A stretch of DNA of 64,000 nt from Eledone cirrhosa (Eukaryota), in NCBI GenBank assembly GCA_964016885.1, contig OZ024766.1:3162001-3226000 (forward strand), written 5' to 3'. Every line of letters begins with the position of its first letter. Positions within the stretch are counted from its first letter, which is position 1. A program made the translations under genes and the position numbers. The notes below the pieces were generated by a model that was given only the letters and a program-made list of their open reading frames with translations, made no database searches and was not told the DNA's origin. Below are positions 1 to 64,000 of this stretch, piece after piece.

Positions 1-1761
1 TCGAGTTAAACTACTCGAGTGAGAGAATGACTTACCACAGATTTCACAGTGATGAGGCTTCTCTCCTGTATGACTATATTTATGTACAGTTAACCGACCT
101 GACTGAGAGAATGACTTACCACAGATTTCACAGTGATAAGGTTTTTCTCCTGTATGAATACGTATGTGTTCAGTTAAATTGCTCGGCACAGCGAATGATT
201 TACCACAGATATCACAGTGATAAGGTTTTTCTCCTGTATGAATACGTATGTGTTCAGTTAAATTGCTTCGCGCAGCGAATGATTTACCACAGATATCACA
301 GTGATGAGGTTTCTCTCCTGTATGACTAGATTTATGTAGAGTTAAACTACTCGAATGAGAGAATGACTTACCACAGATTTCACAGTGATAAGGTTTTTCT
401 CCTGTATGAATACGTATGTGTTCAGTTAAATTGCTCGCCGCAGCGAGTAACTTACCACAGATATCACAGTGATAAGGTTTTTCTCCTGTATGAATACGTA
501 TGTGTTCAGTTAAATTGCTCCGCGCAGCGAATGATTTACCACAGATATCACAGTGATGAGGTTTCTCTCCTGTATGACTAGATTTATGTAGAGTTAAACT
601 ACTCGACTGAGAGAATGACTTACCACAGATATCACAGTGATAAGGTTTATTTCCTGTATGAAGATATTTGTGTCGAGTTAAACTACTCGACTGAGAGAAT
701 GACTTACCACAGATATTACATTCATGAGGTTTCTCTCCTGTATGAATGAATTTATGTCTAGTTAAGTGATCATTTCGAGAGAATGATTCACCACAGATAT
801 CACATTGATGAGCTTTCCCTCCTGTATGAATGAATTTATGTCTAGTTAAGTGAGCATTTTGAGAGAATGATTCAGCACAGATATCACAGTGATGAGCTTT
901 CCCTCCTGTATGAAGGAATTTATGTCTAGTTAAGTGAGCATTTTGAGAGAATGATTCACCACAGATATCACATTGATGAGCTTTCCCTCCTGTATGAATG
1001 AATTTATGTCTAGTTAAGTGAGCATTTTGAGAGAATGATTTACCACAGATATCACAGTGATGAGGCTTCTCTCCTGTATGACTATATTTATGTACAGTTA
1101 ATTGACCTGACTGAGAGAATGACTTTCCACAGATATCACAGAGATGAGGCTTCTCTCCTGTATGAATATATTTATGTACAGTTAACTGACTTGACCGGGA
1201 GAATGACTTCCCACAGATTTCACAGTGATAAGGTTTCTTTCCTGTATGAATATATTTATGTTTAGATAAACTACTTGGTTGAGAAAATGATTCACCACAG
1301 ATATCACAGTGATGAGGCTTCTCTCCTGTATGAATATATTTATGTACAGTTAACTGACCTGACTGGGAGAATGACTTCCCACAGATTTCACAGTGATGAC
1401 GCTTCTCTCCGGTATGAATACGTTTATGTGTAGTTAAATGCGCTGACAAAGAGAATGACTTTCCACAGATATCACAGTGATGAGATTTCTCTCCTGTATG
1501 AATACGTATGTGTTTAGTTAAGTCACCCTTACACGAGAATGATTTACCACAGATATCACAGTGACGGGGTTTCTCTCCTGTATGGACAGATTTGTGTCTA
1601 CTTAAACTACTTGACATAGAAAATGATTTACCACAGATGTCACACTGATGAGGCTTCTCTCCTGTATGAATACGTATGTGTTTAGTTAAGTAACCCGACA
1701 CAGAGAATGATTTACCACAGATATCACAGTCGTATGATGATTTTTTGTTCCTCTTTGACAT
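1..1761 (-). CDS. C2H2 zinc-finger gene ZNF-1 ([10 protein letters not shown] subfamily), about 20 fingers visible, 3' end runs off the window
   Basis: ATG at 1761 in the same context as the 7409 paralog. 84-bp periodic CxxC-x12-HxxxH-TGEKP units stay in frame down to base 1. Missing from the ORF track because no stop is reached. Confidence 0.9.
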
Positions 1762-2322
1762 CTCTTCAGGAAAAAATATTTTTGCACAGCAGAAAATAAA
1801 GATGTTTTTTCTTGGTCTTCTTTTTATAGTTTATTCCTAATAAATATTTTCAAAGTTAAATTTCCATCAACTTTGATTTTTGTTGACACCTGAAAATGAT
1901 GCAAATTCCTTTATAGATTTACCCAAGTTTAATAAGATTACTATATCTTCTTGTACACTTTCCAGATAGTGAGAAGATAAATTATTTAATGAACCTCAGT
2001 TCAGAAGAAATATTTCACTGTAAGTCATCAAATGCTGATATAAAAAGACTTACATGAATACTGTGTAAAATGTTGTGTTAGTTTTTGAAAGATATTGATG
2101 TTGTATCCGAAGTTAAAATTTCTCTTCTGTCAATGTCATGTGATATTCTGAAATAGCAGAGAAAACAAAATAAGTTATGGAGAATGTTGAAATGTGATTC
2201 AATAATGGAAATTTTACATTTCTATATTGATAAACTGTATATATAAACTTTCAGCTGAATAATTAAACTTTTCAATGTGTAAAAGTGTATTATACATCAT
2301 TGGTGTGTATATATATTATAAG

Positions 2323-2380
2323 ACCCGTCCCACCCTTGCAAGCAGGGAAAAGCGGACGTAAAATGATGATGATGATGATG
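2323..2380 (+). mobile_element. Very short 3' end of an RTE-type retroposon (stem-loop plus (ATG)n tail) in the ZNF-1 intron
   Basis: ACCCGTCCCACCCTTGCAAGCAGGGAAAAGCGGACGTAAA(ATG)n. Absent at the paralogous site near 7965-7975. Reverse-orientation copies at 57525-57587 and 61376-61435. Confidence 0.7.
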
Positions 2381-2948
2381 ATACAGTATATGCCAGCGTA
2401 CAAGTCAATATTTATAGGCTAAAAATCTCACCTGCTCAGTTTCCTAGAAAATTAGTCATTTCCGACTGATTTTGAGGTTAGGTTTGTTGGAAACACGAAA
2501 AATAACTGGGAAAATTAACAATTTCCCACCGGACGACCGACATGTGCTTTTACTGTAAATTTACCTTAAATTAAAACAGATTTAGGCTAACATGTAGACA
2601 GATTTAATTAACTTTAAACAACAAAGTACAGCTGAATATAAACTATATATTATAATACAAGGTAGTGAAGAACATGATTAAATAGACGGAGGTAATTTAA
2701 ATAATAAAGACACTCATAATAACAATCTATTTTATATCACATGTAACAGTAGAATCTAGCTATTGTAAAATAAGACAACATTTCAGTCTAGAAGTATTTT
2801 CCTGTATATAAAAGTGACGAGGAAGAAATATGTCCAAAGTTGTTAAATATTTTCACTTGTATATAATTACTGTATCGTTGAAAGGTTCACATAATTCTAT
2901 TATTTACACACATTATTATAGACTTCAAGTAAATCTTTCTCAACTTAC

Positions 2949-3117
2949 CCTCTTCACATGTAATCAATGTGTTGACTTCTTATATTTTATTAAACAACCA
3001 AAGAAATAATCTTCTTGTTGTTGAATAAGAATTTTCAAAAATTTTATCAGCTTTTCTTTGTCCGCCATTAACGTTGGTGTATCTTCTTATTCTTTAGCCA
3101 CAGATTCGTATCTTGTC
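2949..3117 (-). promoter_or_regulatory. Predicted non-coding exon 1 / promoter-proximal block of ZNF-1 with uORF 3068-2964; intron 2948-2148
   Basis: Donor GAGG|GTAAGT at 2949/2948; acceptor polypyrimidine-TTTCAG| at 2148/2147; YY1-like CCGCCATT at 3062. Block conserved in all 7 units. Confidence 0.65.
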
Positions 3118-3185
3118 ACGATTAAGCAGTTAAGCTAGCTTTCTTTGTTTAAGGTATGTGTTCCTCGTTGTCTTTCCCATTTGTA

Positions 3186-3228
<43 letters not shown>

Positions 3229-3276
3229 GTGTGATAATTCAAAATATAAATAAATATACACATTAACGTAATAAAA

Positions 3277-3349
3277 ATATATTTTATTATATATATTTCG
3301 GAGGTACTGTGCTGTTTTTTTCAGTACGTCCTCATCTGATAAAATATAT
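3277..3349 (-). ncRNA. Minimal type I hammerhead ribozyme motif, degenerate (CAGAUGA instead of CUGAUGA)
   Basis: Perfect 11-bp stem I, hairpin stem II (GGACGUACUG/CAGUACCUCC), GAA, palindromic AUAUAUAU, then A as H17. Confidence 0.65.
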
Positions 3350-3405
3350 AAATTGATGTGTGACATATCTTAACTGTGCTGATGGTTCAATTCCAGCATT
3401 GGCAG

Positions 3406-3436
<31 letters not shown>

Positions 3437-3789
3437 ATGTATATATATATGTGTATATATATATATATATATATACACGTGTGTGTATGTGTGAGTATAT
3501 ATATATATATATTTCGTTTTTTAATGCTTTGCGAGATTATTTTTACCTGAAAACTTACGTTGAAACAGATATTGTTATACTTTGGGAGGGTCATTCTGCC
3601 AATTAAAACACACACTCCCGTTGTTTTTCAATTCAATTTATTATAAATTTCAGGTTGGTTGGTTTAATAACCGGATGGTTGTTTATATATTGCCAAAGCC
3701 CTTTCGTCACACACTGTGACCTCCTCATTGACTGGTTTCTTATTTTGTGTCTCTCCTGTCCTACACCAACTTGTTTTATTGAACGCTGT

Positions 3790-4520
3790 AACACCAGAGG
3801 ACTGTGTCATTCCCATTGGGAGATTTCGTTGAGTCAGGTCTGCCTTTATCATTTCATCCCACGTCTTCTCTAGGTGCTTCCTGTAGCCTTTAAAGTCCTG
3901 CACCACTTTAAACAGCTGTCATCCTTCATGTGCATCCTATGACCATACCACCAGTCTTCTACCCTGCACACAGCATTTGATCCCTCTTATGCCCCTAATA
4001 CATATACACTTTGCTGTTCATGTACAACTTCGTTACACAGCCATCTGATCATATAGAATTTGTTTCTTTCCAATCTCCATAGGACCTCAGTACTCAGAGC
4101 CCATATTTTGCTACCATGTAGCATTGCTGAGTGCACACAGGCATTGTCAAGTTTGCTTTTTATCTAGAGTGAGAGACCTTTTGTAGTTAACAGTTGCAGC
4201 AGCTCCCTCAACTTTTTCCAACCCGCTCTTATCCTTGCAACTCTACTTTATGCACAATCTCCTCCTCAGCTGATTTTGTTCCCAAGATAGAAGCTATCAG
4301 CAATTTTTGGGGGTCTTCTGTGCATTTAAGGGCGCCTGCTATGTGAAGGTCTTTGCCTACTTCCCTTGTGCAGCGTTCACATATCAAGTTGGTTTTTCTT
4401 GTGATCCTGCCAGTTTTCTCACTACATCACTTGTGTACCCACTATCTGCATTTGGTACACTAGATACAATTCCTACCTACTCCTTTCCTGCACACTAAGC
4501 AGAGCCATTTCCCAGAGTAT
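3790..4520 (-). mobile_element. Degenerate RTE-clade LINE, 3' part of the ORF
   Basis: Minus strand translates, with stops and frameshifts, to GKWLCLVCRKGVGRNCI*CTKC, RVARIRAGWKKLRELL, AMLHGSKIWAL and KTWDEMIKADL. These are typical post-RT RTE motifs. Confidence 0.8.
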
Positions 4521-4924
4521 AATATTTGGTTAAAATATATTTTATAACACCCCTAAAAAATGTTTCTCGTCAGTAAAGAACTAACATCCAATACATTTTA
4601 CACATATGTATCATCTATTGACAATATGACATTTTAATAAAATGAGAGTTCTCTGATCATTATTTTACAAATGTATTTATCCGTGAAGTGCGAATGGTTG
4701 GCGACCATTGCTCTATGTAGAGTGGTTGGTTTTAGGAAGGGGCATCCAGTCATAGAATCTATGTCAAAAAAAGATTGAGAGGACCCTGCAGCTATGTGAA
4801 GGGCACAACAACCTCTCCAGTGTTGGTGATACAAAATTGCATCCTCACCCAACAGACAAATATGACAGCATAGACCTTTGAGTGATGACAAATATTCACT
4901 TCAAAACCCCCAATGTCCATTCAG

Positions 4925-5078
4925 TCTACAACATTATGGGATAGAGGGTCCCTTACTCATACACAACAGGAAATGTGGGTGTTGCCCTCTAAATATTTCT
5001 TGTGGCCAGCTACAGTATTAGGTCATGGGATAGAGGGTCCCTCAATTATACACTACAACAGGAAACGTGGGTGTTGCC
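4925..5078. repeat. ~92-bp minisatellite (about 2 copies) in the ZNF-2 3' flank
   Basis: GGGATAGAGGGTCCCT..ATACACTACAACAGG..ATGTGGGTGTTGCC repeated; same family as 25738-26321. Confidence 0.75.
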
Positions 5079-5259
5079 AAAAAATAAATTTAAGAAGACA
5101 ACTATCAGATATGAGAACTACTTTAATCCCATTTAAAAATAAAATAAAAAAAATAGAAAACAATATTTAGAAGCTGTAGAAATAATAAGGGTTTCCTTGT
5201 GATATTAGTTGACAATAAGTTTATATATGTAACATGAAGGACATGTTACATTGCCAAGT

Positions 5260-6281
<1,022 letters not shown>

Positions 6282-7409
6282 TCAGTGATGAGGCTTCTCT
6301 CCTGTATGAATACGTTTATGTGTAGTTAATTGACCTGACTGAGAGAATGACTTTCTACAGATATCACAGTGATGAGGCTTCTCTCCTGTATGACTATATT
6401 TATGTACAGTTAACTGACTTGACAGGGAGAATGACTTCCCACAGATTTCACAGTGATAAGGTTTCTTTCCTGTATGAATATATTTATGTTTAGATAAAAT
6501 ACTTGGTTGAGAGAATGACTTACCACAGATATCACATTCATGAGGTTTCTCTCCTGTATGAATGTATTTATGTGTAGTTAAGTGATCATTTCGAGAGAAT
6601 GATTCACCACAGATATCACAGTGATGAGGCTTCTCTCCTGTATGAATATATTTATGTTTAGATAAACTACTTGACTGAGAGAATGACTTACCACAGATAT
6701 CACAGTGATGAGGCTTCTCTCCTGTATGAATACGTTTATGTGTAGTTAAATGTGCTGACGAAGAGAATGACTTTCCACAGATATCACAAGGATGAGGCTT
6801 CTCTCCAGTATGACTATATTTATGTACAGTTAATTGACCTGACTGAGAGAATGATTTACCACAGATATCACAGTGATGAGGCTTCTCTCCTGTATGAAGA
6901 TATTTATGTACAGTTAATTGACCTGACTGAGAGAATGACTTTCCACAGATATCACAGTGATGAGGCTTCTCTCCTGTATGACTATATTTATGTACAGTTA
7001 AGTGACTTGACCGGGAGAATGACTTCCCACAGATTTCACAGCGATAAGGTTTCTTTCCTGTATGAATATATTTATGTTTAGATAAACAACTTGACTGAGA
7101 GAATGACTTACCACAGATATCACATTCATGAGGTTTCTCTCCTGTATGAATACGTATGTGTCTAGTTAAGTCACCCTTACACGAGAATGATTTACCACAG
7201 ATATCACAGTGATGGGGTTTCTCTCCTGTATGGACAGATTTGTGTCTACTTACACTACTTGACATAGAAAATGATTTACCACAGATGTCACACTGATGAG
7301 GCTTCTCTCCTGTATGAATACCTATGTGTTTAGTTAAGTAACCCAACACAGAGAATGATTTACCACAGATATCACAGTTGTATGATGATTTTTTGTTCCT
7401 CTTTGACAT
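6282..7409 (-). CDS. C2H2 zinc-finger gene ZNF-2, 375 aa, 13 fingers, truncated by frameshift
   Basis: ORF track translation. Ends where ATATCACAGTG is reduced to ATATCAGTG, creating TGA. Confidence 0.88.
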   Translation of the reverse strand: MSKRNKKSSYNCDICGKSFSVLGYLTKHIGIHTGEKPHQCDICGKSFSMSSSVSRHKSVHTGEKPHHCDICGKSFSCKGDLTRHIRIHTGEKPHECDICGKSFSQSSCLSKHKYIHTGKKPYRCEICGKSFSRSSHLTVHKYSHTGEKPHHCDICGKSFSQSGQLTVHKYLHTGEKPHHCDICGKSFSQSGQLTVHKYSHTGEKPHPCDICGKSFSSSAHLTTHKRIHTGEKPHHCDICGKSFSQSSSLSKHKYIHTGEKPHHCDICGESFSRNDHLTTHKYIHTGEKPHECDICGKSFSQPSILSKHKYIHTGKKPYHCEICGKSFSLSSQLTVHKYSHTGEKPHHCDICRKSFSQSGQLTTHKRIHTGEKPHH

Positions 7410-8537
7410 CTTTTCAGGAAAAAATATTTTTGCACAGCAGAAAATAAGGATGTTTTTTCTTGGTCTTCTTTTTATAGTTTATTCCAAATAAATATTTTCA
7501 AAGTTAAATTCCCATCAACTTTGATTTTTGTTGACACCTGAAAATGATGCAAATTCCTTTATAGATTTACCCAAGTTTAATAAGAATACTATATCTTCTT
7601 GTACACTTTCCAGATAGTGAGGAGATAAATTATTTAATGAACCTCAGTTCAGAAGAAATATTTCACTGTAAGTCATCAAATGCTGATATAAAAAGACTTA
7701 TATGAATACTGCGTAAAATGTTGTGTTAGTTTTTGAAAGATATTGATGTTGTATCCGAAGTTAAAATTTCTCTTCTGTCAATGTCGTGTGATATTCTGAA
7801 ATAGCAAAGAAAACAAAATAAGTTATGGAGAATGTTGAAATGTGATTCAATAATGGAAATTTTACATTTCTATATTGATAAACTGGATATATAAACTTTC
7901 AGCTGAATAATTAAACTTTTCAATGTGTAAAAGTGTATTATACATCATGTGTGTGTATATATATTATATATACAGTATATGCCAGCGTACAAGTCGATAT
8001 TTATAGCCTAAAAATCTCACCTGCTCAGTTTCCTAGAAAATGAGTCATTTCCGACTGATTTTGAGGTTAGGTTTGTTGGAAACACGAAAACAAACTAGGA
8101 AAATTAACAATTTCCCACCTGACGACTGACAGGTGGTTTTGCTGTAAATTTACCTTAAATTAAAACAGATTTAGGCTAACATGTAGACAGATTTAATCAA
8201 CTTTAAACAACAAAGTACAGCTGAATATAAACTACACATTATAATACAAGGTAGTGAACAACATGATTAAATAGACGGAGGTAACTTAAATAATAAAGAC
8301 ACTCATAATAACAATCTATTTTATATCACATGTAACAGTAGAATCTAGCTATTGTAAAATAAGACAACATTTCAGTCTAGAAGTATTTTCCTGTATATAA
8401 AAGTGACGAGGAAGAAATATGTCCAAAGTTGTTAAATATTTTCACTTGTATATAATTACTGTATCGTTGAAAGGTTCACATAATTCTATTATTTACACAC
8501 ATTATTATAGACTTCAAGTAAATCTTTCTCAACTTAC

Positions 8538-8708
8538 CCTCTTCACATGTAATCAATGTGTTGACTTCTTATATTTTATTAAACAACCAAAGAAATAATC
8601 TTCTTGTTGTTGTTGAATAAGAATTTTCAAAGATTTTATCAGCTTTTCTTTGTCCGCCATTAACGTTGGTGTATCTTCTTATTCTTTAGCCACAGATTCG
8701 TATCTTGT
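8538..8708 (-). promoter_or_regulatory. Predicted exon 1 / promoter block of ZNF-2 with uORF 8660-8553; intron 8537-7796
   Basis: Same donor, acceptor and CCGCCATT (8654) as unit 1. Confidence 0.65.
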
Positions 8709-8803
8709 CACGATGAAGAAGTTAAGCTAGCTTTCTTTGTTTGTTTAAGGTATATGTTCCTCGTTGTCTTTCCCATTTGCCTCTCTACGCATGTGTATGT
8801 GTG

Positions 8804-8840
<37 letters not shown>

Positions 8841-8844
<4 letters not shown>

Positions 8845-9125
8845 GTGGAACACTGGGAGGTAATATCCGTAGTGGTAGAGCACTCAGACCAAGGGAGGAG
8901 TTAGGTAGAAGTGGTTTCACAACAGTTAGTTCACCATACCGAGAACAATTGTTTCACCTTCGCGGATCTTCAGCTCGGGATGTGTATATTTATAGGAACA
9001 GGAAGGACAACCGTACGAACGCGCATGCGCAGAAACTCGGTCACTTCACACAGGCAATACTAGACTGCGTGCGGGAAGTGTAAGGGAGATAACTGCGAAA
9101 GTCCGGAAAGTTTTTCGGTTGAAAA
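8841..9125 (-). mobile_element. GC-richer insert between (TA)n tracts, probable Penelope-like element terminal repeat
   Basis: Minus-strand TATAAATA (8993-8986) directly precedes a hammerhead motif. Flanked by (TA)n. Absent upstream of the paralogous genes. Confidence 0.55.
8939..8978 (-). ncRNA. Minimal 40-nt type I hammerhead ribozyme motif
   Basis: CCGAG-CUGAAGA-UCCGCGAAGGU-GAA-ACAAUUGU-U-CUCGG: 5-bp stem I, intact core, short stem II with a U-U closing mismatch, palindromic stem III, GUU triplet. Confidence 0.75.
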
Positions 9126-9153
9126 AAAATAAAATAAACTAAAATAAAATAAA

Positions 9154-9184
<31 letters not shown>

Positions 9185-9189
9185 TATAT

Positions 9190-9285
<96 letters not shown>

Positions 9286-9330
9286 TTACATATAGACACT
9301 TATATTTAAATATACATATATATATATATA

Positions 9331-9463
9331 TACGATATTAAATAAATGGAAACTATATTTATAAAACCATATTTATTTCATTATATATATTTCAGAGATA
9401 TCATATTAAAAATATGGTATGCCTTCTTCAGACAAATATAGTTTCCATTTATTTAATATCGTA
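9331..9463. repeat. Perfect 30-bp inverted repeat (9331-9360 / 9434-9463)
   Basis: TACGATATTAAATAAATGGAAACTATATTT and its exact reverse complement; the arms bracket a hammerhead motif. Confidence 0.9.
9374..9438 (-). ncRNA. Minimal type I hammerhead ribozyme motif (imperfect stem I)
   Basis: UAUUUGU-CUGAAGA-14-bp hairpin with 2 mismatches-GAA-AUAUAUAU-A-AU(G)AAAUA. Confidence 0.6.
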
Positions 9464-9697
9464 AATATACTCCAAATACTTGTTGAGTGCTTTTATATCA
9501 GTTATAAATATTTACTCGTTGTAACCCAACAATTTAAATAAAACTTTGCATATATATATATATATATATATATGTCGGAGGTGAGTTTTATTGTAGCACA
9601 ATAAAGCAATGCAGATATCGGATAAGTAGCATTCTACAGTTTGTAGGACTGGAGTATAAATAATATAAAATCAAGAGATGGTTAAAAGAGTTCGATG

Positions 9698-10001
9698 TAT
9701 TTTATTATGCGCATTTCAAAAACAAATATCATCATCATCATTTAACGTCCATATTCCACGCTTGCATGAGTCTGGACGGGAGTTTTCCCACTTGAGGCAA
9801 GAGTGGTTGTCTTGCTCGCATAGGACTCTGGCGGGTTTTCTACAGCTGGATGCCCTTCCTAACACCAACCACATTTACAGTGTGGAACTGGGAGGTTTTT
9901 ACCGTGTTACCTACACAGCCACATTACAGCGTGGACTGTGTGTTCTTTTGTCGTGACACCTACATCATGTGATGATATTTGCGTTCTCATCAGATAAAAT
10001 A
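9698..10001 (-). ncRNA. Hammerhead motif interrupted in loop II by a retroposon (inverted twin of 10077-10149)
   Basis: Perfect 8-bp stem I (UAUUUUAU/AUAAAAUA), CUGAUGA at 9993-9987, GAA-AUGCGCAU-A at 9717-9706. About 230 bp inserted at the tip of stem II. Confidence 0.7.
9728..9964 (-). mobile_element. RTE-tail-type short retroposon with (ATG)n tail
   Basis: (CAT)n-TTAACGTCCAT...TTTCTACAGCTGGATGCCCTTCCTAACACCAACC; same family as 61376-62100 and the copies upstream of ZNF-3 to ZNF-7. Confidence 0.7.
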
Positions 10002-10076
10002 AGTAGACAAAGAGCCATTTGCGAGTAGTGAAGTGTTAAATCGCAAGTGTTTTTCAAGCTTCATATCATGTCTCCC

Positions 10077-10149
10077 TGTATTATCTGATGAGAACGCAAA
10101 TATCATCCCATGATGATATTTGTTTTTGAAATGCGCATAATAAAATACA
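10077..10149 (+). ncRNA. Minimal type I hammerhead ribozyme motif with intact core
   Basis: UGUAUUAU-CUGAUGA(10085-10091)-16-bp stem II-GAA(10128-10130)-AUGCGCAU-A(10139)-AUAAAAUACA. Predicted cleavage after AUA at 10139. Confidence 0.8.
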
Positions 10150-10379
10150 TGGAACTCTTTTAACCATCTTTTGATCTTATATTATATATATATATACGTG
10201 TGTGTGTGTATGTATATATATATATATATGTATATACGTGTGTGTGTGGATGTATATCCTGAAATATACACCTATCAATGGAAACACAATCATCACTGTA
10301 TGATAATAGTTGGTTAAATTTTCAAAGCAGCCAATGTGTGTGAAGGGGAATTAGTTGAGTAGGTTTATAGAATGATTAT

Positions 10380-13300
10380 GATAAGGTAGGTAAATAGTTG
10401 TTGGTGGACAGGAAATGGAAGACAGACTTCCAGAGAAAGGTGGGGGATAAGGTAGGGAAATAGTTGTTGGTGGACAGGAAATGGAAGACAGCCTTCCAGA
10501 GAAAGGTGGGGGATAAGGTAGGGAAATAGTTGTTGGTGGACAGGTAATGGAAGACAGCCTTCCAGAGAAAGGTGGAGGATAAGGTAGGTAAATAGTTGTT
10601 GGTGGACAGGTAATGGAAGACAGCCTTCCAGAGAAAGGTGGAGGGTAAGGTAGGGAAATAGTTGTTGGTGGACAGGTAATGGAAGACAGCCTTCCAGAGA
10701 AAGGTGGGGGATAAGGTAGGGAAATAGTTGTTGGTGGACAGGAAATGGAAGACAGCCTTCCAGAGAAAGGTGGGGGATAAGGTAGGGAAATAGTTGTTGG
10801 TGGACAGGTAATGGAAGACAGCCTTCCAGAGAAAGGTGGAGGGTAAGGTAGGGAAATAGTTGTTGGTGGACAGGTAATGGAAGACAGCCTTCCAGAGAAA
10901 GGTGGAGGGTAAGGTAGGGAAATAGTTGTTGGTGGACAGGAAATAGAAGACAGCCTTCCAGAGAAAGGTGGGGGATAAGGTAGGGAAATAGTTGTTGGTG
11001 GACAGGTAATGGAAGACAGCCTTCCAGAGAAAGGTGGGGGATAAGGTAGGTAAATAGTTGTTGGTGGACAGGTAATGGAAGACAGACTTCCAGAGAAAGG
11101 TGGGGGACAAGGTAGGGAAATAGTTGTTGGTGGACAGGAAATAGAAGACAGCCTTCCAGAGAAAGGTGGAGGATAAGGTAGGTAAATAGTTGTTGGTGGA
11201 CAGGAAATGGAAGACAGCCTTCCAGAGAAAGGTGGGGGATAAGGTAGGGAAATAGTTGTTGGTGGACAGGTAATGGAAGACAGCCTTCCAGAGAAAGGTG
11301 GAGGATAAGGTAGGTAAATAGTTGTTGGTGGACAGGAAATGGAAGACAGCCTTCCAGAGAAAGGTGGAGGATAAGGTAGGTAAATAGTTGTTGGTGGACA
11401 GGTAATGGAAGACAGCCTTCCAGAGAAAGGTGGGGGATAAGGTAGGGAAATAGTTGTTGGTGGACAGGTAATGGAAGACAGCCTTCCAGAGAAAGGTGGA
11501 GGATAAGGTAGGTAAATAGTTGTTGGTGGACAGGAAATGGAAGACAGCCTTCCAGAGAAAGGTGGAGGATAAGGTAGGTAAATAGTTGTTGGTGGACAGG
11601 TAATGGAAGACAGCCTTCCAGAGAAAGGTGGGGGATAAGGTAGGGAAATAGTTGTTGGTGGACAGGAAATGGAAGACAGCCTTCCAGAGAAAGGTGAGGG
11701 ATAAGGTAGGGAAATAGTTGTTGGTGGTCAGGAAATGGAAGACAGCCTTCCAGAGAAAGGTGGAGGGTAAGGTAGGGAAATAGTTGTTGGTGGACAGGTA
11801 ATGGAAGACAGCCTTCCAGAGAAAGGTGGGGGATAAGGTAGGGAAATAGTTGTTGGTGGACAGGTAATGGAAGACAGCCTTCCAGAGAAAGGTGGAGGAT
11901 AAGGTAGGTAAATAGTTGTTGGTGGACAGGAAATGGAAGACAGCCTTCCAGAGAAAGGTGGAGGATAAGGTAGGTAAATAGTTGTTGGTGGACAGGTAAT
12001 GGAAGACAGCCTTCCAGAGAAAGGTGGGGGATAAGGTAGGGAAATAGTTGTTGGTGGACAGGAAATGGAAGACAGCCTTCCAGAGAAAGGTGAGGGATAA
12101 GGTAGGGAAATAGTTGTTGGTGGTCAGGAAATGGAAGACAGCCTTCCAGAGAAAGGTGGAGGGTAAGGTAGGGAAATAGTTGTTGGTGGACAGGTAATGG
12201 AAGACAGCCTTCCAGAGAAAGGTGGGGGATAAGGTAGGGAAATAGTTGTTGGTGGACAGGTAATGGAAGACAGCCTTCCAGAGAAAGGTGGGGGATAAGG
12301 TTGGGAAATAGTTGTTGGTGGACAGGTAATGGAAGACAGCCTTCCAGAGAAAGGTGGGGGATAAGGTAGGGAAATAGTTGTTGGTGGACAGGTAATGGAA
12401 GACAGCCTTCCAGAGAAAGGTGGAGGGTAAGGTAGGGAAATAGTTGTTGGTGGACAGGTAATGGAAGACAGCCTTCCAGAGAAAGGTGGGGGATAAGGTA
12501 GGTAAATAGTTGTTGGTGGACAGGTAATGGAAGACAGACTTCAAGAGAAAGGTGGGGGATAAGGTAGGGAAATAGTTGTTGGTGGACAGGTAATGGAAGA
12601 CAGCCTTCCAGAGAAAGGTGGAGGATAAGGTAGGGAAATAGTTGTTGGTGGACAGGAAATAGAAGACAGCCTTCCAGAGAAAGGTGGAGGATAAGGTAGG
12701 TAAATAGTTGTTGGTGGACAGGAAATGGAAGACAGCCTTCCAGAGAAAGGTGGAGGATAAGGTAGGTAAATAGTTGTTGGTGGACAGGAAATGGAAGATA
12801 GCCTTCCAGAGAAAGGTGGGGGATAAGGTAGGGAAATAGTTGTTGGTGGACAGGAAATGGAAGACAGCCTTCCAGAGAAAGGTGAGGGATAAGGTAGGGA
12901 AATAGTTGTTGGTGGTCAGGAAATGGAAGACAGCCTTCCAGAGAAAGGTGGAGGGTAAGGTAGGGAAATAGTTGTTGGTGGACAGGTAATGGAAGACAGC
13001 CTTCCAGAGAAAGGTGGGGGATAAGGTAGGGAAATAGTTGTTGGTGGACAGGTAATGGAAGACAGCTTTCCAGAGAAAGGTGGAGGATAAGGTGGGTAAA
13101 TAGTTGTTGGTGGACAGGAAATAGAAGACAGCCTTCCAGAGAAAGGTGGAGGGTAAGGTAGGAAAATAGTTGTTGGTGGACAGGAAATAGAAGACAGCCT
13201 TCCAGAGAAAGGTGGAGGATAAGGTAGGTAAATAGTTGTTGGTGGACAGGAAATAGAAGACAGCCTTCCAGAGAAAGGTGGAGGATAAGGTAGGTAAATA

Positions 13301-16300
13301 GTTGTTGGTGGACAGGTAATGGAAGACAGCTTTCCAGAGAAAGGTGGAGGATAAGGTGGGTAAATAGTTGTTGGTGGACAGGAAATAGAAGACAGCCTTC
13401 CAGAGAAAGGTGGAGGGTAAGGTAGGGAAATAGTTGTTGGTTGACAGGAAATGGAAGACAGACTTCCAGAGAAAGGTGGGGGATAAGGTAGGTAAATAGT
13501 TGTTGGTGGACAGGAAATAGAAGACAGCCTTCCAGAGAAAGGTGGAGGATAAGGTAGGTAAATAGTTGTTGGTGGACAGGAAATAGAAGACAGCCTTCCA
13601 GAGAAAGGTGGAGGATAAGGTAGGTAAATAGTTGTTGGTGGACAGGTAATGGAAGACAGCTTTCCAGAGAAAGGTGGAGGATAAGGTGGGTAAATAGTTG
13701 TTGGTGGACAGGAAATAGAAGACAGCCTTCCAGAGAAAGGTGGAGGGTAAGGTAGGGAAATAGTTGTTGGTTGACAGGAAATGGAAGACAGACTTCCAGA
13801 GAAAGGTGGGGGATAAGGTAGGTAAATAGTTGTTGGTGGACAGGAAATAGAAGACAGCCTTCCAGAGAAAGGTGGAGGATAAGGTAGGTAAATAGTTGTT
13901 GGTGGACAGGAAATAGAAGACAGCCTTCCAGAGAAAGGTGGGGGATAAGGTAGGGAAATAGTTGTTGGTGGACAGGTAATGGAAGACAGCCTTCCAGAGA
14001 AAGGTGGGGGATAAGGTAGGTAAATAGTTGTTGGTGGACAGGTAATGGAAGACAGACTTCCAGAGAAAGGTGGGGGATAAGGTAGGGAAATAGTTGTTGG
14101 TGGACAAGTAATGGAAGACAGCCTTCCAGAGAAAGGTGGAGGATAAGGTAGGGAAATAGTTGTTGGTGGACAGGAAATAGAAGACAGCCTTCCAGAGAAA
14201 GGTGGAGGATAAGGTAGGTAAATAGTTGTTGGTGGACAGCAAATGGAAGACAGCCTTCCAGAGAAAGGTGGAGGATAAGGTAGGTAAATAGTTGTTGGTG
14301 GACAGGAAATGGAAGATAGCCTTCCAGAGAAAGGTGGGGGATAAGGTAGGGAAATAGTTGTTGGTGGACAGGAAATGGAAAACAGCCTTCCAGAGAAAGG
14401 TGAGGGATAAGGTAGGGAAATAGTTGTTGGTGGTCAGGAAATGGAAGACAGCCTTCCAGAGAAAGGTGGAGGGTAAGGTAGGGAAATAGTTGTTGGTGGA
14501 CAGGTAATAGAAGACAGCCTTCCAGAGAAAGGTGGAGGGTAAGGTAGGGAAATAGTTGTTGGTGGACAGGTAATGGAAGACAGCCTTCCAGAGAAAGGTG
14601 GAGGGTAAGGTAGGGAAATAGTTGTTGGTGGACAGGTAATGGAAGACAGCTTTCCAGAGAAAGGTGGAGGATAAGGTTGGGAAATAGTTGTTGGTGGACA
14701 GGTAATGGAAGACAGCCTTCCAGAGAAAGGTGGAGGGTAAGGTAGGGAAATAGTTGTTGGTGGACAGGTAATGGAAGACAGCCTTCCAGAGAAAGGTGGA
14801 GGGTAAGGTAGGGAAATAGTTGTTGGTGGACAGGTAATAGAAGACAGCCTTCCAGAGAAAGGTGGAGGGTAAGGTAGGGAAATAGTTGTTGGTGGACAGG
14901 TAATAGAAGACAGCCTTCCAGAGAAAGGTGGAGGGTAAGGTAGGGAAATAGTTGTTGGTGGACAGGAAATAGAAGACAGCCTTCCAGAGAAAGGTGGAGG
15001 ATAAGGTTGGGAAATAGTTGTTGGTGGACAGGTAATGGAAGACAGCCTTCCAGAGAAAGGTGGAGGGTAAGGTAGGGAAATAGTTGTTGGTGACAGGTAA
15101 TGGAAGACAGCCTTCCAGAGAAAGGTGGGGGATAAGGTAGGGAAATAGTTGTTGGTGGACAGGTAATGGAAGACAGCCTTCCAGAGAAAGGTGGGGGATA
15201 AGGTAGGTAAATAGTTGTTGGTGGACAGGTAATGGAAGACAGACTTCCAGAGAAAGGTGGGGGATAAGGTAGGGAAATAGTTGTTGGTGGACAGGAAATG
15301 GAAGACAGCCTTCCAGAGAAAGGTGTAGGATAAGGTAGGTAAATAGTTGTTGGTGGACAGGTAATGGAAGACAGCTTTCCAGAGAAAGGTGGAGGATAAG
15401 GTAGGTAAATAGTTGTTGGTGGACAGGAAATAGAAGACAGCCTTCCAGAGAAAGGTGGAGGGTAAGGTAGGGAAATAGTTGTTGGTGGACAGGAAATGGA
15501 AGACAGCCTTCCAGAGAAAGGTGGAGGGTAAGGTAGGGAAATAGTTGTTGGTGGACAGGAAATAGAAGACAGCCTTCCAGAGAAAGGTGGGGGATAAGGT
15601 AGGGAAATAGTTGTTGGTGGACAGGTAATGGAAGACAGCCTTCCAGAGAAAGGTGTAGGATAAGGTAGGTAAATAGTTGTTGGTGGACAGGTAATGGAAG
15701 ACAGCTTTCCAGAGAAAGGTGGAGGATAAGGTAGGTAAATAGTTGTTGGTGGACAGGAAATAGAAGACAGCCTTCCAGAGAAAGGTGGAGGGTAAGGTAG
15801 GGAAATAGTTGTTGGTGGACAGGAAATGGAAGACAGCCTTCCAGAGAAAGGTGGAGGGTAAGGTAGGGAAATAGTTGTTGGTGGACAGGAAATAGAAGAC
15901 AGCCTTCCAGAGAAAGGTGGGGGATAAGGTAGGGAAATAGTTGTTGGTGGACAGGTAATGGAAGACAGCCTTCCAGAGAAAGGTGAGGGATAAGGTAGGG
16001 AAATAGTTGTTGGTGGTCAGGAAATGGAAGACAGCCTTCCAGAGAAAGGTGGAGGGTAAGGTAGGGAAATAGTTGTTGGTGGACAGGTAATGGAAGACAG
16101 CCTTCCAGAGAAAGGTGGGGGATAAGGTAGGGAAATAGTTGTTGGTGGACAGGTAATGGAAGACAGCCTTCCAGAGAAAGGTGGGGCTAAGGTTGGGAAA
16201 TAGTTGTTGGTGGACAGGTAATGGAAGACAGCCTTCCAGAGAAAGGTGGGGGATAAGGTAGGGAAATAGTTGTTGGTGGACAGGTAATGGAAGACAGCCT

Positions 16301-19300
16301 TCCAGAGAAAGGTGGAGGGTAAGGTAGGGAAATAGTTGTTGGTGGACAGGTAATGGAAGACAGCCTTCCAGAGAAAGGTGGAGGATAAGGTAGGGAAATA
16401 GTTGTTGGTGGACAGGAAATAGAAGACAGCCCTCCAGAGAAAGGTGGGGGATAAGGTAGGGAAATAGTTGTTGGTGGACAGGTAATGGAAGACAGCCTTC
16501 CAGAGAAAGGTGGGGGATAAGGTAGGTAAATAGTTGTTGGTGGACAGGTAATGGAAGACAGACTTCAAGAGAAAGGTGGGGGATAAGGTAGGGAAATAGT
16601 TGTTGGTGGACAGGTAATGGAAGACAGCCTTCCAGAGAAAGGTGGAGGATAAGGTAGGGAAATAGTTGTTGGTGGAAAGGAAATAGAAGACAGCCTTCCA
16701 GAGAATGGTGGAGGATAAGGTAGGTAAATAGTTGTTGGTGGACAGGAAATGGAAGACAGCCTTCCAGAGAAAGGTGGAGGATAAGGTAGGTAAATAGTTG
16801 TTGGTGGACAGGAAATGGAAGATAGCCTTCCAGAGAAAGGTGGGGGATAAGGTAGGGAAATAGTTGTTGGTGGACAGGAAATGGAAGACAGCCTTCCAGA
16901 GAAAGGTGAGGGATAAGGTAGGGAAATAGTTGTTGGTGGTCAGGAAATGGAAGACAGCCTTCCAGAGAAAGGTGGAGGGTAAGGTAGGGAAATAGTTGTT
17001 GGTGGACAGGTAATGGAAGACAGCCTTCCAGAGAAAGGTGGGGGATAAGGTAGGGAAATAGTTGTTGGTGGACAGGAAATAGAAGACAGCCTTCCAGAGA
17101 AAGGTGGAGGATAAGGTAGGTAAATAGTTGTTGGTGGACAGGAAATAGAAGACAGCCTTCCAGAGAAAGGTGGAGGATAAGGTAGGTAAATAGTTGTTGG
17201 TGGACAGGTAATGGAAGACAGCTTTCCAGAGAAAGGTGGAGGATAAGGTGGGTAAATAGTTGTTGGTGGACAGGAAATAGAAGACAGCCTTCCAGAGAAA
17301 GGTGGAGGGTAAGGTAGGAAAATAGCTGTTGGTGGACAGGAAATGGAAGACAGCCTTCCAGAGAAAGGTGGAGGATAAGGTAGGGAAATAGTTGTTGGTG
17401 GACAGGAAATGGAAGACAGCCTTCCAGAGAAAGGTGAGGGATAAGGTAGGGAAATAGTTGTTGGTGGTCAGGAAATGGAAGACAGCCTTCCAGAGAAAGG
17501 TGGAGGGTAAGGTAGGGAAATAGTTGTTGGTGGACAGGTAATGGAAGACAGCCTTCCAGAGAAAGGTGGGGGATAAGGTAGGGAAATAGTTGTTGGTGGA
17601 CAGGAAATAGAAGACAGCCTTCCAGAGAAAGGTGGAGGATAAGGTAGGTAAATAGTTGTTGGTGGACAGGAAATAGAAGACAGCCTTCCAGAGAAAGGTG
17701 GAGGATAAGGTAGGTAAATAGTTGTTGGTGGACAGGTAATGGAAGACAGCTTTCCAGAGAAAGGTGGAGGATAAGGTGGGTAAATAGTTGTTGGTGGACA
17801 GGAAATAGAAGACAGCCTTCCAGAGAAAGGTGGAGGGTAAGGTAGGAAAATAGCTGTTGGTGGACAGGAAATGGAAGACAGCCTTCCAGAGAAAGGTGGA
17901 GGATAAGGTAGGGAAATAGTTGTTGGTGGACAGGAAATAGAAGACAGCCTTCCAGAGAAAGGTGGAGGGTAAGGTAGGGAAATAGTTGTTGGTGGACAGG
18001 AAATAGAAGACAGCCTTCCAGAGAAAGGTGGAGGGTAAGGTAGGGAAATAGTTGTTGGTGGACAGGTAATGGAAGACAGCCTTCCAGAGAAAGGTGGGGG
18101 ATAAGGTAGGGAAATAGTTGTTGGTGGACAGGTAATGGAAGACAGCCTTCCAGAGAAAGGTGAGGGATAAGGTAGGGAAATAGTTGTTGGTGGTCAGGAA
18201 ATGGAAGACAGCCTTCCAGAGAAAGGTGGAGGGTAAGGTAGGGAAATAGTTGTTGGTGGACAGGTAATGGAAGACAGCCTTCCAGAGAAAGGTGGGGGAT
18301 AAGGTAGGGAAATAGTTGTTGGTGGACAGGAAATAGAAGACAGCCTTCCAGAGAAAGGTGGAGGATAAGGTAGGTAAATAGTTGTTGGTGGACAGGAAAT
18401 AGAAGACAGCCTTCCAGAGAAAGGTGGAGGATAAGGTAGGTAAATAGTTGTTGGTGGACAGGTAATGGAAGACAGCTTTCCAGAGAAAGGTGGAGGATAA
18501 GGTGGGTAAATAGTTGTTGGTGGACAGGAAATAGAAGACAGCCTTCCAGAGAAAGGTGGAGGGTAAGGTAGGAAAATAGCTGTTGGTGGACAGGAAATGG
18601 AAGACAGCCTTCCAGAGAAAGGTGGAGGATAAGGTAGGGAAATAGTTGTTGGTGGACAGGAAATAGAAGACAGCCTTCCAGAGAAAGGTGGAGGGTAAGG
18701 TAGGGAAATAGTTGTTGGTGGACAGGAAATAGAAGACAGCCTTCCAGAGAAAGGTGGAGGGTAAGGTAGGGAAATAGTTGTTGGTGGACAGGAAATAGAA
18801 GACAGCCTTCCAGAGAAAGGTGGAGGGTAAGGTAGGGAAATAGTTGTTGGTTGACAGGAAATGGAAGACAGACTTCCAGAGAAAGGTGGGGGATAAGGTA
18901 GGGAAATAGTTGTTGGTGGACAGGAAATAGAAGACAGCCTTCCAGAGAAAGGTGGAGGGTAAGGTAGGGAAATAGTTGTTGGTGGACAGGAAATAGAAGA
19001 CAGCCTTCCAGAGAAAGGTGGAGGGTAAGGTAGGGAAATAGTTGTTGGTGGACAGGAAATAGAAGACAGCCTTCCAGAGAAAGGTGGAGGGTAAGGTAGG
19101 GAAATAGTTGTTGGTGGACAGGAAATAGAAGACAGCCTTCCAGAGAAAGGTGGAGGGTAAGGTAGGGAAATAGTTGTTGGTTGACAGGAAATGGAAGACA
19201 GACTTCCAGAGAAAGGTGGGGGATAAGGTAGGGAAATAGTTGTTGGTGGACAGGTAATAGAAGACAGCCTTCCAGAGAAAGGTGGAGGATAAGGTAGGGA

Positions 19301-20543
19301 AATAGTTGTTGGTGGACAGGAAATGGAAGACAGCCTTCCAGAGAAAGGTGGAGGGTAAGGTAGGTAAATAGTTGTTGGTGGACAGGTAATGGAAGACAGC
19401 CTTCCAGAGAAAGGTGGGGGATAAGGTAGGGAAATAGTTGTTGGTGGACAGGAAATAGAAGACAGCCTTCCAGAGAAAGGTGGAGGATAAGGTAGGTAAA
19501 TAGTTGTTGGTGGACAGGAAATGGAAGACAGCCTTCCAGAGAAAGCTGGAGGATAAGGTAGAGAAATAGTTGTTGGTGGACAGGTAATGGAAGACGGCCT
19601 TCCAGAGAAAGGTGGAGGATAAGGTAGGGAAATAGTTGTTGGTGGACAGGTAATGGAAGACAGCCTTCCAGAGAAAGGTGGAGGATAAGGTAGGGAAATA
19701 GTTGTTGGTTGACAGGAAATGGAAGACAGCCTTCCAGAGAAAGGTGGGGGATAAGGTAGGGAAATAGTTGTTGGTGGACAGGTAATGGAAGACAGCCTTC
19801 CAGAGAAAGGTGGGGGATAAGGTAGGTAAATAGTTGTTGGTGGACAGGTAATGGAAGACAGCCTTCCAGAGAAAGGTGGAGGATAAGGTAGGGAAATAGT
19901 TGTTGGTGGACAGGTAATAGAAGACAGCCTTCCAGAGAAAGGTGGAGGGTAAGGTAGGGAAATAGTTGTTGGTGGACAGGTAATGGAAGACAGCCTTCCA
20001 GAGAAAGGTGGAGGATAAGGTAGGGAAATAGTTGTTGGTGGACAGGTAATGGAAGACAGCCTTCCAGAGAAAGGTGGAGGATAAGGTAGGGAAATAGTTG
20101 TTGGTGGACAGGAAATAGAAGACAGCCTTCCAGAGAAAGGTGGAGGGTAAGGTAGGGAAATAGTTGTTGGTTGACAGGAAATGGAAGACAGCCTTCCAGA
20201 GAAAGGTGGGGGATAAGGTAGGGAAATAGTTGTTGGTGGACAGGTAATGGAAGACAGCCTTCCAGAGAAAGGTGGAGGATAAGGTAGGGAAATAGTTGTT
20301 GGTGGACAGGAAATAGAAGACAGCCTTCCAGAGAAAGGTGGGGGATAAGGTAGGGAAATAGTTGTTGGTGGACAGGAAATGGAAGACAGCCTTCCAGAGA
20401 AAGGTGGAGGATAAGGTAGGTAAATAGTTGTTGGTGGACAGGAAATAGAAGACAGCCTTCCAGAGAAAGGTGGGGGATAAGGTAGGTAAATAGTTGTTGG
20501 TGGACAGGAAATGGAAGACAGCCTTCCAGAGAAAGGTGGGGGA
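10380..20543. repeat. 66-bp tandem satellite, about 154 copies, G/purine-rich plus strand
   Basis: Consensus GATAAGGTAGGKAAATAGTTGTTGGTGGACAGGWAATRGAAGACAGCCTTCCAGAGAAAGGTGGRG. Only two 1-bp deletions seen (~15092, ~16186). Explains the 22-aa-periodic giant ORFs. Confidence 0.98.
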
Positions 20544-20989
20544 GTTGTTCAGAGATGTGATAGAACAACTTGCTTTCACTATAGCTAAGAATACAAAATA
20601 AAGTTTCAAATATTACTGGGGATTAAGAGTTGAGAGAAAAACAATATTTAAATAGGGGAATTTTAATTAAATTATAACTAATTAAAGACATAATAATAAT
20701 AACGGAGGAATCAATTATTAATTCTTTAAACATTCTGGCATTTAATAAGTGAGAGAAGTATATCTCTAGTATATTTTCTTCCTGCAGGAAATTTGTTAGA
20801 TACAACAGAAATAAGTTCCCTGAAAAAAATCTTGTATTAAAAATACAACAATATTAAATTATCTCACCAATGTAAGATATAGTTATAGTGTTTGATGATT
20901 GTTATGACATTGTAATATCTTCTTTCATATGTAGATATATTTATGGTTAAAAAGACAATAGTTTCATACAATGATTTTTGACACTGATA

Positions 20990-21940
20990 CTATTTCACTT
21001 CTGTATGAACAGATACATGTCTAGTTAATTTACTTTTTTGAGAGAATGATTCACCACAGATATCACACTGATGAGGTTTCTCTCCTGTATGAAGACGTAT
21101 GTGTTGAGTTAAGTGACCTAACTGACAGAATGATTTACCACAGATGTCACAGCGATGAGGTTTCTCTCCTGTATGAATATATTTGTGTTTTGTTAAAGTA
21201 TCTACCCGAGAGAATGATTTACCACAGATATCACACTGATGAGGTTTCTCACCTGTATGAATGCGCATGTGTTTGGTTAAGTTACTTGACTGAGTGAATG
21301 ATTTACCACAGATATCACAGTGATGAGGTTTCTCTCCTGTATGACTATATTTGTGTATTGTTAACTGACCTAACTGAGAGAATGACTTTCCACAGATATT
21401 ACAGTGATGAGGTTTCTCTCCTGTATGAGTACGTTTGTGTTTGGTTACGTCACTTGTACAAGAGAATGATTTATCACAGATATCACAGTGATGAGGTTTC
21501 TCTCCTGTATGAATATATTTGTGTATTGTTAAATGACCTAACTGAGAGAATGATTTTCCACAGATATCACAGGGATAAGGCTTCTCTCCTGTATGAATAC
21601 GTTTGTGTCTAGTGACACCACTTATACAGGAGAATGATTTACCACAGATATCACAGTGATGAGGTTTCTCTCCTGTATGACAACGTTTGTGTTCGGTTAC
21701 GTGACTTGTACAAGAGAAGGATTTACCACAAATATCACAGGGATATGGTTTCTCACCTGTATGACTACGCATGTGTCTAGTTAAATGACTTGTTCGAGAG
21801 AATGATTTACCACAGATATCACAGTGATGAGGTTTCTTTCTTCTATGAGCACGTCTGTGTCTAGTTAAATGACTTGTACAAGAGAATGATTTACCACAGA
21901 TATCACAGCAGTATGATGATTTTCCTTCCTCTTCTGACAT
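20990..21940 (-). CDS. C2H2 zinc-finger gene ZNF-3 ([10 protein letters not shown] subfamily), 316 aa, 11 fingers, intact
   Basis: ORF track translation; clean end HVSVHTEVK*. Confidence 0.92.
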
Positions 21941-22659
21941 CTCTTCAAGAAAAAAATATCAATCTAAGTGTCTTCCCAGAACTTATTCTCTCAACACAAT
22001 ATATTGATATTGTTTCTTGGTTTTGTTTTTACAGTTTATTCCCAACAAATATTTCCTCTGTTAAATCTCCATCAGCTGTGCTCTTTGTTGACAAATTTCT
22101 TTGTAAATTTTTGCAACTTTACTAAGAATGCAGAATCTTCTTGAACACTTTCCAGATAGGAAGAAGAGAAATCTTTCCATCAACCTCAGTTTAGAAGAAA
22201 TATTTCACTGTAATTCACCAAATGTTGATATAAAAAGACTTGTATAAACACTGTGTAAAATCTTGTGTTAGTCTTTTAAACAATGATATTGATGTTGTAT
22301 CTGAAGTAAAAATTTCTCTTCTGTCAATGTCATGTGATATTCTGAAATAACAGAGAAACAAAATAAGATATAGAGGAGAGGATATTAAAATGTTGTGATT
22401 CAACAATGGGAATTTTACCTTTCTTTAATGATAAATAGTCAACATCATCATCGTTTAACATCCATCTTCCACACTCGTGTAAAATATATATAATGAAAAT
22501 AAAAATGATTGTGTACAGTGCTCAGGTGCACTACAACTGATAGAATTATGTACAAATGTCAGGAAAATTAACAGTGTACAAGTCCTGATAAACACACACA
22601 CACATGTGTGTGTGTGTATGGACGGGGACTATCAGGTGCAAGTGATGGAAAATTTGGGG

Positions 22660-23250
22660 AAGCATGGAAGTTTTGAAGGATGCATCAGTGATTCGGGTAA
22701 TGTCTTCAGGAAAGTCTATGAGTTGATCACAGTCGCTGGAGTTAGGGGTAAATCCAAATTGCGTGGGTCGGATGAGGCTGTGAGAGTTCCAGAGTGGTTC
22801 TCTCACACAGGACTCCATCAGTTTGGCGATGCAGCTAGTTAGATTGACTGGACAATAGTTGAGAGGTGACATGCGATCACCCTTCTTGAACAAAGGAATG
22901 GCACTGGCAGTTTTCTACTGCTCAGAGGTAACTCCATTGTTAAGGCAGAATTGAAAGAAGAGTGAAAGCTGGTGCAGAAAAAAGTAACCAACATGTCTCA
23001 GAAGCAGGTACGTAACATAATTACGACCAGGAGAAGGATAGTTGAACTTATTCTTATGGTGGCATCATAGTATCGTAGGTGTAAATTCTATACTTGTTAT
23101 TGAATTTGATGTCAGAGGTGGTGGATATGGTACATTTTGATCATCAGTAGTCCAGCCTGTGTGGGGATTGCACAGAGGACTTACTGGAGAGTGAGGTCTC
23201 TTCTTTGAATGTACATATTTCCAGAACACTTTGCTGTCAGGGTTTTTCAC
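22660..23250 (-). mobile_element. CR1/L2-like LINE ORF2 fragment (pre-RT and RT N-terminus) in the ZNF-3 intron
   Basis: SKVFWKYVHSKKR and FKKGDRMSPLNYCPVNLTSCIAKLMES...QFGF match the generic non-LTR motif KKGD..NYRP(V/I)SLTS...K.ME...Q.GF. Confidence 0.8.
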
Positions 23251-23551
23251 AGTATTAAAACCTTATTATGTAGAAACACCAATAAAAAGAAACATGCGAA
23301 GAAAAATTGCCATCAGAGAAACCTCCAAGAGTCCCATCTGCTCCATTTTCTAAAAGAATGAGTGGTTTCTGACTAATTTTGAGGTCAGATTTGTCGAGAA
23401 CACAGAGATAAAATTTGGGGTGAAAATAAACAATTTCCCTTCAAACGACTGAGGGGTTAGGGTTATAATACAAGGTTGTGAACAACATGATTTATTAGAC
23501 TGAGGTTATTTAAATAATTAAGACAGACATGACAAGGTATTAGTATAGAAG

Positions 23552-23712
23552 ATTGGCAGTATCAGTAGAGCATTAGACGCAGTGCTTTACACCATAGAGT
23601 TATGTCCCTTTACAGTCAACTTTGCCTTTCATCCTTACAGGGTCGATAAAATAAAGTACCAGTAATACACAGGGGTTATTGCTGGCCTTGTGCCAAAAGT
23701 AGAAACAATTAT
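23552..23712 (+). mobile_element. tRNA-derived SINE, internally deleted copy
   Basis: Paralog of 31093-31275 with the same TATAGAAG flanks. Confidence 0.7.
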
Positions 23713-24379
23713 TATAGAAGTACACCCTACTTTGATATCAATAGGGGAAAACATTTTCCCTGTTTCTTTTGACTAGATTTATAGAAAAACTAGGGTGAAA
23801 GGGAGTCAAAAGACGATCGGAGGTTCACAGATCTACACCCACCTCGCCTTTCGTGGGGAAAAATTAACTCTTTTTATTTTGTGCTGTCAACTAATCTGAC
23901 CCCCAAGGTGCTCCCAATCATCTTTTTCTCCCGGGTTAGGGTTTCTGTTATCCAGATAAAAATCGATTGCGAGAATCTTGGAAGTTAGATTAGTTGATAG
24001 CACACGAAATAACCGAGGAAAGAAATTATTTTCCCACTGAAATGGAGGGGTGTGTTGTATAAATTGACCTAAACTACACATTATAATACAAGGTAGTGAA
24101 CAACATGATTAAATAGACGGAGGTAATTTAAATAATAAAGACACTCATAATAACAATCTATTTTATATCACATGTAACAGTAGAATCTAGCTATTGTAAA
24201 ATAAGACAACATTTCAGTCTAGAAGTATTTTCCTGTATATAAAAGTGACGAGGAAGAAATATGTCCAAAGTTGTTAAATATTTTCACTTGTATATAATTA
24301 CTGTATCGTTGAAAGGTTCACATAATTCTATTATTTACACACATTATTATAGACTTCAAGTAAATCTTCCTCAACTTAC

Positions 24380-24546
24380 CCCCTTCCCATGTAATCAATG
24401 TGTTGTCTTCTTATATTTTATTAAACAAAGAAATAATCTCTTTGTTGTTGTTGAATAAGAATTTTTAGAGATTTCATCAGCTTTTCTTTGTCCGCCATTA
24501 ACGTTGGTGTATCTTCTTATTCTTTAGCCACAGATTCGTATCTTGT
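24380..24546 (-). promoter_or_regulatory. Predicted exon 1 / promoter block of ZNF-3 with uORF 24498-24421; intron 24379-22342
   Basis: Conserved donor, acceptor and CCGCCATT (24492). Confidence 0.65.
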
Positions 24547-24637
24547 TACCGTGGAGCTGTTAAGCTAGTTTTCTTTCTTTCTTTCTCATTATTTGTATAC
24601 GTGAATATATATATATGTATATATATTTGTCAAATTG

Positions 24638-24679
<42 letters not shown>

Positions 24680-24680
<1 letters not shown>

Positions 24681-25115
24681 CGTTAACGTACATTCTCCCA
24701 TGTTAACATGGGTTATACGAGCTGTCCCGTTTTGTGGCAAGTCAGATCAGATGACCGTCTCTTGTTTATACAGAACTATCTCTAGTTTGGTTTCTACGGC
24801 TAGATACCCATCCAAACGCCAACCATGTTTACAGTGTAGAGTTGCTCTTTTCTAAGCAACAAAATGATCACTATAAACTGTAAACAGGCCACTTTTTCTT
24901 ATGTCACCAACACCACCACTTTACAGGGTGGACTGGATGCATTTGTCATGTTACCAACACTTTAGAGTGTAGACTGGGCGCTTTTCATCATGTCACCAAC
25001 ACCAGCACTTTACAGGGTGGACTGGATGCATTTGTCATGTTACCAACACTTTAGCGTGTAGACTGGGCACTTTTCATCATGTCACCAACACCAGCACTTT
25101 ACAGGGTTGACTGAG
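24680..25115 (-). mobile_element. RTE-tail-type retroposon with internal ~40-bp tandem expansion (paralogs 32382-32740, 39296-39650, 47628-47990, 55092-55660)
   Basis: TTAACGTACATT..CCATG, TTTCTACGGCTAGATACCC..CCAAACGCCAACC, then repeated ATGTCACCAACACCAGCACTTTACAGGGTGGACTGG. Confidence 0.6.
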
Positions 25116-25409
25116 AGCTTCAGTCATTTCAGCAACATTGTGGGAGAGTGTTTATCTTCCCATGTTTGTATACATTGGTTGGTCTAGAGAGGTACCTCAG
25201 TTGTGTAAAGTGTGGTTGCATGTCTGTTGGGTGGGTACTTAGCTGCTGAAGGGTGGAGTGTTAAGTCGTGGGTGAAAGATGGAGTGTTAAGATATGGGAG
25301 GTGTATGGAAGTGGGTGGTCCATACTAGTAAGCTCTAGATATTGCTTCCTCTAATACACATGGAAAGGCAGGTCTTCTGAAGTACAGCATAATGCCAGAG
25401 ATCTCAATC

Positions 25410-25560
25410 CTATCTGATACACATCACACATCCATACCACTACAATCTCTTCTCCTGTACATTGCATCTGGCCACTCATATGTCCAGTTTCTCTCTCAGT
25501 TCAATTACACTTTGCCATTCATACATAATACTATTACACATCCATCGGAGCAAGTTGAAA
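25410..25560 (-). mobile_element. Short RTE LINE fragment (paralogs ~40545-40700, ~48895-49050)
   Basis: Minus strand reads RWMCNSIMYEWQSVIELREKLDI*VARCNVQEKRL*WYG, homologous to the 3930-4050 part of the RTE copy. Confidence 0.65.
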
Positions 25561-25737
25561 TGACTGACTTGACAAATTCCTCAAATATAAATCTTTTATT
25601 GACAAAACAGGGATTGAAATTTAAGACATTAATACAATTTATAGAATGGTTTATGAAAAACAAATAAATGATTTCAAAAAGAAACAAATCAATACAAAGA
25701 GAAAAAGAAAAAGAGGAAAAGATTCACATAATCCTTG

Positions 25738-26321
25738 AATTATACACTACAGGGAATGTGGGTGTTGGCCTCTAAATATATCTTGAGGTCAGGGATAGAG
25801 GGTCCCTCAATTACACACTACAACAGGGAATGTGGGTGTTGCCCTCTAAATATTTTTCCTGAGGCCAGTTACAGCATTATGTCATGGGACAGAGGGTCCC
25901 TCAATTATACATTACAACAGGGAATGTGAGTGTTGCCCTCTAAATATTTCTTGAGGCCAGTTACAGCATTATGTCATGGGATAGAGGGTCCATCAATTAT
26001 ACACTAAAGCAGGGAGTGTGGGTGTTGCCCTCTAAATATTTCTTGAAGTCAGTTACAGCATTAAGTTAGGGATAAAGGGCCCCTTAACCCTTTAGCATTC
26101 ACATTACTCTATATATACTATTATATTTTCATGGTAAAGGCTTTATCTCACATAATATCGAATCTATGAGATTTTGAAAGTATTTATTTTGAGAACAATA
26201 CCTTAACATCAGTTTGAGCAACCAGTTACAGCCAGTTTCAACAGAAAGAAGTAGAGAATTCTGGCCGGTTTGAACATTAAAGGGTTAACTATACACTACA
26301 ACAGGGAATGTGGGTGTTGCC
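25738..26321. repeat. ~92-bp minisatellite (4-5 copies) in the 3' flank; paralogs 32944-33527, 40875-41458, 49223-49806
   Basis: Direct repeats of CAATTAYACAYTACAACAGGGAATGTGGGTGTTGCCCTCTAAATATTT...GGGATAGAGGGTCCCT. Confidence 0.85.
26088..26284. mobile_element. 197-bp TTAA-flanked MITE (piggyBac-like termini)
   Basis: TTAA|CCCTTTA...TAAAGGG|TTAA, inserted inside a 92-bp repeat unit. No such insert at the related site near 5040. Confidence 0.8.
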
Positions 26322-26519
26322 AAAAAATAAATTTAAGAAGACAACTATCAGACATGAGAATGACTTTAATCCCATTTAAAAATAAAATTTAAAAAATGGA
26401 AAGCAATATTTAGAAAGCTGTAGAAATACTAAGAGTTTCCTTGTGATGTTAGTTGACAATAAGTTTATATTTGTAAGATGAAGGACATGTCACATTGTCA
26501 AGTTAAAAGGTTTGTTTAT

Positions 26520-26880
26520 TTTTCTCTGTTTAAGTTACTGATATAGTTTTTCACCAGTGTCATCTTTTGTGCTTAGTTAAAGATAAGTTACTGCCAAAAT
26601 ATTCCCCACATGTTACACAATGGTAATATTTCTCTCCAGTGTGGTCTTTTGTGTTTATTCAAGTTACTGTTACTGCCAAAATATTCCCCACATGTTAAAC
26701 AATGGTAATATTTCTCTCCAGTGTGGTCTTTTGTGTTTATTCAAGTTAGTTACTGCCGAAATATTCCCCACATCTTAAACAGTGGCCTCTCTCCAGTGTG
26801 TGTTCTTTGTTTATTTAAATGACTCCTTACAACAAAAGATTTTCTATAATTCACAACGAAAGGGTTTCTCTCCAGAGCCT
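26520..26880 (-). pseudogene. Ancient fossil zinc fingers including an 80-82-bp finger-derived minisatellite (paralogs ~33730-34085, ~41660-42180, ~50000-50355)
   Basis: Minus strand reads HTGEKYYHCVTCGEYFGSNSNLNKHKR with frameshifts, plus SGEKPFRC near 26870. Confidence 0.8.
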
Positions 26881-27303
26881 GATAATTTGTAAACCGTTAA
26901 CTGACCTCTTACCCTGTTGCTCAACTTTGTAGAAATAGCAGCCAAATTGCTCTACATTACTAGGTCAGTGGAAGGACACAAACACACATATATAGTCATA
27001 TTTCCTTTCCCTTTATTTTCCTTTTAACCTCACCCCCCTCAAATACTTTCCAACTTGTTACCTTGGTAATTCTAACCCACTCTCAATGTATGGCTTTTAA
27101 ACACACATACCCACTTTTCATTTTCATATTCCACAATGCTTCAAGCAAACTACCACACCACATGTGTCTGTCCTGTGTGACCCCTATTTTGAATTCATAT
27201 TCTAAAGTCTTAGCCATGCAGGATTTTTAATATAATAGACATCACACCGCCAGGTCTGACAGCCTCTATTCTCCCTTCTCACCTTTTATACACCTCAGTC
27301 TCA

Positions 27304-29487
27304 TTAATCTTTATCTGTACATGGGACTAAAGTTGGTACCACACTGATATCACACTCATGAGGTTTCTCTCCTGTATGAATATATGTGTGTCTTGTTAAA
27401 TGATCTAACCGAGAGAATGATTTACCACAAATTTCACAGGGATAAGGTTTTTCTCCTGTATGACTACGCATGTGTCTAGTTAAATGACTTGTAGAAAAGA
27501 ACGATTTACCACAGACATCACAGTGATAAGGTTTATCTCCTGTATGACTACGTTTGTGTATTGTTAAAGGACCTAACTGAGAGAATGATTTTCCACAGAT
27601 ATCACAGGGATAAGGCTTCTCTCCTGTATGACTACGTTTGTGTATAGTGACACCACTTATACAGGAGAATGATTTACCACAGATATCACAGTGATGAGGT
27701 TTCTCTCCTGTATGACTGCGTTTGTGTTCGGTTACGTGACTTGTACTAGAGAATGATTTACCACAGATATCACAGTGATAAGGTTTCTCTCCTGTATGAC
27801 TACGTTTGTGCATAGTCAAGGCACTTGTATGAGAGAATGATTTACCACAGATATCACAGTGATGAGGTTTCTCTCCTGTATGAATATATTTATGTATTGT
27901 TAAAGGACCTAACTGAGAGAATGATTTTCCACAGATATCACAGGGATAAGGTTTCTCTCCTGTATGACTACGTTTGTGTCTAGTGACACCACTTATACGG
28001 GAGAATGATTTACCACAGATATCACAGTCATGAGGTTTCTCTCCTGTATGACAACATTTGTGTTCGGTTACGTGACTTGTACTAGAGAATGATTTACCAC
28101 AGATATCACAGGGATAAGGTTTCTCTCCTGTATGACTACGCATGTGTCTAGTTAAATGACTTGTTCGAGAGAATGATTTAGCACAGATATCACAGGGATA
28201 AGGTTTCTCTCCTGTATGACTACGTCTGTGTCTAGTTAAATGACTTGTTCGAGAGAATGATTTACCACAGATATCACAGGGATAAGGTTTCTCTCCTGTA
28301 TGACTACGTTTGTGTATAGTTACACCACTTTTAAGAGAGAATGATTTACCACAGATATCACAGCGATAAGGTTTCTCTCCTGTATGACTACGTTTGTGTA
28401 TAGTGACAGCACTTAAACAGGAGAATGATTTACCACAGATATCACAGTGATGAGGTTTCTCTCCTGTATGACTACGTTTGTGTTCGGTTACGTGACTTGT
28501 ACGAGAGAATGATTTACCACAGATACCACATGGATAAGGTTTCTCTCCTGTATGACTACGTTTGTGTATAGTTACATCACTTTTAAGAGAGAATGATTTA
28601 CCACAGATATCACAGGGATAAGGTTTCTCTCCTGTATGACTATGCATGTGTCTAGTCAAGGCACTTGTATGAGAGAACGATTTACCACAGATATCACAGG
28701 GATAAGGTTTCTCTCCTGTATGACTACGTTTGTGTATAGTTACACCACTTTTAAGAGAGAATGATTTACCACAGATATCACAGCGATAAGGTTTCTCTCC
28801 TGTATGACTACGTTTGTGTATAGTTACACCACTTTTAAGAGAGAATGATTTACCACAGATATCACAGTGATAAGGTTTCTCTCCTGTATGACTACGTTTG
28901 TGTATAGTTACATCACTTTTAAGAGAGAATGATTTGCCACAGATATCACACGGATAAGGTTTCTCTCCTGTATGACTACGTTTGTGTCTAGTGACACCAC
29001 TTATACAGGAGAATGATTTACCACAGATATCACAGGGATAAGGTTTCTCTCCTGTATGACAACGTTTGTGTTCGGTTACGTGACTTGTACGAGAGAATGA
29101 TTTACCACAAATATCACAGGGATATGGTTTCTCACCTGTATGACTACGTCTGTGTCTAGTTAAATGAGTTGTTCGAGAGAATGATTTACCACAGATATCA
29201 CAGGGATAAGGTTTCTCTCCTGTATGACTACGTTTGTGAGTAGTTAAATGACCTAACTGAGAGAATGATTTACCACAGATATCACAGTGATGAGGTTTCT
29301 CCCCTGTATGACTACATTTGTGTATAGTTACATCACTTGTACAAGAGAATGATTTACCACAGATATCACAGGGATAAGCTTTCTCTCCTGTATGACTACG
29401 CTTGTGTATAGTTAAGGCACTTGTACAAGAGAATGATTTACCACAGATATCACAGCAGTATGATGATTTTCCTTCCTCCTCTGACAT
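27304..29487 (-). CDS. C2H2 zinc-finger gene ZNF-4, 727 aa, 25 fingers plus non-finger tail [13 protein letters not shown]
   Basis: ORF track frame; ATG (MSEEE) at 29487 preferred over the TTG start at 29583. Confidence 0.92.
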
Positions 29488-30199
29488 CTCTTCAAGAAAA
29501 AATTTCAATCTTTTAAGTGTCTTCCTCAATACAATATATTGATATTTTTGCTTGGTTTTGATTTTACAGTTTATTCCCAACAAATATTTCCTCTGTTAAA
29601 TCTCCATCAGCTCTGCTCTTTGTTGATATCTGAATATGATGTAAATTCCTTTGTAAATTTTTGCAACCTTATTAAGAATGCAGAATCTTGAACATTTTCC
29701 AGATAGGAAGAAGAGAAATCTTTCCATCAACCTCAGTTTAGAAGAAATATTTCACTGTAATTCACCAAATGTTGATATAAAAACACTTATATAAACACTC
29801 TGTAAAATCTTGTGTTAGTCTTTTAAACAATGATATTGATGTTGTATCTGAAGTTAAAATTTCTCTTCTGTCAATGTCATGTGATATTCTGAAATAACAG
29901 AGAAACAAAATAAGATATAGAGGAGATGATATTAAAATGTTGTGATTCAACAATGGAAATTTTACCTTTCTTTAATGATAAATAGTCAACATCATCATCG
30001 TTTAACATCCATCTTCCACACTAGTGTAAAATATATATAATGAAAATAAAAATGATTGTGTACAGTGCTCAGGTGCACTACAACTGATAGAATTATGTAC
30101 AAATGTCAGGAAAATTAACAGTGTACGAGTCCTGATAAACACACGTGTTCGTGTGTGTGTATGGATGGGGAATATTAGGTGCAGTGATGGCAAATTTGG

Positions 30200-30792
30200 G
30201 GAAGCATGGAAGTTTTGAAGGATGCATTAGTGATTCGGGTAATGTCTTCAGGAAAGTCTATGAGTTGATCACAGTCGCTGGAGTTAGGGGTAAATCCAAA
30301 TTGCGTGGGTCGGATGAGGCTGTGAGAGTTCCAGAGTGGTTCTCTCACACAGGACTCCATCAGTTTGGCGATGCAGCTAGTTAGATTGACTGGACAATAG
30401 TTGAGAGGTGACATGCGATCACCCTTTTTGAACAAAGGAATGGCACTGGCAGTTTTCTACTGCTCAGAGGTAACTCCATTGTTAAGGCAGAATTGAAAGA
30501 AGAGTGAAACCTGGTGCAGAAAAAAGTAACCACCATGTCTGAGAAGCAGGTACGTAACATAATTACGACCAGGAGAAGGATAGTTGAACTTATTCTTATG
30601 GTGGCATCATAGTATCGTAGGTGTAAATTCTACACTTGTTATAGAATTTGATGTCAGAGGTGGTGGAGATGGTACATTTTGATCATCAGTAGTCCAGCCT
30701 GTGTGGGGATTGCAAAGGGTACTTATTAGAGAGTGAGGTCTCTTCTTTGAATGTACATATTTCCAGAACACTTTGCTGTCAGGGTTTTTCAC
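30200..30792 (-). mobile_element. CR1/L2-like LINE fragment in the ZNF-4 intron (shorter paralogs 37900-38012, 46255-46362, 53570-54010)
   Basis: Same motifs as 22660-23250. Confidence 0.8.
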
Positions 30793-31092
30793 AGTATTAA
30801 AACCTTATTATGTAGAACACCAATAAAAAGAGACATGCGAAGAAAAATTGCCATCAGAGAAACCTCCAAGAGTCCCATCTGCTCCATTTTCTAAAAGAAT
30901 GAGTGGTTTCTGACTGATTTTGAGGTCAGATTTGTCGAGAACACGGAGATAAAACTTGGGGTGAAAATAAACAATTTCCCTTCGAACGACTGAGGGGTTA
31001 GGGTTATAATACAAGGTTGTGAACAACATGATTTGTTAGACTGAGGTTATTTAAATAATTAAGACAGACATGACAAGGTATTAGTATAGAAG

Positions 31093-31275
31093 ATTGGCAG
31101 TATCAGTATAGTGTTAGACGCCGTGCTTTACACCATAGAGTTATGTCCCTTTACGGTCTGAGTTCAAATCCCGCCGAAGTTAACTTTGCCTTTCATCCTT
31201 ACAGGGTCGATAAGATAAAGTACCAGTAATACACCGGGTTTTTGCTGGCCTTGTGCCAAAAGTAGAAACAATTAT
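31093..31275 (+). mobile_element. tRNA-derived SINE with 8-bp TSD TATAGAAG (5'-deleted paralogs 38013-38161, 46363-46512)
   Basis: A-box-like TGGCAGTATCAGT, B-box GAGTTCAAATCC, core AACTTTGCCTTTCATCCTT..GGGTCGATAA.ATAAAGTACCAG. TSD at 31085-31092 and 31276-31283. Confidence 0.8.
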
Positions 31276-31305
31276 TATAGAAGTATACCCTGCTTTGATA
31301 TCAAT

Positions 31306-31765
31306 AGGGGAAAACATTTTCCCTGTTTCTTTTTTTCGTGTGCTATCAACCAATCTGACCTCCAAGGGGCTCGCAATTGACATTTGTCCAGCAAGATTGA
31401 AATGTTGGGAAGGGCTCCCTCCCGCTTCTCTGAGTTTACCCAACCATTTTTCTTTCCAAGTGTTATTAACGAATCTCACCTCCCAACAAGTAGGAAATGA
31501 CTAGATTTATAGAAAAACTAGGGTGAAAGGGAGTGAAAAGACGATCGGAGGTTCACAGATCTACACCCACCTCGCCTTTCGTGGGGAAAAATTACCTTTT
31601 TTTATTTTGTGCTGTCAACTAATCTGACCCCCAAGGTGCTCCCAATCATCTTTTTCTCCCGGGTTAGGGTTTCTGTTATCCAGATAAAAATCGATTGCGA
31701 GAATCTTTTTAAGTTAGATTAGTTGATAGCACACGAAATAACCGAGGAAAGAAATTATTTTCCCA
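31306..31765. repeat. Intronic element with ~75-bp imperfect inverted arms and internal subrepeats (probable non-autonomous DNA transposon); paralogs in the ZNF-5, -6, -7 introns
   Basis: TTTCGTGTGCTATCAACCAATCTGAC (31333-31358) is the near reverse complement of GTTAGATTAGTTGATAGCACACGAAA (31713-31738). Related subrepeats near 31460 and 31609. Confidence 0.65.
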
Positions 31766-32108
31766 CTGAAATGGAGGGGTGTGTTGTATAAATTGACCTA
31801 AACTACACATTATAATACAAGGTAGTGAACAACATGATTAAATAGCCGGAGGTAATTTAAATAATAAAGACACTCATAATAACAATATATTTTATATCAC
31901 ATGTAACAGTAGAATCTAGCTATTGTAAAATAAGACAAGATTTCAGTCTAGAAGTATTTTCCTGTATATAAAAGTGACGAGGAAGAAATATGTCCAAAGT
32001 TGTTAAATATTTTCACTTGTATATAATTACTGTATCGTTGAAAGGTTCACATAATTCTATTATTTACACACATTATTATAGACTTCAAGTAAATCTTTCT
32101 CAACTTAC

Positions 32109-32275
32109 CCTCTTCACATGTAATCAATGTGTTGTCTTCTTATATTATATTAAACAAAGAAATAATCTCCTTGTTGTTGTTGAATAAGAATTTCCAAAGA
32201 TTTCATCAGCTTTTCTTTGTCCGCCATTAACGTTGGTGTATCTTCTTATTCTTTAGCCACAGATTCGTATCTTGT
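32109..32275 (-). promoter_or_regulatory. Predicted exon 1 / promoter block of ZNF-4 with uORF 32227-32150; intron 32108-29889
   Basis: Conserved donor, acceptor and CCGCCATT (32221). Confidence 0.65.
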
Positions 32276-33293
32276 CACAATGAAGCTGTTAAGCTAGCTT
32301 TCTTTTTTTTTCCCTCATTATTTGTATACTTGAATATATATATATATTTGTCTACTTGATTATATATATATATATATATATCATCATCATCGCCGTTTAA
32401 CGTACATTCCGCCATGTTAATATGGGTTATACGAGCTGTCCCGTTTTGTGGCAAGTCAATCAGATGACCGTCTCTTTTTTATACACAACTATCTCTAGGT
32501 TGGTTTCTACGGCTAGATACCCATCCAAACGCCAACCATGTTTACAGTGTGGAGTTGCTCTTTTCTAAGCAACAAAATGATCGCTATACAGTGTAGACAG
32601 GCCACTTTTTCTTATGTCACCAACACCACCACTTTACAGGGTGGACTGGATGCATTTGTCATGTCACCAACACTTTAGCGTGTAGACTGGGCACTTTTCA
32701 TCATGTCACCAACACCAGCACTTTACAGGGTTGACTGAGAGCTTCAGTCATTTCAGCAGCATTGTGGGAGTGTTTATCTTCCCATGTTTGTATACATTTT
32801 TGGCAGCGTAGTATATAAATGTTATTGAGACACGACTAACATAATAATGATGTCAACAGCAGAAATTAGAGAGGAAATGTATGTTTATTTTTGTTGTAGC
32901 ACAAATAATGTTTGTTAAGAGGAAAAGATTCACATAATCCTTGAATTATACACTACAGGGAATGTGGGTGTTGGCCTCTAAATATATCTTGAGGTCAGGG
33001 ATAGAGGGTCCCTCAATTACACACTACAACAGGGAATGTGGGTGTTGCCCTCTAAATATTTTTCCTGAGGCCAGTTACAGCATTATGTTATGGGACAGAG
33101 GGTCCCTCAATTACACACTACAACAGGGAATGTGGGTGTTGCCCTCTAAATATTTCTTGAGGCCAGTTACAGCATTATGTCATGGGATAGAGGGTCCATC
33201 AATTATACACTAAAGCAGGGAGTGTGGGTGTTGCCCTCTAAATAATTCTTGAAGTCAGTTACAGCATTAAGTTAGGGATAAAGGGCCCCTTAA

Positions 33294-33490
33294 CCCTTTA
33301 GCATTCACATTACTCTATATATACTATTATATGTTCATGGTAAAGGCTTTATCTCACATAATATCGAATCTATGAGATTTTGAAAGTATTTATTTTAAGA
33401 ACAATACCTTAACATCAGTTTGAGCAACCAGTTACAGCCAGTTTCAACAGAATGAGGTAGAGAATTCTGGCCGGTTTGAACATTAAAGGG
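33294..33490. mobile_element. TTAA-flanked MITE, duplicated with the unit
   Basis: Same termini and position as 26088-26284. Confidence 0.8.
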
Positions 33491-34497
33491 TTAACTATAC
33501 ACTACAACAGGGAATGTGGGTGTTGCCAAAAAATAAATTTAAGAAGACAACTATCAGACATGAGAATGACTTTAATCCCATTTAAAAATAAAATTTAAAA
33601 AATGGAAAGCAATATTTAGAAAGCTCTAGAAATACTAAGGGTTTCCTTGTGATGTTAGTTGACAATAAGTTTATATTTGTAAGATGAAGGACATGTCACA
33701 TTGTCAAGTTAAAAGGTTTGTTTATTTTTCTCTGTTTAAGTTACTGATATAGTTTTTCACCAGTGTCATCTTTTGTGCTTAGTTAAAGATAAGTTACTGC
33801 CAAAATATTCCCCACATGTTACACAATGGTAATATTTCTCTCCAGTGTGGTCTTTTGTGTTTATTCAAATTAGTGTTACTGCCAAAATATTCCCCACATG
33901 TTACACAATGGTAATATTTCTCTCCAGTGTGGTCTTGTGTGTTTATTCAAGTTAGTTACTGCCGAAATATTCCCCACATCTTAAACAGTGGCCTCTCTCC
34001 AGTGTGTGTTCTTTGTTTATTTAAATGACTCCTTACAACAAAAGATTTTCTATGTTTCACAACGAAAGGGTTTCTCTCCAGAGCCTGATAATTTGTAAAC
34101 CGTTAACTGACCTCTTACCCTGTTGCTCAACTTTGTAGAAATAGCAGCCAAATTGCTCTACATTACTAGGTCAATGGAAGGACACATAAATACATATGTA
34201 GTCATACTTCCTTTCCTTTTAACCTCACCTCCCTCAAATAGTTTCCAACTTGTTACCTTGGTAATTCTAACCCTCTCAATGTATGGTTTTTAAACACACA
34301 TACCCACTTTTCATTTTCATATTCCACAATGCTTCAAGCAAACTACCCACACCACATGTGTCTGTCCTGTGTGACCCCTATTTTGAATTCATATTCTAAA
34401 GTCTTAGCCATACAGAATTTTTAATATAAGAGACATCACACTGCCAGGTCTGACAGCCTCTATTCTCCCTTCTCACCTTTTATACACCTCAGTGTCA

Positions 34498-34946
34498 TTA
34501 ATCTTTGTCTGTACATGGTACTAAAGTTGGTACCACACTAATATCACACTCATGAGGTTTCTCTCCTGTATGAATATATGTGTGTCTTGATAAATGATCT
34601 AACCGAGAGAATGATTTACCACAAATTTCACAGGGATAAAGTTTCTCTCCTGTATGACTACGCATGTGTCTAGTTAAATGACTTGTAGAAAAGAACGATT
34701 TACCACAGACCTCACAGTGATAAGGTTTCTCTCCTGTATGACTACGTTTGTGCATAGTCAAGGCACTTGTATGAGAGAATGATTTACTACAGATATCACA
34801 GTGATACGGTTTCTCTCCTGTATGACTACGTTTGTGTATAGTGACACCACTTATACAGGAGAATGATTTACCACAGATATCACAGTGATGAGGTTTCTCT
34901 CCTGTATGAATATATTTGTGTATTGTTAAAGGACCTAACTGAGAGA
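34498..34946 (-). pseudogene. Out-of-frame tail of ZNF-5 (4 fingers plus [13 protein letters not shown])
   Basis: Continues after the lesion at 34947; ORF track 34498-34761. Confidence 0.85.
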
Positions 34947-37178
34947 TTATTTCCCACAGATATCACAGGGATAAGGTTTCTCTCCTGTATGAGTACGTTT
35001 GTGTCTAGTGACACCACTCATACAGGAGAATGATTTACCACAGATATCACAGGGATAAGGTTTCTCTCCTGTATGACTACGTTTGTGTTCGGTTACGTGA
35101 CTTGTACTAGAGAATGATTTACCACAGATATCACAGTGATAAGGTTTCTCTCCTGTATGACTACGTTTGTGCATAGTCAAGGCACTTGTATGAGAGAATG
35201 ATTTACCACAGATATCACAGTGATGAGGTTTTTCTCCTGTATGAATATATTTATGTATTGTTAAAGGACCTAACTGAGAGAATGATTTTCCACAGATATC
35301 ACAGTGATAAGGTTTCTCTCCTGTATGACTACGTTTGTGTCTTGTGACACCACTTATACAGGAGAATGATTTACCACAGATATCACAGTGATGAGGTTTC
35401 TCTCCTGTATGACTACGTTTGTGAGTAGTTAACTGACCTAACTGAGAGAATGATTTACCACAGATATCACAGTGATACGGTTTCTCTCCTGTATGACTAC
35501 GTTTGTGTTCGGTTACGTGATTTGTACGAGAGAATGATTTACCACAGATATCACAGGGATAAGGTTTCTCTCCTGTATGACTACGTTTGTGTCTAGTGAC
35601 ATCACTTATACAGGAGAATGATTTACCACAGATATCACAGGGGTAAGGTTTCTCTCCTGTATGACTACGTTTGTGTCTAGTGACATCACTTATACAGGAG
35701 AATGATTTACCACAGATATCACAGGGGTAAGGTTTCTCTCCTGTATGTCTACGTTTGTGAGTCGTTAAATGACCTAACTGAGAGAATGATTTACCACAGA
35801 TATCACAGTGATGAGGTTTCTCTCCTGTATGACTACGTTTGTGTATAGTAACACCACTTATACAGGAGAATGATTTACCACAGATATCACAGGGATAAGG
35901 TTTCTCTCCTGTATGACGTTTGTGTTCGGTTACGTGACTTGTACGAGAGAATGATTTACCACAAATATCATAGGGATAAGGTTTCTCTCCTGTATGACAT
36001 TTGTGTATAGTTAAATGATTTGTTCGAGAGAATGATTTACCACAGATATCACAGGGGTAAGGTTTCTCTCCTGTATGACTATGTTTGTGTATAGTTAAGG
36101 CACTTTTAAAAGAGAATGATTTACCAGAGATATCACAGGGATAAGGTTTCTCTCCTGTACGACTACGTTTGTGTATAGTTACATCACTTTTAAGAGAGAA
36201 TGATTTACCACAGATATCACAGGGATAAAGTTTCTCTCCTGTATGACTACGTTTGTGTATAGTTAAGTAAGTTGTTCGAGAGAATGATTTACCACAGATA
36301 TTACAGGGATAAGGTTTCTCTCCTGTATGACTACGTTTGTGTTCGGTTACGTGACTTGTACGAGAAAATGATTTACCACAGATATCACAGGGATAAGGTT
36401 TCTCTCCTGTATGACTACGCTTGTGTTCGGTTACGTGACTTGTACAAGAGAATGATTTACCACAGATTTCACAGGGATAAGGTTTCTCTCCTGTATGACT
36501 ACGTTTGTGTATAGTTAAGGCACTTTTAAAAGAGAATGATTTACCACAGATATCACAGGGATAAGGCTTCTCTCTTGTATGACTACGCATGTGTATAGTT
36601 AAGGCACTTGTACAAGAGAATGATTTACCACAGATATCACAGGGATAAGGTATCCCTCCTGTATGACTACGTTTGTGAGTAGTTAAATGACCTAACTGAG
36701 AGAATGATTTACCACAGATTTCACAGGGATAATGTTTCTTTCCTGTATGACTACGTTTGTGTATAGTTAAGTAAGTTGTTCGAGTGAATGATTTACCACA
36801 GATATCACAGGGGTAAGGTTTCTCTCCTGTATGACTACGTTTGTGAGTAGTTAAATGACCTAACTGAGAGAATGATTTACCACAGATTTCACAGGGATAA
36901 GGTTTCTCCCCTGTATGATAACGCATGTGTATAGTTATATCACTTTTACGAGAGAATGATTTACCACAGATTTCACAGGGATAAGGTTTCTCTCCTGTAT
37001 GACTACGTTTGTGTATAGTTAAGGCACTTTTAAAAGAGAATGATTTACCACAGATATCACAGGGATAAGGTTTCTCTCCTGTATGACTACATTTGTGTAT
37101 AGTTACATCACTTTTAAGAGAGAATGATTTACCACAGATATTACAGCAGTATGATGATTTTCCTTCCTCTTCTGACAT
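34947..37178 (-). CDS. C2H2 zinc-finger gene ZNF-5, 743 aa, about 26 finger units (several degenerate), ends at a frameshift/stop
   Basis: ATG at 37178. Defective units KRSRTG, CDISG, YPYDIC and two 1-codon deletions. GAGAGAATGATTTT changed to GAGAGATTATTT gives TAA. Confidence 0.85.
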
Positions 37179-38995
37179 CTCTTCAAGAAAAAATATCAAT
37201 CTTTTAAGTGTCTTCCTAGAATTTTTTCTCTCAACACAATATATTGATATTTTTGCTTGGTTTTGATTTTACAGTTTATTCCCAACAAATATTTCCTCTG
37301 TTAAATCTCCATCAGCTCTGCTCGTTGTTGATATCTGAATATGATGCAAATTCCTTTGTAAATTTTTGCAACCTTACTAAGAATGCAGAATCTTCTTGTA
37401 CATTTTCCAGATAGGAAGAAGAGAAATCTTTCCATCAACCTCAGTTTAGAAGAAATATTTCACTGTAATTCACCAAATGTTGATATAAAAACACTTATAT
37501 AAACACTGTGTGAAATCTTGTGTTAGTCTTTTAAACAATGATATTGATGTTGTATCTGAAGTTAAAATTTCTCTTCTGTCAATGTCATGTGATATTCTGA
37601 AATAACAGAGAAACAAAATAAGATATAGAGGAGATGATATTAAAATGTTGTGATTCAACAATGGAAATTTTACCTTTCTTTAATGATAAATAGTCAACAT
37701 CATCATCGTTTAACATCCATCTTCCACACTAGTGTAAAATATACATAATGAAAATAAAAATGATTGTGTACAGTGCTCAGGTGCACTACAACTGATAGAA
37801 TTATGTACAAATGTCAGGAAAATTAACAGTGTACGAGTCCTGATAAACACACACGTGTTCGTGTGTGTGTATGGACGGGGAATATCAGGTGCAAGTGATG
37901 GCAAATTTGGGGAAGCATGGAAGCTTTGAAGGATGCATCAGTGATTCGGGTAATGTCTTCAGGAAAGTCTATGAGTTGATCACAGTCGCTGGAGTTAGGG
38001 GTAAATCCAAATTTACACCATAGAGTTATGACCCTTTACGGTCTGAGTTCAAATCTCGCCGAGGTTAACTTTGCCTTTCATCCTTGCAGGGTCGATAAAA
38101 TAAAGTACCAGTAATACACAGGGTTTATTTCTGGCCTTGTGCCAAAAGTAGAAACAATTATTATAGAAGTATACCCTGCTTTGATATCAGTGGGGGAAAA
38201 CATTTTCCCTGTTTCTTTTTTTCGTGTGCTATCAACCAATCTGACCTCCAAGGGGCTCGCAATTGACATTTGTCCAGCAAGATTGAAATGTTGGGAAGGG
38301 CTCCCTCCCGCTTCTCTGAGTTTACCCAACCATTTTTCTTTCCAAGTGTTATTAACGAATCTCACCTCCCAACAAGTAGGAAATGACTAGATTTATAGAA
38401 AAACTAGGGTGAAAGGGAGTGAAAAGACGATCGGAGGTTCACAGATCTACACCCACCTCGCCTTTCGTGGGGAAAAATTAACTCTTTTTTTTTCTTGTGC
38501 TGTCAACTAATCTGACCCCCAAGGTGCTCCCAATCATCTTTTTCTCCCGGGTTAGGGTTTCTGTTATCCAGATAAAAATCGATTGCAAGAATCTTGGAAG
38601 TTAGATTAGTTGATAGCACACGAAATAACCGAGGAAAGAAATTATTTTCCCACTGAAATGGAGGGGTGTGTTGTATAAATTGACCTAAACTACACATTAT
38701 AATACAAGGTAGTGAACAACATGATTAAATAGACGGAGGTAATTTAAATAATAAAGACACTCATAATAACAATCTATTTTATATCACATGTAACAGTAGA
38801 ATCTAGCTATTGTAAAATAAGACAACATTTCAGTCTAGAAGTATTTTCCTGTATATAAAAGTGACGAGGAAGAAATATGTCTAAAGTTGTTAAATATTTT
38901 CACTTGTATATAATTACTGTATCGTTGAAAGGTTCACGTAATTCTATTATTTACACACATTATTATACACTTCAATTAAATCTTTCTCAACTTAC

Positions 38996-39159
38996 CCTCT
39001 TCACATGTAATCAATGTGTTGTCTTCTTATATTTTATTAAACAAAGAAATAATCTCCTTGTTGTTGAATAAGAATTTCCAAAGATTTCATCAGCTTTTCT
39101 TTGTCCGCCATTAACGTTGGTGTATCTTCTTACTCTTTAGCCACAGATTCGTATCTTGT
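38996..39159 (-). promoter_or_regulatory. Predicted exon 1 / promoter block of ZNF-5 with uORF 39111-39037; intron 38995-37597
   Basis: Conserved donor, acceptor and CCGCCATT (39105). Confidence 0.65.
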
Positions 39160-39246
39160 TACCGTGAAGATGTTAAGCTAGCTTTCTTTCTTTCTCCCTC
39201 ATTATTTGTATACTTGAATATATATATATGTATATATATTTGTCAG

Positions 39247-39290
<44 letters not shown>

Positions 39291-39821
39291 TACATATCAT
39301 CATCGCCGTTAACGTACATTCTCCCATGTTAACATGAGTTAAACGAGCTGTCCCGTTTTGTGGCAAGTCAGATCAGATGACCGTCTCTTGTTTATACACA
39401 ACTATCTCTAGGTTGGTTTCTACGGCTAGATACCAATCCAAACGCCAACCATGTTTACAGTGTGGAGTTGATGCTCTTTTCTAAGTAACAAAATGATCGC
39501 TATACAGAGTAGACAGGCCACTTTTTCTTGTGTCACCAACACCACCACTTTACAGGGTGGACTGGATGCATTTGTCATGTCACCAACACTTTAGCGTGTA
39601 GACTGGGCGCTTTTCATCATGTCACCAGCACTTTACAGGGTTGACTGAGAGCTTCAGTCATTTCAGCAGCATTGTGGGAGAGTGTTTATCTTCCCATGTT
39701 TGTATACATTTTTAGCAGCGTAGTATATAAATGTTATTGAGACCCGAGTAACATAATAATGATGTCAACAGCAGAAATTAGAGATGAAATGTATGTTTAT
39801 TTTTGTTGTAGCACAAATAAT

Positions 39822-39986
39822 TGTTTCTACTGTAGGCACAAGGCCAGCAATAACCCAGTGCATTACTGGTACTTTATTTTATCGACCCCGTAAGGCAAAG
39901 TCAACCTCGGCGGGATTTGAACTCAGATCGTAAAGGGACGTAACTATGCTGGAAAGCATGGCGTCCGACCCTCTACCGATACTGCC
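39822..39986 (-). mobile_element. tRNA-derived SINE with 10-bp TSD CACAAATAAT
   Basis: TSD at 39812-39821 and 39987-39996; empty site at 32900-32909. Confidence 0.9.
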
Positions 39987-41224
39987 CACAAATAATGTTT
40001 GTTAACTTGTATGGTTGAAGTTACACATAAAATGAGGTTACAAAAGGGAATGTGCCATTGTGCCAGGCCCAAGGAACGCCGGCAGGCCAGAGTGCAAAAT
40101 CTCACCGTCACATGTTGTACGTGTTGCTGGTTCGAAATTCTAGGTGCGAGAGAGAGATTCTTCAAATAATCGTGGGGAATTTTTCCCTCAGGGCGTGTAG
40201 GGATACATCCACTTCTACTGGCGTTCATTGGCTGAGCTGAGCCAAATCACGCACAGAGAATGTATGTGAGCCCGCGGAATGTAGGTCACTACACATTGGT
40301 TGGTCTAGAGACTGGCCTCAGATTTGTAAAGTGTGGTTGCATGTATGTTGGGTGGGGATTGGAGTGGTAGGGTACTTAGCTGGTTAAGGGTGGAGTGTTA
40401 AGTCGTGGGTGAAGGGTGGTGTGTTAAGATATGGGAGGTGTATGGAAGTGGGTGGTCCATACTAGTAAGCTCTAGATATTGCTTCCTCTAATGCACATGG
40501 AAAGGCAGGTCTTCTGAAGTACAGCATAATGCCAGAGATCTCAATCCTATGTCATACACATCACACATCCATACCACTACAATCTCTTCTCCTGTACATT
40601 GCATCTGACCACTCATATGTCCAGTTTCTCTCTCAGTTCAATTACACTTTGCCATTCATACATAATATTATTACACATCCATCGGAGCAAGTTGAAATGA
40701 CTGACTTGACAAATTCCTCAAATATAAATCTTTTATTGACAAAACAGGGATTGAAATTTAAGACATTAATACAATTTATAGAATGGTTTATGAAAAACAA
40801 ATAAATAATTTCAAAAAGAAACAAATCAATACAAAGAGAAAAAGAAAAAGAGGAAAAGATTCACATAATCCTTCAATTATACACGAGAGGGAATGTGGTT
40901 GTTGGCCTCTAAATATATCTTGAGGTCAGGGATAGAGGGTCCCTCAATTACACACTACAACAGGGAATGTGGGTGTTGCCCTCTAAATATTTTTCCTGAG
41001 GCCAGTTACAGCATTATGTTATGGGACAGAGGGTCCCTCAATTATACATTACAACAGGGAATGTGAGTGTTGCCCTCTACATATTTCTTGAGGCCAGTTA
41101 CAGCATTATGTCATGGGATAGAGGGTCCATTAATTATACACTAAAGCAGGGAATGTGGGTGTTGCCCTCTAAATATTTCTTGAAGTCAGTTACAGCATGA
41201 AGTTAGGGATAAAGGGCCCCTTAA

Positions 41225-41421
41225 CCCTTTAGCATTCACATTACTCTATATATACTATTATATTTTCATGGTAAATGCTTTATTTCACATAATATCGAAT
41301 CTGTGAGATTTTGAAAGTATTTATTTTGAGAACAATACCTTAACATCAGTTTGAGCAACCAGTTACAGCCAGTTTCAACAGAAAGAAGTAGAGAATTCTG
41401 GCCGGTTTGAACATTAAAGGG
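41225..41421. mobile_element. TTAA-flanked MITE, duplicated with the unit
   Basis: Same termini as 26088-26284. Confidence 0.8.
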
Positions 41422-42604
41422 TTAACTATACACTACAACAGGGAATGTGGGTGTTGCCAAAAAATAAATTTAAGAAGACAACTATCAGACATGAGAATGA
41501 CTTTAATCCCATTTAAAAATAAAATTTAAAAAATGGAAAGCAATATTTAGAAAGCTCTAGAAATACTAAGGGTTTCCTTGTGATGTTAGTTGACAATAAG
41601 TTTATATTTGTAAGATGAAGGACATGTCACATTGTCAAGTTAAAAGGTTTGTTTATTTTTCTCTGTTTAAGTTACTGATATAGTTTTTCACCAGTGTCAT
41701 CTTTTGTGCTTAGTTAAAGATAAGTTACTGCCAAAATATTCCCCACGTGTTACACAATGGTAATATTTCTCTCCAGTGTGGTCTTGTGTGTTTATTCAAG
41801 TTAGTTACTGCCGAAATATTCCCCACATGTTACACAATGGTAATATTTCTCTCCAGTGTGGTCTTTTGTGTTTATTCAAGTTACTGTTACTGCCAAAATA
41901 TTCCCCACATGTTACACAATGGTAATATTTCTCTCCAGTGTGGTCTTTTGTGTTTATTCAAGTTACTGTTACTGCCAAAATATTCCCCACATGTTACACA
42001 ATGGTAATATTTCTCTCCAGTGTGGTATTGTGTGTTTATTCAAGTTAGTTACTGCCGAAATATTCCCCACATGTTAAACAGTGGCCTCTCTCCAGTGTGT
42101 GTTCTTTGTTTATTTAAATGACTCCTTACAACAAAAGATTTTCTATGTTTCACAACGAAAGGGTTTCTCTCCAGAGCCTGATAATTTGTAAACCGTTAAC
42201 TGATCTCCTACCCTGTTGCTCAACTTTGTAGAAATAGCAGCCAAATTGCTCAACATTACTAGGTCAATGGAAGGACACATACACACATATATAGTCATAT
42301 TTCCTTTCCCTTTATATTCCTTTTAACCTCACCTCCCTCAAATAGTTTCCAACTTGTTACCTTGGTAATTCTAACCCACTCTCAATGTATGGCTTTTAAA
42401 CACACATACCCACTTTTCATTTTCATATTCCACAATGCTTCAAGCAAATTACCCACACCACATATGTCTGTCCTGTGTGACCCCTATTTTGAATTCATAT
42501 TCTAAAGTCTTAGCCATGCAGAATTTTTTAATATAATAGACATCACACCGCCAGGTCTGACAGCCTCTATTCTCCCTTCTCACTTTTTATACACCTCAGT
42601 GTCA

Positions 42605-45532
42605 TTAATCTTTGTCTGTACATGATACTAAAGTTGGTACCACACTGATATCACACTCATGAGGTTTCTCTCCTGTATGAATATATGTGTCTTGTTAAAT
42701 GATCTAACCGAGAGAATGATTTACCACAAATTTCACAGGGATAAGGTTTCTCTCCTGTATGACTACGCATGTGTCTAGTTAAATGACTTGTAGAAAAGAA
42801 CGATTTACCACAGACATCACAGTGATAAGGTTTCTCTCCTGTATGACTACGTTTGTGTATAGTGACACCACTTATACAGGAGAATGATTTACCACAGATA
42901 TCACAGTGATGAGGTTTCTCTCCTGTATGAATATATTTGTGTATTGTTAAAGGACCTAACTGAGAGATTATTTTCCACAGATATCACAGGGATAAGGTTT
43001 CTCTCCTGTATGAGTACGTTTGTGTCTAGTGACACCACTCATACAGGAGAATGATTTACCACAGATATCACAGGGATAAGGTTTCTCTCCTGTATGACAA
43101 CGTTTGTGTTCGGTTACGTGACTTGTACGAGAGAATGATTTACCACAGATATCACAGTGATAAGGTTTCTCTCCTGTATGACTACGTTTGTGTCTAGTGA
43201 CACCACTTATACAGGAGAATGATTTACCACAGATATCACAGGGATAAGGTTTCTCTCCTGTATGACTACGTTTGTGTCTAGTGACACCACTTATACAGGA
43301 GAATGATTTACCACAGATATCACAGGGATAAGGTTTCTCTCCTGTATGACTACGTTTGTGTTCGGTTACGTGACTTGTACGAGAGAATGATTTACCACAG
43401 ATATCACAGTGATAAGGTTTCTCTCCTGTATGACTACGTTTGTGCATAGTCAAGGCACTTGTATGAGAGAATGATTTACCACAGATATCACAGTGATGAG
43501 GTTTCTCTCCTGTATGAATATATTTGTGTATTGTTAAAGGACCTAACTGAGAGAATGATTTTCCACAGATATCACAGTGATAAGGTTTCTCTCCTGTATG
43601 ACTACGTTTGTGTCTAGTGACACCACTTATATAGGAGAATGATTTACCACAGATATCACAGTGATGAGGTTTCTCTCCTGTATGACTACGTTTGTGAGTA
43701 GTTAAATGACCTAACTGAGAGAATGATTTACCACAGATATCACAGTGATACGGTTTCTCTCCTGTATGACTACGTATGTGTTCGGTTACGTGATTTGTAC
43801 GAGAGAATGATTTACCACAGTGGTAAGGTTTCTCTCCTGTATGTCTACGTTTGTGAGTAGTTAAATGACCTAACTGAGAGAATGATTTACCACAGATATC
43901 ACAGTGATGAGGTTTCTCTCCTGTATGACTACGTTTGTGTATAGTTACATCACTTTTAAGAGAGAATGATTTACCACAGATGTCACAGGGATAAGGTTTC
44001 TCTCCTGTATGACTACGTTTGTGTATAGTTAAATAAGTTGTTCGAGAGAATGATTTACCACAGATATCACAGGGATAAGGTTTCTCTCCTGTATGACTAC
44101 GTTTGTGTTCGGTTACGTGACTTGTACGAGAGAATGATTTACCACAGATATCACAGGGATAAGGTTTCTCTCCTGTATGACTACGTTTGTGTTCAGTTAC
44201 GTGACTTGTACAAGAGAATGATTTACCACAGATTTCACAGGGATAAGGTTTCTCTCCTGTATGACTACGTTTGTGTATAGTTAAGGCACTTTTAAAAGAG
44301 AATGATTTACCACAGATATCACAGGGATAAGGCTTCTCTCTTGTATGACTACGCATGTGTATAGTTAAGGCACTTGTACAAGAGAATGATTTACCACAGA
44401 TATCACAGGGATAAGGTATCCCTCCTGTATGACTACGTTTGTGAGTAGTTAAATGACCTAACTGAGAGAATGATTTACCACAGATTTCACAGGGATAATG
44501 TTTCTTTCCTGTATGACTACGTTTGTGTATAGTTAAATAAGTTGTTCGAGAGAATGATTTACCACAGATATCACAGGGATGAGGTTTCTCTCCTGTATGA
44601 CTACGTTTGTGTTCGGTTACGTGACTTGTACGAGAGAATGATTTACCACAGATATCACAGGGATAAGGTTTCTCTCCTGTATGACTACGTTTGTGTTCGG
44701 TTACGTGACTTGTACGAGAGAATGATTTACCACAGATTTCACAGGGATAAGGTTTCTCTCCTGTATGACTACGTTTGTGTATAGTTAAGGCACTTTTAAA
44801 AGAGAATGATTTACCACAGATATCACAGGGATAAGGCTTCTCTCTTGTATGACTACGCATGTGTATAGTTAAGGCACTTGTACAAGAGAATGATTTACCA
44901 CAGATATAACAGGGATAAGGTATCCCTCCTGTATGACTACGTTTGTGAGTAGTTAAATGACCTAACTGAGAGAATGATTTACCACAGATTTCACAGGGAT
45001 AATGTTTCTTTCCTGTATGACTACGTTTGTGTATAATTAAATAAGTTGTTCGAGAGAATGATTTACCACAGATATCACAGGGGTAAGGTTTCTCTCCTGT
45101 ATGACTACGTTTGTGAGTAGTTAAATGACCTAACTGAGAGAATGATTTACCACAGATATCACAGGGATAAGGTTTCTCCCCTGTATGATAACGCATGTGT
45201 ATAGTTATATCACTTTTACGAGAGAATGATTTACCACAGATTTCACAGGGATAAGGTTTCTCTCCTGTATGACTACGTTTGTGTATAGTTAAGGCACTTT
45301 TAAAAGAGAATGATTTACCAAAGATATTACAGGGATAAGGTTTCTCTCCTGTATGACTACGTTTGTGTATAGTTACATCACTTTTAAGAGAGAATGATTT
45401 ACCTCAGATATCACAGTGATGAGGCTTCTCTCCAGTATGACTATATTTGTGTATTGTTAAATGACCTAACTGAGAGAATGATTTATCACAGATATTACAG
45501 CAGTATGATGATTTTCCTTCCTCTTCTGACAT
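42605..45532 (-). pseudogene. ZNF-6, probable pseudogene or re-initiated gene: TGA in finger 2, long internal ORF 45196-42968, frameshifted tail
   Basis: ATG at 45532; Cys TGT changed to TGA at 45406-45404; Cys-to-Phe in finger 3; 9-bp deletion (YHCGK); same 3' lesion as ZNF-5 at 42968. Confidence 0.82.
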
Positions 45533-47346
45533 CTCTTCAAGAAAAAATATCAATCTTTTAAGTGTCTTCCTAGAATTTTTTCTCTCAACACAATATATTG
45601 ATATTTTTGCTTGGTTTTGATTTTACAGTTTATTCCCAACAAATATTTCCTCTGTTAAATCTCCATCAGCTCTGCTCTTTGTTGATATCTGAATATGATG
45701 CAAATTCCTTTGTAAATTTTTGCAACCTTACTAAGAATGCAGAATCTTCTTGTACATTTTCCAGATAGGAAGAAGAGAAATCTTTCCATCAACCTCAGTT
45801 TAGAAGAAATATTTCACTGTAATTCACCAAATGTTGATATAAAAACACTTATATAAACACTGTGTAAAATCTTGTGTTAGTCTTTTAAACAATGATATTG
45901 ATGTTGTATCTGAAGTTAAAATTTCTCTTCTGTCAATGTCATGTGATATTCTGAAATAACAGAGAAACAAAATAAGATATAGAGGAGAGGATATTAAAAT
46001 GTGATTCAACAATGGAAATTTTACCTTTCTTTAATGATAAATAGTCAACATCATCATCGTTTAACATCCATCTTCCACACTAGTGTAAAATATATATAAT
46101 GAAAATAAAAATGATTGTGTACAGTGCTCAGGTGCACTACAACTGATAGAATTATGTACAAATGTCAGGAAAATTAACAGTGTACGAGTCCTGATAAACA
46201 CACACGTGTTCGTGTGTGTGTATGGACGGGGAATATCAGGTGCAAGTGATGGCAAATTTGGGGAAGCATGGAAGTTTTGAAGGATGCATCAGTGATTCGG
46301 GTAATGTCTTCAGGAAAGTCTATGAGTTGATCACAGTCGCTGGAGTTAGGGGTAAATCCAAATTTACACCATAGAGTTATGACCCTTTACGGTCTGAGTT
46401 CAAATCTCGCCGAGGTTAACTTTGCCTTTCATCCTTGCAGGGTCGATAAAATAAAGTACCAGTAATACACAGGGGTTATTTCTGGCCTTGTGCCAAAAGT
46501 AGAAACAATTATTATAGAAGTATACCCTGCTTTAATATCAATGGGGGAAAACATTTTCCCTGTTTCTTTTTTTCGTGTGCTATCAACCAATCTGACCTCC
46601 AAGGGGCTCGCAATTGACATCTGTCCAGCAAGATTGAAATGTTGGGAAGGGCTCCCACCAGCTTCTCTGAGTTTACCCAACCATTTTTCTTTCCAAGTAT
46701 TATTAACGAATCTCACCTCCCAACAAGTAGGAAATGACTAGATTTATAGAAAAACTAGGGTGAAAGGGAGTGAAAAGACGATCGGAGGTTCACAGATCTA
46801 CACCCACCTCGCCTTTCGTGGGGAAAAATTAACTCTTTTTTTTTCTTGTGCTGTCAACTAATCTGACCCCCAAGGTGCTCCCAATCATCTTTTTCTCCCG
46901 GGTTAGGGTTTCTGTTATCCAGATAAAAATCGATTGCGAGAATCTTGGAAGTTAGATTAGTTGATAGCACACGAAATAACCGAGGAAAGAAATTATTTTC
47001 CCACTGAAATGGAGGGGTGTGTTGTATAAATTGACCTAAACTACACATTATAATACAAGGTAGTGAACAACATGATTAAATAGACGGAGGTAATTTAAAT
47101 AATAAAGACACTCATAATAACAATCTATTTTATATCACATATAACAGTAGAATCTAGCTATTGTAAAATAAGACAACATTTCAGTCTAGAAGTATTTTCC
47201 TGTATATAAAAGTGACGAGGAAGAAATATGTCTAAAGTTGTTAAATATTTTCACTTGTATATAATTACTGTATCGTTGAAAGGTTCACATAATTCTATTA
47301 TTTACACACATTATTATAGACTTCAAGTAAATCTTTCTCAACTTAC

Positions 47347-47510
47347 CCTCTTCACATGTAATCAATGTGTTGTCTTCTTATATTTTATTAAACAAAGAAA
47401 TAATCTCCTTGTTGTTGAATAAGAATTTCCAAAGATTTCATCAGCTTTTCTTTGTCCGCCATTAACGTTGGTGTATCTTCTTATTCTTTAGCCACAGATT
47501 CGTATCTTGT
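47347..47510 (-). promoter_or_regulatory. Predicted exon 1 / promoter block of ZNF-6 with uORF 47462-47388; intron 47346-45951
   Basis: Conserved donor, acceptor and CCGCCATT (47456). Confidence 0.65.
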
Positions 47511-48161
47511 TACCGTGAAGCTGTTAAGCTAGCTTTCTTTCTTTCTCCCTCATTATTTGTATACTTGAATATATATATATGTATATATATTTGTCAGATT
47601 ATATATATATATACACATATATACATATCATCATCGCCGTTAACGTACATTCTCCCATGTTAACATGAGTTAAACGAGCTGTCCCGTTTTGTGGCAAGTC
47701 AGATCAGATGACCGTCTCTTGTTTATACACAACTATCTCTAGGTTGGTTTCTACGGCTAGATACCAATCCAAACGCCAACCATGTTTACAGTGTGGAGTT
47801 GATGCTCTTTTCTAAGTAACAAAATGATCGCTATACAGAGTAGACGGGCCACTTTTTCTTATGTCACCAACACCACCACCACTTTACAGGGTGGACTGGA
47901 TGCATTTGTCATGTCACCAACACTTTAGCGTGTAGACTGGGCGCTTTTCATCATGTCACCAACACCAGCACTTTACGGGGTTGACTGAGAGCTTCAGTCA
48001 TTTCAGCAGCATTGTGGGAGAGTGTTTATCTTCCCATGTTTGTATACATTTTTAGCAGCGTAGTATATAAATGTTATTGAGACCCGAGTAACATAATAAT
48101 GATGTCAACAGCAGAAATTAGAGATGAAATGTATGTTTATTTTTGTTGTAGCACAAATAAT

Positions 48162-48334
48162 TGTTTCTACTGTAGGCACAAGGCCAGCAATAACCCAGTG
48201 CATTACTGGTACTTTATTTTATCGACCCCGTAAGGATGAAAGGCAAAGTCAACCTCGGCGGGATTTGAACTCAGATCGTAAAGGGACGTAACTATGCTGG
48301 AAAGCATGGCGTCCGACCCTCTACCGATACTGCC
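48162..48334 (-). mobile_element. tRNA-derived SINE with 10-bp TSD CACAAATAAT (duplicate of 39822-39986)
   Basis: TSD at 48152-48161 and 48335-48344. Confidence 0.9.
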
Positions 48335-49572
48335 CACAAATAATGTTTGTTAACTTGTATGGTTGAAGTTACACATAAAATGAGGTTACAAAAGGGAATG
48401 TGCCATTGTGCCAGGCCCAAGGAACGCCGGCAGGCCAAAGTGCAAAATCTCACCGTCACATGTTGTACGTGTTGCTGGTTCGAAGTTCTAGGTGCGAGAG
48501 AGAGATTCTTCAAATAATCGTGGGGAATTTTTCCCTCAGGGCGTGTAGGGATACATCCACTTCTACTGGCGTTCATTGGCTGAGCTGAGCCAAATCACGC
48601 ACAGAGAATGTATGTGAGCCCGCGGAATGTAGGTCACTACACATTGGTTGGTCTAGAGACTGGCCTCAGATTTGTAAAGTGTGGTTGCATGTATGTTGGG
48701 TGGGGATTGGAGTGGTAGGGTACTTAGCTGGTTAAGGGTGGAGTGTTAAGTCGTGGGTGAAAGATGGAGTGTTAAGATATGGGAGGTGTATGGAAGTGGG
48801 TGGTCCATACTAGAAAGCTCTAGATATTGCTTCCTCTAATACACATGGAAAGGCAGGTCTTCTGAAGTACAGCATAATGCCAGAGATCTCAATCCTATGT
48901 CATACACATCACACATCCATACCACTACAATCTCTTCTCCTGTACATTGCATCTGACCACTCATATGTCCAGTTTCTCTCTCAGTTCAATTACACTTTGC
49001 CATTCATACATAATACTATTACACATCCATCAGAGCAAGTTGAAATGACTGACTTGACAAATTCCTCAAATATAAATCTTTTATTGACAAAACAGGGATT
49101 GAAATTTAAGACATTAATACAATTTATAGAATGGTTTATGAAAAACAAATAAATAATTTCAAAAAGAAACAAATCAATACAAAGAGAAAAAGAAAAAGAG
49201 GAAAAGATTCACATAATCCTTCAATTATACACGAGAGGGAATGTGGTTGTTGGCCTCTAAATATATCTTGAGGTCAGGGATAGAGGGTCCCTCAATTACA
49301 CACTACAACAGGGAATGTGGGTGTTGCCCTCTAAATATTTTTCCTGAGGCCAGTTACAGCATTATGTCGTGGGACAGAGGGTCCCTCAATTATACATTAC
49401 AACAGGGAATGTGAGTGTTGCCCTCTAAATATTTCTTGAGGCCAGTTACAGCATTATGTCATGGGATAGAGGGTCCATCAATTATACACTAAAGCAGGGA
49501 ATGTGGGTGTTGCCCTCTAAATATTTCTTGAAGTCAGTTACAGCATTAAGTTAGGGATAAAGGGCCCCTTAA

Positions 49573-49769
49573 CCCTTTAGCATTCACATTACTCTATATA
49601 TACTATTATATTTTCATGGTAAAGGCTTTATCTCACATAATATCGAATCTGTGAGGTTTTGAAAGTATTTATTTTGAGAACAATACCTTAACATCAGTTT
49701 GAGCGACCAGTTACAGCCAGTTTCAACAGAAAGAAGTAGAGAATTCTGGCCGGTTTGAACATTAAAGGG
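49573..49769. mobile_element. TTAA-flanked MITE, duplicated with the unit
   Basis: Same termini as 26088-26284. Confidence 0.8.
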
Positions 49770-50778
49770 TTAACTATACACTACAACAGGGAATGTGGGT
49801 GTTGCCAAAAAATAAATTTAAGAAGACAACTATCAGACATGAGAATGACTTTAATCCCATTTAAAAATAAAATTTAAAAAATGGAAAGCAATATTTAGAA
49901 AGCTCTAGAAATACTAAGGGTTTCCTTGTGATGTTAGTTGACAATAAGTTTATATTTGTAAGATGAAGGACATGTCACATTGTCAAGTTAAAAGGTTTGT
50001 TTATTTTTCTCTGTTTAAGTTACTGATATAGTTTTTCACCAGTGCCATCTTTTGTGCTTAGTTAAAGATAAGTTACTGCCAAAATATTCCCCACATGTTA
50101 AACAGTGGTAATATTTCTCTCCAGTGTGGTCTTTTGTGTTTATTCAAGTTACTGTTACTGCCAAAATATTCCCCACATGTTAATATTTCTCTCCAATGTG
50201 GTCTTGTGTGTTTATTCAAGTTAGTTACTGCCGAAATATTCCCCACATCTTAAACAGTGGCCTCTCTCCAGTGTGTGTTCTTTGTTTATTTAAATGACTC
50301 CTTACAACAAAAGATTTTCTATGTTTCACAACGAAAGGGTTTCTCTCCAGAGCCTGATAATTTGTAAACCTTTAACTGATCTCTTACCCTGTTGCTCAAC
50401 TTTGTAGAAATAGCAGCCAAATTGCTCTACATTACTAGGTCAATGGAAGGACACAAACACATATATATATAGTCATATTTCCTTTCCCTTTATTTTCCTT
50501 TTAACCTCACCACCCTCAAATAGTTTCCAAATTGTTACCTTGGTAATTCTAACCCACTCAATGTATGGCTTTTAAACACACATACCCACTTTTCATTTTC
50601 ATATTCCACAATGCTTCAAGCAAACTACCACACCACATGTGTCTGTCCTGTGTGACCCCTATTTTGAATTCATATTCTAAAGTCTTAGCCATGCAGGATT
50701 TTTAATATAATAGACATCACACTGCCAGGTCTGACAGCCTCTATTCTCCCTTCTCACCTTTTATACACCTCAGTGTCA

Positions 50779-51417
50779 TTAATCTTTGTCTGTACATGAT
50801 ACTAAAGTTGGTACCGCACTGATATCACACTCATGAGGTTTCTCTCCTGTATGAATATATGTGTGTCTTGTTAAATGATCTAACCGAGAGAATTTCACAA
50901 ATTTCACAGGGATAAGGTTTCTCTCCTGTATGACTACGCATGTGTCTAGTTAAATGACTTGTAGAAAAGAACGATTTACCACAGACATCACAGTGATAAG
51001 GTTTCTCTCCTGTATGACTACGTTTGTGTTTGGTTACGTCACTTGTACAAGTGAATGATTTACCACAGATATCACAGTGATGAGGTTTCTCTCCTGTATG
51101 ACTACGTTTGTGTCTAGTGACACCACTTATACAGGAGAATGATTTACCACAGATATCACAGTGATGAGGTTTCTCTCCTGTATGACTACGTTTGTGTCTA
51201 GTGACACCACTTATACAGGAGAATGATTTACCACAGTGATGAGGGTCTCTCCTGTATGTCTACATTTGTGTTCGGTTACGAGACTTGTACGAGAGAATGA
51301 TTTACCACAGATATCACAGGGATATGGTTTCTCGCCTGTATGACTACATCTGTGTCTAGTTAAATGACCTAACTGAGAGAATGATTTGCCACAGATATCA
51401 CAGGGATAAGGTTTCTC
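50779..51417 (-). pseudogene. Decaying fingers downstream of the ZNF-7 nonsense codon
   Basis: About 7 finger units with a 9-bp and a 1-bp deletion near 51235-51245 and a 5-bp deletion near 50893. Confidence 0.85.
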
Positions 51418-52863
51418 TCATGTATGACTACGTTTGTGTCTAGTGACAGCACTTATACAGGAGAATGATTTACCACAGATATCACAGAGATAAGGTTTCT
51501 CTCCTGTATGACAACGTTTGTGTTCGGTTACGTGACTTGTACGAGAGAATGATTTACCACAGATATCACAGGGGTAAGGTTTCTCTCCTGTATGACTATA
51601 TTTGTGTTTAGTTAAGCTACTTGACTCGGAGAATGATTTACCACAGATATCACAGTGATGAGGTTTCTCTCCTGTATGACTACGTTTGTGTCTAGTTAAA
51701 TGACTTGTTCGAGAGAATGATTTACCACAGATATCACAGGGGTAAGGTTTCTCTCCTGTATGACTATATTTGTGTTTAGTTAAGCTACTTGACTCGGAGA
51801 ATGATTTACCACAGATATCACAGTGATGAGGTTTCTCTCCTGTATGACTACGTTTGTGTCTAGTTAAATGACTTGTTCGAGAGAATGATTTACCACAGAT
51901 ATCACAGGGGTAAGGTTTCTCTCCTGTATGACTACGTTTGTGAGTAGTTAAATGACCTGACTGAGAGAATGATTTACCACAGATATCACAGTGATGAGGT
52001 TTCTCTCCTGTATGACTACGTTTGTGTATAGTTAAGGCACTTTTAAGAGAGAATGATTTACCACAGATATCACAGGGATACGGTTTCACTCCTGTATGAC
52101 TATGTTTGTGGATAGTTACACCACTTTTAAGAGAGAATGATTTACCACAGATATCACAGGGATATGGTTTCTCTCCTGTATGACTATATTTGTGTATAGT
52201 TACACCACTTTTAAGAGAGAATGATTTACCACAGATATCACAGGGATAAGGCTTCTCTCCTGTATGACTACGTTTGTGTATAGTTAAGGCACTTGCCCAA
52301 GAGAATGATTTACCACAGATATCACAGTGATAAGGTTTCTCTCCTGTATGACTACGTTTGTGTATAGTTACATCACTTTTAAGAGAGAATGATTTACCAC
52401 AGATATCACAGAGATAAGGTTTCTCTCCTGTATGACTACGTTTGTGTATAGTTAAGGCACTTGTCCAAGAGAATGATTTACCACAGATATCACAGTGATA
52501 AGGTTTCTCTCCTGTATGACTACGTTTGTGTATAGTTACATCACTTTTAAGAGAGAATGATTTACCACAGATATCACAGAGATAAGGTTTCTCTCCTGTA
52601 TGACTACGTTTGTGTATAGTTACATTACTTTTAAGAGAGAATGATTTACCACAGATATCACAGGGATAAGGTTTCTCTCCTGTATGACTACGTTTGTGTA
52701 TAGTTAAGGCACTTGTACAAGAGAATGATTTACCACAGATATCACAGTGATGAGGCTTCTCTCCAGTATGACTATATTTGTGTATTGTTAAATGACCTAA
52801 CTGAGAGAATGATTTATCACAGATATTACAGTAGTATGATGATTTTCCTTCCTCTTCTGACAT
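51418..52863 (-). CDS. C2H2 zinc-finger gene ZNF-7, 481 aa, 17 fingers, ends at GGA-to-TGA in a TGEKP linker
   Basis: ORF track translation; stop at 51420-51418. Confidence 0.9.
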
Positions 52864-54797
52864 CTCTTCAAGAAAAAATATTAATCTGTTAAGCGTAAAA
52901 TATTAATCTGTTAATATATTGATATTTTTGCTTGGTTTTGATTTTACAGTTTATTCCCAACAAACATTTCCTCTGTTAAATCTCCATCAGCTCTGCTCTT
53001 TGTTGATATCTGAATATGATGCAAATTCCTTTGTAAATTTTTGCAACCTTACTAAGAATGCAGAATCTTCTTGTACATTTTCCAGATAGGAAGAGAAATC
53101 TTTCCATCAACCTCAGTTTAGAAGAAATATTTCACTAATTCACCAAATGTTGATATAAAAACATTTATATAAACACCGTGTAAAATCTTGTGTTAGTCTT
53201 TTAAACAATGATATTGATGTTGTATCTGAAGTTAAAATTTCTCTTCTGTCAATGTCATGTGATATTCTGAAATAACAGAGAAACAAAATAAGATATAGAG
53301 GAGAGGATATTAAAATGTTGTGATTCAACAATGGAAATTTTACCTTTCTTTAATGATAAATAGTCAACATCATCATTGTTTAACATCCATCTTCCACACT
53401 AGTGTAAAATATATATAATGAAAAAAATGATTGTGTACAGTGCTCAGGTGCACTACAACTGATAGAATTATGTACAAATGTCAGGAAAATTAACAGTGTA
53501 CGAGTCCTGATAAACACACATGTGTTCGTGTGTGTGTATGGACGGGGAATATCAGGTGCAAGTGATGGAAAATTTGGGGAAGCATGGAAGTTTTGAAGGA
53601 TACATCAGTGATTCGGGTAATGTCTTCAGGAAAGTCTATGAGTTGATCACAGTCGCTGGAGTTAGGGATAAATCCAAATTGCGTGGGTCGGATAAGGCTG
53701 TGAGAGTTCCAGAGTGGTTCTCTCACACAGGACTCCATCAGTTTGGCGATGCAGCTAGTTAGATTGACTGGACAATAGTTGAGAGGTGACATGCGATCAC
53801 CCTTCTTGAACAAAGGAATGGCACTGGCAGTTTTCTACTGCTCAGAGGTAACTCCATTGTTAAGAGAATTGAAAGAAGAGTGAAAGCTGGTGCAGAAAAA
53901 AGTAACCACCATGTCTGAGAAGCAGGTACGTAACATAATTACGACCAGGAGAAGGATAGTTGAACTTATTCTTATGGTGGCATCTTAGTATCATAGGTGT
54001 AAATTCTATACTTGTTTCTTTTTTTCGTGTGCTATCAACCAATCTGACCTCCAAGGGGCTCGCAGTTGACTTTTGTCCAGCAAGATTGAAATGTTGGGAA
54101 GGGCTCCCTCCCGCTTCTCGGAGTTTACCCAACCATTTTTCTTTCAGAGTGTTATTAACGAATCTCACCTCCCAACAAGTAGGAAATGACTAGATTTATA
54201 GAAAAACTAGGGTGAAAGGGAGTCAAAAGACGATCGGAGGTTCACAGATCTACACCCACCTCGCCTTTCGTGGGGAAAAATTACCTTTTTTTATTTTGTG
54301 CTGTCAACTAATCTGACCCCCAAGGTGCTCCCAATCATCTTTTTCTCCCGGGTTAGGGTTTCTGTTATCCAGATAAAAATCGATTGCGAGAATCTTTTTA
54401 AGTTAGATTAGTTGATAGCACACGAAATAACCGAGGAAAGAAATTATTTTCCCACTGAAATGGAGGGGTGTGTTGTATAAATTGACCTAAACTACACATT
54501 ATAATACAAGGTAGTGAACAACATGATTAAATAGCCGGAGGTAATTTAAATAATAAAGACACTCATAATAACAATATATTTTATATCACATGTAACAGTA
54601 GAATCTAGCTATTGTAAAATAAGACAACATTTCAGTCTAGAAGTATTTTCCTGTATATAAAAGTGACGAGGAAGAAATATGTCCAAAGTTGTTAAATATT
54701 TTCACTTGTATATAATTACTGTATCGTTGAAAGGTTCACATAATTCTATTATTTACACACATTATCATAGACTTCAAGTAAATCTTTCTCAACTTAC

Positions 54798-54961
54798 CCT
54801 CTTCACATGTAATCAATGTGTTGTCTTCTTATATTATATTAAACAAAGAAATAATCTCCTTGTTGTTGAATAAGAATTTTTAAAGATTTCATCAGCTTTT
54901 CTTTGTCCGCCATTAACGTTGGTGTATCTTCTTATTCTTTAGCCACAGATTCGTATCTTGT
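54798..54961 (-). promoter_or_regulatory. Predicted exon 1 / promoter block of ZNF-7 with uORF 54913-54839; intron 54797-53267
   Basis: Conserved donor, acceptor and CCGCCATT (54907). Confidence 0.65.
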
Positions 54962-55019
54962 CACAATGAAGCTGTTAAGCTAGCTTTCTTTCTTTCTCCC
55001 TCATTATTTGTATACTTGA

Positions 55020-55059
<40 letters not shown>

Positions 55060-55701
55060 ATGTTTGTCTACTTGATTATATATATATACATATCATCATC
55101 GCCGTTTAACGTTCATTCCCCATGTTAACATGGGTTAAACGAGCTGTCCCGTTTTGTGGCAAGTCAGATCAGATGACCGTCTCTTGTTTATACAGAACTA
55201 TCTCTGGGTTGGTTTCTACGGCTCGATACCCATCCAAACGCCAACCATGTTTACAGTGTGGAGTTGATGCTCTTTTCTAAGCAAGAAATTGATCGCTATA
55301 CAGGCCACTTTTTCTTATGTCACCAACACCACCACTTTACAGGGTGGACTGGGCGCTTTTCCCCATGTCACCAACACCAGCACTTTACATTGTAGTCTGG
55401 ACACTTTTTGTTATGTCACTAACACCAGCACTTTACAGGGTGGACAGGCCACTTTTTGGTATGGCTCCAATACCAGCACTTTACAGAGTGGACTGGGCGC
55501 TTTTATCGTGTCACCAACACTACAGGGTGAACTGGGAGCTATTTGTCTTGTCATCAACATGTCCACTTCACAGCTTGGACTGTATGTTTTCTGTGTCGTC
55601 ACCATCACAACCACTCTATTCAGTGGACTAGGTATATATTGTTGGGACACTAACATCACCAATTTTCAAGAACTGCCGTAGAAGGAATGATTTACAATGT
55701 T

Positions 55702-55746
<45 letters not shown>

Positions 55747-55780
55747 AATAATGATGGCTGCCCGTTGCAAATGGTGGTGC

Positions 55781-56004
55781 ATATGAAAAAGTGAGTCCTT
55801 CATCAGTGACCCTCCAACCGTCCCAGGCATTTCATCGCTTTATTTCCGTTGCTTAAACCATTTTGTTTGTTACCCTAACGTCCCCTTTATTTACGTGTCC
55901 CAACGACTTTTTTTAGCCGTTGTTCGCACCAACCTGAGGCATATGGCCCTTAAAGCGATGAAATGCCTGGGACGCTTGGAGGGTCACCGATGAAGGACTC
56001 GCTT

Positions 56005-56012
<8 letters not shown>
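55781..56012. repeat. 62-bp inverted repeat (55781-55842 / 55951-56012, 3 mismatches) between (TA)n tracts
   Basis: Direct comparison of the arms; each carries GGGTCA-CYGATGA-AGG. Confidence 0.9.
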
Positions 56013-56058
<46 letters not shown>

Positions 56059-56249
56059 CTACGAGGTGAGAGGTTCGACCTAGAGCTGGCGTTGCAGAAA
56101 TAAGTTAGAATGTGTTAATTTTATATATTTATATATTTATATATATTTAAAGTATATATATACATACATATATATATATGTATAATTCGATATATATTTA
56201 TTCTTATCGAGCCCTCTTTGGATTTTAGGCTTCACATTTATTATTATTA

Positions 56250-56535
56250 CTATATATATATATATATATATACACACATCTATATATACATGTATATATA
56301 TATACATATACTGTATATATATATACACATCTATATATACGTATGTATATACATATACTATATATATATATATACATATACTATATATATATATATACAT
56401 ATACTATATATATATATATATACATATACTATATATATATATATATATACATATACTATATATATATATATATATATACTATATATATATATATACATAT
56501 ACTATATATATATATATATACATATACTATATATA

Positions 56536-56568
<33 letters not shown>

Positions 56569-57262
56569 CATATACTATATATATATATACTATATATATA
56601 TACATATACTATATATATATATACATATATACATATACTATATATATATATACATATACTATATATATATATACATATACTATATATATATATACATATA
56701 CTATATATATATATACATATACTATATATATATATATACATATACTATATATATATATATACATATACTATATATATATATATACATATACTATATATAT
56801 ATATATACATATACTATATATATATATATACATATACTATATATATATATATGCTATATATATATATATATACATATACTATATATATATATATGCTATA
56901 TATATATATATATACATATGCTATATATGTATATATATACATATGCTATATATGTATATATATACATATGCATATATATACATATACTATATATATATAT
57001 ACATATACTATATATATATATATATATATATACATATACTATATATATATATATATATATATACATATACTATATATATATATATACATATACTATATAT
57101 ATATAGATACATATACTATATATATATATATATATATACATATACTATATATATATATATAGATATACTATATATATATATATATATATATAGATATACT
57201 ATATATATATATATATATAGATATACATATGCTATATATATATATATATATATATACATATG

Positions 57263-57298
<36 letters not shown>

Positions 57299-58045
57299 TA
57301 TATATATATATATACATATACTATATATATATATATACATATACTATATATATATATATACATATACTATATATATATATACATATACTATATATATATA
57401 TATATATATACATATACTATATATATATATACATATACTATATATATATATATATATACATATACTATATATATATATACATATACTATATATATATATA
57501 CATATACTATATATATATATATATCATCATCATCATGCATCATCATCATTTTACGTCCGCTTTTCCCTGCTTGCAAGGGTGGGACGTATATATATATATA
57601 TATACTATATATATATATTTACTATATATATATATATATACATATACTATATATATATATACATATACTATATATATATATATACATATACTATATATAT
57701 ATACATATACTATATATATATATACATATACTATATATATATATATACATATACTATATATATATACATATACTATATATATATGTGTATATATATATAT
57801 ATATATATACATATACTATATATATATATATATACATATACTATATATATATATATATATACATATACTATATATATATATATAATATATAATACATATA
57901 CTATATATATATATATATATATATACATATACTACATATATATATATATATATAAATATACTATATATATATATATATATACATATACTATATATATATA
58001 TATATATATACATATACTATATATATATATATATATATATACATA

Positions 58046-58090
<45 letters not shown>

Positions 58091-58170
58091 TATATATACA
58101 TACATATACTATATATATATATAATATGTATGTATGTATGTATGTATATATACATATATATATATATAAA
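56250..58170. repeat. Compound (TA)n microsatellite with recurring CATATAC interruptions
   Basis: Direct inspection. Confidence 0.95.
57525..57587 (-). mobile_element. Very short RTE-type 3' end inserted in (TA)n
   Basis: Reverse complement of the 2323-2380 insert. Confidence 0.75.
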
Positions 58171-58422
58171 CGGAAAAAATGAAACGAAATTTCATTTCCC
58201 ACTCTTAGTACGGCTGTTACTTAAATATAAGTATGTATACGTACATACATATATGTATACAGACGTACAGTAGTATTGTATATATATATATATATATATA
58301 CATACATGCACACATATATATATGTACGTATGGATTCACCGAACATTTATTATAATACTCGGTGTGTTTGTAAACAAACATCTCGATTCAAGAAATACAG
58401 TGTCTAGCAACCATCGTTGTTC

Positions 58423-58453
<31 letters not shown>

Positions 58454-58558
58454 TAGATATGTATATACATATACATATGTATATGTAGATACTTACATAT
58501 ATATATATACACATATATATAGAGAGAGATAGATATGTATATATATATACGAATACAC

Positions 58559-59362
58559 ATAATTATATATATATATATTATTATATATATATTATAAGAA
58601 CAGGTTAAAATTTAAGTTAAGAATCGCTGCTTTCACGCTTAACGTGATTCAATCATCAAACATAAAAAAGTCAGCTGAAAACTTTTTTGCACCCATTTTT
58701 GCGATTAAGTAAAGACAGAGTTATCGTTCTTGAGATTTCGGCTGAGAGAAATTTGGGGAACTGATGTCGCTAAATCGTCAAAGTATTTACCTCTACTGTT
58801 GCATCATGGGAGGGTAATGGCTGAATTTTTTTTTTTTAACGACGGCAGTTCTTTTAATTTCTTTCCCGCCATCTTGCTCCTTGTTTGATATTAATGAATA
58901 GCTACGAAATAATTAATTGACACCGGTTTAGGGGTTCCACGTAACCCTTGCCCTCTCGCTCCCATGGTAACCTGATGTTCACATTAAAGAGGTGTTGCAA
59001 TAAATTAATTATTTTATATTTATTCATTAATACCAAATAAGGAACAAGATGGCGTGAAAGAAATTTAAAAAAAATAAGCCGTCGTTAAAAAAACAAATGT
59101 CAGCCATTACCCTCCCATGATGCAACAGTAGAGGTAAATACTTTGACGATTTAGCGACATCAGTTCCCCAGATTTCTCTCAGCCGAATCTCAAGAACGAT
59201 AACTCTGTCTTTACTTAATCGCAAAAATGGGTGCAAAAAAGTTTCAGCTGTCTTTTTTATGTTTGATGATTGAATCACGTTAAGCGTGAAAGCAGCGATT
59301 CTTAACTTAAATTTTAACCTGTTCTTATAATATATATATAATAATATATATATATATAATTA
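58559..59362. repeat. Large inverted repeat, ~340-bp arms (58559-58900 / 59021-59362), ~120-bp spacer
   Basis: Arms are near-identical reverse complements, including the irregular (TA)n edge. Confidence 0.92.
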
Positions 59363-59659
59363 TTTAACACAAACTACTTAACATGTATATATATATATAT
59401 AATACAGAGAGAGTGTGGCACTCCGTCGGTTACGACGAAGGGAATTCGTGTTTATATTACTAATGATTAAATATTTAGAGGGCAAGTGTTACGTGGACCC
59501 CTAAACCGGTGTCAATTTTACACTATTATTCTCAAAACATGTCGGATATTATGATTATTTTGAAGTTTTATCTTCTATCTCTACTCTTTCCGTATTTATA
59601 ATAAAATAAATAAATTTAAGGTTTTTAATACTTTAAATATATAAAATTTACAGCAAATT

Positions 59660-61008
<1,349 letters not shown>

Positions 61009-61108
61009 GGTTAACTTTGCCTTTCATTCTTACGGGGTCGATAAAATAAAGTACCAGTAATACACTGGGTAATTTGCTGGCCTTGTGCCAAAAGTAGAAA
61101 CAATTATT
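61009..61108 (+). mobile_element. 5'-truncated SINE (same family as 31093-31275)
   Basis: Core and 3' end AGTAGAAACAATTATT. Confidence 0.8.
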
Positions 61109-61156
61109 TGTGTATATAAATGTTCAGATTTGTTGTAATAAATCATTGCCAATAAT

Positions 61157-61251
61157 TGTTTCTACTTTAGGCACAAGGCCAGCAGTTTCCCAGTTCATTA
61201 CTGGTACTTTATTTTATCGACCCCGTAGGGATGAAAGGCAAAGTCAACCTC
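61157..61251 (-). mobile_element. 5'-truncated SINE with 10-bp TSD TGCCAATAAT
   Basis: TSD at 61147-61156 and 61252-61261. Confidence 0.85.
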
Positions 61252-61451
61252 TGCCAATAATGACATTGAGTGATCAACACAGTCGATGTATGTCATACAT
61301 CAATTCATATATTTATTGCCAATATAGGTTTGTCATTTTTATTGATTTATTACTTTAAATCGAGACAGGCAAACCATCATTTCACCATCATTTCATTTTA
61401 CGTCCCCTTTTCCCTGCTTGCAAGGGTGGGATGGGAACTGATTCTGGCTTG

Positions 61452-62100
61452 ATTTCTACAGCTGGATGCCCTTCCTAACAACAACCTCATTTACAGTGAG
61501 TGCTGGGTGCTTTTTTTTGCCGTGGCACCTCCACGACCACTTTGCAGTGGAATGATAGGGACCCCAGTCCCTATCATCTCATTTCTACAGCTGGATGCCC
61601 TTCCTAACACCAACCTCATTTACAGTGAGTGCCGGGTGCTTTTTTGCCGTGGCACCTCCACGACCACTTTACAGTGGAATGATAGGGACCCCAGTCCCTA
61701 TCATCACATTTCTACAGCTGGATGCCCTTCCTAACACCAACCTCATTTACAGTGAGTGCTGGGTGCTTTTTTTTCCGTGGCACCTCCACGACCACTTTAC
61801 AGTGGAATGATAGGGACCCCAGTCCCTATCATCTCATTTCTACAGCTGGATGCCCTTCCTAACACCAACCTCATTTACAGTGAGTGCCGATGCTTTTTTG
61901 CCGTGGCACCTCCACGACCACTTTACAGTGGAATGATAGGGACCCCAGTCCCTATCATCACATTTCTACAGCTGGATGCCCTTCCTAACACCAACCTCAT
62001 TTACAGTGAGTGCTGGGTGCTTTTTTTTCCGTGGCACCTCCCACGACCACTTTACAGTGGAATGATAGGGACCCCAGTCCCTATCATCTCATTTCTATAG
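61452..62100. repeat. ~128-bp minisatellite (5 copies) derived from the RTE-tail element, each unit with a perfect 11-bp hairpin
   Basis: Units start at 61452, 61581, 61708, 61836 and 61962. Hairpin ATGATAGGGAC-CCCA-GTCCCTATCAT. Confidence 0.92.
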
Positions 62101-62231
62101 CTGAGTAAACTGGAGCAATGTGAAATAAAGTGTCTTGCTCAAGGAAACAACACATCACCCGGTCTGAGAATTGAACTCACAACCTTTCGATTGCAAGGCC
62201 AATGCTCTAACCACCAAGCCATGTGCCTCCA
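62101..62231 (-). mobile_element. tRNA-derived SINE head (second family)
   Basis: Minus strand has A box TGGCTTGGTGG and B box GAGTTCAATTC, then CCTTGAGCAAGACACTT. Confidence 0.75.
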
Positions 62232-62605
62232 TATTATTTTAAATTAGTATTTTTCAACTTAGCTAACTTGGTCATTTGCAATTGGAACACATGTATACTT
62301 GTATCAGTGTTCATCCCTCTCATATATTCATTTGTATATATAAATATTTATTAAAATAACAGATTAAAGTTTAAGCAAAGAATTGCTGCTTTCACCCTTA
62401 ACGGGATCTTCTGTAACTAAAAAAAAATCAATCTGTGAACGCAGAAGTAAATATTCAAAAAACGTTGCACCGAAGGAAGACAGGAAGACGATACTTTGGC
62501 GCGTGAAGACGTTCCCTGGCAAAGAACGGATAAAGACAAAGATAATATGTCATTATTTTGAAGCGGTGAAAACAATTATACGCAAAGACAAAACCATACA
62601 AACAA

Positions 62606-62636
<31 letters not shown>

Positions 62637-62754
62637 TACAAATATATATATATATATATATATATATGTGTCGTGGACATACATTCACACACAAATAAAA
62701 AGAACAAAGAAAGAAAGAAAGAAACAGTTTATTTACATTTGTGTTGTTGTTTGA

Positions 62755-64000
<1,246 letters not shown>

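Follow-up and report, generated by a model that had tools for sequence, protein, structure and literature searches.

The (TA)n region upstream of the ZNF-2 gene contains three 5'-truncated insertions that, judged from sequence, are very probably copies of Penelope-like elements (PLEs) with Hydra-clade motifs, and their four hammerheads are the standard ribozymes of the terminal repeats, here likely inert passengers. Hammerheads in the repeats of Hydra-type Penelope elements within (TA)n are already in print, octopus included, and the case in this window (the whole 64 kb stretch of DNA analysed) is an ordinary one. The preliminary description had likewise read the motifs as minimal, palindromic-stem-III type I hammerheads of Penelope-like elements in (TA)n, and this reading is upheld by copies that run into open reading frames (ORFs) with reverse transcriptase (RT) and GIY-YIG nuclease.

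Hammerhead motifs and the insertions that carry them

Scanning both strands of the 64 kb window with a minimal type I hammerhead descriptor (CUGANGA, stem II, GAA, palindromic 8-mer, H, stem I) gave exactly four matches, with cores at 8973–8944 (−), 9431–9382 (−), 9993–9706 (−) and 10085–10139 (+); palindromes and cut sites agree with the positions previously given for four hammerheads. The core, the UH cut site, stems I and II and the palindromic stem III that define the minimal type I form are present in all four, and stem III is a self-complementary 8-mer in each, as had been described. When stem II was limited to 60 nt, none of 2000 dinucleotide shuffles of 8900–10200 contained a match; with up to 400 nt allowed, one match arose in two of 2000 shuffles and two matches in none, so that shuffled AT-rich DNA does not reach the observed motif density, the outcome on which the earlier claim had been staked.

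The motifs differ in quality. Motif 4, with a stem II of 15 bp and one mismatch, is the best-formed of the four and folds better than its shuffles (z −2.97), motifs 1 and 2 fold no better than theirs (z 0.19 and 0.30), and motif 1 has a stem II of just 2–3 bp with a U.U closure, as well as U at the cut site. The core halves of motif 3 are separated by 269 nt, its loop II having been enlarged by a later insertion. In Rfam, the four motifs had no match at the gathering score, and no hammerhead family was returned even at E ≤ 10; the Rfam miRNA matches in the region are TA/TG repeats.

The count of four stands for the cores, but there are only three insertions, as a single inverted repeat has motif 3 on one arm and motif 4 on the other. 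Insertion A contains motif 1, insertion B motif 2 and insertion C motifs 3 and 4, with only (TA)n between them; the order along the + strand is (TA)n, A, (TA)n, B, (TA)n, C, (TA)n and then a 66 bp satellite. The features of the region are as follows.

8540–8779, − strand: predicted first non-coding exon of ZNF-2, GT donor at ~8540, conserved in paralogous ZNF units
8806–8841, no strand: (TA)n tract adjoining element A on its 3' side, also present in the ZNF-1 unit (3194–3224), there without A, B and C
8841–9154, − strand: element A, 5'-truncated 3' UTR/pseudo-LTR of a Hydra-type PLE, terminating at the long end (with tail)
8879–8901, − strand: tail hairpin 1 of family A, upper stem with two substitutions relative to other copies
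8939–8978, − strand: motif 1, family A hammerhead, stem I of 5 bp, predicted cut after 8944
9154–9332, no strand: (TA)n/(CA)n tract separating A from B
9333–9440, − strand: left arm of element B, cut off just 5' of stem I, terminating at the short end
9374–9439, − strand: motif 2, family B hammerhead, predicted cut after 9382
9434–9549, + strand: right arm of element B, beginning 3' of the hammerhead, terminating at the long end
9469–9491, + strand: tail hairpin 1 of family B
9550–9573, no strand: (TA)n tract separating B from C, read from the sequence
9574–10001, − strand: left arm of element C (long end), with motif 3
9628–9655, − strand: tail hairpin 1 of family C, lower stem with one substitution
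9698–10001, − strand: motif 3, family C hammerhead, base of stem II intact, predicted cut after 9706
9736–9968, − strand: abundant repeat with a (TGA)n tail, here a 5'-truncated copy of ~233 bp that entered loop II of motif 3 at ATGATG
10002–10043, no strand: junction of the C arms, ~17 nt of filler and a 26 nt inverted piece of upstream repeat sequence
10041–10183, + strand: right arm of element C (short end), with motif 4
10077–10149, + strand: motif 4, family C hammerhead, predicted cut after 10139
10184–10257, no strand: (TA)n/(TG)n tract right of element C

B and C are each an outward-facing inverted pair of one short and one long arm. The arms of B overlap by ~7 nt of microhomology, the right arm being without a hammerhead core, and those of C form an inverted repeat of 81 nt at 95% identity. 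The (TGA)n-tailed insert in motif 3, of which all 40 scored candidates (from 1090 candidates) are 95–100% identical, is likely the 3' end of an RTE-type LINE, a putative label. Four contig sets matched to 9335–10185 attracted thousands of other repeat copies and were uninformative for the locus or its alleles.

Two neighbouring features were also observed. In the 10 kb satellite (10380–20543) a purine-rich unit of 66 bp is repeated 154 times (95% matches), and there are long open frames on the minus strand. Between TA tracts upstream of ZNF-1 (3240–3330, −) lies a relic of a Hydra-type hammerhead of a B-like family, its core broken by a change of the second base, which represents an independent insertion at the paralogous place.

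Element proteins and probable membership of the Hydra clade

Longer copies of all three families lead into ORFs with RT and, at the C-terminus, a GIY-YIG nuclease, the linkage by which the preliminary description had proposed to check its reading. Element A is 95–98% identical to other copies, and a whole unit of its family at locus L091 has the arrangement repeat-ORF-repeat, measuring 2,577 bp from repeat to repeat within TA/CA. A near-full unit of family B (L103) has the same RT-then-GIY-YIG order and is longer, at ~3.8 kb with a 3' UTR of 1.4 kb. For family C the gene order was pieced together from separate partial copies: L104 and L107 have frames for the nuclease and thumb upstream of the hammerhead, and the repeat end runs into the 5' UTR and ORF start in 17 of 20 loci (L201–L220).

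DKT, YRDD, CxCx5C, the C-terminal GIY-YIG, CxxC and CxH are present in all three families. SDKTN replaces the DKG form in A, B and C alike; the CxCx5C linker precedes the nuclease in A (L091, L092), B (L096, L097, L100, L103) and C (L107, L005); and CxLC with CxH was found in each family, L103 having LRH at the CxH position. The nuclease core has no CCHH finger, its GIY and YIG halves being separated by a stretch with one Cys or none. The MAFFT protein alignment was relied on for the nuclease region only, and sequence searches of Pfam and PDB recognised neither the RT nor the nuclease.

These features can be set against the Hydra clade as presented in the part of PMC8557442 available to us, namely TA-targeting, hammerhead-bearing PLEs of <3 kb with an octopus member, Hydra-1_Obim (Octopus bimaculoides). 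The elements resemble that clade in their <3 kb unit, their single ORF with RT followed by GIY-YIG, their DKT, CxCx5C linker, CxxC and CxH, their (TA)n targets and the hammerhead in the 3' repeat. In 70 of the 77 copies sampled, (TA)5 is no more than 170 nt away from the cut site, and the three copies in the window are all TA-flanked. The hammerhead sits in a pseudo-LTR, and both tandem and inverted arrangements are seen among family copies. At the N-terminal position where the clade, in the same available text, has RWK, families A and B have RWR and C copies have RWI, KWI or RWT, so that the tryptophan is kept and the lysine is not. The A protein resembles Hydra-1_Obim in a comparison made by eye only; this likeness to an octopus entry, together with the other features of the region, suggests that the host is an octopus or a close relative of one. 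The hammerhead listed for Hydra-1_Obim in the available tables of PMC8557442 differs from all three found here, and A, B and C look like other families because none has it. A Naiad PLE, with an N-terminal nuclease and no canonical hammerhead, was also considered and ruled out, the nuclease being C-terminal here and the hammerheads canonical in order.

Similarly, the ribozymes have close counterparts in print. Motif 1's U.U closure of stem II and its U at the cut site are both seen again in the Hydra hammerhead table of PMC8557442, in which, as far as it is available, stem III is mostly 9 nt, in contrast to the even 8 nt palindrome here. The portions of PMC4209133 at hand describe metazoan Penelope hammerheads with the same type I core, short stem I and palindromic stem III, found in thousands of copies, mostly solo and derived from truncated elements, and in opposite-strand pairs 100–700 bp apart, as here. 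Against that same account, the usual G10.1–C11.1 pair is replaced by U.U in A, A-U in B and G.U or A-U in C, and the copy number is far higher here (~105,000 in three patterns).

Genome-wide copies, family relationships and clustering

Each motif belongs to a dispersed, (TA)n-flanked repeat with thousands of copies. Exact family cores number 7,559 for A and 22,121 for C, each against 0 in the reversed control, and 75,862 for the B-like pattern against 79, the last being a broad group of several families; the three patterns together amount to ~105,000 cores in the 3.0 Gb assembly. A loose core pattern gave 238,214 matches genome-wide against 45,383 in the reversed control, an excess of ~190,000 core matches from many families, corresponding to one per 15 kb; cores of the Hydra type recur about every 15–30 kb in this genome. 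The copies in the window are 95–99% identical to their nearest relatives and have private substitutions. In family A we also noted inverted pairs (L121/L122, L125/L126) with the junction at the 5' end of the hammerhead and the cores back to back.

The families had been called three and unrelated, which has to be corrected: the B and C repeats align with a score of 97, against 49 ± 7 in shuffles, and their proteins are 47–61% identical. Family A is more distant, with a protein identity of 33–48% to B and C and a DNA alignment that is not significant.

A special hotspot for ribozyme-bearing elements, as suggested earlier, is not borne out. Downstream of 89 pattern-anchored copies, six cores of another of the families A, B and C were found, against ~3 expected from the genome-wide density. 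The stem filter retained 77 of 90 anchors and removed 13; nine of those retained had one further family within 1.3 kb, and three families together occurred at none. The four cores in the window correspond to the genome-average density. The three-family cluster is uncommon, yet it is one of many thousands of chances, and TA targeting, inverted pairs and >100,000 copies are enough to account for it.

Conservation of pairing in the stems

Compensatory changes among genomic copies, which the earlier reading required, were found in the B-like group and not in family C. Across 27 distinct B-like hammerheads, pairing holds in 90.7% of cells and eight of 22 pairs change on both sides, a covariation score reached by none of 500 shuffles, though inflated by the relatedness of the copies. 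In family C (30 sequences) 97.6% of cells pair, with ten of 25 pairs varying on one side only and none on both. Selection on structure thus acts at the level of the family, in active elements, and is silent on these particular copies. Separately, the excess of hammerhead cores in this genome constitutes an unusually large natural set for covariation work.

Relation to the ZNF genes

The window, on contig C27, lies in an array of C2H2 zinc-finger genes, and all four motifs lie upstream of the predicted first exon of ZNF-2; this exon and the promoter are predicted to be downstream of every motif because the GT donor at ~8540 and the DNA up to 8779 are conserved in paralogous units. Six other ZNF units in the window are without A, B and C, among them ZNF-1, whose upstream DNA is 96.7% identical as far as the same TA tract. 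The finger array of ZNF-2 (5430–7478, −) has a shift of frame at ~6300 and further stops downstream, giving ~375 residues from the likely start; the frameshift represents either decay or an assembly error.

It had been proposed that the hammerheads co-oriented with the genes cut read-through RNA from ZNF-3 and the satellite ahead of ZNF-2. Three of the four motifs do lie on the ZNF strand with intact cores, and stem II of motif 3 is predicted to be still able to pair around its insertion; however, orientation says little, since the design of C makes one of its arms face the ZNF strand in any case. A same-strand partner is absent, no two motifs of one family lying on one strand in the region, and mixed stem-III duplexes are predicted to be unstable, with energies of +1.7 to −0.6 kcal/mol where self-pairs reach −3.2 to −10.5; mixed A/B/C ribozyme dimers were rejected on these values. 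In the available parts of the published work, a single minimal hammerhead did not cleave as a monomer and dimers cleaved weakly (PMC4209133), while the Poseidon ribozyme cleaved only with the element protein, was dispensable for insertion and had no RNA ends at its cut site in public data (PMC11167929). The copies are also young, at 95–99% identity to others with private substitutions, and are missing from the six paralogous units, including ZNF-1. Together with the position of the motifs upstream of the predicted exon, this makes it highly improbable that the hammerheads are kept as cutters of read-through RNA, and the proposal is not sustained.

A separate idea, compatible with the reading of the insertions as Penelope-like copies and independent of cleavage, is that the A repeat, which faces the conserved promoter and first exon of ZNF-2 from ~60 nt away, supplies promoter activity to that gene. 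The A repeat is co-oriented with ZNF-2 and contains a GCGCATGCGC palindrome at 9021–9030, the sole one in the window and 240 nt from the ZNF-2 promoter region. We take this palindrome to resemble an NRF1 site, and it may be part of the promoter of element A. According to a review (PMC6765202), Penelope terminal repeats contain promoters that fire into downstream DNA. Against this, ZNF-1 has the same promoter region without A, and the finger array of ZNF-2 is frameshifted after ~375 codons, so that we regard the idea as unlikely.

Insertion ends and twin hairpins

The distance from the cut site to the TA falls into two clusters in each family, ~36 or 102 nt in A, 49 or 138 nt in B and 43 or 133 nt in C. 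Of 56 outward-facing inverted pairs, 46 combine one long with one short end (p = 6e-7, tested against one half); in six of the ten others an arm runs on into the 5' UTR, and a hand count that dropped eight pairs with such an arm gave 44 of 48. The counts come from loci taken as best hits or as the first places along contig C1, not from a random sample. In the window, B and C obey the same one-short-one-long rule. An inverted repeat with a one-sided tail is a known Penelope arrangement in the available text of PMC3846280 and PMC8557442, and the pairs here resemble the Penelope inverted pseudo-LTRs of PMC3846280, in the part at hand, in being outward-facing inverted copies with the tail on one side. 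Tails measure 65–90 nt here, against 30–40 nt for Hydra in the accessible portion of PMC8557442.

About 7 nt after the short end, a bulged hairpin (RCUC...GAGY-RCU) begins in A, B and C; the strict pattern occurs in 32 of 43 long-tailed copies, and variants occur in four further families. In B a second copy of the hairpin follows 9 nt past the long end, its outer pair being G-C instead of A-U. For C a second hairpin was predicted beforehand, and one is indeed present 8 nt past the long end (chance 2 in 20,000). In A, the second hairpin requires a loop of 88 nt and has a mismatch at the first pair, and folding of the hairpins is weak (z −0.86 and 0.06). Two direct repeats of ~35 nt were noted in the family A 5' UTR (L221–L245), within the apparent enlarged loop of the second hairpin. 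Similar hairpins are readable by eye in published Hydra consensus sequences of a sea cucumber, a coral and a copepod. Within literature from which most subscription papers and the PMC11167929 supplements are missing, searches for a tail hairpin or a Penelope structure led to nothing beyond the papers cited here, and a word search showed that 'hairpin' is absent from PMC8557442 and PMC3846280.

On the strength of these sequence patterns, the hairpins near both ends are likely candidates for start signals of reverse transcription. In the part of PMC11167929 available to us, reverse transcription of the Poseidon element is reported to start at two internal sites and to extend both strands, with a hammerhead that depends on protein, and the situation here resembles that of Poseidon_Ac in vitro, where the two start sites bracket the tail and both DNA strands are extended; here, in contrast to those parts of PMC3846280 and PMC11167929, each of the two ends directly precedes its own copy of a conserved bulged hairpin. 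We lean towards a model in which, in Hydra-type elements, one hairpin in the tail and one just before the ORF would each fix an RT start 6–9 nt upstream, and a dimeric RT-nuclease would prime one cDNA per cut end of the (TA)n on a single RNA.

The insertions themselves likely formed when the element protein cut (TA)n and both cut DNA ends primed reverse transcription. Priming at two fixed internal sites of the element RNA, 65–90 nt apart, would yield the long and short arms of the inverted pair. Each start site would lie 6–9 nt before one of the two bulged hairpins, which likely position the enzyme, and TA left on both sides of each insertion would keep the tract a target. The hammerhead likely cuts only as a same-family dimer or with the element protein, in tandem full-length RNA, and the LINE-type end entered motif 3 later.

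Alternative origins of the motifs

Two further explanations concern what the pieces are. The motifs could be chance matches in AT-rich DNA, for which it may be said that the folding of motifs 1 and 2 does not surpass that of shuffles and that motif 2 has nothing but alternating AT in its stem III; nevertheless, two matches in none of 2000 shuffles, thousands of conserved copies against near-zero controls and two-sided changes in B-like stems leave a negligible probability for chance, which we regard as refuted by the copy and shuffle counts. Alternatively, the pieces could each be mobile as a unit, in the form of non-autonomous retrozymes or small fold-back elements, and would then not be the truncated ends of coding elements. 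Most copies are short, the whole B fold-back is matched at ten loci and many C pairs are similar in span (200–255 nt), as such units would be; on the other hand, fold-back junctions vary between loci, and spans range from <100 to 3,000 nt, the longer ones containing the ORF. The definition of retrozymes, in the part of bioRxiv 10.64898/2026.07.22.740005 available, requires tandem arrays, and there are none here, making mobility as units distinctly unlikely.

The truncated Penelope-like copies favoured here do share type I hammerheads, a Penelope origin and local copies without protein with metazoan non-LTR retrozymes, as these are described in the available text of bioRxiv 10.64898/2026.07.22.740005 (compare PMC7229834), but differ from them in having no tandem arrays and in belonging to families with protein-coding full-length members. 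Membership of the non-LTR retrozymes was ruled out, a tandem same-family core within 1.3 kb occurring in none of the 77 sampled copies and the families having ORF-bearing members.

Implications

The findings caution against inferring gene regulation from ribozymes near genes in such genomes. Penelope elements are the closest retroelement relatives of telomerase, and the twin hairpins bear on how they choose internal RT starts and form inverted insertions, which the available parts of PMC8557442 and PMC11167929 state as an open question. If the model is true, the twin hairpins would explain the one-short-one-long insertions B and C and would give a sequence-level cause for the Penelope tail.
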